Sequence record: NC_014792.1
Reading direction: 5' to 3' (one strand)
Source of the DNA: Escherichia phage vB_EcoM_VR7
DNA length: 64,000 nt
In this document: in pieces, positions 1 to 64,000 of the stretch
Layout of the letters: each line of letters opens with the position of its first letter
How positions within the stretch are numbered: position 1 is the first letter of the stretch
The notes under the pieces: generated by a model
The model's database searches: none
Seen by the model: only the letters and a program-made list of their open reading frames with translations
What the model was told of the DNA's origin: nothing
Translations under genes and position numbers: made by a program

Positions 1-1
1 A

Positions 2-781
2 GTTAAATCTAGAAAACTGAAAACCTCTTTAACTGTTGAGCTTGCGCAGGACCTGGAAGCAAATGGTTTCGATGCAACAGACTTCATTGATAATATCCTC
101 GGTATTCAAATGGCAGAGGAAATTAATAAGGACGTACTGCAATCTTTAATTACCGTAAGTTCACGTTTTAAAGTCCAGGGTGTTTCCGAAAAAGGTGTAC
201 TTAATCTTACTGATGCCGCTTATGATAATGCTCAGGACCGTGCTCGAACTCTGTATTATTATATGTGCGAAATGAATTCCGCAGTTCAACGTCAGACTTC
301 GTTCGCTGGTACATATGCAGTCGCTTCTTCCCGTTGTGCAGCTATTTTAGCCGCTTCTGGCTGGGTTGAGAAAAAGGAAGACCAAGATGAATTGGCCTAT
401 GGTGTTCTGAAGAACGGTTTGCCACTTTATGCAGATATGAATAGCCCGTGCGATTATGTTATTGTTGGTGTAAATGCTGATATGGGTGAAGGTCAGACGG
501 TCGCATCTTTGTATTATGCGCCTTATACGGAAGGTCTTAGTGAAGTTGATGATGAAGGTGACACCTCGGTTGGGGAATTCAAGGTTATTGTTGACCCTGA
601 AAGTTTACAGCCTACAGTTGCACTGTTAGCTCGTTATGCACTGACTGCGAACCCTTATACCGTTGCTAAAGACGATAAAGAAGCTCGCATTATTGATGGA
701 GCTGATATGGATAAGATGGCTAACCAAAGCCAATTGAGTTCTTATCTTGGTGTTAAACTTCCACCACTGGAAAAAGAATAA
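2..781 (+). CDS. 24: gp23/gp24-family capsid protein, C-terminal part; most likely head vertex protein gp24 by synteny (5' end outside window)
   Basis: Frame is open from window start to TAA at 779-781; late-gene strand; sits immediately before convergent rnlB as in T4; terminator hairpin follows. Confidence 0.5.
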   Translation, partial: VKSRKLKTSLTVELAQDLEANGFDATDFIDNILGIQMAEEINKDVLQSLITVSSRFKVQGVSEKGVLNLTDAAYDNAQDRARTLYYYMCEMNSAVQRQTSFAGTYAVASSRCAAILAASGWVEKKEDQDELAYGVLKNGLPLYADMNSPCDYVIVGVNADMGEGQTVASLYYAPYTEGLSEVDDEGDTSVGEFKVIVDPESLQPTVALLARYALTANPYTVAKDDKEARIIDGADMDKMANQSQLSSYLGVKLPPLEKE

Positions 782-803
782 GGGCCTTGCGGCCCTTTTT
801 CTT
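782..803 (+). terminator. Rho-independent terminator after capsid gene
   Basis: GGGCCTTGCGGCCC hairpin followed by TTTTTCTT. Confidence 0.6.
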
Positions 804-1806
804 ATGATACTAATTCAACCCATACTGGTCGCAATACTTCTTTGACCATTTCAATTAATTCTTTCTTAACTTCTGATGGGTTATCGGTTTGTTCTAGTGT
901 AATTCCTTCACGAGCCGATTCTTCCAGAATATCCTGGACAGTCAAACCCATTACCTTACCAAAATCTTTAGTAGTTACTTTACCAATCTTACTGATAACG
1001 TTATTAACGCGATTTAATGTAACATAACAAGCCAGAATACTAAGCAAATTATTGTCGATTTCAGACAGTTCTACTTTAGCTTTAATAGGTTTATCAGACT
1101 TTTTCTTTTCACTGAACTTAGAGTTCTTACATTTAATCGCTACGCGATTACCGTTTGGGGCCCATTTAGGATAACATGGCTTTAGAACATAACCTTCGGC
1201 GGTAAATGTCTCGCCTTTAGCTTCAGCTTTCCAAACATGGCTGTTGGCTTCAGTCAATCCGACATTATCAACCATGAAATTATAATCAGGAACAACTGAA
1301 TCTAAGTCATTTGGCAATTGAATAAGGTCTTCAAATTTACCACGCCCTAATAACGGGGCAATTTTAAAACCGAATGATTTACAGAATGAATGCATCATGT
1401 AATCATCGACATAAGTCTCATCACCACTTTCGGTCGTAACGATAATATCGAACACATAAAAGTCTTTTGTGCCATAATCAACGCCTTTCTGGATTCCGCC
1501 GCCCGCAAACTCACCAAATACCTGATAAGATACGGCAGCCGCAGTTTCCATGATTTCTTGTACAGCTTTAATAGAATCAGCGTAATTCTTCAATACAATT
1601 TCATAACCATAAAAGTCTTCAGCTGGAAGAATGGGCCCGGTGCGCTTAGCGCACGTTACTGCATCACGTTCTATGATTAAACTAAAGTTGGTTCCATGAA
1701 TCTTCTCACGTGCTACCCATTCACCATCGGTCATACCATGGGTACGGAGTTTTTCAATGAACTTATTGTTGTAGTGGTTTTCAAGACTCGAATATTTCTT
1801 AAACAT
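802..1806 (-). CDS. rnlB: RNA ligase 2
   Basis: 334 aa; near-identical N-terminus to T4 Rnl2 as recalled ([13 protein letters not shown]...[20 protein letters not shown]); KxHG nucleotidyltransferase motif. Confidence 0.9.
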
Positions 1807-1894
1807 AATTAATTAACCTTATAAATATCATTATAAATTATACCCTCTATACTTTCTTTCTCTGAAAGGAATTAATCGTATCGGAAGGTCTAGA

Positions 1895-1925
1895 ACCATT
1901 ATACCACAATTTTATTTGAAGCAAA
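1895..1925 (-). promoter_or_regulatory. MotA-dependent middle promoter upstream of rnlB
   Basis: Minus strand reads TTGCTTCA, 13 nt, TATAAT, then GGTTCTAGACC. Confidence 0.5.
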
Positions 1926-1929
1926 AAGG

Positions 1930-2193
1930 TCAGAATTTTACATACAATGTTGGCTTGTTTTCTTGCCAATTATAATTCCAGGTAAATGATGTAAATTTTT
2001 CTGCCCGCAGAAAATCAGATATCTTTGCGCGATTTCCTTCTTCATACTCTTTTTCAGAAACTGCCATATTAACAGCATCTTTGCCATTCTCGGCAGCGGC
2101 AATAGCCACTTTGCGAAATATAACAATAAAGTCATTTGCAACTTTATCTTGTGATTCTTTAGCCATTTGGCGTAGTTCTTCTGCGAATGTCAT
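1930..2193 (-). CDS. hypothetical protein (T4 24.2 position)
   Basis: 87 aa ORF, early-gene strand, 4 nt overlap with next ORF. Confidence 0.45.
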   Translation of the reverse strand: MTFAEELRQMAKESQDKVANDFIVIFRKVAIAAAENGKDAVNMAVSEKEYEEGNRAKISDFLRAEKFTSFTWNYNWQENKPTLYVKF

Positions 2194-2393
2194 TTCTTCA
2201 CCTTTTTGTTAAACAACCGCTTGCGGTATACGATTTTCTCTCGTGACTTGAACTTTTCTTTAGCTTGTTCAACATCAACCCAGGCCTTTGCCATTTCTTT
2301 AGCGGTCCCGCCTAATACCTTGGCGATTTCAATAAATGTCATACCAGTTTCATGCAGGAAATGTACTTTAACCTTATCCATAATGATTCCCAT
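2190..2393 (-). CDS. hypothetical small protein with helix-turn-helix-like segment (T4 24.3 position)
   Basis: 67 aa; segment MTFIEIAKVLGGTAKEMAK resembles an HTH; start may be the internal MDKVKV. Confidence 0.4.
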   Translation of the reverse strand: MGIIMDKVKVHFLHETGMTFIEIAKVLGGTAKEMAKAWVDVEQAKEKFKSREKIVYRKRLFNKKVKK

Positions 2394-2530
2394 GGTGAGT
2401 TAGGGAAGCTATCTTAACATGGAATTTTTAACTTGTAAACAGGAGTTTTATGCCAGATATTCTTGAACGTAAAGATTTACTTTACAACCGCCACTACCTT
2501 AATAAATATTAAATTAATAACGGAGGATTT

Positions 2531-3814
<1,284 letters not shown>

Positions 3815-3941
3815 TGCTACTGGGACTACACAACACGCCCACGAAGTAAAATATTTTATAATAGGACGCGACGGTTATACGGAAAATACTTCTGTTGGTG
3901 CTACTGTTACTATTGAAAAACTCTATAACTAAGGACTACAA

Positions 3942-4760
3942 ATGGCTATTACATTAAGTCCATCTTCAATAGACGTAGAATACGGTGACTCTTATACAGT
4001 CACTGCTAATATTCCAGATATTAGCCCTGGTTCATCTATTGTGTATAACTGGACTAAGAATAAAAAATTTATTAGTTCCGGAACTAATGTATTCACTGAA
4101 ATAGCATCATCGGTAGAAACATTCAGTATTGCGTGCCGAATTGAAATTATATCACCGGATAAAAACACTGAATATATTTTATCGGATTCTTGCTTGGTTA
4201 ATGTTAGTAAAAACACAAAAGCGGACGGTATAAATTCTCAGCTAGTTTATTCACCAGATGTTCATAAAATAGGTGACCAAGTTATTCTTTCTGTAGAATC
4301 CCATCATGTAGACCCTGGCTATATTAAAGGAGTTATTTGGAAAGATCCATCGGGTAATGTCGTGTCAATTGGTAAAGAATATACGCATAAGATTAAGACG
4401 ACAGAAGATGTTGTAGATGTAAAAATAGATTTGGCTTCTGAAAATTATGCCTATTACAATAAAACACTTCAAATTGTTCTTAAAGCTGTTGAAGAAGATA
4501 ATTCGGAGTGTAGTGTAAGATATATTCATCCTTTAGACCACAGGGATTCAGGATACATCTGGATGGGTTGGTGGGTTATGGACGAAATTGAAAGGGCGAC
4601 GGTAGAAGGATTAAATTGGAAAGCGCCGGACGGTACTGACCTGAAGTATAAGTGTGACTTGAAAACTCTTTCTATAATGCTTGACTTATATAATAATGTT
4701 GAAGTACAAGAATCAAGGAATGGTTATATTCTAAACAGGGCAGATTTACTTCCAAAATAA
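3942..4760 (+). CDS. Hoc-like paralog: short Ig-like N-terminal region plus Hoc-type C-terminal capsid-binding domain
   Basis: 272 aa; C-terminus (YIHPLDHRDSGYIWMGWWVMDEIERA...VEVQESRNGYILNRADL) matches the C-terminal domain of the neighbouring hoc product and of T4 Hoc as recalled. Confidence 0.7.
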   Translation: MAITLSPSSIDVEYGDSYTVTANIPDISPGSSIVYNWTKNKKFISSGTNVFTEIASSVETFSIACRIEIISPDKNTEYILSDSCLVNVSKNTKADGINSQLVYSPDVHKIGDQVILSVESHHVDPGYIKGVIWKDPSGNVVSIGKEYTHKIKTTEDVVDVKIDLASENYAYYNKTLQIVLKAVEEDNSECSVRYIHPLDHRDSGYIWMGWWVMDEIERATVEGLNWKAPDGTDLKYKCDLKTLSIMLDLYNNVEVQESRNGYILNRADLLPK

Positions 4761-4763
4761 AAA

Positions 4764-4785
4764 AGGGCCGCAAGGCCCTTTATCA
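4764..4785. terminator. Bidirectional terminator between convergent hoc-like and hoc genes
   Basis: GGGCCGCAAGGCCC hairpin with A/T runs on both sides; the minus-strand reading has the stronger T tract. Confidence 0.6.
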
Positions 4786-5889
4786 TTAATAGACGTAATC
4801 GTATATAATACCAGCTTCCAATGCCGAACGGTGGACGATACGACCGTTACGAGATTCCTGTACATCAACTTCCGGGTAATCACTAAGCATTTTGGCTAAT
4901 ACCGCCAGATGACAATAATATGGTGTATCCTCTTTAGTGGCTTTTTTCCAATCTGTACTTTCAGATGTTAATTTCTGAATAGCGTCCATAACCCACCAGC
5001 CACACCAAATATACGCAGTATTACGGACAGGAAGTGGATGTACATAAATTAAAGGGCATTCTTCTGGAATAACAGGCTCTGCTTCTTCCACCGTAACAGA
5101 CTTATTACCTGATTTAACTGAATTTGTAAAGCCTGTTTGCGATGCGGTAACTTCACAAGTATATGACTTCAAGCCTTCAGTGGATTCCGTTATTGCTCTT
5201 GTTGCTTCTGTTGAGTTGTCGTCCCATTTATATGCAAGAGTAGCACCAGGGATAGCAGGAGACACAGAAGCTGTCAAATTGAATGGAACATCAACCGTCG
5301 CAGTAGACGGGCCTGAAATCTCAACAGTGAACTCAGGAAATGTATTGTTTTCGACCGTAACAACTACTGCCTCAGGATTAATAACTTGATTGTCATAATC
5401 TGCAGCAGAAACGGTAATTTGACAAGTTAAAGAAACTGGTCCTGCGACAGTAGCAGTACGAGTAATATCTTTAGTAATTTCACCGGTAGACCACAAATAT
5501 GCTATTGTAGCTCCACCAGGTTCACCTGTTACGTCGGCCGAAGCGTTATATTCCTCGCCAACTTTAACGGTTGGAGTGGAAGTTGTTAATGTTGCAGTTG
5601 CAGACATAGTCTTGTTATTAACTGTAATAGTTGTTTGAGCCTCTGCCGTTTCAGGCTCTCCTTCTTCCGGCGTTGTGGTGGCAACAACTTTAATTACTTT
5701 TGAACCTGCTGGGCCAGCTGCAATATAATCCATAGTAGCAATAACAGAAGCTTGTGGAACATCATCAACGGTCCATACAAAAGATTCGGTACCAGCGACA
5801 GCGGCTCCAGCTCCAGTGGCAGTAAAATTAGTTGTTGCACCTATAACCGCTGTAGGTGTTAAAGGGGCAATTGATACAGTATAAGCCAT
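4786..5889 (-). CDS. hoc: Hoc, highly immunogenic outer capsid protein
   Basis: About 367 aa from MAYTVSIAPLTP; Ig-like repeats plus C-terminal YVHPLPVRNTAYIWCGWWVMDAIQK...YPEVDVQESRNG matching T4 Hoc; GGAG RBS before the internal ATG. Confidence 0.85.
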   Translation of the reverse strand: MAYTVSIAPLTPTAVIGATTNFTATGAGAAVAGTESFVWTVDDVPQASVIATMDYIAAGPAGSKVIKVVATTTPEEGEPETAEAQTTITVNNKTMSATATLTTSTPTVKVGEEYNASADVTGEPGGATIAYLWSTGEITKDITRTATVAGPVSLTCQITVSAADYDNQVINPEAVVVTVENNTFPEFTVEISGPSTATVDVPFNLTASVSPAIPGATLAYKWDDNSTEATRAITESTEGLKSYTCEVTASQTGFTNSVKSGNKSVTVEEAEPVIPEECPLIYVHPLPVRNTAYIWCGWWVMDAIQKLTSESTDWKKATKEDTPYYCHLAVLAKMLSDYPEVDVQESRNGRIVHRSALEAGIIYDYVY

Positions 5890-5916
5890 AAAAATCTCCA
5901 AAAGGCCATAGTGGCC

Positions 5917-6597
5917 TTAGTTTAAACGAATAAAAGATGAGTTACGTGTTTCACGAATAAGAATGGAACCGTCACGATTGATATAGTAAATCAAACTAAA
6001 CAATGTTTGGTGTGCGCTTGCATGAGTAAAAGAAGTAGGGCGTTCTTTCCAGTCCGGGGTCTCTTTAATCCACTGGTAAATCCACCAAGGGAGAGTACAA
6101 TATCCAGGAGCTTTGCCCAGCATAAGCAGATTGGGGCTAAAATTTTTAGGCAGTGTAAATTTAGGAGTTTCAGCTTCGATGATTTGAGCGACAGCTTCTT
6201 CAAAGTCTTCGGAAACAAACGGCACTTCAATTTCAACGAGTTTAACTTCTGATTCAGGAACAACTGCCTGGGTAACTTCGACTACTTCAACGGGTGCTTC
6301 TGGAGCATCAAACAAAAGAACAGCTTCAGGTTTAGCTGATTCTTCACCTTCAAACTTACTACCTGATAATTCATCATCAGCATTAATAAGGTCGGTGATG
6401 CTTAAGCCTTCGTTATCGTCCGGCATAGGCATGTCAGCAAATGCTTTAAGTCCTGCTTCCAGGTCAATCAACATATTATTGAAAGTTTTTGTTTTCTTAA
6501 CATCAACACCAAGCGATGATGCATATTCAGCTAATTTTTCTTTGGCTTCTTTTTTCTCGAGGACACGAATTTCCTCAATATAGTTCTTATCAATCAT
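5917..6597 (-). CDS. inh: probable Inh (prohead protease inhibitor)
   Basis: 226 aa acidic protein at the T4 inh position between hoc and uvsW; call is by length and synteny only. Confidence 0.45.
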   Translation of the reverse strand: MIDKNYIEEIRVLEKKEAKEKLAEYASSLGVDVKKTKTFNNMLIDLEAGLKAFADMPMPDDNEGLSITDLINADDELSGSKFEGEESAKPEAVLLFDAPEAPVEVVEVTQAVVPESEVKLVEIEVPFVSEDFEEAVAQIIEAETPKFTLPKNFSPNLLMLGKAPGYCTLPWWIYQWIKETPDWKERPTSFTHASAHQTLFSLIYYINRDGSILIRETRNSSFIRLN

Positions 6598-6615
6598 AAT
6601 GAACCTCGGTTATTG

Positions 6616-6623
6616 TATAAATA
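6616..6623 (+). promoter_or_regulatory. Late promoter (TATAAATA) upstream of uvsW
   Basis: Exact TATAAATA about 28 nt before the uvsW ATG. Confidence 0.6.
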
Positions 6624-6651
6624 TAGATATATTTATTACCTTGGAATCATC

Positions 6652-8151
6652 ATGGATATCAAAATCAACTTTTTAAATTTTAGTCATGTACATGTTGAAT
6701 GTGAAGATAGTATCTTCTATGAACTCCGTGACTATTTCAGTTTTGAAGCCGAAAACTATCGGTTTAACCCTAAATTCAAAGCGGGAGTTTGGGACGGACG
6801 TATCCGTCTCCTGGATTATAACCGTAAATTACCATACGGCTTAGTTAACCAGATTAAAAAATTCGCTGACCAGTTTGGTTATTCATTTTGGATTGACCCT
6901 CAAATCACCGAGAAAGAGGAAATCTCTCGTGCGGATTTCGATAAATGGGTCGAGTCAAAAGAAATCTATTCAGGCCATACCAAGATTACTCCCCATTGGT
7001 ACCAAACAGACGCCGTATACGACGGTCTGGTCAACAGAAGAAAGATATTGAACTTACCTACGTCTGCAGGTAAAAGCCTCATCCAGGCGCTTCTGGCGCG
7101 ATATTATCTCGAGAACTATGAAGGCAAGGTTCTTATCCTTGTACCTACAACCGCGCTTGTTGACCAGATGATTAACGATTTCGTCGATTACAGATTGTTC
7201 CCTCGAGAAGCTTGTCTCGGTATCCGTTCCGGAACTAAACGTGATTCAGATGCAATGATTTATGTGTCTACTTATCAGACGGCAGTAAAACAACCTAAAG
7301 AATGGTTTTCACAGTTCGGTCAGTTTATGAATGATGAATGCCATATGGCTACTGGTAAATCCATTTCGACTGTTATCGAAGGCCTGACTAATTGTATGTT
7401 TAAATTTGGTCTCTCTGGTTCTCTCCGTGACGGCAAAGCAAACCTTATGCAATATATGGGTCTGTTTGGTGATATCTTTAAACCAGTATCCACATCCCAA
7501 TTAATGGATGAAGGCCAAGTTACTGACCTTAAGATAAATAGTATTTTCCTTCGTTACCCTGATGAATTCACCGTTAAAATGAAAGGCAAATCTTATCAAG
7601 ATGAAATCAAGGTAATTACAAAAGCTACACGTAGAAATAAATGGGTAACAAACCTCGCACTCAAGCTTGCTAAAAAAGATGAAAACGTCTTTTTGATGTT
7701 TAAGAATATCGAGCATGGTAAATCGATGTTTGAAATGCTTAAGGAAGCAGGTCATGAGAACGTGTATTATGTTTCTGGGGAAGTTGATACAGAAACACGT
7801 AACGCATTAAAGGTCATGGCAGAGAATGGAAAGGGAATTATCGTTGTAGCTTCATATGGTGTATTCTCGACGGGGATTTCCGTTAAAAACCTCCATCATA
7901 TTATTTTCGCTCACCCGGTCAAGTCAAAGGTAATTGTACTCCAGACAATTGGTCGTGTACTTCGAAAACATGAATCCAAATCGCAAGCAAACGTTTTTGA
8001 TATCGTGGATGATATGGGTGTTAAACCTAAATCGGCAAATGCTAAAAAGAAATATGTTCATTTGAACTTCGCCCTAAAACATGGCCTTGAACGTATACAA
8101 CGATATGCTGATGAACGTTTTAACTATGTAATTAAACAGGTGGAAATATAA
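6652..8151 (+). CDS. uvsW: UvsW DNA/RNA helicase
   Basis: Strong match to T4 UvsW from MDIKINF; SF2 helicase motifs (LNLPTSAGKS, DECH); the track start at 6613 is rejected as an N-terminal extension. Confidence 0.9.
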   Translation: MDIKINFLNFSHVHVECEDSIFYELRDYFSFEAENYRFNPKFKAGVWDGRIRLLDYNRKLPYGLVNQIKKFADQFGYSFWIDPQITEKEEISRADFDKWVESKEIYSGHTKITPHWYQTDAVYDGLVNRRKILNLPTSAGKSLIQALLARYYLENYEGKVLILVPTTALVDQMINDFVDYRLFPREACLGIRSGTKRDSDAMIYVSTYQTAVKQPKEWFSQFGQFMNDECHMATGKSISTVIEGLTNCMFKFGLSGSLRDGKANLMQYMGLFGDIFKPVSTSQLMDEGQVTDLKINSIFLRYPDEFTVKMKGKSYQDEIKVITKATRRNKWVTNLALKLAKKDENVFLMFKNIEHGKSMFEMLKEAGHENVYYVSGEVDTETRNALKVMAENGKGIIVVASYGVFSTGISVKNLHHIIFAHPVKSKVIVLQTIGRVLRKHESKSQANVFDIVDDMGVKPKSANAKKKYVHLNFALKHGLERIQRYADERFNYVIKQVEI

Positions 8152-8378
8152 TGAAGTCATTTGAAGAAATTATGTATGAAGCGGCAATTGAAAGCTTCAT
8201 GTCTAAGATAGGTTCTTGTCAGACCATGGACGGTCTGAAGGAGCTGGAAGGTTATTATAAAAAGCGCAGCAAAGAAGCTGAATTGAAAGATTCCGATGAT
8301 ATCAGTGTTCGCGATGCTCTAGCAGGTAAACGTGCCGAGCTTGAGGATATGGACGACGAAGAAGACGAAGATTTCTAA
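8151..8378 (+). CDS. uvsW.1: UvsW.1 small acidic protein
   Basis: 75 aa; ATGA overlap with the uvsW stop; same position and size as T4 UvsW.1. Confidence 0.65.
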   Translation: MKSFEEIMYEAAIESFMSKIGSCQTMDGLKELEGYYKKRSKEAELKDSDDISVRDALAGKRAELEDMDDEEDEDF

Positions 8379-8435
8379 ATAAAAAGGCCCCAACCAAAAA
8401 GGAAGGGGCAAAACCAAAATGGTTAACAACACTAG

Positions 8436-8603
8436 CTAAATTAAAAGTTGGGTCTCGTTCAGTTGCTCTTGAGTATTTTCCGTAACTGGCAAACTCTGAA
8501 CATAATTATAACAGGCGCCCGGATGCACCGGACCTTGGTCTGTATCCACAACCAATGCAGAATCGATTGGAGTTTTACAGACAACACAAATCTTATCTGA
8601 CAT
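8436..8603 (-). CDS. small Cys-containing protein (CxxC...C), not in the ORF track (below 60 aa)
   Basis: 55 aa MSDKICVVCKTPIDSALVVDTDQGPVHPGACYNY...; GAGGAGA RBS; hairpin plus T-run terminator just downstream on the minus strand. Confidence 0.4.
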   Translation of the reverse strand: MSDKICVVCKTPIDSALVVDTDQGPVHPGACYNYVQSLPVTENTQEQLNETQLLI

Positions 8604-8635
8604 GATTGTCTCCTCAGTTAAACTTACATATCTAT

Positions 8636-8740
8636 TTAGTGCTTCTTTAATGCGGCATTAATAAACTGTTGAAATTCACGCATCTTCTCTTCAGAAGGTT
8701 TTAATGGTTTTCTAATATTTGCTTTACGACAACCCATCAT
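8636..8740 (-). CDS. small protein translationally coupled to uvsY, not in the ORF track
   Basis: 34 aa MMGCRKANIRKPLKPSEEKMREFQQFINAALKKH; ATGA overlap with the uvsY stop. Confidence 0.35.
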   Translation of the reverse strand: MMGCRKANIRKPLKPSEEKMREFQQFINAALKKH

Positions 8741-9171
8741 TTACCTGCCTCAAATTGTCTTATTTCTAACATATGTTTAAGTGCGAAACTTCGTGACTTA
8801 ACACCATCTAATGCAGCGCTACAGAAGTCCTGGAGCAGTGCCCAATATTGAATTGAAGTATCAATCTTAAGCACGCTTGAATCTGCAGCCATGACTGTTT
8901 TCAATTCTGACTTCTCGTACACATCCATGCATACTTCTTCCCCTGGGTCACCCCTTCCTGTATAATGGTCTAGTCGTTTTTTCAGTGCAGTCTTCTTCTG
9001 AATCTCAAGACGCATTATTTCTTTCTTGCAGTTAGTATACAATCTCAACCATTTGCTATGCAACAAAACGTTGTTTTGTGTTTCATATTGAATTTGTGTA
9101 CCATCAATTTTTAAATCTGCATCCAACTCATCCTGAAATACTTCCAACTTATATTCAATCTCTGTTTTCAT
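8737..9171 (-). CDS. uvsY: UvsY recombination mediator
   Basis: Matches T4 UvsY throughout (YSKWL..EIMRLEIQKKTALKKRLDHYTGRGD..SRSFALKHMLEIRQFEAGK); start taken at MKTEIEY because the upstream ATG lies inside the promoter. Confidence 0.85.
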   Translation of the reverse strand: MKTEIEYKLEVFQDELDADLKIDGTQIQYETQNNVLLHSKWLRLYTNCKKEIMRLEIQKKTALKKRLDHYTGRGDPGEEVCMDVYEKSELKTVMAADSSVLKIDTSIQYWALLQDFCSAALDGVKSRSFALKHMLEIRQFEAGK

Positions 9172-9196
9172 AATGTATCCAATGTAAGGGTCTAGA

Positions 9197-9226
9197 ACCA
9201 TTATACAGCCATAAAATTAAAGCATT
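9197..9226 (-). promoter_or_regulatory. MotA-dependent middle promoter for uvsY
   Basis: Minus strand reads TGCTTTA, 12 nt, TATAAT, then GGTTCTAGACC. Confidence 0.55.
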
Positions 9227-9614
9227 AACCGTTTTGACTTAACTGAATCCTGATTTGTTCGAGGGTGTCAGGGTCATCAACAATGCTGAACTGAACCGTT
9301 ACGATGATGGAGTTATCATCATACATAGGGACAACCGCAACCTGTAGATTGCTTATCCTTGGTTCGAAGTTCCGCACCGCGGAGACGATGTTGCGTTTAA
9401 TAGTATCTGTGATTAATGGAGTGATATTCTCAAAAAGCTGATTACTTATATCACATCCAAATTCAGGCATAAAAGGCCTTGACCCTTTTCTTGTGGTGAT
9501 TATTCCCAGAAGACTGTTCTTAACAGACCTTGCACCAGTTACTTTAGCAACGTCTTTATCCCAACTCATTGACAAGTCGGGAGGCACATCGCTATACATT
9601 TTGTTTATATTCAT
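9225..9614 (-). CDS. 25: baseplate wedge protein gp25
   Basis: 129 aa; strong match to T4 gp25 (NSLLGIITTRKGSRPF.PEFGCD). Confidence 0.85.
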   Translation of the reverse strand: MNINKMYSDVPPDLSMSWDKDVAKVTGARSVKNSLLGIITTRKGSRPFMPEFGCDISNQLFENITPLITDTIKRNIVSAVRNFEPRISNLQVAVVPMYDDNSIIVTVQFSIVDDPDTLEQIRIQLSQNG

Positions 9615-10244
9615 TTACATAAACTTAAACTTAAAGAATTCTTTAAGCCCCTTAATTACATGGACAGAATGCGCTCCACACTCACAAGAGATAGGAATAG
9701 CCATTTGGACCTGTGGCTTGAGAAGTTCTTCCGTTAGTGCATTGATATCATCGAGGGTAATTGCATTGTACAGGTCCTCGATTTCGGCCTCATTTAAGTC
9801 ATCAACAACGATGCGCTCGCCGCCTTCGGTGATAATATATTCAATGCAACAAGCAATCATTTTTCCTTTATCACCGTCTTCAAACAGTCCAGGATAACGG
9901 AATTTGATTTTAAACGACCCAAAATCACGAATAACTTCAGACTCGTCCACGATGCTCGCACGGCTAATCGTTACCGGAATATCTTGTTCCTTTCCACACT
10001 CACATACCCATGTATGCTCGACGTTGACAGCTCCGAGACTATTTGCCCAGAGATTAATAAGAAGCAGCTCGGCTTCCTGTTTGTTTAACCCTTTAGCATC
10101 AGTGCATTTATTAAGCAGTTCAATTATTGCAGGTTCCATACGCTTTTCTAATTTTGCCTGAAGCAAATCTTTATATTCGCGCAAGGTAAAAGCCCTACAA
10201 TTTATAGTTTTATTTTTAATTTGGACAATAAATTCATAAGTCAT
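9615..10244 (-). CDS. 26: baseplate hub protein gp26
   Basis: About 210 aa from MTYEFIV with AAGGAG RBS; T4 gp26 position; start at 10277 is rejected because it lies within the promoter. Confidence 0.65.
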   Translation of the reverse strand: MTYEFIVQIKNKTINCRAFTLREYKDLLQAKLEKRMEPAIIELLNKCTDAKGLNKQEAELLLINLWANSLGAVNVEHTWVCECGKEQDIPVTISRASIVDESEVIRDFGSFKIKFRYPGLFEDGDKGKMIACCIEYIITEGGERIVVDDLNEAEIEDLYNAITLDDINALTEELLKPQVQMAIPISCECGAHSVHVIKGLKEFFKFKFM

Positions 10245-10261
10245 AATTTGCTCCTTTACTG

Positions 10262-10273
10262 TATTTATAAATA
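10262..10273. promoter_or_regulatory. Overlapping divergent late promoters (TATTTATAAATA) for 26/25 (minus) and 51-54 (plus)
   Basis: Plus strand has TATAAATA at 10266-10273; minus strand reads TATAAATA at 10262-10269. Confidence 0.6.
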
Positions 10274-10297
10274 TCAATAAAGATAAAAGGGGATTCT

Positions 10298-11050
10298 ATG
10301 GCCAATATCGTAAGATGTGAAATGCCAGACGGAGTTCATCGTTTCAAACCGTTTACAGTCGCTGATTACCGTGATTTACTGCTTGTGCGAAACGACATGA
10401 ACAACAAACCCGTCGAAGAACAAAAACAATTATTAGACGAACTGTTAGAAGATTATTTTGGAGAGTATCCGAAAGCATGGAGACCTTACATATTCCTGAA
10501 GGTATTCACTTCCTCTATCGGCAAGACGAAAGTCCCGGTAGCGTTCGAATGTCAAAAATGTAAAAAGACAAAGCAGACTTTGTTTAACATGAGCCAAGGT
10601 CCATTGATAAATCCAACGATGGAAACCGCAGGGATAAAAATACAATTTAAGTTCCCTGAAGTGGAATATAAAGATAAGTCGGAGCTTGTTCTAAACACCA
10701 TCCAGACTGTCGAAGACTCGGAACAAAAGTACAATTGGGAAGACCTTCCTGAAGAAACGAAGATGCAGGTTATTGATGCCATTGATATAGAGAGCCTCGA
10801 AGAGCTCCTTAAGAAAATGCACTCGATTTATCTTCCATTTACATATGGTTGTTGCGAAAAGCACAAAACCGAATACACTGACCTGCTTGATGTCTTTAAG
10901 CTCATCCTTAACCCGGATGAAGTCTTTGTATTTTATCAAATTAACCACTTGCTGGTAAAGAATCAATATTCGCTGGATAGCATCATGCAAATGATTCCTA
11001 TCGAACGAGGTATCGCTTTATCGTTAGTTGAGAAGGACTTGAAGAAATGA
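10298..11050 (+). CDS. 51: baseplate hub assembly protein gp51
   Basis: 250 aa at the T4 gene 51 position; clear paralogy to the adjacent gp26. Confidence 0.65.
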
Positions 11051-12216
11051 CAGCTAAATCTATGCAGCGCGAAGGCTTTCCTAATATCAGCATACGCCTT
11101 TATGAAGATTATGATGCCTGGCTTGAACACCGTTTTGTAGAACTGGCTGCAACATTTACAACGTTAACCATGCGTGATTCCCTTTATGGAAGAAACGAGG
11201 GGCTGTTGCAATTCTATGACACAAAGAACTTACATACAAAAATGAATGGCGAACAAATTATTCAGGTCTCCGTTAAGAATGCCAACTCAGACCGAACCCA
11301 ATCCAGGATATATGGAAGCAAGCACTTTGCTGTTTCTGTGGATGCAAAGGGTGATAACATAATTACAATTCAACTGGCGCCCATTCACGAAATTGAAGAC
11401 CTGAAATTTAGTCGTATGTTTTACCCGAGTGTACAAGAAACATTAGTCGAAATGACCGGGGTAATTTATCAGGACCGACCATTACTTGCTCCTCCGATAA
11501 ACGGCATAAACGTTTATGCTCCTAATGTTCCATGGTGTGATTCGATGAACCAATATATGGAATTCATAAGGGAAGTAGGTCTTGCAGTTGAGTCTGATAA
11601 ATTTGTATTTGTATGGGAAGATATCGATGGCATAAGTATTCAGGATTATGAATGGTTAACTACACAAGAGCCGATTAATTTTGTGGTGGGTGAACCTCGA
11701 TTGGTTGGTCAGTTTGTACAAAACCTCGAGACTCCGTTAGCCTTCGATTTTGAATGGTTAACAAAGGCAAACCAACATACAAGAAAACCATATGAAAACG
11801 CAACCGTGTACGCACATTCATTCCTTGACAAGAATGCAACCAGAATAACTTTTGGGGAAGGACAAAACAGCATTCTGGTATCTCGTTCCGGGGGATATTC
11901 GGATTACACATACCGAAATGGTTTCGAGGAAGCACAACGATTAATAACCATGTCTCAATATGATGGTTACGCGCACTGCAAAACATACGGGAACTTTGAA
12001 TTAACCCCGGGTGATAAGATTAACTTCTATGACCCGAAGAACCAATTCAAATATGATTTTTACGTAGACGAAGTTATTCATGAAGTGAGTAACAATACAT
12101 CAATTACAAACCTCTATATGTTTACCAATGGTAAGCCTATCGAAGTTGAAGAACCACCGAAGGTTAAAAATGAACTTAAAACTGATTCTGCCGACGAAGA
12201 AAATACAGCTGGGTGA
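11047..12216 (+). CDS. 27: baseplate hub protein gp27
   Basis: 389 aa; extensive match to T4 gp27 ([32 protein letters not shown]). Confidence 0.9.
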
Positions 12217-12688
12217 TAAAGAGATTCATGTACCTAAGCTTGGACTTAAGCATCACAATCTGATTAAAAACGAACCTAATCCTTATGCTGCATTAAGAAA
12301 GATTATGCAATCGGTATTCCCTAATCTTACAGCAGCCGAATCCGACTTTGTATCTTTACATCTTCTGGAATTCAATGGTAAGCTAAAAGACAAACGCGAG
12401 ATTAATGGATTTACATATAAGCTGGATGATGTTTATATCTGTCAGCGCCTTGAATTCTCTTATCAAGGAAAGACATTTAAATTCCGCTCTAATAAACCGT
12501 ATGAAGAATTCGGACCAGTTGACAATCTCCTGGAGACCCTTTATCTCGGGGAAGATGTTCCAGACTTTCTGGATATGCCTGCTTTTGTTGCTAAGTGGGC
12601 AGACGATATCACAAGCACATTAGCAATCCCGGGTCCAAATGGTCCTGTTAAGGGGTTACTGAAAATAATGGAACTCCTAAATGAATAA
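12170..12688 (+). CDS. 28: baseplate hub distal subunit gp28
   Basis: About 172 aa from [10 protein letters not shown], overlapping the gp27 3' end; the track start at 12128 is rejected. Confidence 0.6.
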
Positions 12689-14426
12689 GAACTCCGAACA
12701 AACGAGCTTCAGACGCGGTGGACCTAATAAAAAGCTTATCGAAGAATTAGCACCACAAAGGAGGGCGGAAGCCCTCTCTGCTGAACAGAATGATGAATTA
12801 TCGAATCTGAATACAACTCTTACAAATACTCAGGCTGCAACCGAACTTGTATCGGAAGCTATTGAGGATAAGGGTAATCAGATTATTGAGAATATCCAGA
12901 CCAACAATGGAGTCCTCCAGGACATCAGTGCTGGGGTTGAACTGACGGCCGAAGCCACCGAGAAGACTCAACAAGGGATTAAAAACCTCACGGATATTCT
13001 CTCGGATAAGCTCGACAAACTCAGTGCAATGATAAGCGGTAAAATAGGCGTCACGTCTCCTGTGGCTGGTTCTGAAAGCCTTAAACCTGTGGAGGACGCA
13101 CTACCAGAGCCTGAAGAGAATAAGCCCACAGCGAGCGTTCCAGCGCTCATACCGCCAGAAGAACAAAAGCCCGACGCTGACTTCATTCCGGAACCAGAGC
13201 AACCAAAAACCGATGCAGAAGGTAAAGAGACTAATACCTGGTCACTTGGCGATAAGCTTGACACACTTTCGAAGATAACCGAAAAAGGATTTAAGGCATC
13301 GATTTCTGTTGCCGACCGAATCTCCGGGATGCTGTTCAAATATACAATTACGGCAGCAGCCGAAGCGGCCAAGCTTATTGGTGGATTATTGTTGTTGGTA
13401 TTCGGTATCGATGCAATACGAGTTTACTTCCAATATTTCATGAAGCAATTCGAAAAAGGATGGGCCGAATTTAATGACAAGTTCAAAGAATGGGGACCGT
13501 TGCTCGAAGGACTAATGACTTGGGCTAAGAATGCTGAAGCAATGTTTAGTGAAAGAAATTGGCTTGGGCTGGCAGAAGCTATTATCCGTGGAATGGTTAA
13601 CTTAACGAAGAATATGGCTCAACTTCTTATGCTTGGCATTTCAAAATTAATCTCGGCTATCTTAAGTAAAATCCCCGGGATGGGTGATTTGGCAGATAAT
13701 GTGGAAGCCTCTGCGTTGATGTCTTATCAGCAAAACACGGGCGCAACCCTTGATGATGAAGACCAAACGAAGATAGCTAAGTATCACGATAAACGTTCGG
13801 CCGAAGCAATGAAAACTGCGGAGAAGATGAATAAGAAGTATAAGGATAAACCTGAACTGATTAATCAAGCCGAAAAATATGGCAACCTTACCAAGGAACA
13901 AGCTGACCAGCTTCGTGCGGGTGGTATTGACACAAGCTTCAGAGACCTTCCAGAAGAAGAACGTCTGGACTATTTCAAGAAGCGTGATAAAACCCAAGCC
14001 GATATTATTCGTTTAACCCAGACTGCAGATAACTTAATGAAGCCAGATGCAACCGATAAAAAGAATGCTGAAGCCTCATATAAAGCAATCCAGGAACAGT
14101 TGGCTGACCCTGTTATGGCAAAAGGTGGAGCCCCGAAAGACCTTAATATGCATGCCCTCCTGGAAAAACTCGATAAGTCTCTTGAGAAGTTCAAAGACGA
14201 ACCGAAAGTTAAACCACCTGATGTTAAGGCTTCTCCGGATGCACAACAAGCTGCGAAGGTTGACGAAGGCATGAAGGCCAAAGAAAATAAATACAAGGAT
14301 GCACCAGCTAATGCGCAAATTAACACGGTCAATAATATTCAGAAGACTTCCAGGACGCAATACAATATGCCTCCTCAAAGTTCAACCCCTGCCCCTGGTA
14401 TGAGACAAGCCACGAGAATTAACTAA
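12681..14426 (+). CDS. 29: baseplate hub/tail length determinator gp29
   Basis: 581 aa; T4 gp29 position and size. Confidence 0.7.
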   Translation: MNKNSEQTSFRRGGPNKKLIEELAPQRRAEALSAEQNDELSNLNTTLTNTQAATELVSEAIEDKGNQIIENIQTNNGVLQDISAGVELTAEATEKTQQGIKNLTDILSDKLDKLSAMISGKIGVTSPVAGSESLKPVEDALPEPEENKPTASVPALIPPEEQKPDADFIPEPEQPKTDAEGKETNTWSLGDKLDTLSKITEKGFKASISVADRISGMLFKYTITAAAEAAKLIGGLLLLVFGIDAIRVYFQYFMKQFEKGWAEFNDKFKEWGPLLEGLMTWAKNAEAMFSERNWLGLAEAIIRGMVNLTKNMAQLLMLGISKLISAILSKIPGMGDLADNVEASALMSYQQNTGATLDDEDQTKIAKYHDKRSAEAMKTAEKMNKKYKDKPELINQAEKYGNLTKEQADQLRAGGIDTSFRDLPEEERLDYFKKRDKTQADIIRLTQTADNLMKPDATDKKNAEASYKAIQEQLADPVMAKGGAPKDLNMHALLEKLDKSLEKFKDEPKVKPPDVKASPDAQQAAKVDEGMKAKENKYKDAPANAQINTVNNIQKTSRTQYNMPPQSSTPAPGMRQATRIN

Positions 14427-14434
14427 GGAATAAC

Positions 14435-15541
14435 ATGAAAGTAAAAGAACTCGATTTCGATTTCGATATTGCGGGTTTATTTAACGGAGGTTCTAAGACC
14501 TCCGCTGGGCAGTCAAAAGCTGCCCAGACTCAAGCTACTATTGTGGCGCAATATCCAGCAGAACGAGCTTCCGGTAATGATTCTTCAGATGATATGCGAG
14601 TTAATGACCTTTATAAAAATGGTCTGTTATTCACGGCATACAATTTCAGTTCAAGAACATCTCCGGAATTACGCTCAGACAGGTCAAGCCAATTGACTTC
14701 ATTAAAGAAAGTTTCCAATGGTGCTTCATTTAACCCGGTTAAAAGTTTAACATCTTTTGCTAAATCAAAATTAACCGGCTCCGGTTCAACAGGTAAAAGT
14801 TTTGATTCAAACGCTGTTGCAAATATCCTGTTGCCTCGTTCGAAGTCTGATGTAGAATCCGTATCGCATCGATTCAACGATGTTGGCGAATCTCTTATTA
14901 CGAAAGGTGGCGGCTCAGCTACTGGTATTCTTAGTAACATCGCATCGACTGCAGTTTTTGGCGCGCTCGAATCAGTTACAAACGGTGTAATGGCCGACCA
15001 TGGTGAACAGATTTACACAACGGCAAGAAGCATGTATGCTGGTCCGGATAACAGGACAAAAGTTTACACATGGGAAATGACTCCACGTAGCGCGCAAGAC
15101 TTAATCCAGATAGTGAAGATATACGAGATTTTCAACTATTATTCTTATGGTGAAACTGGTAAAAGCTCCTTTGCTTCCGAGCTGAAAGATAAAATCGATA
15201 CGTGGTATAAATCCACCTTCCCTTCAAAAAGGAAAGCAATCGATAACTTTGACGGTAAGTTGCTCGGTGAAGAGATAACAAGCTTCTTAACGAACGTTCT
15301 GGTGGTCTCTAACCCTACTATCTGGTATATCCGCAACTTCGGTGATACAAGCTCATACGATGGCCGTGGGGAGCTATTTGGGCCATGTCAGATTCAGAGC
15401 ATAAGATTCGATAAATCTCCGGATGGTCATTTCGGTGGATTAGCTATTGCTCCTAACCTGCCATCGACTTTTGTACTTGAAATCACTTTCCGTGAAATCA
15501 TTACGCTTAACCGTGGCTCACTATATGCGGAAGGTTTCTAA
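14435..15541 (+). CDS. 48: baseplate tail tube cap gp48
   Basis: 368 aa; T4 gp48 position and size. Confidence 0.7.
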   Translation: MKVKELDFDFDIAGLFNGGSKTSAGQSKAAQTQATIVAQYPAERASGNDSSDDMRVNDLYKNGLLFTAYNFSSRTSPELRSDRSSQLTSLKKVSNGASFNPVKSLTSFAKSKLTGSGSTGKSFDSNAVANILLPRSKSDVESVSHRFNDVGESLITKGGGSATGILSNIASTAVFGALESVTNGVMADHGEQIYTTARSMYAGPDNRTKVYTWEMTPRSAQDLIQIVKIYEIFNYYSYGETGKSSFASELKDKIDTWYKSTFPSKRKAIDNFDGKLLGEEITSFLTNVLVVSNPTIWYIRNFGDTSSYDGRGELFGPCQIQSIRFDKSPDGHFGGLAIAPNLPSTFVLEITFREIITLNRGSLYAEGF

Positions 15542-16500
15542 TGTTTACTTTACAAGAATTTCAAACACAAGCGATTAATATCGACTTGCAGAGGAATAAC
15601 CTTTTTAGCGTGGTCTTCGCGACCGCGCCTTCCTCTAAATCTCAGAATCTTCTGGACCAGTTCGGTGGTGCGTTATTCAGCAACCTTCCTGTTAACTCGG
15701 ATTGGTTTGGTTTAACGCAAGGCGACTTAACCCAGGGAATAACAACTCTTGTTACTGCAGGAACTCAAAAGCTTATTCGTAAATCAGGGATAAGCAAATA
15801 TCTTATCGGGGCAATGAGTAACCGTGTTGTGCAATCATTATTAGGGGAATTTGAGGTTGGTACTTACCTGCTTGATTTCTTTAATATGGCTTATCCAACG
15901 GCCGGGCTATTAGTTCACTCCGTTAAGCTTCCGGACAACACATTGAACTACGAAATGGACCTTAACCATAACGCGCCAAATATCAAGATAACAGGGAGAG
16001 AATATTCTCCGTTGGTATTAAGCTTTAGAATGGATTCAGAGGCAGGGAACTTCAGAGCATTTAACGATTGGGTCAACTCTGTACAGGACCCAGTTACCCA
16101 GCTAAGGGCTTTGCCTGAAGATGTTGAAGCAGATATTCAGGTTAACCTTCACTCACGTAATGGATTGCCACACACGGTTGTTATGTTAACTGGTTGTGTT
16201 CCTGTAAGTGTATCTGCACCTGAATTGAGTTATGAAGGGGATAATCAGATAGCTACATTTGATGTGACTTTTGCTTATCGCGTTATGTCAACTGGGGCGG
16301 TGGGAAGAAATGCTGCATTAGAATGGTTGGAAGATAAGGTTATTAAGGGTGTATCTGGTATTAGTTCAGATAACAACTTGAACGCAGAAGTTGCCAAATT
16401 GAGTCGCTTGTCTGGTGCCCAATCTGGATTAACAAGTCTGTACAATACGTTCACTGGTTCTGGAAGAGCCGTCTCTGGTGGAAGTCAACGTATATTATAA
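15541..16500 (+). CDS. 54: baseplate tail tube initiator gp54
   Basis: 319 aa; T4 gp54 position and size; ATGA-type overlap with gp48. Confidence 0.7.
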   Translation: MFTLQEFQTQAINIDLQRNNLFSVVFATAPSSKSQNLLDQFGGALFSNLPVNSDWFGLTQGDLTQGITTLVTAGTQKLIRKSGISKYLIGAMSNRVVQSLLGEFEVGTYLLDFFNMAYPTAGLLVHSVKLPDNTLNYEMDLNHNAPNIKITGREYSPLVLSFRMDSEAGNFRAFNDWVNSVQDPVTQLRALPEDVEADIQVNLHSRNGLPHTVVMLTGCVPVSVSAPELSYEGDNQIATFDVTFAYRVMSTGAVGRNAALEWLEDKVIKGVSGISSDNNLNAEVAKLSRLSGAQSGLTSLYNTFTGSGRAVSGGSQRIL

Positions 16501-16507
16501 AAAGAAA

Positions 16508-16533
16508 GGGACCCGAAGGTCCCTTTTTTATTT
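16508..16533 (+). terminator. Rho-independent terminator after gene 54
   Basis: GGGACCCGAAGGTCCC hairpin followed by TTTTTTATTT. Confidence 0.7.
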
Positions 16534-16820
16534 GCGGAATGAAATGAAACCTGCTACAGTCATTACAGCTTCTTTCTTAACAAAGACTGTAATCGCAATT
16601 GGTGCTTCAGATTCAAGCTGTCCAGTTACTATACCATTAAAAATATTTTCTGTTTGTTCAGAATTTACAAAGTTTTCAACAGGGCGAAGGTCGAATTTCT
16701 TATCTTCACCAAATACACGTCGTAATTCATTACCCACTGCGCTGTCAAACTCTTCTGAAGCTGGGATAACATTCTCAACTACCAGTTCCTGACCATTAAA
16801 GCGAAAAGATGATTTCATTT
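16528..16820 (-). CDS. hypothetical protein downstream of alt
   Basis: About 97 aa from MKSSFRF with GAGGAAA RBS and its own early promoter; the longer track ORF overlapping alt is rejected. Confidence 0.45.
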
Positions 16821-16882
16821 TGTTTTCCTCATGTGCAATTGATATGAACATTGTATCGCACTTCCTTGTGCTTGTAAACCCC

Positions 16883-18934
16883 CTATGAAAGGAATTTAGG
16901 AGGAATACTTTCCAAATTAATACAACTAGCAAGAATACCAAGGCCTTGGTTGACTTTCTTCGTCACCCTGGAGGATGCAAACGATGCGAAGTCAACAGAT
17001 TCTTCTGGTTCCTCGCCTTTATAAACGACAAGCTCGCCAGTTTCCATCAACACATCACCATCATAGATAACTGCATTTTCATCCAGTTGGTCAGTGGTCT
17101 GAATGTCAGGTTCCAGCATTTTGACGTTCGCATTTCCTTGATACGACGCATCCGTAATTTTTGTAATCTTAACTATAGTTCCACGAGGAAGAATAACTTC
17201 TTGCTCGGTCGGGTTTCCTGACAATTCACCAGGAACAATTACGTTAATTAAGTCCGCTCCAGAAATTTTCCAACCGACATGCATCATTACGTGGTCGCGG
17301 CGGGCATCCGGCATATCTGGTAAAACAATTTCGTCATCAGCCTGGAAAGATGTCCCATCACGATAGTCCTGATGAACTGCGGCCATAGCAACGTTCGCCA
17401 CCCAGCCACCAAAGATAATCGGTTTAAACGACGTTGATACATAGTTCCTGAAATAAAATAATTTAGATTTCTTAATTTTATCAAATGTAGGAACGTTTAA
17501 ATATTGACCACGCCAAAGAGTTGTATTAGGCGGCAACTTATGTCCAATTTCAAAGGCCGAATCCAATTCCTTAATTGTTTCGACAACTCTGTCTAGATTT
17601 AGGAATTCAGCTTCTTCTTCATAATATTTGCCCATCAAATAATTATTAATATCGGCATAGTTTGCTCCACAATAATCTGCAATTGCTTCTCGCTGGCCAT
17701 AATGGAAACGGTTGTCAGTATACCCTGCTGTGAAATTAAGAGTATTTTCTGATGCTTCTTCGGCAAAGTCTTTAACTGCAACACGAATGGCGCTTGTGTA
17801 TTCTTTTTCCCAGAGCGAGGCTGCATAAGTGGCTGCATCTAGGTTAGGAGGAGCATCATTCATTTTTCTTTCGATAAATGCGGCTTTGCGAAGGTTAAGA
17901 ATCTCTGCGCATGATTCGGCAAAAATCTGCATCTGCTTCATGCTACCAACTGGGGCACGTTTAAGTTCACGATGCATACGGTTAAAAATTGGGTCAGAGT
18001 CTTCAACACGAATTTCTTCTTTCCAAACACCATTTGCGCGCATAGCCGTATCCGCGGCGCGCATACGAGCCATAGTATTCGTTTCGGAAGGTCGAACAAA
18101 AATTTCCAGTTCTTCGGCATCATCAATTAATTCAGCAGTTGCAGGTCGACTAAACTTAGCAGCTTCTGCATCAATTTCGTCCCAACCTTCTGGCACGGAA
18201 TCACTTGGTGCGTACTGGGCTTGTGCAATAGCTCGGCGACTGATTTTAGTTTTCTGGGCAACAGCAGCGTCGGTCTTTTTGTTTGCTGCGTCAATCAGAA
18301 CTTCGGCTGCGATTTCTTGTTTGGAGACTTGCGCACCGTTATCTTTATTAGTGAATACGTCGCCAACTTTTGTTGTGACTTTTTGATATTTCTCAGGGAC
18401 AGGTGGCATACCATCAACCGACAGCAGGTCAACGCCCTTTTTGTACATAATTACATAAGCGTTCTTTTTACCGAGACCAGAAGCATTCGGAAGAACATGA
18501 TAACGCCCGGAAGTTTTCATTTGAATCAGTCGATTCATAATACGAATAACAGCTTGCTCTTGACCTTTCATCTTTTTGGAAGGGAAACGGAACAAGACTA
18601 CATCAGGTTTGCCTAGTTTGATACTTTCCCAGACTGTGGTAAAAATCAGGTTAATCGCATCAAGAGGTTTTTCACCTAGGCCACCCTTCAGAGGAACAGC
18701 ATGGCCGTGTGAAGTCCCAGAGAGCAGGAATACCTCGGCAATTGCATCACCACGTTTATATTGTTTAACAGTTTCTTTGCCCGTGAATTGCATTAAACGG
18801 GCCATAAGAGAATTGGTCCCAGGAACACCGAATTGCCAAACCTGCGGGACCTTGTATTTTGGATTCATATTAATGACAGGATAACCGAAGGCTTCGATAT
18901 ATTTGTCAAAGAGTTCATTTAATTGTTCAGACAT
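16883..18934 (-). CDS. alt: Alt ADP-ribosyltransferase (virion-packaged)
   Basis: 683 aa; T4 alt position; R-S-E ART signature readable (RGQYL...YVSTS...EVILPRGT); KISRRAIAQAQ segment as in T4 Alt. Confidence 0.8.
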   Translation of the reverse strand: MSEQLNELFDKYIEAFGYPVINMNPKYKVPQVWQFGVPGTNSLMARLMQFTGKETVKQYKRGDAIAEVFLLSGTSHGHAVPLKGGLGEKPLDAINLIFTTVWESIKLGKPDVVLFRFPSKKMKGQEQAVIRIMNRLIQMKTSGRYHVLPNASGLGKKNAYVIMYKKGVDLLSVDGMPPVPEKYQKVTTKVGDVFTNKDNGAQVSKQEIAAEVLIDAANKKTDAAVAQKTKISRRAIAQAQYAPSDSVPEGWDEIDAEAAKFSRPATAELIDDAEELEIFVRPSETNTMARMRAADTAMRANGVWKEEIRVEDSDPIFNRMHRELKRAPVGSMKQMQIFAESCAEILNLRKAAFIERKMNDAPPNLDAATYAASLWEKEYTSAIRVAVKDFAEEASENTLNFTAGYTDNRFHYGQREAIADYCGANYADINNYLMGKYYEEEAEFLNLDRVVETIKELDSAFEIGHKLPPNTTLWRGQYLNVPTFDKIKKSKLFYFRNYVSTSFKPIIFGGWVANVAMAAVHQDYRDGTSFQADDEIVLPDMPDARRDHVMMHVGWKISGADLINVIVPGELSGNPTEQEVILPRGTIVKITKITDASYQGNANVKMLEPDIQTTDQLDENAVIYDGDVLMETGELVVYKGEEPEESVDFASFASSRVTKKVNQGLGILASCINLESIPPKFLS

Positions 18935-18959
18935 AATAGGTTCCTTATAAAATATGATG

Positions 18960-18967
18960 TATTTATA
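18960..18967 (-). promoter_or_regulatory. Late promoter (TATAAATA on minus strand) for alt
   Basis: Minus strand reads TATAAATA 25 nt before the alt ATG, with AAGGAA RBS; consistent with Alt being a packaged late protein. Confidence 0.55.
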
Positions 18968-18992
18968 CTAAAAAAGGGCCGAAGCCCTTTTG
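18968..18992 (-). terminator. Rho-independent terminator after gene 30
   Basis: GGGCCGAAGCCC hairpin with T-run on the minus strand. Confidence 0.6.
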
Positions 18993-20525
18993 TTATTTTA
19001 ACCCCGTCTGTGACCAGTCGCCAAATACTTCTTCGAAAGTATCTGCCTTATCTTTATCGAATCTGAACCCTTTGATAATCGGAAGGAACAGTTTAACAGT
19101 ATTATCTTTACGAGTTTCAGAAGTCAACCAACCATTACATTCACAGTCAGCAATCATTCCAACCAATTCACCTTTACGAGCCTTAATCATAAGAGCTTCG
19201 CGGTCCATTTCATGACGCTCATCAATTGGGATAATAGCCCATTTCTTAGTCTTCGGGTCTTTGACTTGTGTTGTATCTTTGAAGCCTGACCCACAATTGG
19301 TAACAATTTTACCGCAAGAAGATTGAAGCACAACACCACCAATTTTATTTGGGTCTTTCTCGTGCTCATAGAATCCGATAATTTCCAAAGCGATGTCAAT
19401 AACTTCTTTGAACTTGTACATATTCTTAGAACGCTTGTTTTCCCAAGGAGCTGCAGTGTTTTTAAGAATAATACCTTCGAGCTTTAAAGCAATATATTTC
19501 TTATAGATGGCTTTGGCTTCTTCGAGGTTATTAACCACGTGGTTTTCAATCAGAATCATGCGGTCGTAGCCATGAAGCACCACGTTATCTGCAATCATCT
19601 TCTCTAATACCGCGAACCGCACATCATATTTCAGAGGGTTAAGAATTTTAACATCTGAATACACTTCAATCAACGGAACATAATCCCAGACCTGGAATTT
19701 CATGCCAGCTGCTTCAACCGCAGTGATAGTTCCTTTTAATGATTTGTTCGCTAGACCGTTTGACTTAGTACGAGATTCCGCAGATTCAATTTGAGTCTCG
19801 GCTTGCTCTGTATCATCAAAAAGGAAGGCCAACCCATCATCCTGGACAACTGTTTTCTGTTCATGGTATACTAACTCACCATCAATCAAAACGCCCTCAG
19901 GATGTCTCTCACGCGCTTCACGGGTGGCTTCAATCAATTCCTTTTTAAGAAGGTCAAGCTTAAGATACTCATTTCCAGCGCGGGATAACAATCGAACATC
20001 ATCCAACTCATCGCCACGAACTTCTGCAAAACACCGGGCGCCATCGGCTTTCAATTGTGCAAAGGCCGGGAACTTAATGTTTTTAGCAATACCTGCTTCA
20101 TCGTAAGAAGAAGCAAGCATCTGTGGCTGTTCAGGAATTAAACCTTTCCAAACTTTATTCGCAATCGATACGGATGCCCCACATTCCAGGTCACGCATCA
20201 TCACACGACGCAGGACTTCAACATCATCTTTTTTACCATCAGCAATATAGCCAGATAATTCCTCGATTGCCGCATTACCTGTTAATTTACGAGGGGCTAA
20301 TGTAAATTCGATAAAGTCAAGCATATCACTTATATTCAACATGCCAAAGCTTTGAGTCGTTGTCCCAGGTTTTGGCCATTTCTTGATATAGAACTGAATG
20401 CCTTTGGAATATGTCAAACGATACACACGTTTAAGCGTTTCATTTTCAGAATACGATTCCAGGATAGCTTGTTTCTCTTTCGTAGAATCGGTTGCAGCAA
20501 TTTCATTTAAAATATCTAAAATCAT
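18993..20525 (-). CDS. 30: ATP-dependent DNA ligase gp30
   Basis: 510 aa; strong match to T4 DNA ligase across the protein (MILDILNEIA..., QLKADGARCFAEVRGDELDDVRLLSRAGNEY, C-terminal FEEVFGD). Confidence 0.95.
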   Translation of the reverse strand: MILDILNEIAATDSTKEKQAILESYSENETLKRVYRLTYSKGIQFYIKKWPKPGTTTQSFGMLNISDMLDFIEFTLAPRKLTGNAAIEELSGYIADGKKDDVEVLRRVMMRDLECGASVSIANKVWKGLIPEQPQMLASSYDEAGIAKNIKFPAFAQLKADGARCFAEVRGDELDDVRLLSRAGNEYLKLDLLKKELIEATREARERHPEGVLIDGELVYHEQKTVVQDDGLAFLFDDTEQAETQIESAESRTKSNGLANKSLKGTITAVEAAGMKFQVWDYVPLIEVYSDVKILNPLKYDVRFAVLEKMIADNVVLHGYDRMILIENHVVNNLEEAKAIYKKYIALKLEGIILKNTAAPWENKRSKNMYKFKEVIDIALEIIGFYEHEKDPNKIGGVVLQSSCGKIVTNCGSGFKDTTQVKDPKTKKWAIIPIDERHEMDREALMIKARKGELVGMIADCECNGWLTSETRKDNTVKLFLPIIKGFRFDKDKADTFEEVFGDWSQTGLK

Positions 20526-20535
20526 TAATCACCTC

Positions 20536-20817
20536 TTAGTCGTTGGCTCTATTATATGCCACGTCTTCCAAAAGCAAATCCAGACGCTTATGATAAGTGA
20601 ACACAAATTTCGTGGCACCGTCTGGTTTCATTTTAGTCATGAAGTGAACATAAATGAATCCTTGCTCAACACATTCACGCCAAACGGGATTATCTTTAGC
20701 CGGATTAATATCAAACGAGTAATCATGATTCACATGACGAATAAACTGGTTAACATGACCATAATCCATCGTGGTGGTTGGACCACGGTCAGAAATAGTA
20801 TGAACGACAAACATATT
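20536..20817 (-). CDS. hypothetical protein (T4 30.1 position)
   Basis: About 93 aa from MFVVH; short overlap with the upstream ORF. Confidence 0.4.
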   Translation of the reverse strand, partial: NMFVVHTISDRGPTTTMDYGHVNQFIRHVNHDYSFDINPAKDNPVWRECVEQGFIYVHFMTKMKPDGATKFVFTYHKRLDLLLEDVAYNRAND

Positions 20818-21628
20818 AACCCCTTCCACAGGTCGGTTGATTATACCAGTATTCAATACCAGTACCTACGCCATATTGGTATGGATATGCTGGATTATAT
20901 CCAGGAGTCCATGGCTGACCTGGCTGCCAGCCTTGTTGCATTTGTTGCTGAAGACGTCGAGTTTCACGAAACAGTTCTTCCAGTTTACGGAGTTCATCTG
21001 GTGTGAATTCTGGTTTGGTCGGTTCATCTTTGTGTTTCAGTTTAAGCTGTCCAGCAACATCGTCCCAATTAAAAACTTTGGAAGCTGTTTTAGGAATAGC
21101 ATCACGTTCACCACGAGCCATCCAATAAACCGGAACTGCAAGGATTTCACTCGCATGGTCGCAATGGTGAGCAAGGTCATCAATATAACAAATGACATTA
21201 TATTTGTCTTTTGCCTTCTGGAACAACTCCTCTTTAGAGGCTGTATGACCACACATCATAACTTCTTTAAACGCACCAGGGAACAAAGCATTCAGGTTGA
21301 ATTGACGATTCAGGCGGGCGTCAATGGAATCACCCAGGGCTGTAACGGCCACAAAATCATATTGTTCTTTGAGGTTATTAATAACCCTTAACGCATCTGC
21401 ATAAGGAGACAAATAACGAATAAAATCCGAACAGTTATATTTCTCAATCAACTGTGCGCCCAACTCTTCATCACAATTGAACAGTTTGCCCGGGGTCACA
21501 AATTTTTCATCCTGAATCATCTTAAGGATATGTTCCAGGGGTAAATTGTATTTTTGAGCGAAATAAGGCAAGCCAGATTGCCATGACAAACATACGCCAT
21601 CAATGTCTGTTAAAATAACGGGTTTCAT
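20816..21628 (-). CDS. HAD-like hydrolase/phosphatase (T4 30.2 position)
   Basis: 270 aa; N-terminal LTDIDGV motif typical of HAD phosphatases; Q/P/Y-rich C-terminal tail. Confidence 0.5.
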   Translation of the reverse strand: MKPVILTDIDGVCLSWQSGLPYFAQKYNLPLEHILKMIQDEKFVTPGKLFNCDEELGAQLIEKYNCSDFIRYLSPYADALRVINNLKEQYDFVAVTALGDSIDARLNRQFNLNALFPGAFKEVMMCGHTASKEELFQKAKDKYNVICYIDDLAHHCDHASEILAVPVYWMARGERDAIPKTASKVFNWDDVAGQLKLKHKDEPTKPEFTPDELRKLEELFRETRRLQQQMQQGWQPGQPWTPGYNPAYPYQYGVGTGIEYWYNQPTCGRG

Positions 21629-22092
21629 AATGCATCTCTCAATTGGTTAAGTATGTCAATAAATTCTTGTTCAGTCAATATTGTATCATGAACAGTAAGG
21701 TGGCTCGCCATCGAATGCTTTAAAACTTTGCCCTTTGTAGCTTGTAATGCGTCGCGGAATCCTTTGTTTTGGAGAGCTGCTTCAAAATATGCACTTGTAT
21801 ACAACTCTTTCCATGCTGCAGAGTATCTTGAAAAGGGAATTCCAAGCCAGAAAAGCGTCCCACGGTCCGCAGCTCTTGCATAAGCTCTTCCAGTTTGTTG
21901 TGCGACCAGCCCGGACATCCCAAATATACGTTTTTGTTGTTCATAATTTCTCACCTTGCACCCTTGTAGGAAGCCTTCAAGACCTCCAAACTGGATACCA
22001 TCCATAACAAAAGGCCATTTGGCAAAGTTACTTAATGCGCATGATGGCCACGGGAAATTGCTTCTGATTTCTAACTCAGACATCTTTGACAC
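21625..22092 (-). CDS. probable YbiA/NADAR-family protein (T4 30.3 position)
   Basis: 155 aa; SNF..W and GxxFxxxE...Q..K-like pattern and synteny; weak inference. Confidence 0.4.
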   Translation of the reverse strand: MSKMSELEIRSNFPWPSCALSNFAKWPFVMDGIQFGGLEGFLQGCKVRNYEQQKRIFGMSGLVAQQTGRAYARAADRGTLFWLGIPFSRYSAAWKELYTSAYFEAALQNKGFRDALQATKGKVLKHSMASHLTVHDTILTEQEFIDILNQLRDAL

Positions 22093-22288
22093 TTATAATT
22101 TCGACATCAGCCCAATGGCCATAACCCGGTAGACGGTCCGCAATGGATAATCCGCCGTCAGTTTTGAGCATTTTAATTGTCTTAGTATATGGTTCAATAT
22201 TTCGGGCCCATGGACTTACGTCAGTCACGCGATAAGTCACTTCAACCATTTCTGTGCCCAAAATTTTCTGAATCAATTTCTTAAACAT
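22076..22288 (-). CDS. hypothetical protein
   Basis: 70 aa ORF in the 30.x early block. Confidence 0.4.
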   Translation of the reverse strand: MFKKLIQKILGTEMVEVTYRVTDVSPWARNIEPYTKTIKMLKTDGGLSIADRLPGYGHWADVEIISVKDV

Positions 22289-22289
22289 A

Positions 22290-22484
22290 TTATCCTCGCT
22301 TTAAACATTTGATTACAGACAATTCTTGCCCCATGCGGACGTCTTCAGTTCCATCAACCCACAGGACTGCATAGGCTTCTTTAATGGAAATATTACTCAA
22401 TTTGAAAGCAGGCAGGACCTTGGAAATCATTCCAGGAATACCCACACCTTTTAACTGAACAGTTTGTGATAAGAATAGTTGCAT
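22290..22484 (-). CDS. hypothetical protein
   Basis: 64 aa ORF, tightly packed. Confidence 0.4.
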   Translation of the reverse strand: MQLFLSQTVQLKGVGIPGMISKVLPAFKLSNISIKEAYAVLWVDGTEDVRMGQELSVIKCLKRG

Positions 22485-22771
22485 TAGAACCTCATCTGGA
22501 AACCATGTGATTTGACATTCTTGCCATTAATATCAGATGAATTAATTTCACGTGCCGCGATTGGGTCAATATCAATGTCACGACTAAGCTTGGTGATTGC
22601 CAGAGTATCGCGCCCATTAACAGTCCTGAATTCAACTGGGCAAACTATATCCACATAGTTTTTAATGGATTCTTTAGTTGGTTGCTTATCAGCAGGTACA
22701 CCTGGACCAGCTTTGGAGAAAACAACTTCACAGAAATTTTTACGTGTATCAAAGTAAGTAGTCATAAACAT
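22484..22771 (-). CDS. hypothetical protein
   Basis: About 95 aa from MFMTTYF with GAGGAAAA RBS. Confidence 0.45.
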   Translation of the reverse strand: MFMTTYFDTRKNFCEVVFSKAGPGVPADKQPTKESIKNYVDIVCPVEFRTVNGRDTLAITKLSRDIDIDPIAAREINSSDINGKNVKSHGFQMRF

Positions 22772-22807
22772 AGTATTTTCCTCAAGGGGCTTTCGCCCCA
22801 TTTAAGA

Positions 22808-23173
22808 TTAGATATCAAATTCATTAAGAACTACATCAAAGATTGCTTCCAGGTGTTCAGGTTTTGCTTTGTTGCTCAGAATATGGCGAATCCAAGTTTT
22901 AACCAACAGCTTGCGATTAACACCATTCCAGCAAGGATGAGTACCTAAATCACGTTCGCGGAAATCATCATCTAAAGCAATTTTAAAGTTAGAACCAGTC
23001 ATAGTGATTGAAAGAGTGATACCATTTTCAAATCGCATATAAACGTAGTTGGGAGTCATATACTGTTCAATTTCACACACTGAACCATTTTTATGTTTCC
23101 ATAAACAAATAACTTCAGAAGAACCTGGGATACAGTTAGAAACATATTTGCGTTCAAAGTTGATGTAGTTCAT
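22808..23173 (-). CDS. hypothetical protein
   Basis: 121 aa; RBS and early promoter upstream. Confidence 0.5.
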   Translation of the reverse strand: MNYINFERKYVSNCIPGSSEVICLWKHKNGSVCEIEQYMTPNYVYMRFENGITLSITMTGSNFKIALDDDFRERDLGTHPCWNGVNRKLLVKTWIRHILSNKAKPEHLEAIFDVVLNEFDI

Positions 23174-23244
23174 TTTATTCTCCAGTTGTTTTCATTTGTT
23201 GGTACAGGTCTATAATATCATAACCTGTACCAAAGTAAACTGTT

Positions 23245-23613
23245 TTATGCGACTTTAATCCAATTATCTAAATTTAATTCACCCTTAGCTTTCATTTTTT
23301 CAATCAGATTATCTGCAGTGGTGCGACCATTTTGATACCAGGTTACATCTTCAGAATAACCAGTTTCTTCATCTTCATAGGTCTTACAACGAATCTTACC
23401 AAGAATTAAAGTTTTCAGTTCGTAGGTATCACCAGTAAAAAAGTTTGTTACCATAATTTTCCAGGAGAAGTCATCAGAAGGACCTTCTGGAGTCATGCAA
23501 GAAACGAATTCAAATTGTTCTTTATACAAGTGCCATTGCATTTCTTTAGTTTCAATGGCTTTGTAACCGTCGTGGTCTTTACCTTTGATGTATGAGTTAA
23601 GATTGATTTTCAT
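23245..23613 (-). CDS. hypothetical protein
   Basis: 122 aa; early promoter-like sequence upstream (23620-23690). Confidence 0.5.
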   Translation of the reverse strand: MKINLNSYIKGKDHDGYKAIETKEMQWHLYKEQFEFVSCMTPEGPSDDFSWKIMVTNFFTGDTYELKTLILGKIRCKTYEDEETGYSEDVTWYQNGRTTADNLIEKMKAKGELNLDNWIKVA

Positions 23614-23729
23614 TTTATTCTCCAGTGTTTTATTGTGTAACTCAGTATGGAATCATTATGCACTGGACCAACCCTGTTGTAAACCCCTTTATGGAAAATA
23701 AAAAAAGGGACTCCGAAGAGTCCCTGAAC

Positions 23730-23891
23730 TTATGCTTTCGGCTTACCAAAGCAAGCTGCATCGGCACGCAATACCGCACGAGCACGAGCCTGAAGTTTAT
23801 CAGTTACCTGATTGATTCGCTTGTTGGACGCACGCTTGTAACCAGCGCGTTTGGAGGAGCCATCAACAACTTTAACTTCTTTCTTAGCCAT
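23730..23891 (-). CDS. small highly basic protein (53 aa), not in the ORF track
   Basis: MAKKEVKVVDGSSKRAGYKRASNKRINQVTDKLQARARAVLRADAACFGKPKA; hairpin plus T-run terminator immediately after the stop on the minus strand. Confidence 0.3.
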   Translation of the reverse strand: MAKKEVKVVDGSSKRAGYKRASNKRINQVTDKLQARARAVLRADAACFGKPKA

Positions 23892-23922
23892 ATTAAATTC
23901 TCTTTAAAATAGAATGCAGGAC

Positions 23923-24117
23923 TTATTGACATTGCCTGCGCAAGCCCTCGAAGGGAACATTAGGTTTCGGATATTTAACGACAGGATAACCATAAACCTC
24001 GTCATCATACCAACCACGACTTAGACAGATAACCTTTTTCTGACGCGGGGTAGTACAAAATACATTCAAGAGGTACACCACAAAATTATCGGGGTCTAAA
24101 ACTATAATGATTCGCAA
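23923..24117 (-). CDS. hypothetical protein
   Basis: 64 aa ORF. Confidence 0.3.
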   Translation of the reverse strand: MRIIIVLDPDNFVVYLLNVFCTTPRQKKVICLSRGWYDDEVYGYPVVKYPKPNVPFEGLRRQCQ

Positions 24118-24187
24118 ATCATTAATCAGATAATTCGGTGGCTCCTCGATTTTCTAGCCGCACTTAAGGTAGCGAATCACCTACAGC

Positions 24188-24442
24188 TTACTTCAGGGTT
24201 ACGACAAAATGGCGAACAGCTTTGCGCGCAGCAGATGCCAGCGGCTTAGCAAATTTCAGTTCATCTTTTGCTTCGAGCACTGCGCGAAGGTCGGTTTGAA
24301 TCGGGTTAAGATGTTTGAAATACTGCAGAATTTCCAGTGCTTCGGCTTCAACATCAATAGATGCGCCGTAGTTTTCGTGACCGTTATTCCATGCAGTGCG
24401 TTGCAGTTCGAGAGCGTGTTGTAATTGTTTGTTTAAAGACAT
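24188..24442 (-). CDS. rIII: rIII lysis inhibition accessory protein
   Basis: About 84 aa from MSLNKQLQHALELQRTAWNNGHENYGASIDVEAEALEIL; close match to T4 rIII as recalled. Confidence 0.8.
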   Translation of the reverse strand: MSLNKQLQHALELQRTAWNNGHENYGASIDVEAEALEILQYFKHLNPIQTDLRAVLEAKDELKFAKPLASAARKAVRHFVVTLK

Positions 24443-24599
24443 TTTAGAAGCCTCAATATGAGGTGAATATTTGGTGGACACGTTCTTCTGAATTTCACTT
24501 CCTTTCGGCAAGTCTCTCAGTTGTAGTCCACCGTTTAGGATTCTCCGGGTAACTAACTGGTCCGGCAGCCAATCCATATTATTATTTATAACGCTAATT

Positions 24600-24947
24600 T
24601 TACTTATAAAGACAAGGAACAGCTTTATAATGACAGGTCACAAATTTCTGCTTAACTTCTTTAGCCTGCTTAAGTCCCAGAGCAACCAGAGGATGTGGAA
24701 CGTTTGCAATCTTGCCAACCGGAAGAGGAGTCAAATCACCTACTTCACAGAAGCCTTCAGGAACATCTGGACCAATCGAAAATACTTCACACATCTCTGG
24801 GATTTCACCCTGATGGAGTTTTCCGATAACAATACCTGATGCCGTAGTTTCTTCATCGCCAGCTTGCTTTGGCTCAGAAACCAAAATAATATATTCACCT
24901 ACTGCTTTAATTGGTAATTCCATATTTAATCCATGTTGTTTGGTCAT
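24600..24947 (-). CDS. 31: gp31 co-chaperonin (GroES-like) for capsid folding
   Basis: Strong match to T4 gp31 ([21 protein letters not shown]...CEVGDL..LPVG...[30 protein letters not shown]); the exact start (24947 or the internal MELP) is uncertain. Confidence 0.9.
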
Positions 24948-24978
24948 GTATTAATAATAACACGCGTTGTTTGAAGCA

Positions 24979-25278
24979 TTAAAGGACGAGCAGAGTCTCG
25001 GTCTGTAATCCATTCACAGAAATCAATTTATTGAAACAGAATGAACGCCACTCATTAAGCTTGGTATCAAATACCCTGATATAGCTAACCGGTTCTTTAC
25101 TAGCTTCTGGGCCAGGGGCCTGGATTTCTTTATACGGCAACAGGTCCAGGTCGCGAGTGCAAGTCATACGACGGATACTTCCATCTGCTTTTTCAAACAG
25201 AACTTCGTGAAAACCAACAGACAAGATAGTCTTGACTTTTTCACGGAGGCGAATTGTTTCTTGTTCAGTTAAAATCAT
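24979..25278 (-). CDS. hypothetical protein (T4 31.1 position)
   Basis: 99 aa ORF. Confidence 0.45.
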   Translation of the reverse strand: MILTEQETIRLREKVKTILSVGFHEVLFEKADGSIRRMTCTRDLDLLPYKEIQAPGPEASKEPVSYIRVFDTKLNEWRSFCFNKLISVNGLQTETLLVL

Positions 25279-25280
25279 AA

Positions 25281-25514
25281 TTATTCCAAAACAGTTTTAA
25301 TGGTGGTTGTACCGCGCGATTTTAAAGCGCTCAACAGGTTTTTACATTTTTCAAAAACTGGGTCCGTTTTATACCGGATGCTTTCATCAATCCATTCGGA
25401 TTTATAGTAAGACTTCCAGCGAGAGAAAAAGTTCTTTTTGTATTCTACTGAAAAAGCAATTATACCAGTTCCTCTTGAACTAAGCCCGGATATTTTAACC
25501 ATACGAAATTTCAT
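25281..25514 (-). CDS. hypothetical protein (T4 31.2 position)
   Basis: 77 aa ORF. Confidence 0.4.
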   Translation of the reverse strand: MKFRMVKISGLSSRGTGIIAFSVEYKKNFFSRWKSYYKSEWIDESIRYKTDPVFEKCKNLLSALKSRGTTTIKTVLE

Positions 25515-26095
25515 TATTCACCACAAAATTCGTTAATGTTTTCCCAGTTCAATTTGTCTAGACTACGCTTAGGCACATTGAACACCTCAATTCCTGCATT
25601 CTTCAAGATATCATCCCAACCAGGAATATTCTTGTCATACGTTTCACAGTAAACCAATTTCTTGATTCCTGATTGAGAAATTGCCTTCGCACAATCAGGG
25701 CAAGGAGAAAGCGTTACATACATAGTCGCTCCCTCAATTGACGAACCCATTCTTGCTGCAAACAGAATCGCATTAAGTTCTGCGTGGATTTCGTTGTTCT
25801 TTGACCATGCAGAATGTTCTTCACGATGAGCTTTCGCCAATACAAAACGGTCAACCTTACTGAATCTCACACATTCTGGCTTGTGGCCAGGGACGAGAAC
25901 AGGTTTAGGTTTATTCAGTAACCAACCTTGCTCCTCTGCATGCTCGCAACAGTTAACCCCACCTGCAGGGGAACCATTATACCCTGTAGAAATAATGCGA
26001 CCATTCTTTTCAATAACAGCTCCCACTTTCCAGGAGCAACATTTTGATTCTTGAGATACAAGGTATGCGATTTGCAGAACAGTAGTTGGTTTCAT
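25514..26095 (-). CDS. cd: dCMP deaminase
   Basis: 193 aa; zinc-binding deaminase motifs HAE and PCPDC (CEHAEEQG...HAELNAI...TLSPCPDCAKAI). Confidence 0.9.
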   Translation of the reverse strand: MKPTTVLQIAYLVSQESKCCSWKVGAVIEKNGRIISTGYNGSPAGGVNCCEHAEEQGWLLNKPKPVLVPGHKPECVRFSKVDRFVLAKAHREEHSAWSKNNEIHAELNAILFAARMGSSIEGATMYVTLSPCPDCAKAISQSGIKKLVYCETYDKNIPGWDDILKNAGIEVFNVPKRSLDKLNWENINEFCGE

Positions 26096-26434
26096 TTACA
26101 TCACCATGATATAGGCAGATTTATCAGTTTCAACACGATATAATTCATGTCGCAATTTCGTGATTGATTTAACACGTGAGGTTAATATACCATAACCATC
26201 TTTAAAGCGTTTTTTCTTATCAAAGAATACCACGCCTGCTAATGAATTACCGATTTCAACTGGTAACATAGTCAACAACACGCCATCATAATCAGCTGGG
26301 CTAATGCTTTTAAACAAAGTATCATTCATCAACAAAGCCCGGATAAATTGTATAGCACCATCAGAGAGACCGCGATGGTCTCCATCCTTGTCTTCCTGTA
26401 ATGCAGTGGTAATAGCTTCTACTAAACTAATCAT
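26096..26434 (-). CDS. hypothetical protein (cd.x block)
   Basis: 112 aa ORF. Confidence 0.45.
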   Translation of the reverse strand: MISLVEAITTALQEDKDGDHRGLSDGAIQFIRALLMNDTLFKSISPADYDGVLLTMLPVEIGNSLAGVVFFDKKKRFKDGYGILTSRVKSITKLRHELYRVETDKSAYIMVM

Positions 26435-26664
26435 TGAATATACACTCGCTGCGCTTCAACCAGACCATCAGAACCCAATTTCAATTGAGTAAACTGGTCA
26501 CCATCTTTTGGATTAATGACAATCATAAAACTGCGTGCAGATTCCTGAATAACTTTCAAAGTTGCATCAGGAAATCGCTGTGATACGCGGTTAATCATCG
26601 CTTGAGCAAATGCCTTCACTTTTTCATGGAACTCTTCAACAGTAATTGGGGTTTCGCTAAGCAT
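26431..26664 (-). CDS. hypothetical protein (cd.x block)
   Basis: 77 aa ORF, 4 nt overlaps with neighbours. Confidence 0.45.
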   Translation of the reverse strand: MLSETPITVEEFHEKVKAFAQAMINRVSQRFPDATLKVIQESARSFMIVINPKDGDQFTQLKLGSDGLVEAQRVYIQ

Positions 26665-27206
26665 CAGATTGTCTCCTGTTTTACTTGTTTAACGATAGAA
26701 GCTTTTGTTATATCGCCTTTGATAATATAACAATCTTCTGCAGTACCACGGTTTAACAGGCGCTCTGCTTCGTCTTCCGCATATTCTTTTGACACATGAC
26801 GAGAGTTAATCTCAATCTTGCCATTTTTAACCACAAGCAATTTCCAAACTGATGCAAGTTTTACTGGCACAGGTTCAACTTCTGGCTTAACACCAACTTC
26901 CGCCTGGATGAAATAATCAAATTCATCAGACAATGGACCAGCAGAAACAAACAGCGCACCATGATGCCTGTTCTGTGTGCTAGATATTTTTGCCAAATCC
27001 ACAAAATCATTTTCATCAATCAAACGAATCTCACAAACTTTTCTTCCACCGCTGATGGTATCAGGTACAATTTTCACTTCAAACGGAGTCATACCGATGT
27101 ATCCAGCAATTTGGTAATTAGCTGCCCAGCCTCCGGCAATAAATTGTTTTTTGGCATTTTCAGACGTGAACTTGTAAAACTTACCTTCTTCAAAGAAATC
27201 ACTCAT
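26664..27206 (-). CDS. hypothetical protein (cd.x block)
   Basis: 180 aa; GAGGAAAA RBS and early promoter-like sequence upstream. Confidence 0.5.
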   Translation of the reverse strand: MSDFFEEGKFYKFTSENAKKQFIAGGWAANYQIAGYIGMTPFEVKIVPDTISGGRKVCEIRLIDENDFVDLAKISSTQNRHHGALFVSAGPLSDEFDYFIQAEVGVKPEVEPVPVKLASVWKLLVVKNGKIEINSRHVSKEYAEDEAERLLNRGTAEDCYIIKGDITKASIVKQVKQETI

Positions 27207-27272
27207 TTTGTTTTCCTCATGTGTTGATGAAATTCATTATACACCATCCATGGTGAAAGTAAACACTTTAAA

Positions 27273-27551
27273 TTAAATTGCTTCTGCAATTGCAGTTTGA
27301 TTCTGGAAGTCAACCTTACAAGAAACAGTCAAGGTAGCTCCATCAATTTTGAATGGAACAATTGCAAATGCTGCACCAGGGTGGAGCTGGACAGTGATTG
27401 CATCAACTGCATCCGGGAACATGATTTCCAGAATAGCAGACAAACGACCATGCACTTTTAGTTCAGTCGACACGTCGACGATTTCGTATAGATAATCAGA
27501 TACAATCTGACTAAAAACTAATTTAACAATTTCAGAATATGTAGGAAACAT
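27273..27551 (-). CDS. hypothetical protein
   Basis: 92 aa ORF downstream of a middle promoter. Confidence 0.45.
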   Translation of the reverse strand: MFPTYSEIVKLVFSQIVSDYLYEIVDVSTELKVHGRLSAILEIMFPDAVDAITVQLHPGAAFAIVPFKIDGATLTVSCKVDFQNQTAIAEAI

Positions 27552-27593
27552 TTCTTTTCTCGCTTAGTTATTGGGGTTATCCAAAGGACCTAG

Positions 27594-27623
27594 ACCCATT
27601 ATAACATAAAATTTTTAAAGCAT
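27594..27623 (-). promoter_or_regulatory. MotA-dependent middle promoter
   Basis: Minus strand reads TGCTTTA, 12 nt, TATAAT, then GGGTCTAGGTCC. Confidence 0.5.
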
Positions 27624-27838
27624 TAATGGACGGTGTGAACCCGAACATCAACAACGAATCGGTCGGTGATTTCGACCATCGGTGCAAACTCTACATGATA
27701 TTCACCTTTATATCTTGTGTTCATATCATTACGAATTTTTACCAGCTCATTAATCAGGGCAGGTGACATTCCTTGCCCAGCTAGTTTGTTAAGGAAGCCG
27801 TATGCTTCCTCTTTAATTTCATCGTGTTTATCGTACAT
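27623..27838 (-). CDS. hypothetical protein
   Basis: About 71 aa from MYDKHDEIKEE; start choice uncertain. Confidence 0.35.
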   Translation of the reverse strand: MYDKHDEIKEEAYGFLNKLAGQGMSPALINELVKIRNDMNTRYKGEYHVEFAPMVEITDRFVVDVRVHTVH

Positions 27839-28040
27839 AATGCTCTTCCAGGAAGTCCAGGAGGGCCGTGGCGGAGGTAAAGATACCACCATCAACCTTG
27901 TCTTCATCTTGATAGTCCATCACATCCAGACCGATACGTCCATCAGTTAGCGGCCATACGCTGAAAAAGTATTCATAACCTTTTTCAATTTCTTCAATCT
28001 TGCGAAAAATCTTTTCGATATTGTTCATAGGTTTCCACAT
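27828..28040 (-). CDS. hypothetical protein
   Basis: About 70 aa from MWKPMNNIEK; start choice uncertain. Confidence 0.35.
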   Translation of the reverse strand: MWKPMNNIEKIFRKIEEIEKGYEYFFSVWPLTDGRIGLDVMDYQDEDKVDGGIFTSATALLDFLEEHYVR

Positions 28041-28054
28041 CTCTACTACTTGAG

Positions 28055-28062
28055 TATAAATA
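28055..28062 (+). promoter_or_regulatory. Late promoter (TATAAATA) driving the HNH endonuclease gene
   Basis: Exact TATAAATA 27 nt before the ATG, with GAGGA RBS. Confidence 0.55.
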
Positions 28063-28088
28063 TAGTATATCACCAAAGAGGACATACA

Positions 28089-29928
<1,840 letters not shown>

Positions 29929-29932
<4 letters not shown>

Positions 29933-30411
29933 ACACCAAGCTCCTTATAAAGTTCTTCGCGACAAGTTTTCAGAATTTTACCAGTTTCATAAGCTGTGCT
30001 TTCAGAAACATCACCAAGTGCAGCGGCAGCTTGCATTTGGCCATGGCGTTTAGCAGCATATTCAAAACTTTTTACTAGCTCACGAATACGTTCTTTTTCA
30101 TTGTATTCTTCAATAAATTCTGGATATTCCCAAACAGGTCGCATCATACGATACCACAGTTGGATGGTAATATAATTACTTCCATCCAGATTAATAATTT
30201 GTGAAGGCTTAATAGCGCCAGGAGCATAAAAAGTTACCTGTCTTACTACATCAATACCATCCACAATAGCCCAAGCAAAATCGAAGGTGGCCTTCTTTTC
30301 AATTGGCGTGCTCGCACAAGACCCTAACTTTAAGAGCTTTTGTAATACAGGAGATTTAACTCCTGAAATGTACACAGGATTAGCTACAAAGCTGTTATCA
30401 CGTAATGACAT
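29929..30411 (-). CDS. hypothetical protein
   Basis: About 160 aa from MSLRDNSF; GAGGAAA RBS and early promoter upstream. Confidence 0.45.
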
Positions 30412-30576
30412 AATAGTTTCCTCAAATATTTTATAATCCGTAGGAGCATTATACTCTGCTCCCAAGAGTTTGTAAACTACTTACCAAAAAGACCATCAAT
30501 ACACATGCTGAATACAATTCCAAAACAAAAGCATGCAAAACCCAATCTAAAAACATCCCAGCCATCGATACAGGCT

Positions 30577-30870
30577 TCAATCATGGCAACGCTCCTCTTT
30601 TAGTTCAGAACGATAATAACATAACATACCTTTTTGGTCATGTACATATCTTTTTACATCATTCATCCAAATCCTGAATTCTTGCGATGCTTCAAAAGGC
30701 ATACCAACCCAGGCTTGACCGTCAATAACCTTCACTTCCCATTGCTGACGGTATTCCATTAATGTCTGTGGCCAATTAGGATGAACTTGAATTGTGGGCT
30801 CCGCAACGGGCTTCTGGGCACATGAAACGAGTCCAATAGCCAAACATACTGCCATGATAGATTTCATCAT
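30577..30870 (-). CDS. o-spanin (outer membrane lipoprotein, Rz1-like; T4 pseT.2 equivalent)
   Basis: 97 aa; signal peptide with lipobox LVSC; directly downstream of, and overlapping, the i-spanin gene. Confidence 0.65.
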   Translation of the reverse strand: MMKSIMAVCLAIGLVSCAQKPVAEPTIQVHPNWPQTLMEYRQQWEVKVIDGQAWVGMPFEASQEFRIWMNDVKRYVHDQKGMLCYYRSELKEERCHD

Positions 30871-31220
30871 TTGGTGAGCTCCTGGAAGTCCTGGGCGAAC
30901 TTATCAAAGGACTGATTAATCTGTTTTTCAACTAATTTAGGCTTAGCTGCCACAACCTTAGTACGTTTTGCATCTACACGAAGTTTATCATTTTCCTTCT
31001 GCAGAAGTTCAACATATTCCTGGCGCTCCTGGTCAAGGAGATTAATTTGATTAACCTGGTCTTTTACTGATTGCAGATTTTTCGCGTTATCTTCTGCAAC
31101 TTTGGTGACCGCAGCCACCTCTGTCTTGAGATTATCCACTTTTGCTTTTAGATAGAAACCACTACCAGCAGTTACTACCAGGGCGAGCATAAGCCCCGCA
31201 GTGATATTACTTATTTGCAT
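30867..31220 (-). CDS. i-spanin (inner membrane, Rz-like; T4 pseT.3 equivalent)
   Basis: 117 aa; N-terminal transmembrane helix then a charged coiled-coil-like periplasmic domain. Confidence 0.65.
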   Translation of the reverse strand: MQISNITAGLMLALVVTAGSGFYLKAKVDNLKTEVAAVTKVAEDNAKNLQSVKDQVNQINLLDQERQEYVELLQKENDKLRVDAKRTKVVAAKPKLVEKQINQSFDKFAQDFQELTK

Positions 31221-31711
31221 AACTTGATGATTACCTCAACAATATCATCCTGGGATAAACCATTCAGGAGGATGTGATTTGTACTGTCAGATGCTGAAAT
31301 GCGGAACTGATTACCAACTTCATCCGCCATATCATCCTGGGTTAACACTGGATGTTTAATTCCCAGGCGGTGTTGAAGTGTCAGGGGTTCAACCACAACA
31401 TAACAAACACATCCATTGATATGCACATTAGGTTGGGTCTGATTGATGAACACTTCTGCATCATATTTAACCAAATGGTTCTTTAAGAAGTCAACCATTT
31501 CAGGAACAGATTCATGAAGTGCTTCTTTACGCTCTTCTGATTTCTTATTGCGATATTCCTTCTGTTTGGTCTTCAACTTATTATCAGACGCCAGTTTCTT
31601 TCTTAAGTCAGTAAGGAACCCAACATTTTTGGAACCTTTATAAACATAGATTCCGTCATGGCGGTCACCATATACATCAACAATCATTTCATTTGAAATC
31701 AGTTGCATATT
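31211..31711 (-). CDS. alc: Alc (inhibitor of host transcription on cytosine-containing DNA)
   Basis: 167 aa from MNMQLISNEM, the same length as T4 Alc; position between rnlA and the pseT block; the track start at 31813 is rejected. Confidence 0.55.
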   Translation of the reverse strand, partial: NMQLISNEMIVDVYGDRHDGIYVYKGSKNVGFLTDLRKKLASDNKLKTKQKEYRNKKSEERKEALHESVPEMVDFLKNHLVKYDAEVFINQTQPNVHINGCVCYVVVEPLTLQHRLGIKHPVLTQDDMADEVGNQFRISASDSTNHILLNGLSQDDIVEVIIKLCK

Positions 31712-31724
31712 CATAATATTTTCC

Positions 31725-31958
31725 TCAATAGCGGTTATAACCTCTAGGACCAAAAGAGTTTGCACCCAGGCGCTCATCTTTCTTTTTGGCTCTTGCTCTA
31801 AACCCAGAATCACCTGTTTGGTCTTTCAGTTCTTTTAACAATTTGGCCTTCAGGTCAGTAATGAAACCAATCCGGCGGTCTCCCTTGTAGACATAGATTC
31901 CATCATTTCTGTCACCATATGCCTTTGTAACTCTGTCATTTGAAATTAAGTTTAACAT
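31725..31958 (-). CDS. truncated Alc N-terminal-domain paralog
   Basis: About 77 aa; LISNDRVTKAYGDRNDGIYVYKGDRRIGFITDLKAKL closely parallels alc residues LISNEMIVDVYGDRHDGIYVYKGSKNVGFLTDLRKKL; similarity is also visible at DNA level. Confidence 0.45.
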   Translation of the reverse strand: MLNLISNDRVTKAYGDRNDGIYVYKGDRRIGFITDLKAKLLKELKDQTGDSGFRARAKKKDERLGANSFGPRGYNRY

Positions 31959-32029
31959 GTTTTGGTCCTCATCAGTAGTTGATGGAACCATTATGTATAG
32001 AAAGAAGGGGCTTGTACACCCCTTTTTTA

Positions 32030-33166
32030 TTATTCAGGCAGGATTACATCCGCTTGGTAGTCCGCTGGGATGTAAAGTTTATGATTTTTAAGGAAAACAT
32101 TATTGATTTGAGCGATGGTTTGCTCTGTTTCCTGGGGACGTTGATACGTGTTCATTAATACGGAGAACAAACCCGGATATGGTTTACACAGTTCTTGACC
32201 TTTAATCGCAAACTCGCGTCGGTCTTTTCCTGCCAACTGTTTCTGGGCATCAAGCAACAGTCCCAGGGTATTGGACAGATAATCCAGATGGGTCAAAGTA
32301 AAGGCATTAACTTTTTCACGAGCATAATCATCGCCAGTAAACATGGCAATAACATCATCTGCACCGCCTGCGACAACAACTTCAAAAAGACGCTGGTTAT
32401 TGTTAACAGAATCCTTTGTATGGTGTAAAGCACAATACCATTCTGTCTTAACTTTAAATTTGCGACCATCGACCAGCTCATAGACAAAGCCTTCAATCTC
32501 TTTCATATCACGGACGTTTTCAATTGTAGCCGGGTCATATGCTTCAACCAGGAATGGGCGAAGCGCGGCATCTTTAAACAAATCCCGATAAGGGATATAT
32601 TCACCAGTTTCATTATGGCGAACGTTCAGTAAAATCAGGTCACGTTCCTGGTAAGGCAAAACAATGCGGTTGGTTGGCGCAACATATTCCATATTGCATG
32701 TATAACCAGCTTCAGTAATTTCAGTTACACGCTCACGGAAAGCTATACGGTGTTCTTGTTTGAATACCTGCAGGGCTTCTGCTGCCTGGGAGCTTTTGAT
32801 TGACCCTTTGGATTTAAAAGCAATATTGGTCTGGTCCATATAAGTGGAGACAAGAGAGCCATCAGCCTTGGTCATGACCAGCGCAACTTCATCCATATTG
32901 ATATCCATGGTCAACGGATTTTCGCCCAAGTTAAAGAACTTTTCCATAGGACGAGCCGCAATACGAACTGGACCATCTGCATCCATTTCAAACATAATGC
33001 CACGGCACTCTAATGCATCATCAAGGAGCCAATCACTATAGGAAGCATAGTTATAGCTAAAGATGCGGAACTTAGTTTCAAATGGAGAAACGAAATCAGT
33101 ATAGAAAAACTTACCTTTTTCAGATTCAGCGCACAGCTTCATTAAGTTGTCATATAATTCAATCAT
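32030..33166 (-). CDS. rnlA: RNA ligase 1
   Basis: 378 aa; strong match to T4 Rnl1 (FRIFSYNYASYSDWLL.DALECRGIMFEMD...TKADGSLVSTY). Confidence 0.95.
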   Translation of the reverse strand: MIELYDNLMKLCAESEKGKFFYTDFVSPFETKFRIFSYNYASYSDWLLDDALECRGIMFEMDADGPVRIAARPMEKFFNLGENPLTMDINMDEVALVMTKADGSLVSTYMDQTNIAFKSKGSIKSSQAAEALQVFKQEHRIAFRERVTEITEAGYTCNMEYVAPTNRIVLPYQERDLILLNVRHNETGEYIPYRDLFKDAALRPFLVEAYDPATIENVRDMKEIEGFVYELVDGRKFKVKTEWYCALHHTKDSVNNNQRLFEVVVAGGADDVIAMFTGDDYAREKVNAFTLTHLDYLSNTLGLLLDAQKQLAGKDRREFAIKGQELCKPYPGLFSVLMNTYQRPQETEQTIAQINNVFLKNHKLYIPADYQADVILPE

Positions 33167-33579
33167 TTCTTCACCTTATGTTGGTAGTTCCACGGGGGAT
33201 TAAAAAGCTTTATGAACATCGGCTCTTCCAGAGACATAGTTTCGACTGACATCGTACCAAGTTCATTGGTCATTGATAGATTGAAACATTGTCGTGCATA
33301 GAATACCACCTTTTGACCTGCATGTAAAGCTTCATGTATCATCCGGGATTTGTTTGAATCACTCGTTTGTTCTATACGATTGATTGCAGTCCGGTAATAA
33401 TTGATTCGCTTCTTCAGGTTGTTCGTCTTACCAATATACACTAGTTCATCGTCAACTGAAATAGCGTAGATAACATTTTTCTTGTTCGCGAGTGTAAGGG
33501 TAGGGATTTTACCATCGACTAACTCTAACTCCGCATATTTTATAAAACTGTATTCGTCAGCGATTTGTTTCATAGACAA
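33163..33579 (-). CDS. denA: endonuclease II (GIY-YIG nuclease)
   Basis: 138 aa; GIY-YIG-like motif VIYAISVDDELVYIGKTNNLKKRINYY; T4 denA position between rnlA and nrdB. Confidence 0.7.
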   Translation of the reverse strand: MSMKQIADEYSFIKYAELELVDGKIPTLTLANKKNVIYAISVDDELVYIGKTNNLKKRINYYRTAINRIEQTSDSNKSRMIHEALHAGQKVVFYARQCFNLSMTNELGTMSVETMSLEEPMFIKLFNPPWNYQHKVKK

Positions 33580-33581
33580 AA

Positions 33582-33598
33582 AGGGCCGAAGCCCTTTC
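33582..33598 (-). terminator. Hairpin terminator between nrdB and denA
   Basis: GGGCCGAAGCCC hairpin with T-run on the minus strand. Confidence 0.5.
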
Positions 33599-33599
33599 C

Positions 33600-34778
33600 T
33601 TATAGATATTTACGGAAACCAGCAAGAACATTCTCATCGACGTCATTGTCAATCTGGGCTACCAGGTAAGCGGACAACTCAACTTCTTGTGGCGCAGATT
33701 GCACATTATCAGAATTGAGATATTCGCGAATCCATGGAATCGGGTGCTTAGTAGATTCTAACACGATTTCACAAGGGAGACCGCATTGCTTCATACGAGA
33801 AACTGTCAGGTAATCGATGAACCGGTTAAGAATCTCGACGCTCAGCCCGGGGAGTCCACCATCTTTAAACAGATGCACAGCCCATTCTTTTTCCTGACGA
33901 TTGACTTCCATGAAAATAGCTGCGGCTTCTGCTTCACATTCGTGAGCAATTTTAACCCATTCGTCACCGTCAACACCAGTCTGCAGCTGACGAAGAATAT
34001 ATTGGGTTCCCTTAAGGTGGAGCTGCTCATCACGTGCGATGAACTTCATTATCTTCGCATTGCCTTCCATGATTTCCATGTTCTTATGGAAGTTGAAAGT
34101 ACAAGCAAAAGATACATAAAAACGAATTGCTTCCAGGGCGTTAATGACATGCAGGCAGAGATAAAGAGATTTCATCAATGCTCGTTTGGCAATAGCTTCT
34201 TGTTTGATAGCTCGTTCCAAACGTTGGTCCACTTCGGGAGTTTCTTTGGCCAGTTCAACAAAAGCAATCTGGTTTTGCCATTGACGAGTTTTATTCAGAA
34301 CATCATCATAGTAATAGCCAATTGATTCGGCTCGCTTCATGATTGCATCATCTAACAGGATTTCGTCGAATACCTTCGCCGGGTCTGTATAGAGATTTCG
34401 CATGATGTGTGTATAAGAACGAGAGTGAATTGTCTCGCTGAATGTCCAGGTCTGAATCCATGTATCAAGACTCGGGTCAGAAACTAATGCGGCTAATGCT
34501 GCAGCCGGAGCACGACCCTGGATACTGTCCAGAAGTGATTGGTACTTCAGGTTATTGGTAAAAATATTTTGTTGATGTTCAGGAAGCTTATTAAATTGAG
34601 CTCCGTCCATCATCAGGTTTACTTCCTCGGGCCGCCAGAAGAATGACAATTGCTTTTCTGTTAATTCTTCAAAAACTTTATGACGCTGGATATCATAACG
34701 GGCGATGCCCAATCCTGAACCAAAAAACATCGGCTCGGCTAAAACATCCACCGGAGTGGTATTAAAAACTGTACTCAT
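33600..34778 (-). CDS. nrdB: ribonucleotide reductase small subunit (uninterrupted, no intron)
   Basis: 392 aa continuous ORF; strong match to class Ia R2 and T4 NrdB. Confidence 0.95.
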   Translation of the reverse strand: MSTVFNTTPVDVLAEPMFFGSGLGIARYDIQRHKVFEELTEKQLSFFWRPEEVNLMMDGAQFNKLPEHQQNIFTNNLKYQSLLDSIQGRAPAAALAALVSDPSLDTWIQTWTFSETIHSRSYTHIMRNLYTDPAKVFDEILLDDAIMKRAESIGYYYDDVLNKTRQWQNQIAFVELAKETPEVDQRLERAIKQEAIAKRALMKSLYLCLHVINALEAIRFYVSFACTFNFHKNMEIMEGNAKIMKFIARDEQLHLKGTQYILRQLQTGVDGDEWVKIAHECEAEAAAIFMEVNRQEKEWAVHLFKDGGLPGLSVEILNRFIDYLTVSRMKQCGLPCEIVLESTKHPIPWIREYLNSDNVQSAPQEVELSAYLVAQIDNDVDENVLAGFRKYL

Positions 34779-34816
34779 TTTATTTCCTCAATAGCTCATC
34801 CATGAGCATAATTATA

Positions 34817-37072
34817 TCAAAGTTTACAAGCGGAGCAGTCTTCTGCTTTAGGAGCTTCGATTTCGTAATCGTCTGTTCCGGAACCGTCTCTAGTGTTATG
34901 ATAATAAAGGTTTTTTCCACCAAAATACCAGAAGTACATCAAGTCGTCAAGCATAACTGACATCGGAACTTTTCCTTTCGGAAAAATCTGTGGGTCATAG
35001 TATGTGTTTGCTGAAGCTGATTGACATACCCATTTCAACATAATAGCTACCATCGTAAGATAAGGTTTATTACCTTTCTTAGCTAGCACCCATGCATAAT
35101 CGTACAATCCTTTATTGTGCTCAATATTGGGCACGACTTGATTAAAGGAACCCTCTTTTGACTCTTTAATAGAGACTGGTCCACGCGGAGGTTCGATACC
35201 GTTTGTACTGTTAGAAACTTGGGAAGATGACTCACAAGGCATAAGTGCTGATAATGTGCTATTACGGATGCCATATGCAACCAGGTCTTCCCGCAACTGC
35301 GCCCAGTCACAAACGTAGTTTGGAGCTGCGATTTGGTCAATCTTTTTATTGTACCAGTCGATAGGTAATTCGCCTCGAGCCCAACGAGTGTCTGAATAAT
35401 ATTCGCAAGGTCCTTTTTCTTTGGCGAGCTTGATTGATGCTCGGATAAGGCCATATTGTAATCTCTCAAATAATTCATGGGTTAAATCGTTTGCATCAGC
35501 GTAAGAAGCGAAATTGCTTGCCAGCCATGCAGCATAGTTAGTAACCCCAACACCCAGGTTACGGCGTTTTTTGGCTTTCAGAGCTTCTTTAACCGGATAA
35601 CCTTGGTAGTCCAACAGGTTATCAAGAGCACGAACTTGAACTTCAGCCAGCTCGTTAATCTTGTCTTGGTCCTGCCAGTCAAAACTATCCAGAACAAATG
35701 CAGACAATGTGCACAATCCGATTTCAGCGTCTTCACTGTTTACATCAGTAGTCGGGATTGCAATTTCACAACATAAATTCGATTGACGAATCGGAGCCTT
35801 ATCGCGGATGAACGGAGTATAGTCATTCACATTATCAACGAACTGCGGATAAACTCGGGCAGTGCCGGAACGTTCGGTCATGAATAATTCGAACAGGTCT
35901 TTTGCTTTGATGCGCTTCTTACGAACTGTCGGGTCTTTTTCCAAGGCTTCGTATAACTCACGGAATTTATCCGGGTTATCAAAATATGAATAATACAATT
36001 CACCACCGGCTTCGTGTGGACTAAACAGAGTGATGTAATCATTCTTAGCCAGTCGTTCCATCATCAGGTTATTCAACTGAACACCATAGTCCATATGTCT
36101 GATGCGGTTTTCTTCAACGCCCTTGTTGTTCTTCAGAACGAGTAAATTTTCAACTTCCAAATGCCATAAAGGATAATAAGCAGTAGCAGCGCCGCCACGG
36201 ATTCCACCTTGTGAACAGGATTTAACAGCCGTTTGGAAATGTTTCCAGAACGGAATAACACCAGTATGCTTGACTTCACCCATACCGATTTTCGAACCTT
36301 CAGCACGAATCATGCCAACGTTGATACCGATACCCGCCCGCTTACTGATATATTCGATGATTGAATTGGCGGTCTTATTGATTGACTTCAGGGAGTCAGC
36401 AGCTTCGATAACCACACAGGAACTGAACTGCCGGGTAGGTGTTCTGGCGCCCGCCATGATAGGTGTGGGCAACGAAACCTGTCTTGTGGATACTGCATCA
36501 TAAAAACGGCAAACGTGCTTCAGACGGTCCGTTGGTTCATCCTGGTGCAGTGCCATGCCGATAGCCATGATAGCGAATTGCGGAGTCTCGTAGATTTTAC
36601 CGGTGGTTTTATCTTTAACCAGGTATTTCTCTTTCAACTGCATCGCGCCTGCATAAGTCAGGTCAAAATCACGTTCGTGTTTGATACGAGATTCCAGATA
36701 AGTAATCTCTTCGGCGGAGTAGCTTGACAACAGTTCCGGGTCATATTTGCCTTCATTGACACAATAAGAAATCTGGTCAATAAAAGAACGTGGCTCGAAC
36801 TGACCATAGACATCTTTACGCAGAGCAAACATCGTAGCTTTGGCCGCAACATATTGGTAATCTGGTTCTTCAACCGAGATAAGTCCAGCAGACACTTTGA
36901 TGATAACCGTCTGAATATCGCGAGTAGTCATACCATCGCGCAGATGTGGTTTGATTGTTTCGTATAATTCATACGGGTCGATATTAGTTCCTTCACATGA
37001 CCAGGAAAGAACTTTAATAATTTTCTGGCCATCAAAATCTTGAGATACGCCACTACTTTTTTGTACTTGCAT
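34817..37072 (-). CDS. nrdA: ribonucleotide reductase large subunit
   Basis: 751 aa; near-identical to T4 NrdA over long stretches (GIGINVGMIRAEGSKIGMGEV, C-terminal CSACKL). Confidence 0.95.
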   Translation of the reverse strand: MQVQKSSGVSQDFDGQKIIKVLSWSCEGTNIDPYELYETIKPHLRDGMTTRDIQTVIIKVSAGLISVEEPDYQYVAAKATMFALRKDVYGQFEPRSFIDQISYCVNEGKYDPELLSSYSAEEITYLESRIKHERDFDLTYAGAMQLKEKYLVKDKTTGKIYETPQFAIMAIGMALHQDEPTDRLKHVCRFYDAVSTRQVSLPTPIMAGARTPTRQFSSCVVIEAADSLKSINKTANSIIEYISKRAGIGINVGMIRAEGSKIGMGEVKHTGVIPFWKHFQTAVKSCSQGGIRGGAATAYYPLWHLEVENLLVLKNNKGVEENRIRHMDYGVQLNNLMMERLAKNDYITLFSPHEAGGELYYSYFDNPDKFRELYEALEKDPTVRKKRIKAKDLFELFMTERSGTARVYPQFVDNVNDYTPFIRDKAPIRQSNLCCEIAIPTTDVNSEDAEIGLCTLSAFVLDSFDWQDQDKINELAEVQVRALDNLLDYQGYPVKEALKAKKRRNLGVGVTNYAAWLASNFASYADANDLTHELFERLQYGLIRASIKLAKEKGPCEYYSDTRWARGELPIDWYNKKIDQIAAPNYVCDWAQLREDLVAYGIRNSTLSALMPCESSSQVSNSTNGIEPPRGPVSIKESKEGSFNQVVPNIEHNKGLYDYAWVLAKKGNKPYLTMVAIMLKWVCQSASANTYYDPQIFPKGKVPMSVMLDDLMYFWYFGGKNLYYHNTRDGSGTDDYEIEAPKAEDCSACKL

Positions 37073-37203
37073 GTTTTCCTCTGTTATAAAATGGGGTCAT
37101 GCTTATACTAACACATGACCCCTGGAGCGGAATCGTATTTATAGAAGGAAGTTAAGTCCGACCATTACGACCAAAAATAAAATGCCAGCAATTTGAATTT
37201 TCA

Positions 37204-38862
<1,659 letters not shown>

Positions 38863-38866
<4 letters not shown>

Positions 38867-39204
38867 TTTAATTCCTTAACTGCCTTTTTAATGGCAGTAA
38901 AATCTTTGCGAATATCGAGAACCAATTTGTAAAGATGTTTAATTGTATCTGTATCAAAATATGATACCGCGCAACGTGATTGGCGAATATCTTCTAATGA
39001 ATATTTGCTTTCGCTTGTGCCATATCCAATGATACCACTAATGCACTTGTCATTAAGCGTATACTTCTGGGGGACATCAATAATATTTTTAGGATAGATG
39101 TAAAGGCTCCAATCAAATTTTTGTTCAAGCGTATTAACCTTAACTTCAAGAACCAGTTCAGGATGCGCATCATCTTTAGCAAAACAAGTGTATTCAACAA
39201 GCAT
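38863..39204 (-). CDS. hypothetical protein (frd.2 position)
   Basis: About 113 aa from MLVEYTCF with GAGGAAAA RBS; the longer track ORF is rejected. Confidence 0.45.
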
Positions 39205-39214
39205 TATATTTTCC

Positions 39215-39454
39215 TCACGCTTTCTTAGCGATTTTCCAGTCAGCTTTAAATTGGTCAACATCAGAGTGGTGAATCCAGAAACCAGATGAGCTACCATCTT
39301 CATAAAGAGGACAACCATCACACTCATCTTTCCAACCCATTGCACACAAAGTTTCTTCTGCTTTTTCCAGAGCTTCTGGATTGTTACCTTGGATTGTGAA
39401 GTACCATTTGCCTTTAACTTCTGAATCTTTGATGCTCTCACGTTTTAATTTCAT
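39215..39454 (-). CDS. hypothetical protein (frd.3 position)
   Basis: 79 aa; Cys/His-containing (CAMGWKDECDGCP). Confidence 0.45.
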   Translation of the reverse strand: MKLKRESIKDSEVKGKWYFTIQGNNPEALEKAEETLCAMGWKDECDGCPLYEDGSSSGFWIHHSDVDQFKADWKIAKKA

Positions 39455-39513
39455 TTTATTCTCCTCAAGTTGGTAAGGCTATAGTATCACTACCATAGCC
39501 CTGTTGTAAACAT

Positions 39514-39741
39514 TTATTTTTGAATTAAGCCCATATAAAATTCAGCATCTTCAACATGCATACCATCACAATACTCGTCAGTCATAAAACGAGTCAGGTC
39601 TTCAAGAGGGCCTTGAACTTCAATTTGGATACTAAAGAATTGAGTATCTTTTATGTAAGTCATACTCAAAGAAGGATAACGATTACGGATAACTTCGTAA
39701 GTGTATTCAAAATCAACAATATCAATATTAACTTTAGCCAT
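39514..39741 (-). CDS. hypothetical protein
   Basis: 75 aa; RBS and early promoter upstream. Confidence 0.45.
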
Positions 39742-39805
39742 TTTATTTTCCTCATGTAGTTGATAGGTCTATAGTATCTCAACCATAGACAGTGTACACT
39801 ACTTT

Positions 39806-40072
39806 TTAAATTTTATCAAGCCATTTGCCAAGTTTAGTCATTTCTTTAGTAGCTTTTTCTAGACTTCTGAACTTGACTAACAAAGGATAAGTATCTACAC
39901 CCATAACTAAAGTGGTTACAAGACTATGCTCGCCTACAAGCCATAGAGAATACGTTTGAACATCAAGTCCGTAATTTCGGTCTTTATGAACACGTACACC
40001 CATCACTTCAAACTGTTCGCTGGCTTTTTCTACTGCATCCAGGAAATCATCTTTAGTCATATTAAATTCCAA
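39806..40072 (-). CDS. hypothetical protein
   Basis: 88 aa ORF. Confidence 0.4.
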   Translation of the reverse strand: MEFNMTKDDFLDAVEKASEQFEVMGVRVHKDRNYGLDVQTYSLWLVGEHSLVTTLVMGVDTYPLLVKFRSLEKATKEMTKLGKWLDKI

Positions 40073-40433
40073 AGGTAGCTTTAATCAAGGCAATGACTTC
40101 CGCTGCATTTTTGTGATTAACCTGCACATGAATGGTTTGCGTGTCAACAACAGGAGCTGGAGCTTCATCCACTTCTAAGAAGTATTGGAATTCACCTTCA
40201 GCGAGCTCGAAATAGTATTCACCTTTCATGTCCATGGAAGTAAAGATTGTCCCGTCTTTCATTTCAATCATTTCAACAAAATACTCACCATAATAGCATC
40301 CCATATCCAGAACTTTAAAGGTGTCACCACACTCTGCCATCCGCTTAACCATAAGTGCATTATCATCTGGACAGTCAGCGATGAAACGTTTTTTAGCAGC
40401 GGGGTCTAATACGTAAGTTTTACCAGTTTCCAT
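40062..40433 (-). CDS. hypothetical protein
   Basis: 123 aa; RBS and early promoter upstream. Confidence 0.45.
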   Translation of the reverse strand: METGKTYVLDPAAKKRFIADCPDDNALMVKRMAECGDTFKVLDMGCYYGEYFVEMIEMKDGTIFTSMDMKGEYYFELAEGEFQYFLEVDEAPAPVVDTQTIHVQVNHKNAAEVIALIKATFGI

Positions 40434-40510
40434 TTTTATTTCCTCAGTTGTTATCAGCAGTTGATGGAATCATTATGCCTTAGCTCAAGGAGCTTGTACA
40501 CTACTTTTTG

Positions 40511-40540
40511 AAAATAAAAAAGGGACCCGAAGGTCCCCTT
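40511..40540 (-). terminator. Rho-independent terminator after gene 32
   Basis: GGGACCTTCGGGTCCC hairpin followed by TTTTTTATTTT on the minus strand. Confidence 0.7.
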
Positions 40541-40543
40541 ATA

Positions 40544-41455
40544 TTAAAGGCCAGCCAGAAGGTCGTCAAGACCATCATCAGAAGGCTCTGGAGTGCTTGG
40601 AGCAGTCGCAGTGCGTTCAGACTTAGCAGGTTTGTTGGAAGTGAAGTCTTCCATATCTTTATCAAAATCGTCCAGGTCAGCGCCCAGTTTATCAGCTTGT
40701 GCAGCAGCTTTAGAAGCAGCACCGCCGAGAGCAGCCGTACCCATTACTTTAGAGAATTTCTTCTGATTCTCTTCAAGGGATTTAAACACCAGCAATTCAT
40801 TCAGGTCAGACATTTCGTCCCAAAGTTTTTTCTGGAACGCTTCATCATTGATGCCAGCGATTTCAGACTGGTTCATGAATTTGGAATCATCGTAGTTTTT
40901 ATAACCGGAAACCATTTTAGATTTCAGTACGAAGTTCGCACCTTCAAAAGGACAAGTTACATCAATAGCTGTTTCGCCCATGTCAACATCGACTTCAACC
41001 ATCTGGTTGATTTTGTCCATGATTTTCTTACCGAAGCGGTATTTGAATACTTGACCTTCGTTAGACGGAACAGCAGGGTCTTTAATGACCAGGATGTTAG
41101 CCCAGTAAGAAGTATTACGCTTCAGTTTACGATATTCGGATTCGTTTGTATTGTACAGGTCATTCTTATTCATGTACGCACACACAGGACAGTTTTCATA
41201 GTCGCCGTGAGTAGAAGTACAGTTTTCAATATACCATTGACCAGCATTTTTAAAGCCGTGGTTAACCAACTTAATGAACGGAGATGGATTTTCTTCATTC
41301 TTAGAAGGCAGGAAACGAATAACCGCAGAGCCGACGCCATCAGTATCTTTCAGTTTCCATTCTTTTTTATCGTCAGAAGAGAAACCGGCACCACCTTTCA
41401 GAGCGTTCAGGGAAGCGGCGAGGTCAGCTGGGTTACGACGTTTAAACATAGACAT
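40544..41455 (-). CDS. 32: gp32 single-stranded DNA-binding protein
   Basis: 303 aa; strong match to T4 gp32 (AVIRFLPSK...HGFK..G.WYIE.C.STHGDY; acidic C-terminal tail). Confidence 0.95.
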
Positions 41456-41525
41456 AGTGATTTCCTTAGATTATTTGATTTTAACAGTTGTTTTGATTAC
41501 GTATTAATTATACTACTTTTTATTT
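41456..41525 (-). promoter_or_regulatory. gene 32 leader: middle-promoter-like element plus A/U-rich 5' UTR (probable gp32 translational operator)
   Basis: Minus strand reads GCGCTTTA, 12 nt, TATAAT, then an A/U-rich leader of about 45 nt before the ATG; operator function is inferred from T4 biology. Confidence 0.4.
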
Positions 41526-41636
41526 AAAGCGCATTTATCACGGTGACGTTTTAAATGATTTATAGATGTTTCATATCCACATAAATCACAAATGGCCCTT
41601 GGTAATTTTTTACCTTTAAACCCTTTGGGATGAATA

Positions 41637-42185
41637 TTATCTGGGTTTGAGTAACGGCGCTTTAGCAGAATCACTAAGAGTTTTTATCACTTCAATACCT
41701 CTGATATTATTTATTTTATCATCTTTTTCATAAAAGCGATTTAAGCCTTCAGAAATTGATTTCTTATGCTCCGTGCTTTTTGGAACATCCTTTTGTGCTT
41801 CCGAAATACATTGATTTGTGTATATGGAATTTTTCATTCCATATCTTGGTGCGCGTTCACCGGCACCACCAAATGCACCATGAGCTGTTGCTTTATTAAA
41901 GAATAGCGGTGATTTTGGTATATTATAATGAGAGTGGTACCACTCTTCCTCGTCCAAAACATCTTCACAGACATCGAGTATTTTAACTGTCGGCTTTTCG
42001 AGTTGAATAGCTTCAAGAAAATCAGCTTGCTCACATGAGGACCAATATTCTCTTCTTGAAGTATATTTCAAATCAATTATAACACCATTTTCAAAAGCGC
42101 AATTATGCTTTGACCCAATGTAAAAATAAGGAGGTGTTTTATTTTTCAGACGAGTTTCAAATGTAAACCAATATACAACATTCAA
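41637..42185 (-). CDS. segG: GIY-YIG homing endonuclease (SegG-like)
   Basis: 182 aa; N-terminal VVYWFTFETRL...PYFYIGSK GIY-YIG-like motif; sits between genes 32 and 59 like T4 segG. Confidence 0.55.
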   Translation of the reverse strand: MNVVYWFTFETRLKNKTPPYFYIGSKHNCAFENGVIIDLKYTSRREYWSSCEQADFLEAIQLEKPTVKILDVCEDVLDEEEWYHSHYNIPKSPLFFNKATAHGAFGGAGERAPRYGMKNSIYTNQCISEAQKDVPKSTEHKKSISEGLNRFYEKDDKINNIRGIEVIKTLSDSAKAPLLKPR

Positions 42186-42835
42186 AACTTACACCCTTTA
42201 ACAGTCTCGATGAACAATTTACGAGCTTCAAGAGCATCTATATTTAAGATTTTCTTATAAGCATTTAGTTTGGTTGAATACTTATCCCAAACCAAATCGT
42301 TAGTCTGTTCATCATGTTTATTTATTATATGCAAAAATGAGTCAAGCAAACAAAACGTTTCAAATGAGATAACATTCGATTGGAGAAGTTTGAAAATATA
42401 ACTTGTGTTCACTTTAGTATTATACTCAAAAATCTCTTGAAGCGATTTGACTTCACTTTTCTTACTAAAGTAATAGATGTTCTTTATATCATCTTCGTAT
42501 ACTTGTTTAATTCTTTTAAGTCTGCCGATGTATTCCCTATAAAATATCAGAGCATCGGCATCACTTATATCACCTATCCATGCATCCTGGTTCGCGACCA
42601 GGTTTGACATGAATATTAACGTTAATTCTTTGAGAGTGTACTTATCGCTAAGCTTTTCGAAAAAATACTTGTCACGACGTTTTTGATAAGCACTATCGGA
42701 GATTCGCATGGTCCAGTTATATTTGATAATATCATAACGACCCGAAAAATGCTGTTTGATGGATAAGTACAGTTGATATACTGATTTACCATTTATGTAT
42801 CGGTTGTTATTTGGAGGCATGCGAATCGTAATCAT
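42182..42835 (-). CDS. 59: gp59 helicase loader
   Basis: 217 aa; near-identical to T4 gp59 (YNWTMRISDSAYQKRRDKYFFEKLS...ANQDAWIGDISDADALIFYREYIGRLK). Confidence 0.9.
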   Translation of the reverse strand: MITIRMPPNNNRYINGKSVYQLYLSIKQHFSGRYDIIKYNWTMRISDSAYQKRRDKYFFEKLSDKYTLKELTLIFMSNLVANQDAWIGDISDADALIFYREYIGRLKRIKQVYEDDIKNIYYFSKKSEVKSLQEIFEYNTKVNTSYIFKLLQSNVISFETFCLLDSFLHIINKHDEQTNDLVWDKYSTKLNAYKKILNIDALEARKLFIETVKGCKF

Positions 42836-43125
42836 AACAAAAAGTCCAGCGTATTAGTTTTCTGTGTACGAGACATACTTGGACGAAGCAGGTTATCATC
42901 ATATGCTTCGTTCATAATCTTATCAATGATTCCTGCCGGGATATATCGAGCAAAATTACCCTCAGGAACACCACGTTCTTCTAACCAGGCAGTCGTAGCT
43001 TCCAGATAAGACATTTCAGTTGACTCAACCATGGCTTCAATATCAAGCCCGTTTTGCTGTTTACTAATCGCCCCGGAAGGCGATTCAGTTTTCTGTGTAT
43101 CAAAATTAACTAAAGAGGACATCAT
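42832..43125 (-). CDS. 33: gp33 late transcription co-activator
   Basis: C-terminal two-thirds matches T4 gp33 (MSYLEATTAWLEE...NLLRPS...KTNTLDFLL); start is uncertain (43122/43125 or 43152) and overlaps the dsbA 3' end. Confidence 0.75.
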   Translation of the reverse strand: MMSSLVNFDTQKTESPSGAISKQQNGLDIEAMVESTEMSYLEATTAWLEERGVPEGNFARYIPAGIIDKIMNEAYDDNLLRPSMSRTQKTNTLDFLL

Positions 43126-43375
43126 AGAGCTCCACAGCTTCGGTTTTTTCATCTTCAAAACGCTCACGAGTACCTTTATGATACAGGCCGAGCTGTGTAT
43201 TGAACATCTTACCGTCAACACCTAATTCAGTTTTTGCCTTATCTTTAAGGTCTTTAATTTCGTCTGCATATGCTTCCATTTTTAATTTAGTATCGGAAGC
43301 AGCTTTAATCAGCTTGGCCAGTTCAGCACCGTGAGTATCAGGACAAAATTCAACTTTCACTTTTTTCTCTTTCAT
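43106..43375 (-). CDS. dsbA: DsbA double-stranded DNA-binding protein (late transcription)
   Basis: 89 aa; T4 dsbA position between rnh and 33. Confidence 0.65.
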   Translation of the reverse strand: MKEKKVKVEFCPDTHGAELAKLIKAASDTKLKMEAYADEIKDLKDKAKTELGVDGKMFNTQLGLYHKGTRERFEDEKTEAVELYDVLFS

Positions 43376-43383
43376 AATATACC

Positions 43384-44328
43384 TTAATAAAATTCAGCAA
43401 TATTTGCAGTTAGTTTAGACAGACCAGACTTAACAAAGTAAGGATAAACTTTACTTTTGGCTGGGATAGTGTAGTTATTATATCGTTCTAAGATTGAAGC
43501 GGATATTTCCGTTGGGATAAAGTCCATATCAATCAACAATTGGTTTTCACAGAATCTATTATATTGCTCTTCTGTTAAAAGCGTTTTCAGGACGTCATGG
43601 TCGTAATAGTTGAGCGCAATTTGTTCAAGCTCAGCAGCACGGGTCGGTGGAGTACGTTCACCTTCTTCGTGAGTGTAATAAAAATCACCACGAACTTTGA
43701 TGCTTGACACGTTATCTTTTTTGTCGCCTTTAACAACTTTTGTTACGCAATCCATAAGGGCATCGCCAGATTTTGTTTTTACATATTTTTTCTGCATCGG
43801 GGACCATTGTTTTACCCCAGGGAATTTATGCAACTGGGTAAAGTCACCATCCGAAGAAACAATCATAACCGGATGTCCGAGACCGGTGAGCAACTTCGTT
43901 AATACTGCAATATGGTCGTCTGCCTCAACTTTATCCATATTCATCACGATGTAAGGCATGTATTTTTCCATTTCATCAATGATGATGTGCATGGCAGCAT
44001 GTAGACCTTCCCAATCGAATTGAGACTCTTCACGAGCTTTCGCACGGTTTTTCTTATAATAATAAGATTTCGTCCGGCGCCAATAACCATTCTTCGAGTT
44101 ATCAACACAAATAATTGGAATCGTATAACCGAGCTTCTTGAACTGCACAATATTTTTTCTGATGGAGTTCAGAACCAGGTGGCGGGTCATTGCGGTTGTT
44201 ACCTTTGGATAACCAGCGTCTTTGCCGAATTCCTGGAATGCCGCAGCCATGATTAGCTGACTAAAATCGAGTAACTGAAAACCTTCTTTTTGACGGTCTT
44301 CTTCAGGGAGTAAAAAATCTAAATTCAT
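43384..44328 (-). CDS. rnh: RNase H (5'-3' exonuclease, FEN-like)
   Basis: 314 aa; strong match to T4 RNase H (YMPYIVM..DK.EADDHIAVL, SSDGDFTQLHK.P.VKQWSPM.KK). Confidence 0.9.
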   Translation of the reverse strand: MNLDFLLPEEDRQKEGFQLLDFSQLIMAAAFQEFGKDAGYPKVTTAMTRHLVLNSIRKNIVQFKKLGYTIPIICVDNSKNGYWRRTKSYYYKKNRAKAREESQFDWEGLHAAMHIIIDEMEKYMPYIVMNMDKVEADDHIAVLTKLLTGLGHPVMIVSSDGDFTQLHKFPGVKQWSPMQKKYVKTKSGDALMDCVTKVVKGDKKDNVSSIKVRGDFYYTHEEGERTPPTRAAELEQIALNYYDHDVLKTLLTEEQYNRFCENQLLIDMDFIPTEISASILERYNNYTIPAKSKVYPYFVKSGLSKLTANIAEFY

Positions 44329-44357
44329 ATGAACCTCTGTTCAATTAGTTGACTCGA

Positions 44358-44386
44358 TTATATTAGCATAAAATTTTTAAAGCAAT
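44358..44386 (-). promoter_or_regulatory. MotA-dependent middle promoter for rnh
   Basis: Minus strand reads TGCTTTA, 12 nt, TAATAT; GAGG RBS before the rnh ATG. Confidence 0.5.
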
Positions 44387-44393
44387 ATAAATA
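44386..44393 (+). promoter_or_regulatory. Late promoter (TATAAATA) for gene 34
   Basis: Exact TATAAATA 30 nt before the gene 34 ATG; divergent from the rnh promoter. Confidence 0.65.
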
Positions 44394-44423
44394 CACGTAT
44401 ACCAATCAATAAGGATAAAGCAC

Positions 44424-47400
44424 ATGGCCGATATTTTAAAACCAGCATTCAGAGCAACATCCGGTCTCGATGCTGCTGGTGAGAAAGTCATTAATGTCGC
44501 TAAAGCTGATTACTCAGTTTTGTCAGACGGCGTGAACGTAAACTTCTTTATAGAAGAAAACACAATTCAACAATATGATGCAACACGCGGATATAAGAAA
44601 GATTTTGCAGTTATTTATGATAACCGTATTTGGGTTTCCCAACGCGAAATCGCAGAACCAGCAGGCTCATTTGTTCAGCAATATTGGACTGCAACCCGTA
44701 CTGACCCGAAATGGGAAACTGTTGCATCACCGACTCGTCAGCTTAATTCCGGGGAATTTATCGCGGTCGACTCAGCTGCAAGCTTTACCACATTTACATT
44801 GCCTCCGAACCCGACTGATGGTGATACCATCGTTATTAAAGATATCGGCGGCAATACCGGTTATAATGAAATCAAAGTTCAATCTAGCAATGTGCCGGGG
44901 CAAGGTAACCAAAAAATTGTTCGTTTTGGTAATCAGTATTCAGAAGTTTTAATTACCAAACCGTTCTCTTATAACATGCTTATTTTCTCCAACCGTTTAT
45001 GGCAGTTCTGGGAAGCAGGGAACGAAGAACGTGGAATAAGAATTGAACCAAGCTCTGGTAAATATCGTGCTCAGGCTGCAGACTTTATTATGCGCCGCTA
45101 CACGACTGCAGAGAAGATTACATTTGTTCTTCCTAAGTATGCTAACCAAGGTGATATTGTCAAATCGGTAGATATAGATGGATTAGGGCCATTATATCAC
45201 CTGGATGTTGAAACGTTTGACGAGTCAAGCTCTCTGGGTAAACAGGGACAGCACAGTATGGAATTCCGTACAACTGGTGATGGCTTCTTCGTTTATAATG
45301 CCACTGAAAAACTGTGGGTGACTTGGGATGGTGATAACAAAACTCGCCTGCGTGTAATCCGTGACAGTGTGAAATTGCTGCCAAACGAAAGCATTATCGT
45401 ATTTGGTAATGATAACAGCACTCCACAGACAATTAACATCGACCTTCCAACGGGTGTTCGTCCTGGGGACGTAGTTAAGATTGCTCTGAACTATCTTCGC
45501 AAGGCACAGACTGTTAATATTAAGGCCACCGCGCTTGATAAAATCGCGTCTTCTGTTCAGCTGCTTCAGTTCCCGAAACGTTCGGAATATCCACCTGACA
45601 CTGAATGGGTATTGGTTGACTCTTTGACTTTCAATGGCAACATAAGTTATACGCCGGTTATCGAATTAAGTTATCTTGAAGATACGGTTAAGAACATTAA
45701 CTATTGGGTTGTTGCACAAAACGTTCCGACTGTTGAGCGTGTTGACTCAAAAGATGATTTGACCCGAGCTCGTCTGGGTGTTATTGCACTGGCTAACCAG
45801 GCTCAGGTTAACGTTGACCATGAAAATAACCCTGAAAAAGAATTAGCAATTACCCCGCAAACTTTAGCTAACCGTGTGGCTACTGAATCACGCCGCGGTA
45901 TTGCACGAATCGCTAACACAGCACAGGTTAACCAGGATACGACTTTTGCTTTCCAGGATGATATTATCGTTTCTCCGAAAAAGTTAAACGAACGTACAGC
46001 TACAGAAACAAGACGTGGGCTCGCAGAAATCGCCACACAGCAAGAAACTGATGCAGGTATAGATGATACCACAATCATCACTCCACGCAAGCTACAAGCT
46101 CGCCAGGGCTCCGAAAGCTTATCGGGTATTGTCAAGTATGTTCCTACTACTGGGACTACTCCAGCTGCAAGTCGTATAACTGTTGGGACTAACGTTTATA
46201 ATAAGAACACAACTAATTTAGTTATTTCTCCTAAAGCTTTAGACCAATATAAAGCTGACCAGAATAACCAAGGTGCTGTATATCTAGCAACTCAGTCAGA
46301 AGTTAACGCAGGGGCAACAAATACAGGATTCAGTAACTCGGCAGTAACTCCTGAAACATTAGGTGCTCGCAGAGCAACAGATTCAAACCACGGTTTAATC
46401 GAGATTGCAACTCAGGTTGAAACTAATGCCGGTACTGATTATACCAGAGCTGTAACTCCTAAAACGTTGAATGACCGTAAAGCAACAGAATCATTATCCG
46501 GCATAGCCGAGATTGCTACGCAATCAGAATTTGATACTGGAACTGATGATACTCGTATTGCAACGCCATTAAAAATTAAAACTAGATTTAATAATACTGC
46601 TCGTACTTCTGTTATTGCAGCAAGTGGTTTAGTAGAAACAGGGACGCTCTGGGACCATTATACGCTGAATATTCTTGAAGCAAATGAGACTCAACGTGGC
46701 ACCGCAAGACTGGCTACTCAGTTGGAAGTAAACACGGGTACTGACGATAAAACAATCGTTACTCCGCTTAAGTTGATGTCGAAAAAAGCTACAGAAGGCA
46801 CCGAAGGTATTGTTCGCATCGCTACTCGCGCAGAAACCATCGCAGGAACAAGTTCAGTTCTGGCTGTTTCTCCGGTAAGTCTGAAATGGATTGTACAGTC
46901 CGAACCAACATGGGCAGCAACCACGACGACACGCGGCTTTGTTAAGATGTCTGAAGGCGCAATTACTTTTGTCGGTAATGCAACCGCAGGTTCCACTCAG
47001 GCTCTTGACCTGTACGAGAAAAATAGCTATGCTATTTCGCCATACGAGTTAAACAAAACCCTTGGTAACTTCCTGCCGCGTTTGGCAAAAGCGGTAGACT
47101 CTGATAAATTGGACAACCTGGACAGTACGCAGTTCGTTCGTCGTGATGTAGCCCAGGATATTAACGCTGCTATGACATTTAAACAGCCTGTAAGAATTGA
47201 AAGTACTTTAACCGTTACAGGTGTGGTTAATTTGAGTGGTTCTATTACTTCAAATAATACTACATTAACCGGTTCTACTACAATCAATAGCAATTCTACA
47301 GTAGGTGCTCTGAATTACATTGAGTTTACTTCAGAATCTCAAGGCTCCGGTACTTGGAACTCCCAACATGATAGTAATGTTAAAGCTCCTGTATTTTTAA

Positions 47401-48299
47401 ATATAACTACTCCGGTAGGCTCATCTAGATATGTTCCTTTAATTAAGCAACGTTATAAAGATGGGACATTTACCTTTGGTACATTGATAAATGAACCCAC
47501 CTCAAATGATGAGGGTGCTTTTATTCTTCACTATATAGATGCGGTAAAACCCCAGCGCAAATGGACCTTTAGACGTAACGGCGATTTAGAAATAACTGCA
47601 GGTAATTTCGTTCTTGGTAATGGGTCTGCTATAATTAACGGGGGTCTTAGTGTTACTAAAGCTTCAGGTATCACAACCACCGGGCTAGTTGCTAATAGTG
47701 AATCTAGATTCGAAGGCGCTGTTACTATTAACAACTTCCTTACGGTAAGCAACAAAGCTACACTTAACAACGGCTTAGCTGTTCAGAAATATGCAAGGGT
47801 TGCAGGAGATAAGACTTCTGATATCTATAGTAGAAAACCTACAATGGATACCGCAGGTTTTTGGTCTGTTGACATTAATGATTCAGCCACATATAATCAG
47901 TTCCCGGGTTATTTCAAAATGGTTGAAAAGACCAACGAAGTAACTGGTCTGCCTTATTTGGAGCGTGGTGAAGAAGTTAAATCACCGGGTACATTAACTC
48001 AGTTTGGTAACACACTGAATTCACTCTATCAAGATTGGATTACTTATCCGAATACGACCACGGCAAGCACCACTCGCTGGACTCGTACATGGCAGCAGAA
48101 CAAAAATGCATGGTCTGGTTTTGTTCAGGTCTTTGATGGTGGTAACCCACCGCAGCCTTCGGATATCGGTGCATTGCCTGCTGATAACGCTTCGATGAGC
48201 AACCTGACTATCAGAGATTGGTTAAGAATCGGTAACGTACGTATTGTTCCGGACCCAGTAACTAAATCCGTTAAATTCGAATGGATTGATACACCATAA
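44424..48299 (+). CDS. 34: long tail fibre proximal subunit gp34
   Basis: 1291 aa; long stretches near-identical to T4 gp34 (SSVQLLQFPKRSEYPP, ATETRRGIARIA repeats, C-terminal FVQVFDGGNPPQPSDIGALP). Confidence 0.95.
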   Translation: MADILKPAFRATSGLDAAGEKVINVAKADYSVLSDGVNVNFFIEENTIQQYDATRGYKKDFAVIYDNRIWVSQREIAEPAGSFVQQYWTATRTDPKWETVASPTRQLNSGEFIAVDSAASFTTFTLPPNPTDGDTIVIKDIGGNTGYNEIKVQSSNVPGQGNQKIVRFGNQYSEVLITKPFSYNMLIFSNRLWQFWEAGNEERGIRIEPSSGKYRAQAADFIMRRYTTAEKITFVLPKYANQGDIVKSVDIDGLGPLYHLDVETFDESSSLGKQGQHSMEFRTTGDGFFVYNATEKLWVTWDGDNKTRLRVIRDSVKLLPNESIIVFGNDNSTPQTINIDLPTGVRPGDVVKIALNYLRKAQTVNIKATALDKIASSVQLLQFPKRSEYPPDTEWVLVDSLTFNGNISYTPVIELSYLEDTVKNINYWVVAQNVPTVERVDSKDDLTRARLGVIALANQAQVNVDHENNPEKELAITPQTLANRVATESRRGIARIANTAQVNQDTTFAFQDDIIVSPKKLNERTATETRRGLAEIATQQETDAGIDDTTIITPRKLQARQGSESLSGIVKYVPTTGTTPAASRITVGTNVYNKNTTNLVISPKALDQYKADQNNQGAVYLATQSEVNAGATNTGFSNSAVTPETLGARRATDSNHGLIEIATQVETNAGTDYTRAVTPKTLNDRKATESLSGIAEIATQSEFDTGTDDTRIATPLKIKTRFNNTARTSVIAASGLVETGTLWDHYTLNILEANETQRGTARLATQLEVNTGTDDKTIVTPLKLMSKKATEGTEGIVRIATRAETIAGTSSVLAVSPVSLKWIVQSEPTWAATTTTRGFVKMSEGAITFVGNATAGSTQALDLYEKNSYAISPYELNKTLGNFLPRLAKAVDSDKLDNLDSTQFVRRDVAQDINAAMTFKQPVRIESTLTVTGVVNLSGSITSNNTTLTGSTTINSNSTVGALNYIEFTSESQGSGTWNSQHDSNVKAPVFLNITTPVGSSRYVPLIKQRYKDGTFTFGTLINEPTSNDEGAFILHYIDAVKPQRKWTFRRNGDLEITAGNFVLGNGSAIINGGLSVTKASGITTTGLVANSESRFEGAVTINNFLTVSNKATLNNGLAVQKYARVAGDKTSDIYSRKPTMDTAGFWSVDINDSATYNQFPGYFKMVEKTNEVTGLPYLERGEEVKSPGTLTQFGNTLNSLYQDWITYPNTTTASTTRWTRTWQQNKNAWSGFVQVFDGGNPPQPSDIGALPADNASMSNLTIRDWLRIGNVRIVPDPVTKSVKFEWIDTP

Positions 48300-48307
48300 G
48301 AGGTATT

Positions 48308-49444
48308 ATGGAAAAATTTATGGCTGAATTTGGACAGGGATATGTCCAGGTTCCCGTGCTTTCTGAAAATAACGCAGTAAGATATAAATTGTCGATTGCA
48401 GGGACTTGTACTAAATCGCCAAACTATCCCTACGTTAAGTTTCAAGATGAGGCCTTCGGGCCTCAGAACTTCCAGAATGGATTAAACCTTATTGAAATCG
48501 ACCCGGTAACAAATACAATTACAGCAACCAAAAACTATGGTTTCACAAAGGATTATGATGTAATTTCACAAGCTTTTGTGACTTACATTAATTCAATCCC
48601 GGCTGGTAGAATTGTTTGTTTGATATCACAGGGTAAATTAAATGCATCACAGACTTTAATAAATTGGTTTCGTACCCATGGTTCGACTGCATTCCCAGAT
48701 AAGTGGTTAATCGACCAGGTTGACACATCTTATGCAGCCTTTTATATCTCAGGTCGAAATGCAATCGTTAAAGAACATGTGCTGTATAATGATGGGGTAA
48801 CTGTTGAGGATGTATTGACTCCATTGGAAATGGTGTACGACGACTTTGCTGATGTGGGTGGCACAGGCTTCCCTGTACGAGTCGTGGAAGACGAAAATAC
48901 ATATTACAATAATGTTACACAAGAAATAAAACGCTTCCCCACAGACGACCCTATCACTCCTGTGGCCGCATATAATATGGCTCCTGGTGATACATTTTAT
49001 CTGAAGTTTCAATTGACATATGACCAGGCCCTTAAAGACCTTGGGACAACTCAAATGTCTGTACGATTCTTTACTGGTCAGACAATGATTCAGTCAAATG
49101 ATTATGATATCCCGGCGACTGGTCAGGCAAGTCCGCCAGCTGGTGCATGGATGACGTTTGAACGTTATGTAGTTGTTCCACCGAATGCTGATGGATTTAC
49201 ATTATATGCAAGGAAGACTGTAACCGCAGGTCAGGGTGGAGTAAGGAATATTTTCTTCACAGAAATAGCGAGACAAGAAACTCAAGCCAAATCTGCTGAA
49301 ATCGGTGTCAACGGTATAAGAATGGTTGTTGCCGGAGAACCAGGTAATATGGGTAATGTCATTGCACAATTGAATGATAAAAATGCAACAAGGTCCAGTC
49401 AAGCTGGATTCGTATTTGCGGCTGAATTCAGAGAAAAACAATAA
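48308..49444 (+). CDS. 35: long tail fibre hinge protein gp35
   Basis: 378 aa; T4 gp35 position and size. Confidence 0.75.
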   Translation: MEKFMAEFGQGYVQVPVLSENNAVRYKLSIAGTCTKSPNYPYVKFQDEAFGPQNFQNGLNLIEIDPVTNTITATKNYGFTKDYDVISQAFVTYINSIPAGRIVCLISQGKLNASQTLINWFRTHGSTAFPDKWLIDQVDTSYAAFYISGRNAIVKEHVLYNDGVTVEDVLTPLEMVYDDFADVGGTGFPVRVVEDENTYYNNVTQEIKRFPTDDPITPVAAYNMAPGDTFYLKFQLTYDQALKDLGTTQMSVRFFTGQTMIQSNDYDIPATGQASPPAGAWMTFERYVVVPPNADGFTLYARKTVTAGQGGVRNIFFTEIARQETQAKSAEIGVNGIRMVVAGEPGNMGNVIAQLNDKNATRSSQAGFVFAAEFREKQ

Positions 49445-49467
49445 GGGCCTTCGGGTCCTTTTTTCGT
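49445..49467 (+). terminator. Hairpin terminator after gene 35
   Basis: GGGCCTTCGGGTCC hairpin followed by TTTTTT. Confidence 0.55.
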
Positions 49468-49475
49468 TATAAATA
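49468..49475 (+). promoter_or_regulatory. Late promoter (TATAAATA) for genes 36-37-38
   Basis: Exact TATAAATA 25 nt before the gene 36 ATG. Confidence 0.65.
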
Positions 49476-49500
49476 CTCCTATCTAATAAGGGGAACTAAT

Positions 49501-50160
49501 ATGGCCGATTTAAGAGTAGGCTCAACGACTGGCGGGTCAGTAATATGGCACCAGGGTAATTTTCCGTTGACGCCGGTTAGCAACGATGTTTTTTACAAAA
49601 CATACAAAGTATACACAGAATTCAATAAACCACAAGCAGCAGATAACGACTTTGTTTCTAAAGCAGCAGGTGGGACATATCTGAACACTGTAGGGTTTGA
49701 TAAAGATTTACAGTTTAAAGACACCGATGGGTATTGGGTTAAATTAGGACGTAAAGTAAACAACTCCCCAATGTCTGCTACATATTCTTTCTCTTTTAGA
49801 ATGAGTAAAGGAATGGGCCTTGAGACATCTGATGGTACTCCGTTTGTAATTTTTGACCCGACTACTGTTGTAGGTGCAAACCGTCTTACTGTAATGGGCG
49901 ATATCCTTGGTCGTCAAATTAAAGACGAATCAGGTCGAGTGTTTTCTCCAGGGAATACTCCGTCAAAAGCACAAGTTGGCTTGAGTGATGTGGATAACGC
50001 CAAACAGGTCCAAATAAATAATAGTAACATACAATCAATGGCTGGTGTTCTTTCAGCCCCAAATTTTATATCTAGGAACCCAGGTACGTTGAACGAACAC
50101 GTTCCTCGTATTGACCAGGTTGTTCTTAGAGGTACATACGAAGATTTTGGATATTATTAA
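49501..50160 (+). CDS. 36: long tail fibre distal connector gp36
   Basis: 219 aa; N- and C-termini match T4 gp36 ([22 protein letters not shown]; C-terminal DFGYY). Confidence 0.9.
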
Positions 50161-50168
50161 GAGGCAAT

Positions 50169-53100
50169 ATGGCTACTTTAAAAGCGATACAATTTAAAAG
50201 AAGTAAGACAGCTGGTGCCAAGCCTACTGTAGACCAGTTGGTTGAAGGTGAACTGGCTATTAACTTACGCGACCGTACTATTTTTACCAAGTCTGACCAG
50301 AACCAGATTATTGACCTTGGTTTTGCTAAAGGTGGTCAGGTTGACGGCAACGTTACTATTAACGGACTTTTGACCCTTAATGGCGATTACACCCAAACTG
50401 GTGGGATGCAAGTAACTGGTGATATTTACTCTGGTGCAGGCGTTAGCGCCTTAGTTTATCGAGCAAGAAATGGCTCTTTTTATTCAAGAGCATCAAATGA
50501 GACGTCTAACGCCCACATGTGGTTTGAAAATGCAAATGGTTCTGAACGTGGTGTTTTATATGCCAAACCACAGCTTGAAAATGAAGGTACTATTACCATG
50601 CGAGTTAAGCAGGGTACAGCAGCAGGTGCCGGCAATATAGAATTCCATTTTATTTCTTCAGGTGGTGGTATTTTTCAGGCCCCTATTTTAAAGGCTACGA
50701 CATCTATCACCACTCCTACTATTACGGTTAACCTGGTCAATCATGATTTCAAAGCGTTTGGTCAATACGACAGTCAGTCTTTAGTTAACTATGTTTATCC
50801 TGGAACCGGCGAAACGAATGGTGTAAACTATCTTCGTAAAGTTCGCGCTAAGTCCGGTGGCACTATGTGGCATGAGCTTTGTACTGCTCAATTAGGCCAA
50901 GCTGATGAAATTTCTTGGTGGACAGGTAATACTCCACAGTCAAAACAGTATGGTATTCGTAACGACGGACGAATGGCCGGCCGTAATAGCCTTGCATTAG
51001 GTACATTCACTGAAGGTTTCCCATCTAGTGATTATGGTAGCTTCGGTGCAATGGGCGATAAGTATCTTGTTCTCGGTGACATTGCAACTGGTCTGAAATA
51101 TATCAAACAAGGTAATTTTGATTTAGTTGGCGGCGGATATTCTGTTGCGTCAATTACCACAGACGGGTTCCGTGGCACAAGTAAAACCTTATTTGGCCGT
51201 AGTAATGACCAAGGTTTAACATGGCTTCTTCCCGGCCAAAACTCCTCAATGGTTTCAATTCGTACAGAAATTGATGGTAATAACTCCGGTGACGGACAAA
51301 CCCACCTTGGTTATAACAGTAATGGTAAACTTTATCACTATTTTCGTGGTACAGGTCGTGTAGCTATTTCAATGGCTGAGGGGCTTATTGTTGAGCCAGG
51401 AATTTTAGATATTAAAACCGGTTCCAATGGCGTTGCTATTAGAGCGGACGGAACAGTATCTTCAATACAAAGAATTAAATTTGATAACGGATTAGTTCTT
51501 ACTGGTGCTAGACCCGACGGTATTCAACTTGACGCTCCTACAGCAGCAGATGGCACTAAAACTATACTGTGGGCTGGTGGTACTCGCACAGGTCAGAATA
51601 AAAGTTATGTATCTATTAAAGCGTGGGGTAATTCATTTAATGCCACTGGTGATAAATCTCGTGAATCTGTTTTCGAGGTTGCTGATGGTAACGGTTATTA
51701 TTTTTATGCTCAACGCGTAGCTCCTACTGGTGTTGAAACGGTTGGTCCTGTGGTTATGCAATTAGCGGGTAGTTTATTGGCCCGTGGTACATTAAACACT
51801 GATAGCAATCTTTATGTGAAAGGATTGAGTACACATGAAGGTGCTGTGACCATGAATAATGGTCTTCGCTTAGTCGGTGGTTCTTCTATTACCGGCCAAG
51901 TTAAAATCGGCGGAACTGCTAATGCATTAAGAATTTGGAATGCCGAATACGGTGCTATTTTCCGTCGTTCTGAAAGTAACTTTTATATTGTTCCAACCAA
52001 TCAAAATGAAGGCGAAAGTGGAGACATTCACAGCTCTTTAAGACCAGTGAGAATAGGATTAAGCGATGGTGCAGTTGGGTTAGGAAGAGATTCTTTTATA
52101 GTAGATCAAAATAATGCTTTAACTACGATAAACAGTAACTCTCGCATTAATGCTAACTTTAGAATGCAATTAGGACAATCCGCTTATATTGATGCTGAAT
52201 GTACTAACACAGTTAGCCCGGCTGGTGCAGGGACTTTTGCTTCACAAAATAATGAAAACGTTCGTGCTCCATTCTATATGAATATTAATCGTACAGATAC
52301 AAGTACTTACGTTCCTATTTTGAAACAACGATATGTCCAAGGAAACAGTTGTTATTCTCTGGGAACTCTACTTAACGGCGGTAACTTCAGAGTTCATTAT
52401 CATGAAGGCGGCGACAATGATTCAACAGGCCCTTTAGTTAAATACTATGGGTGGGAATTCAATAGAACAGGCGATTTTATTTCCCCTGGTAAATTAGGTG
52501 CTGGTGCGGTTCGTATTGGTACTGACGGTAATATTACAGGTGGTTCTGGCAACTTTGCTAACTTGAACAGTACAATCGAATCGCTTAAAATCGATATTGT
52601 ATCAAGCTATCCAATTGGTGCCCCTATTCCATGGCCAACAGATACTCCTCCTGCTGGTTATGCTTTAATGACGGGTCAAACCTTTGATACCGGAGCTTAT
52701 CCTAAACTGGCTGTTGCGTATCCTAGTGGGGTTATTCCGGATATGCGTGGACAAACTATCAAAGGTAAACCAAGTGGTCGAGCTGTGTTGAGTGCGGAAG
52801 CTGATGGTATTAAGTCTCACAACCATGGCGGCTCTGTTGCGAGTACTGATTTAGGTACTAAGACCACCTCATCATTTGATTATGGTACTAAGACCACCTC
52901 ATCATTTGATTATGGTACTAAAACCAGTAACACAACAGGTAACCATAACCATAGCGTTAGTGGTACTACTAGCTCGGCTGGTGCTCATACCCATACACTT
53001 ACATTTCATAATGGCGCTTCCAGCGGTGGTTCTGTGGTCGGTGCAAGTCCTTCCGATTATACGGCAAAAACTACAACTACTAGTTCAGCCGGTGCTCATA

Positions 53101-53309
53101 CTCATACTTGGTCAGGTACTACCAACACTACCGGTAACCATGCCCACACCGTTGGTATTGGTGCTCATAGCCATTCGGTCGGCATTGGTGCTCATACGCA
53201 CACAGTAGCAATCGGGTCCCACGGTCATGGTCTTACCATAAATAGTACAGGTAATACAGAAAACACGGTTAAAAACATTGCTTTTAACTATATCGTTCGT
53301 TTAGCATAA
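50169..53309 (+). CDS. 37: long tail fibre distal subunit gp37 (receptor-binding tip)
   Basis: 1046 aa; N-terminal, central and C-terminal blocks near-identical to T4 gp37, including His-box motifs ([21 protein letters not shown]) and terminal [11 protein letters not shown]. Confidence 0.95.
52854..52913 (+). repeat. Perfect 30 bp tandem duplication in the gp37 tip region (encodes [10 protein letters not shown] twice)
   Basis: ggtactaagaccacctcatcatttgattat occurs twice back to back, followed by a degenerate partial copy. Confidence 0.85.
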
Positions 53310-53336
53310 GGAGAGGGGCTTCGGCCCCTTCTGAAT

Positions 53337-53882
53337 ATGAAAATTTATCACTTTTATTTTGACACAAAAGAATTTTACAAAGAAGAAAATTATAAACCCA
53401 TTAAAGGTCTTGGTCTTCCTGCTCATTCAACAATTAAAAAACCTTTAGAACCTAAAGAAGGTTTCGCTGTTATATTTGATGAACGCACTCAAGACTGGAT
53501 TTATGAAGAAGACCATCGAGGCAAACGTGCATGGACTTTTAATAAAGAAGAAATCTTAATAAATGACATAGGAAGTCCGATTGGTATAACTTTCGATAAA
53601 CCTGGTGAGTTTGATATATGGACAGATGATGGCTGGAAAGAAGACGAAACATATAAACGAGTAATGATTCGTAATCGGAAAATCGAGGGGTTTTATAAAG
53701 AATTCCAGGTATTAAGTAATATGGTTGAAGCCTCTGTTGCTGATAAGAAAGAAAAATTCTATCACCAGAATCTTAAACGTTTCTTTGCTCTTTTAGAAAA
53801 ACACGAACACTTAGGTGGTGAATTTCCGGCTTGGCCAGAGAAAGAGAAAAAATCCTTTTTCAAAAGATTGTTTAAAAAATAA
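53337..53882 (+). CDS. 38: gp38 tail fibre assembly chaperone (T4-type)
   Basis: 181 aa; near-identical to T4 gp38 (MKIYH.YFDTKEFYKEENYKP.KGLGLPAHSTIKKPLEPKEG). Confidence 0.9.
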   Translation: MKIYHFYFDTKEFYKEENYKPIKGLGLPAHSTIKKPLEPKEGFAVIFDERTQDWIYEEDHRGKRAWTFNKEEILINDIGSPIGITFDKPGEFDIWTDDGWKEDETYKRVMIRNRKIEGFYKEFQVLSNMVEASVADKKEKFYHQNLKRFFALLEKHEHLGGEFPAWPEKEKKSFFKRLFKK

Positions 53883-53896
53883 TAACGCAAAAGCAT

Positions 53897-53904
53897 TATA
53901 AATA
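53897..53904 (+). promoter_or_regulatory. Late promoter (TATAAATA) for holin gene t
   Basis: Exact TATAAATA 19 nt before the t ATG, with AAGGAG RBS. Confidence 0.65.
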
Positions 53905-53922
53905 TCTTTAAAGGAGAAAAGT

Positions 53923-54576
53923 ATGGAACCAAAAGTAGGAATCTCAATTCCCGACCTACTTTTTGGACTTCTTGATAGAATTTTTAAAGATAATGCAACC
54001 GGGAAAGTTGTTTTTTCCCGGGTACTAGTTATTGTTCTATTATTTTTAATGGCGGTAATCTGGTATAAAGGTGATGCAATTTTAGATGCGTATAGGGATG
54101 CTTCATATGCCTCGTACACAGAAATGATAAGGCAAGACCAGGATAACAGATTTAAAATTGCAGCTATCGAGCAAATCCAGATAGTTCACTCATCAAGCGG
54201 AGCAGACTTTACAGCGATATATTCCTTTAGACCCACTAACCTTAACTACTTCGTGGATATGGTGGGGTATGAGGGGATATTACCTGAATCAGTTGACGAA
54301 AAAAATTTGGGTGGGTTTCCAATAGATAAGACTTCAGCGGAATATTTGGCGGGGGTTAATGGTAATTATTTTGAATCTGGTACGGAATCTGTATTCTTAC
54401 CAACAAAGAAAAAAAGCAGCTTCGCATATATGTTCAGCTGCCCATTCTTTAATTTGGAAAACGTTTATGCTGGCACGGTTTCGCTGTACTGGTATAAGCA
54501 AAAACCCGACCTTGGTTTTGATAGACTTTCTGCTATGTGTGGACAAGCAGGTCGTACGCTCGGGCGTACACGTTAG
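53923..54576 (+). CDS. t: holin T
   Basis: 217 aa; strong match to T4 holin (LLFGLLDRIFKDNATGKV, single TMD, large periplasmic domain). Confidence 0.9.
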   Translation: MEPKVGISIPDLLFGLLDRIFKDNATGKVVFSRVLVIVLLFLMAVIWYKGDAILDAYRDASYASYTEMIRQDQDNRFKIAAIEQIQIVHSSSGADFTAIYSFRPTNLNYFVDMVGYEGILPESVDEKNLGGFPIDKTSAEYLAGVNGNYFESGTESVFLPTKKKSSFAYMFSCPFFNLENVYAGTVSLYWYKQKPDLGFDRLSAMCGQAGRTLGRTR

Positions 54577-54848
54577 AATCCGGAGGTATACATCATCAGA
54601 TATCGGTGTATATCTTCGAATCCTTCGTTAAATTGTTCAATGATTTGTTCAATTTCATCTTCAGATAAACTTTTAAACAACTTGTTAAACGATACATTGT
54701 TTAACTCATTCCCATTCTCATTCCTCAATCCCAACTCATTCAAAAACGCGATAAACACATCACGCTTCATCGTAATATCTTCCCGGTCGGTTTTAATCAA
54801 AATAGATGTAACGGTAACAATTTCAGAAACGATTTCAAATTTAGTCAT
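54573..54848 (-). CDS. asiA: AsiA anti-sigma70 factor
   Basis: 91 aa; match to T4 AsiA (EIVTVTSILIK..REDI...R..FIAFLNE.G; C-terminal DEFNEGFE..YRYL.MYT). Confidence 0.85.
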   Translation of the reverse strand: MTKFEIVSEIVTVTSILIKTDREDITMKRDVFIAFLNELGLRNENGNELNNVSFNKLFKSLSEDEIEQIIEQFNEGFEDIHRYLMMYTSGF

Positions 54849-54906
54849 TTTATTTTACTCAAGTATTCAATAAGACATTCAATTATTCAGTAAGGATATT
54901 GTACTA

Positions 54907-55071
54907 TTATTCCTCTGGGTTGTACACATGATTTTCCATGTGTACAGCATATTCCTGATACATATCTTCAATTGGTTCCTGGAACTTAAAATCAGCTCCA
55001 AGAAATTCCTCAAAGCAAGCCTGCTCGCGTGTACGCTGACCAGTGATGGTGTTCTCTAAGTTATGACTCAT
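54907..55071 (-). CDS. small acidic protein (54 aa), not in the ORF track
   Basis: MSHNLENTITGQRTREQACFEEFLGADFKFQEPIEDMYQEYAVHMENHVYNPEE; weak RBS; between asiA and motA. Confidence 0.3.
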   Translation of the reverse strand: MSHNLENTITGQRTREQACFEEFLGADFKFQEPIEDMYQEYAVHMENHVYNPEE

Positions 55072-55172
55072 AGCCTTTACCCTTATGTTTCTGTTTACGA
55101 GTTGACTCTTTAAAGTTTTTCTTCTTGTCCTTATGGACAGAAGCCTTATTGAAATCGTGCTTAGCTACTAGA

Positions 55173-55370
55173 TTATTCATAATGTGCAATTACCTCTCTT
55201 AAACATCCACCTGTAAGACTGAAACGCTTGGCTACCCCACACTCAATGATATGTTCTGAAAGCATATTCACATCAGTATAACCCAGCTCGACGATGAAGT
55301 ATTTTATAGTTTCCTTATCACGAGAATTTAAACTATTGAAATACTCTGATTTTGAATTAAGAGTCTTCAT
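55173..55370 (-). CDS. hypothetical protein
   Basis: 65 aa ORF. Confidence 0.4.
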   Translation of the reverse strand: MKTLNSKSEYFNSLNSRDKETIKYFIVELGYTDVNMLSEHIIECGVAKRFSLTGGCLREVIAHYE

Positions 55371-55632
55371 GTAATTTCCTTAATTGATATTCTAAAGAGC
55401 TAATAATTTCTTTATTAGTTGCTATATACATATCACGCAGGAAAGGCTTCAATCCTACCATGCTTTCATAAAATGTCTTAGAACTAATATCCTTTATATA
55501 TTCGTGGTCTAAAGCATCCCAGGCGGGTTGGTTAACATAAGTTCCCCAGTTATCTTCCATCATAGCATTCAGACGTTTGATATGATTAATATGACCTTCG
55601 ATTGCATCAATTTGGAGTTGTTTAAGGTTCAT
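55357..55632 (-). CDS. hypothetical protein
   Basis: 91 aa ORF, 1 nt start/stop overlap with the upstream ORF. Confidence 0.4.
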   Translation of the reverse strand: MNLKQLQIDAIEGHINHIKRLNAMMEDNWGTYVNQPAWDALDHEYIKDISSKTFYESMVGLKPFLRDMYIATNKEIISSLEYQLRKLHEDS

Positions 55633-56093
55633 TAGTAAAGGTCCTCTGAATAAAGTTCGTCTTCGCGACCGCCACGTTCAATACGTACCTGGCCTGCATA
55701 AGTAGCAATAATCATGGCTTCTTTACGAGTCCAATAATTGCTGTATTGGTCGATAAATCCTTGGTCGTCACCACATACCTGACATGAAACCACTTTGTCT
55801 TCAACTGCATCCAATACTGCAGCCATGTCTTTAGAATAATGACGAGCACCCGGAATAACGAGTGTTCCACCTTCCTTTAATTTAAAACGGTTCGCTGCCG
55901 AAACAATACGTCGTTGGAATTTCTGGTCATTACACCAGTACCCGAGCTCCCAACAGATTTCTGGGACTTCATCCAGGACATCTTGTTCTGTATATTCACC
56001 ACCATAAGAAGCTAATTTAGCAGCAAGACTTTCAGGAGTCTCACGTGATAGAGCCAGGTCTAATAGTTCAAGGCGTTCTTTGAAGGTTTTCAT
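55632..56093 (-). CDS. hypothetical protein (possible nucleotide-binding fold)
   Basis: About 153 aa from MKTFKERL; ATGA coupling with the upstream ORF; no confident family assignment. Confidence 0.45.
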
Positions 56094-56422
56094 TTGAACC
56101 AACCTTTAACACGTTGCCACAGACTTTTCTGTTGAGCTTTATTAACACCAATTGAGCGAATAACTGGTTGTGATTCCTGGTATTCTTTGTAGTCAGCTTT
56201 ATAGACTTCATATGCCGCTGGAACAAAGGCACCAATCGCCGCCATGAAGTTCTTGCGAATACCAAACGGAGCTGCTGCATCATCTTGGCGGTGGATAAGA
56301 TACTGACCAGCTTTGACCTTGACAATAGTTCCAAGGTAAGCGCCATGATACCAAACATCCCAACCCTCTTGAGTAGGTTCTACACAAGCACGCAAGTCAT
56401 TAACAATATTCAGCTTATTCAT
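56090..56422 (-). CDS. hypothetical protein
   Basis: 110 aa ORF. Confidence 0.45.
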
Positions 56423-56429
56423 AATTTCC

Positions 56430-57038
56430 TCACTTTAAGATGTTAATAACATGCTGAATGTTTTCAGTTGACATATGATTGTCAATGTAGGTATTCAATC
56501 CACCTACTTTAACGCTAAATCCCACGTCTGTAAACTGTTTTACTATCTTTTGTTCAGTATTATATGCATGCACGCGAATCTGACCATCACGTCGCACATC
56601 AATCTGTTTTAATGTCTTGACACGCTTGAACTTCACAATCAAATTACTGCGGTCTTCTGAAATGCTCTTAAAGTCAATACCAATGGACAACAATTGCTCT
56701 TTGATATATTCTGCAGTCGCTTCCATTTCATCAGTCACACCGCGTTTTGTTCTTGTCTTCTTTACTTCCAGAAGGTCAGGATTATTTTCATTTGCCCAAA
56801 GTTCAGCTGCATCCAGAATAAGGTCAACACCCTTTTCTGTAATCATCAAACCATCACCAGAAGCTTCAACATAGTTGTTATTCAACAATGTCTGTACGCT
56901 ATCAATTGATGTGTTCTGCTGGTCTAAAACAACCTCAGGACGAACAAAGTTGTTTTTGTATACAAACACCAGAGCATTAACATCAGTCTCGTGTAGAGCG
57001 TTCTGGGAGCATTTAACGATATAATTTAACTTGTTCAT
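56430..57038 (-). CDS. motA: MotA middle-transcription activator
   Basis: 202 aa; T4 motA position; partial motif match (E.SGDGL.IT..G); call is moderate. Confidence 0.65.
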   Translation of the reverse strand: MNKLNYIVKCSQNALHETDVNALVFVYKNNFVRPEVVLDQQNTSIDSVQTLLNNNYVEASGDGLMITEKGVDLILDAAELWANENNPDLLEVKKTRTKRGVTDEMEATAEYIKEQLLSIGIDFKSISEDRSNLIVKFKRVKTLKQIDVRRDGQIRVHAYNTEQKIVKQFTDVGFSVKVGGLNTYIDNHMSTENIQHVINILK

Positions 57039-57040
57039 AA

Positions 57041-57268
57041 TTATCCCTTGATGGATTTCATGTAATTTGATGCATATGATTGTACCACAGTACGCTTCAT
57101 ATGGGAAGTAGAAACAACAACATCAATCGCTTGTTTACGTTCTTCTTTAGAATTCGCCAGTTTGAACATGTCAAAGTAGTAATAGCAAGCTTCTTTGTTA
57201 GATTTGAATTTAGCGTTGATGTATTCTTGACCTTCATTCTGTTGTGCAGTAAACATTTTATTCTCCAA
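57041..57268 (-). CDS. hypothetical protein (motA.1 position)
   Basis: 75 aa; early promoter and RBS upstream. Confidence 0.45.
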   Translation of the reverse strand: MENKMFTAQQNEGQEYINAKFKSNKEACYYYFDMFKLANSKEERKQAIDVVVSTSHMKRTVVQSYASNYMKSIKG

Positions 57269-57348
57269 AGTTTTTGTGATTCAGTGTGTAACTCAGTATG
57301 GAATCATTATGCATCAGGTCAAGGGTCTTGTACACTACTTTTTAAAAT

Positions 57349-57372
57349 AAAAAAGGACCCCGAAGGGTCCTA
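57349..57372 (-). terminator. Rho-independent terminator downstream of gene 52
   Basis: GGACCCTTCGGGGTCC hairpin followed by TTTTTTATTTT on the minus strand. Confidence 0.65.
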
Positions 57373-57462
57373 GTTTTTAAGAATCAATCACTTTGCCAAT
57401 AACCCAGGCAATCAACAGGCCAACTACAGCAGCACAAATCACTGCATATTCATTTTCTATGC

Positions 57463-58842
57463 TCATAGAGCCTCCAAGTCATTAAGGTATTCAGTTTTAA
57501 CATCAGTTGCCTTCCAGTACTCATGCTCAGCTTTCTTAGCCTTTGCTTCGTCTGCAAGCTTCTTGGCTTCGTCAGAGGTCATATGGTAGATGTTCATCGC
57601 CACTAACTTCTCTGCATAATCGCCATATATTTCGCTTGCCTGGAGCTCCTCAATCAACTTCTTACGAGGTTTCCCCTGGATAACAACCTTGCCGTCAATC
57701 ACTTCTTTAATAAAGAAGACTTTCGCCCGGGCCAGTTTAAATGCTGCTTCAGTTTCTTTAATCTTGCTATCAATTCGCACTTGGACATAAGTCTTACGGA
57801 CATCAACGAAATCGCGAATCAGGTCAAGCGTGTTGGTGTATTCAGCCAGTTTACCTTTGTGATTAAGCACTGTTAAATTCTGGGAGAGCTTTTCAATCAG
57901 ACCAAAGTCTTTCATGATTTTCTCATGATTCTCTTCTTCAGTGCCGTCCAGCTTGTATTCTTTACGGAATTTAATCTTAAACCCAAAACCATGTTCGCCG
58001 CAGTTATCTTTCCAGGTGATAAAACCTTTCTCTTCCAGCGGGTCCAGGATTTTACTTGTATACTTTTCCAGGTTCCATTGAACCGGGATTTCAGTAATTT
58101 CCATTTGAGTCCTGGAAGTCATTTTGTACGTGCCATGAAGCTCATACTTACCAGGCTCTTCCAGCTCAACCACTTCACCGCGGAATTCTGGATATTTTAC
58201 TTTCGGAGCAACCGGCTCACGACCTTCCACGATAGCTTTAACAGCTTCCTTGACATCCTGGAACGAATGAGGAAGAATATCAGTAGCGAAGCCAACAGCA
58301 ATCCCAGAAGTGGCGTTAAGTAATACAGTAGGAATAACAGGAAGATAAAAAGCAGGAGGCTTATGTTCTTCATCAGGATGGACCGGAGCATATTCTGTAT
58401 CCTTAAACAAGTTGTAAAAGTTCTTTGAAACCCTTGCGAATACATAACGAGCTGATGATGCTTCTGGAACCATTCTGGAACCAAAGTTGCCCTGTCCATC
58501 AAACATAGGGTATTCATTTTTATATGTTGCGACCAAACCAGAAGTTGCTTCTTCAGCTGATGCTTCACCATGGTGATAACCATAATCAGCTACGCCACCT
58601 GCGATGGATGCAACCTTGTGGAATTTATTCTTATCGCCACGAGCCAGGTCTAATGCTCTCGCCATAACAAATCTGTGAACTGGTTTAAAACCATCAATCA
58701 TGTTTGGGATGGCGCGACCTTCCACAGTGTAGATAGCATATGACAATGCTTCCACATCAATAATGTCTTTTAGACTACGTGGGTTAAGGGACCCCATGGA
58801 ATCACTGAACTGTTTGGACATCATACTTAAAACGTCAGACAT
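57463..58842 (-). CDS. 52: DNA topoisomerase II medium subunit gp52
   Basis: 459 aa; strong match to T4 gp52 (AIPNMIDGFKPV.RFV.ARALDLARG.K.KFHK.ASIAGGVAD.GYHHGE). Confidence 0.9.
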   Translation of the reverse strand: MSDVLSMMSKQFSDSMGSLNPRSLKDIIDVEALSYAIYTVEGRAIPNMIDGFKPVHRFVMARALDLARGDKNKFHKVASIAGGVADYGYHHGEASAEEATSGLVATYKNEYPMFDGQGNFGSRMVPEASSARYVFARVSKNFYNLFKDTEYAPVHPDEEHKPPAFYLPVIPTVLLNATSGIAVGFATDILPHSFQDVKEAVKAIVEGREPVAPKVKYPEFRGEVVELEEPGKYELHGTYKMTSRTQMEITEIPVQWNLEKYTSKILDPLEEKGFITWKDNCGEHGFGFKIKFRKEYKLDGTEEENHEKIMKDFGLIEKLSQNLTVLNHKGKLAEYTNTLDLIRDFVDVRKTYVQVRIDSKIKETEAAFKLARAKVFFIKEVIDGKVVIQGKPRKKLIEELQASEIYGDYAEKLVAMNIYHMTSDEAKKLADEAKAKKAEHEYWKATDVKTEYLNDLEAL

Positions 58843-58983
58843 ATATCACCTTACCAGATTAACGAATGTACTGCCATTATAGCATCAGAAATAAAAAGCA
58901 CAACCTGCACTAGTGCAAACATAACTCCATAATACAGCGCTACCAATAAGGTAGCAAGGGCTAACGAGTAGCCCAAGATTTTC

Positions 58984-59172
58984 TTAATCATTGCTCACCG
59001 CGGAAACCATAAATTTAACAAAGGCATCAACTACAAACCATCCACACAAGAAATAAACAAACCACATAGGCGGGATGAAGACACCTGCGACAAAAAGAGT
59101 TACTAAAACAATGACCGCCACTAGATAAATGAATGAAAAGACTGATGTCATATTTTCCTCAAGGGCGTCCAA
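58984..59172 (-). CDS. small membrane protein
   Basis: 62 aa with two hydrophobic helices; T4 ac/stp region. Confidence 0.4.
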
Positions 59173-59240
59173 AGACGCCAGTTAATTTCAGATTATGACG
59201 ATGCCATTGCATCACATGTTCATTATGGAAATTACTCATA

Positions 59241-59690
59241 TTAATAGCTCTGTAGAATGAATTTAAAGTTATCAGCAAGCATGCGATTCATTTCTGAAAG
59301 GGTCTGGCAATCAGAACTATGCGAGCGAGTGAACGCCATCGCAATTTGACCTTTACCATAACCAGTTGTCAGAGGTTTCATTTTAGAAACCGGGACAAAC
59401 AGGACTTCATAGATAACCCCATTGTTCGCCATTGTGCGAGACAGTTGTGAACGCTGTTTGCGGATGTGACTTAATACAGTGTCAAACCCTTGTTGTGAAC
59501 GTTGGTTACCAACATAAAAACGTGCAGCAACAATACGTGATTCGCCTTCACCTTTGACCACGAAATAAAAACCTGGTTGGGTGATAGCTTCTTTAGTTGG
59601 ACGACCCGCAACATAATTACCATTATGGATGTAAGCAATAGTGGTAGCGCCAGCATTCAGTACGTCACGACGAGTCATGTAAGTAGTCAT
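59241..59690 (-). CDS. hypothetical protein; positional candidate for Ndd
   Basis: 149 aa, close to T4 Ndd size and position; no sequence recall to confirm. Confidence 0.4.
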
Positions 59691-59763
59691 ATTAATTTCC
59701 TCAGTAAGTTAAAGTTTTGTGCTCCAGTGGGGTCATTATACTCTGACCCCAAGAGTTTGTACA

Positions 59764-60108
59764 CTATTTTTGAAGCTGTTCTAAAATAAATCCGCTGGTG
59801 TAAAGGCTTGCATTATAAAGGCGGTCAAGAGACAATGAATCCAATCCATAAGCTTCGCGAATTGCATTGATAGCACTTTCGTAACTGGTATAATAAACAT
59901 CGCGATAATCACGGTCCATAGTCATGCGGAACTTAATAAATTTATAGAAACCAGTTTCAGGGTCCTGATAGAATGCAAATTCTGCAGACATCAAATTTTT
60001 AAGGTGAACAACTTTTGTGCCACCTGAATAACTTAAATCAAAGGCTTCTGATACGCTAATTTGTTTAAAGAACATAATGTTGCGATTGCCAAAAAAGACT
60101 TTAGACAT
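59764..60108 (-). CDS. hypothetical protein
   Basis: 114 aa; GAGGAAA RBS. Confidence 0.4.
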   Translation of the reverse strand: MSKVFFGNRNIMFFKQISVSEAFDLSYSGGTKVVHLKNLMSAEFAFYQDPETGFYKFIKFRMTMDRDYRDVYYTSYESAINAIREAYGLDSLSLDRLYNASLYTSGFILEQLQK

Positions 60109-60124
60109 AATGATTTCCTCAATT

Positions 60125-60370
60125 TTATTCAGGGTCTACCGCGCTATCCCACAAGTCAACTTCTTCTGATGATTCCATCAGTTCATCGACCGTAAAACAT
60201 TCAGTATTATTTTCAATTGCAAAGCGCTTGCGATACCAGGGGTAATCCAAACAGTTTTCAGTGCGCACAGGGCGTTCACTGTTATCCATCAAAGGTGAAA
60301 TGCGAATCAGTTGTTGACCATTACCCAGGACAAATTTTTCACCAACTACAATGTCTTTAAAAAGTTTCAT
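60125..60370 (-). CDS. hypothetical protein
   Basis: 81 aa; GGAG RBS. Confidence 0.4.
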   Translation of the reverse strand: MKLFKDIVVGEKFVLGNGQQLIRISPLMDNSERPVRTENCLDYPWYRKRFAIENNTECFTVDELMESSEEVDLWDSAVDPE

Positions 60371-60573
60371 TGCTTAGCTCCATTCCAAATTACGTCAACA
60401 ACAGACTTCAGACCATTATCCTGGATTTGCGTGAACACTTCAGCAGCAATCCAGACCTGGAAACCAATCATTACAATGGCACCAATGAAAATCAGGATAA
60501 TCATCGCCACAATAAACTTGAACATAAAGTCAAAGCGACGATTGGATTTTTTAAATTGTGATTGGTAATTCAT
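60367..60573 (-). CDS. small membrane protein
   Basis: About 68 aa from MNYQSQ with GAGGA RBS; one clear transmembrane helix. Confidence 0.4.
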   Translation of the reverse strand: MNYQSQFKKSNRRFDFMFKFIVAMIILIFIGAIVMIGFQVWIAAEVFTQIQDNGLKSVVDVIWNGAKQ

Positions 60574-60839
60574 AATATTATCCTCAAAAGAAATAGTTAA
60601 AGTAAACACGCACATGGTCAATCATAAAAACAATTGGGAAAATGCTCAGGACAACAAACAGTACAAACATGTTCCAAATGGCTTTAAGTAACTTTTTCAT
60701 AATCATCTCCAGTAGTTGATAGGTTCATTATACTACAACCACCGGAGATGTACACTCTTTTATGCTGTTATTAATAAACTAAAACACACACAAATCATTG
60801 GAATGGATAATACCCAGATAAGACACCAATTTTTGCTGC

Positions 60840-61106
60840 TCAAAATATCACCTCTTTGATTTCAATCAATCCCCTGTACAATGCAGTGCGGAGGTCATAA
60901 AGAATATCTATGCCATCAACATTATCCAGCTTGCCATCAATAAGCTTTTCCAAATCTTCCTTTGATGCAACCAATGGGCGAAGAAATTTACAATCAGAAA
61001 GAGATAACTCTGTAGTAACATCATCACCATCACCTGACGCATCATACATAGCGGCAATAACCCATACCTGTACTTTGTGTTTGGCGTAGTATAATTTAAT
61101 ATCCAT
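60840..61106 (-). CDS. hypothetical acidic protein
   Basis: About 88 aa from MDIKLYY with GGAG RBS; early promoter upstream. Confidence 0.4.
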   Translation of the reverse strand: MDIKLYYAKHKVQVWVIAAMYDASGDGDDVTTELSLSDCKFLRPLVASKEDLEKLIDGKLDNVDGIDILYDLRTALYRGLIEIKEVIF

Positions 61107-61181
61107 TTTTTCTCCAGTTGTTTGGTAACTCAGTATGGAATCATTATACATAGACTCCATACTGATGTACACTATTTTTAA

Positions 61182-61457
61182 TTAATTGTGCATTTGTTCT
61201 TTAACTTCTTTGTATGCACCAACTGCACTCACGACCCCAGTAAAATCTGCAGTCCCACGATAGAGATAGAAAGCAATTTCAGTCAGGTGGTAGACTTCAA
61301 ATTCTGAAAGATAAACGATAACGTCATAATAGGCAACTTGACCCTGGACTTCATTGAATACTACATCAAAAATTTCATGGGTTGGAAAATTGATGTTGTT
61401 GTTTTTGAGTGCTTGAATGAGAATTTGTTTGATGTGGTGAGTAGTAACGTGTTCCAT
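61182..61457 (-). CDS. hypothetical protein
   Basis: About 91 aa from MEHVTTHH with GAGGA RBS. Confidence 0.4.
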   Translation of the reverse strand: MEHVTTHHIKQILIQALKNNNINFPTHEIFDVVFNEVQGQVAYYDVIVYLSEFEVYHLTEIAFYLYRGTADFTGVVSAVGAYKEVKEQMHN

Positions 61458-61504
61458 GATAATGTCCTCATTTGTTGGTGTGAGGACATTATTACACAGT
61501 TGGT

Positions 61505-62098
61505 TCAGCTTGTAAACCGGTGATAGGGAAATTTTTCTTCTGAACAAGAACGGAGGTACCAACCATCCCCTTGTGACTTCTGCACAAGTCCAGACTCAGG
61601 AACGAAAGCACCAGGTCCAGCAAGGAATTTTGGTTTAAATCTATAACCTTTGATAGTCTCTTTTACATTAAACATAATCATAAGGTCAGCAAGCTTGTGC
61701 TGCATAAAGGGTCCAAGATTAACTCCGTAACCATGTGGATAATCGCCCTGGTGACCAGTATGCACGGATATCCATTTGGAGCCAGATTGGTGAGTCTTAA
61801 CTTCGATTCTTACCCCTTCCTGGGAGACTACATCGAATGCAAAAGAGAATGGGTTATTGTAATCTTCATCGCCGCCACATAAGAAACCGGAGGTCCATTT
61901 GGCAATAGCTTGTTCGGCCATTGTAGCTACCATACATCTTTGCATGACTTGCTCATGGTCCTGGGCTGGGTCTTTACGCAATGAATACCTGGCAGTGTCT
62001 ACAATCTTTTGCAGGGATTCGGGGGTTAAGTCTTCCTTTGTATAAAGAAAGGAGGGCATCTTTTTCAGATGCTCCCATGTTTTACTCTTCTGAATCAT
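61505..62098 (-). CDS. putative PD-(D/E)xK-like nuclease; positional candidate for denB
   Basis: About 197 aa from MIQKSK with GAGG RBS; D...E.K pattern (FAFDVVSQEGVRIEVKT); near rIIB as T4 denB is. Confidence 0.4.
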   Translation of the reverse strand: MIQKSKTWEHLKKMPSFLYTKEDLTPESLQKIVDTARYSLRKDPAQDHEQVMQRCMVATMAEQAIAKWTSGFLCGGDEDYNNPFSFAFDVVSQEGVRIEVKTHQSGSKWISVHTGHQGDYPHGYGVNLGPFMQHKLADLMIMFNVKETIKGYRFKPKFLAGPGAFVPESGLVQKSQGDGWYLRSCSEEKFPYHRFTS

Positions 62099-62351
62099 CT
62101 TGAACCTCATCGATACCGACGATTCCTCGGATATGAAGCTCGCCATAGTACAAACGGTCATTAGCATCAAATGTATCGGAATCCGGGTCAGGGAATTCCC
62201 CAACAACTACTTCATCACATTCCAACCAGCCATAGTGAACATCACCTTCATGCTTGATGAGCTTACCACAGTAAACTGTTCCTGCATAATGATGACCCCG
62301 GAGATTTGAAACTTTGATGTCACGGTCTGACACATTGAAATGCTTAATCAT
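62082..62351 (-). CDS. hypothetical acidic protein
   Basis: 89 aa ORF. Confidence 0.4.
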   Translation of the reverse strand: MIKHFNVSDRDIKVSNLRGHHYAGTVYCGKLIKHEGDVHYGWLECDEVVVGEFPDPDSDTFDANDRLYYGELHIRGIVGIDEVQDDSEE

Positions 62352-62354
62352 AAT

Positions 62355-62564
62355 TTATTCACCAAAATAAGAAATACGGATTGCCAGTACATGAGCGTAA
62401 GCGCTCATTGCATCTAACTGGGCATTCAAAAGACCTTGCTGACGATTATCGAGAGTTTCAAAAACACCACCTTTAATAAACTCTTCAAGAGCATTGATTT
62501 TCAGGACCAGTTGGTCATATTCTTCAACTACACGTGCTTGGAAACCTAACATTTCTTTAGACAT
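62355..62564 (-). CDS. hypothetical protein
   Basis: 69 aa ORF. Confidence 0.4.
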   Translation of the reverse strand: MSKEMLGFQARVVEEYDQLVLKINALEEFIKGGVFETLDNRQQGLLNAQLDAMSAYAHVLAIRISYFGE

Positions 62565-63048
62565 TGTGTTCTTCCATATATTTTAATCGAGCTTCATTTG
62601 CTTCTTCTGGAGTTGCAAAAGCTCCGACTTGAGTTTGTTTTTTATTTCGCATAATAGTGGCTCGCCATGGTTTATTCAAAGCTCGTTTATCAAACGAGAC
62701 TCCTTTAAATCCAGACTTGTTGTTATTATACGGGCGCTTATTTAAAGCATTCTCACCTGGACTAACCCATCTGCAGTTATCGGGAGAGTACCCTTTATCG
62801 TTATCTGTTCGGTCAAGTTGATGTTTGTCAGTGGGTCGTGACCCCATATCTGTATAAAATCTTTCAAAATCATGCAGCCATTCATCGCAAACAGTGATAC
62901 CCCGCCCGCCATATCGAGAATAACTAATATGTGTTGGATTGCAACACCGAGCTTTCATGCCAATCCATACAATGTATTCAGGCGTGTGACCTAGCCCGTG
63001 GACAATACCACGAGCCGAGCCATCTTTAGCAATTGTTTGTTTAATCAT
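62557..63048 (-). CDS. HNH endonuclease with C-terminal AP2-type DNA-binding domain (homing endonuclease-like)
   Basis: 163 aa; HNH core (DRTDNDKGYSPDNCRWVSPGEN) then AP2-like segment (SGFKGVSFDKRALNKPWRATIMRNKKQTQVGAFATPEEA). Confidence 0.7.
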   Translation of the reverse strand: MIKQTIAKDGSARGIVHGLGHTPEYIVWIGMKARCCNPTHISYSRYGGRGITVCDEWLHDFERFYTDMGSRPTDKHQLDRTDNDKGYSPDNCRWVSPGENALNKRPYNNNKSGFKGVSFDKRALNKPWRATIMRNKKQTQVGAFATPEEANEARLKYMEEHNV

Positions 63049-64000
63049 TGAAACGTTCGGTCACATCTTCAAGAACCAGGTAACCACAAACCCTCATCTT
63101 ACTATCGGAATAATCCACCGGGATACTTACAACATCACGTGGGTGAACTTTACAGGATACGATACGGCCATCACCATGACCAAAACCGCTTCCGATATAA
63201 CCTTTAGAGCAAACATGCAGTCCAGTTGAACAGGTCTGTTCGTCATTGTCATTCACACGAGAGCGCGGCATTTTAACATATTGACCAGGGCTGTTGTCAA
63301 ATGTATTTGAGTGACAATCTTTGTAGGTTGAACGAACCATTTTCCAGGCGATGAAATGACCGTCTTCAGTGATTTCGATATCGTTCGCAACCAGGAAGTC
63401 AAACAAACGCTGTACTGCTTTCTCGCTTGGGTTCTCAAGGAGATTCTCAAGGAACGGCAGATAGAATTCAAAATCTTCGCCATTTTGCATTGAATTGATG
63501 ATACGAGTAACCAGACCGGAGCGCAGTTCAATTCCCTGATAGAACAGACTACCGCCTTCAATACGCACATCGCCTTTCACATATTTTTGCACCGCAGCTT
63601 TGATAGAGATAAACTCGATAGCATCATCAAAACGAGATTCTTTGAGTGCCTGGATAATAGCATCAAAGTGTTTATGGTCTTTTGTTGCGTTCCAGACTGT
63701 ACGACCTTCGGTGATGGAAACGAATTTGCTTGATGCGTTCCATACGATTTCCGGTCGGCTTCCACCAATTGTATCAGTAACTGGGACCACTTGAGGTTCA
63801 TTAGGAACCGTTACTGTAATATTTCCGGTAATAACTACTTCAGAAGGCTTAAATTCTTTATCATTTTTCAAAACGCGACGAATGGTATCAACTGAAATAT
63901 TGTACCAGTCAGCTAGTTCCTGCTGTGTATAGTTACCTGAAGCATACAGAGAAACAATTTGTTTTTGTTCGTATTCAGAGACGCATTTAATATTGTACAT
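63041..64000 (-). CDS. rIIB: rIIB lysis inhibition protein
   Basis: 319 aa; strong match to T4 rIIB (MYNIKC...YTQQELADW...DTIRRVLKN...ENLLENPS.KAV.RLFDFLVANDIEITEDG); start codon is the last three bases of the window, so the promoter is outside. Confidence 0.9.
   Translation of the reverse strand: MYNIKCVSEYEQKQIVSLYASGNYTQQELADWYNISVDTIRRVLKNDKEFKPSEVVITGNITVTVPNEPQVVPVTDTIGGSRPEIVWNASSKFVSITEGRTVWNATKDHKHFDAIIQALKESRFDDAIEFISIKAAVQKYVKGDVRIEGGSLFYQGIELRSGLVTRIINSMQNGEDFEFYLPFLENLLENPSEKAVQRLFDFLVANDIEITEDGHFIAWKMVRSTYKDCHSNTFDNSPGQYVKMPRSRVNDNDEQTCSTGLHVCSKGYIGSGFGHGDGRIVSCKVHPRDVVSIPVDYSDSKMRVCGYLVLEDVTERFND

Follow-up and report, generated by a model that had tools for sequence, protein, structure and literature searches.

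The window analysed here, a stretch of 64,000 nucleotides from Escherichia phage vB_EcoM_VR7 (NC_014792.1), comes from a Gaprivervirus (Straboviridae, Tevenvirinae) whose closest relative, Escherichia phage vB_EcoM_VR25, is 98% identical in the region under study. Its minus strand carries an open reading frame of 163 amino acids that starts with ATG and encodes a nuclease domain followed by an AP2-type DNA-binding domain. The original prediction had described an HNH-AP2 endonuclease gene lying directly downstream of rIIB; the extent it gave for the reading frame is exact, and the adjacency holds, the rIIB stop codon overlapping the start of the frame in ATGATTAA. A denB candidate had been placed nearby and is indeed present. 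Three small open reading frames had been counted in the interval leading to it, of which there are actually two, in agreement with the annotation of VR25, MN01 and DCP80. The genes and their junctions are as follows, in the order of transcription.

63041..64000, minus strand: rIIB, 319 aa, the upstream neighbour (PHROG 609 'RIIB lysis inhibitor', 1.3e-103; synteny with VR25 rIIB)
63041..63048, minus strand: start overlap ATGATTAA, in which the ATG of the endonuclease gene lies within the last rIIB codons and stop; left insertion junction (sequence, alignments)
62557..63048, minus strand: free-standing endonuclease-type gene, nuclease domain plus AP2 domain, 163 aa (ATG open reading frame; PHROG 374, 1.1e-58)
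62557..62564, minus strand: stop overlap ATGTCTAA, in which the stop of the endonuclease gene lies over a new upstream start of the DenB.1-like frame; right insertion junction (alignments)
62355..62564, minus strand: DenB.1-like small open reading frame, 69 aa, the downstream neighbour (Pfam crAss001_48, 1.4e-19)
62082..62351, minus strand: DUF7418 small open reading frame, 89 aa (Pfam DUF7418, 1.7e-33)
61505..62098, minus strand: denB (endonuclease IV), start codon ATG at 62098, 197 aa (PHROG 1360, 1.1e-79)

The PHROG 1360 match begins at residue 37 of a longer, TTG-initiated denB reading frame; counted from the ATG at 62098, denB has 594 nt, the same length as in VR25 and the other relatives. 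The counterpart of the DenB.1-like frame in VR25 (gp152) is annotated as 'similar to T4 DenB.1'. Both neighbours of the endonuclease gene differ between the two kinds of allele: in genomes without the gene the DenB.1-like frame starts four codons later, at ATGTTAGG, and rIIB ends in ..EQF* as opposed to ..ERFND* in the gene-carrying allele, where it is two codons longer. The endonuclease reading frame is not a product of chance, because over 6,600 homologues of the protein were found in the database and because dN/dS between alleles is as low as ~0.05. The gene lies in a block of early genes, near the nuclease gene denB. The 64-kb window contains no paralogue of it and no other obvious HNH or GIY-YIG gene, and none of the PADLOC defence-system models matched the encoded protein.

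Domains and active-site residues

Three features can be delimited within the protein from sequence comparisons and from its AlphaFold (AF2) model (mean pLDDT 84.8).

62725..63000, minus strand: N-terminal nuclease domain, residues ~17-108, a helical W..M..RC / YGGRGI..C..W region followed by a beta-beta-alpha unit
62737..62820, minus strand: beta-beta-alpha-metal core, residues 77-104, QLDRTDNDKGYSPDNCRWVSPGENALNK (model, BLASTP and hhalign to PacI, hhalign to I-HmuI)
62566..62715, minus strand: C-terminal AP2-type DNA-binding domain, residues ~112-161

The AP2 domain announced in the original prediction is confirmed. Taken alone, the window protein reaches 19.5 bits against Pfam AP2 over residues 112-155, below the cut-off of 33.3 bits. 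The assignment is nevertheless secure, because Pfam AP2 is matched by 26 of 40 homologues (best 2.1e-8), because the family profile run against PDB sequences matches solved AP2 domains, those of WRI1 (1.6e-7), TEM1 (5.2e-5) and ERF096 (2e-3), and because the model folds residues 117-161 into three strands and a helix, in the manner of the AP2/ERF three-stranded sheet with its C-terminal helix.

The HNH label, and with it the domain search proposed to check it, stood only in part. In its favour, the model contains a beta-beta-alpha unit with strands at residues 77-80 and 92-95 and a helix at 97-104, and the PHROG families named 'HNH endonuclease' were matched (phrog_374), this being the only HNH-labelled match. 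On the other hand, the Pfam and NCBIfam searches were blank for the nuclease domain, no HNH model matching at E<=1, and the position of the catalytic His is held by an invariant Arg. Among the 40 homologues, HNH_3 was matched by a single one, at 0.0054. A PDB search with the single sequence returned only spurious weak matches, to NEDD4 and SusG, and no nuclease; the family profile returned AP2 structures from the same source and no nuclease either.

Conservation was counted over 121 aligned family members. Five residues of the core, R80, Y87, N91, W94 and N103, are each present in 121/121; R80 occupies the His position and Y87 lies within the omega loop. The position of D79 is Asp or Glu in 119 of the 121 proteins and that of N100 is Asn or Gln in 120. 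We regard D79 and N100/N103 as putative metal ligands, and since Gln replaces N100 in 51/121 the identity of the second ligand is uncertain. The I-HmuI and PacI sequences used for comparison were verified to be 100% identical to PDB entries 1u3e and 3ldy. In the profile alignment (hhalign) with I-HmuI, an HNH_3 homing/nicking enzyme of phage SPO1, R80 falls on the catalytic H75, while D79 pairs with D74, N91 with N87 and N100 with N96, and the strand NCRWVS is aligned with NLRWVT of I-HmuI; the pairwise similarity of the two proteins is insignificant (E 15). I-HmuI also resembles the window protein in its layout, in which a monomeric nuclease is joined to a DNA-binding module distinct from it.

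Compared with a canonical HNH enzyme, the protein has the beta-beta-alpha-metal fold and, by sequence, the pattern of Asp/Asn ligands and structural Asn; it lacks the general-base His that closes strand beta1 and is the first H of HNH, and it is not detected by curated HNH profiles. According to these alignments, the family has kept the putative metal ligands and does without the general-base His. The term HNH is imprecise for a His-Me-finger fold with its defining His absent.

An active enzyme of this fold that lacks the His has been described. PacI uses an omega-loop Tyr instead and holds its single metal by one Asp and one Asn (Jablonska et al. 2017, PMC5714182; Pingoud et al. 2014, PMC4081073), and it is placed in group 20 of the His-Me finger classification of Jablonska et al. 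2017. BLASTP aligns residues 78-128 of the window protein with residues 91-136 of PacI (E 2e-4 for the pair), the aligned cores being LDRTDNDKGYSPDNCRW..N in the family protein and VDRSDSFEGYSPQNARL..N in PacI. The hhalign comparison with PacI alone covers 22 columns (E 0.003), and the same 22 columns are recovered (E 0.001, probability 21%) when a PacI family of nine members is used. The paired residues are D79/D92, R80/R93, Y87/Y100, N91/N104 and N100/N113, and all five are invariant across the PacI family. The combination typical of PacI, absence of the His and conservation of an omega-loop Tyr between beta1 and beta2, is therefore present in the window protein. Since PacI is a His-less enzyme relying on an omega-loop Tyr, an Asp and an Asn, we read the domain as one that probably works in the same way.

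This resemblance has its bounds. It spans only 22-51 columns, with hhalign probabilities of 11-21%, and because it is confined to ~22-50 residues, common descent of the whole domain with PacI is not established. PacI (PDB 3ldy/3m7k) has no AP2 domain, unlike the window protein, and its active site is flanked by two Cys4 zinc sites for which the latter has no counterparts: C63/C66/C109/C112 and the N-terminal CxxC pairs of PacI are absent from the endonuclease-AP2 family, in which the only conserved Cys are C35, C54 and C92. The biological settings differ as well, PacI being a homodimeric restriction enzyme that recognises TTAATTAA and the window gene a phage mobile gene. The domain is not filed here as a member of the PacI family, because the Cys4 sites are missing and significant similarity is limited to the active-site stretch. 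Our literature search found nothing that connects nucleases of the PacI type with AP2 and, for the endonuclease-AP2 family, neither a characterised member nor a cleavage assay.

Genes called 'HNH-AP2' and regarded as putative homing endonuclease genes were reported in phages RB49, JSE, RB43 and RB16 by Petrov et al. 2010 (PMC2993671), whose Table 5 has an 'HNH-AP2' column. Assignment of the window gene to this class was considered and rejected on the basis of RB16 p054, p056 and p064, which were translated for the comparison. All three are of the Asp-His type and have an I-HmuI-type N-terminal half (…VVDHKHG, …TIDHIDL and …LIDHKNG); their homology to the window protein is confined to the part that begins with strand beta2 and continues over the helix and linker into AP2 (BLASTP 2e-11 to 3e-9). 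The 'HNN-AP2' genes of Xanthomonas phages Xp10, OP1 and Xop411 belong to the Asp/His type too (PMC2248197). These classical genes, from RB16 and the Xanthomonas phages, have much in common with the window gene: they are free-standing, occupy intergenic slots, encode the nuclease ahead of AP2 and lead a selfish lifestyle with degenerating copies (PMC2248197, PMC2993671). The difference lies in the nuclease. The classical proteins have an I-HmuI/HNH_3 N-terminal half (HRLxW ... DH) in which the catalytic His is present, whereas the window protein has the helical W..M..RC / YGGRGI region and DR...Y and is blank for Pfam HNH_3. The same AP2 module is thus found on two different nuclease front ends, the RB16 and Xanthomonas type being Asp/His and the window gene carrying the less familiar one. 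This second type is widespread, with tblastn matches in 854 phage records. The 182 BFVD structures matched at E<=0.001 bear inconsistent names, some of them reading 'DNA-binding domain protein'.

Distribution of the gene and mosaicism of its flanks

The synteny comparison suggested in the original prediction proved informative, revealing precise presence or absence of the gene at one site. In an alignment of five carriers and nine non-carriers, the 492-nt gene stands in place of a conserved spacer of ~35 nt. Among the Gapriverviruses sampled, VR25, VR26 and seven more are without the gene; in the phage collection it is carried by MN01, TH54, DCP80 and 212, that is, by 4 of ~28 distinct Gaprivervirus genomes. 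The spacer of the empty site is near-invariant, reads rIIB…GTAACTGAACAATTC-TAA-ATTAATCGGGGCTTCGGCCCCTAATGAGGCTTT-ATG and holds a C(UUCG)G hairpin of ~-12 kcal/mol.

The gene and its surroundings form a mosaic. MN01, TH54 and DCP80 carry copies that are 100% identical (0/490 nt differ), from which the window copy departs by 4 nt, while the outer flanks of the carriers are only 92-95% identical to one another (5-8% different), no closer than those of a carrier and a non-carrier. The nearest relative in the flanks is in every case a non-carrier: VR25 for the window, VR26/EAWsc9 for MN01, VR20 for TH54 and SP18 for DCP80 and 212. Downstream, the carriers diverge from one another within 33 nt. Upstream, a short tract at the end of rIIB travels with the gene:

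63049..63111, minus strand: last ~60 nt of rIIB, near-uniform in carriers and unlike non-carriers; possibly a co-converted flank and/or changes conferring immunity

Over the last 54 nt of rIIB, identity is 97.4% within carriers compared with 80.3% from carrier to non-carrier. The fixed differences at this 3' end comprise TCC in carriers against AAT/AAC/GGG in non-carriers, and GTGACCGAACGT against GTAACTGAACAA.

Both constraint and decay are apparent in the gene itself. The alleles of 212 and MN01 are separated by 17 synonymous and three non-synonymous changes, and from the resulting dN/dS of ~0.05 the protein has been under constraint. In the 212 copy the invariant GGRG motif is now interrupted by an insertion of 2 nt, which truncates the protein; it may be a sequencing error in the record, and if genuine it is decay as expected in the life cycle of a homing gene.

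The same slot is used in a second genus. Morganella phage MP1 (Gualtarvirus) encodes a homologue with 69% identity, which begins within an overlap with the stop codon of rIIB, and this homologue is absent from the MP1 relatives Rgz1 and two Providencia phages. The empty site of Rgz1 reads rIIB…TTT-TAA-TTAATGGGCTTCGGCCCATTTTTT and displays the same A/T stretch and UUCG hairpin (TAATTAAT-GGGCTTCGGCCC), with a T-run.

The behaviour of the gene is that of a mobile element, and the homing endonuclease proposed in the original prediction is well supported by five observations made on phage populations: the precise indel, the identical gene on divergent flanks, the short uniform rIIB tract, the frameshifted copy of 212 and the use of this insertion site in another genus. 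The accompanying suggestion that it could be responsible for plasticity of the rIIB-denB interval found no support. Its premise, that this interval is prone to deletion in T4, is broadly right, region D of T4 (rIIB to gene 52) being dispensable and the seat of many independent laboratory deletions (PMC12115623), but T4 has no such gene there. In the genomes compared here the footprint of the gene consists of its own 492-nt indel with at most ~60 nt upstream and fewer than 33 nt downstream, and the interval is polymorphic in other ways among genomes without the gene as well. One such difference is the exchange between DUF7418 and a YopX-like gene, located between the DenB.1-like frame and denB. 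The endonuclease gene was considered as an explanation of this swap, and no link was established; DUF7418 is found in 5/5 carriers but also in 4/9 non-carriers, a distribution with a chance probability of ~0.06 by hand calculation.

In several respects the gene recalls the Seg and Mob endonuclease genes of T4. As described in the reports on SegB and MobE, these are inserted between conserved genes and distributed sporadically among close relatives, and they share with the window gene the co-conversion of short flanks and a reliance on recombination in mixed infection, which for the latter is a proposal (PMC2330249, PMC2790892, PMC2993671). Seg enzymes are GIY-YIG and Mob enzymes His-containing HNH proteins, and neither has an AP2 domain, unlike the window protein. 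The literature searched reports no Seg or Mob enzyme at the 3' end of rIIB, nor any other endonuclease gene there.

Proposed mechanism and alternatives

We think it probable that the reading frame is a free-standing, site-specific mobile endonuclease gene of the intronless homing type with a PacI-like active site, and that it entered the genome of a Gaprivervirus where rIIB stops. The N-terminal beta-beta-alpha-metal nuclease, with R80 replacing the general-base His and Y87 predicted to be placed as in PacI, would hold its metal by Asp79 and Asn100/Asn103, and the C-terminal AP2 domain would supply sequence recognition. During mixed infection the protein would cut or nick the empty allele, likely at or near the conserved element made up of the rIIB stop, TAAATTAAT and the GGGGCTTCGGCCCC hairpin. 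It is to this element at the rIIB stop that AP2 would bind, the GC-rich duplex encoding the hairpin being an attractive candidate AP2 site, and cleavage is predicted to fall within ~50 nt of TAAATTAATCGGGGCTTCGGCCCC on the empty allele only. Repair by recombination, with the carrier genome as template, would then bring in the gene together with up to ~60 nt of the 3' end of rIIB. The occupied allele should itself be immune to cleavage, because the spacer is missing from it and the 3' codons of rIIB are altered.

Expression would ride on rIIB transcription and on translational coupling. This dependence on rIIB is probable because no promoter of its own was found for the gene, because the hairpin is deleted and because the reading frames overlap with both neighbours. 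The T4 late promoter TATAAATA does not occur within 8 kb of the gene, sequences resembling sigma-70 promoters or terminators are about as frequent as background, none of them convincingly placed, and RNA structure around the start codon is not significant (z = 1.1).

The family-wide absence of the canonical catalytic His raises the possibility that the nuclease is dead and that the gene encodes a DNA-binding protein, a domesticated His-Me finger joined to AP2 that regulates, for instance, transcription or replication and spreads by ordinary homologous recombination to the benefit of the phage. Other His-less His-Me fingers, among them Smad MH1 and the nuclease-like domain of Enpp, bind DNA or substrate but are inactive (PMC5714182), AP2 is a classic transcription-factor domain and some database names read 'DNA-binding domain protein'. 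T4-like phages moreover recombine so intensely that a useful accessory gene could reach several backgrounds without cutting DNA, which counts against homing. We consider a dead nuclease unlikely all the same. The groups judged inactive lack both His and Tyr, whereas this family keeps Tyr, Asp and Asn like PacI; the distribution is that of a selfish element, with its sporadic occurrence, identical copies on divergent flanks, frameshift and site in two genera; and the insertion removes a conserved spacer instead of adding a regulated cassette. If the enzyme is active, its main role could still be other than its own homing, namely the exclusion of co-infecting relatives (marker exclusion) or a processing function for the phage. 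SegB mediates marker exclusion of related phages (PMC2330249) and MobE is known for trans-homing (PMC2790892), and the window gene has its place in the early-gene block beside denB. Exclusion and homing are, however, two outcomes of the same cleavage and represent a nuance more than a true alternative; a conserved insertion slot shared by two genera, together with the short flank of uniform sequence, suggests that the cut falls on the gene's own site or close to it, and the protein matched no defence-system model. A primary role of this kind seems to us quite improbable.

A conventional mechanism, in which H76 would serve as the general base of a canonical His-dependent HNH enzyme, is harder still to reconcile with the data, and we give it very little credence. 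This residue, part of HQLDR and the only His in the vicinity, precedes R80 by four positions; the window protein has it, as do 82/121 homologues, and the PHROGs family is labelled 'HNH endonuclease'. It is replaced by L, Y, A or T in the other 39/121, whereas R80 and Y87 are invariant; H75 of I-HmuI aligns on R80 and not on H76; and the HNH models of Pfam and NCBIfam are blank.

The mobile endonuclease that we favour is ordinary as a phenomenon. Free-standing homing endonuclease genes are routine in T4-like phages, so that the existence of one more is unsurprising; what lies here is a real, intact and selectively constrained mobile gene of endonuclease type, at a previously unreported site. 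Its atypical part, to judge from the residues, is the nuclease module, which is His-less and PacI-like and differs from that of the classical HNH-AP2 genes of T4-like phages. It belongs to a very large and inconsistently annotated family without the HNH-defining His, which carries the Asp/Arg/Tyr/Asn constellation of PacI. If PacI-like catalysis were confirmed, the name 'HNH endonuclease' would misdescribe the mechanism of the family, and a plausible evolutionary origin would be at hand for PacI. A wider proposal, which we put forward tentatively as possible rather than probable, is that phage proteins with the W..M..RC, YGGRGI, DR...Y...NCRW...N module form a large unrecognised Tyr-dependent, PacI-like branch of which PacI, an orphan restriction enzyme, is a domesticated relative, and that in this phage AP2 recognises the UUCG-hairpin DNA following rIIB while the adjacent A/T stretch of the TAATTAAT type is cut. 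Such a branch would comprise thousands of proteins now annotated 'HNH endonuclease' or 'AP2 domain protein', and may use a Tyr nucleophile or a covalent intermediate in place of a His-activated water.

The locus is an unusually clean natural experiment, given the 98%-identical VR25 with its empty site and a naturally frameshifted allele, and these two make activity, target and Tyr-dependence directly testable. The candidate target is ~50 nt long, nearly invariant and recurs in the second genus. The PacI site TTAATTAA itself is literally present at the Rgz1 empty site; we take this to be a probable coincidence in AT-rich DNA.

Hairpins at the empty site and the start of rIIB

[quoted passage not shown]
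VR25 (L001), 3055-3089: empty site with C(UUCG)G tetraloop hairpin
Morganella phage Rgz1 (L015), 818-873: empty site with C(UUCG)G tetraloop hairpin
In both, the hairpin lies immediately 3' of the rIIB stop, and that of Rgz1 is terminator-like since a T-run comes after it. The literal sequence TTAATTAA, the recognition site of PacI, spans the rIIB stop codon in Rgz1, probably a coincidence in AT-rich DNA. At the other, N-terminal end of rIIB (window 63041-64000), residues 8-46 gave weak helix-turn-helix matches, all of them sub-threshold (HTH_28, 5.7e-5; HTH_7, 1.1e-4; Sigma70_r4, 4.5e-4). Across the whole window there are 11 copies of the T4 late-promoter motif TATAAATA (for example at 1820, 6616, 10262, 18960 and 53897) against 4.7 expected. 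No shuffle contained as many as 11, and none of the copies is found less than 8 kb from the endonuclease gene.

A frameshifted endonuclease gene in phage 212

The following copy is homologous to window 62557-63048:
Escherichia phage 212 (L005), 1501-1994: endonuclease-gene copy
A 2-nt insertion within the invariant GGRG codons shifts its frame at about codon 50, and the annotated remainder consists only of a 106-aa C-terminal ORF. With its reading frame restored, the 212 allele differs from that of MN01 by 17 synonymous and 3 non-synonymous changes, a mostly synonymous divergence. The copy is either decaying or affected by a sequencing error. In the annotations of MN01 and DCP80, the endonuclease gene and rIIB are both called 'hypothetical protein'.

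Genes between the endonuclease gene and denB

Three ORFs follow in the window:
62355-62564: DenB.1-like ORF, 69 aa, Pfam PF21825 (crAss001_48-related), 1.4e-19
62082-62351: DUF7418 gene, 270 nt, between the DenB.1-like ORF and denB
61505-62206: denB as called mechanically, 233 aa from an upstream TTG
PF21825 also has members in crAss-like phages. Insertion of the endonuclease gene moved the start of the DenB.1-like ORF 4 codons upstream and cost it its GAGG ribosome-binding site. Judging by homology and by how relatives are annotated, denB really begins at the ATG at 62098, which gives a protein of 197 aa whose gene overlaps the DUF7418 ORF by 17 nt.

Comparison of window 62082-62351 with the equivalent position in L003, L006 (Yersinia phage vB_YenM_P8, YenP8), L012, L013 and L014 identified a gene-replacement polymorphism: Gapriverviruses have here either the DUF7418 gene of 270 nt (seen in the window, VR25, SP18, UPEC01, CJ20 and all endonuclease-gene carriers) or an unrelated 321-nt YopX-like gene (VR26, VR20, RZ, EAWsc9 and YenP8). 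In non-carriers, the swap position has no adjoining endonuclease gene.

Some ORFs of vB_YenM_P8 (380-496, 1-166 and 2396-2593) are oddly labelled in the public annotation, where tiny region-D ORFs are called 'naphthalene 1,2-dioxygenase' and the DenB.1 homologue 'endonuclease'; both labels are probably annotation errors.
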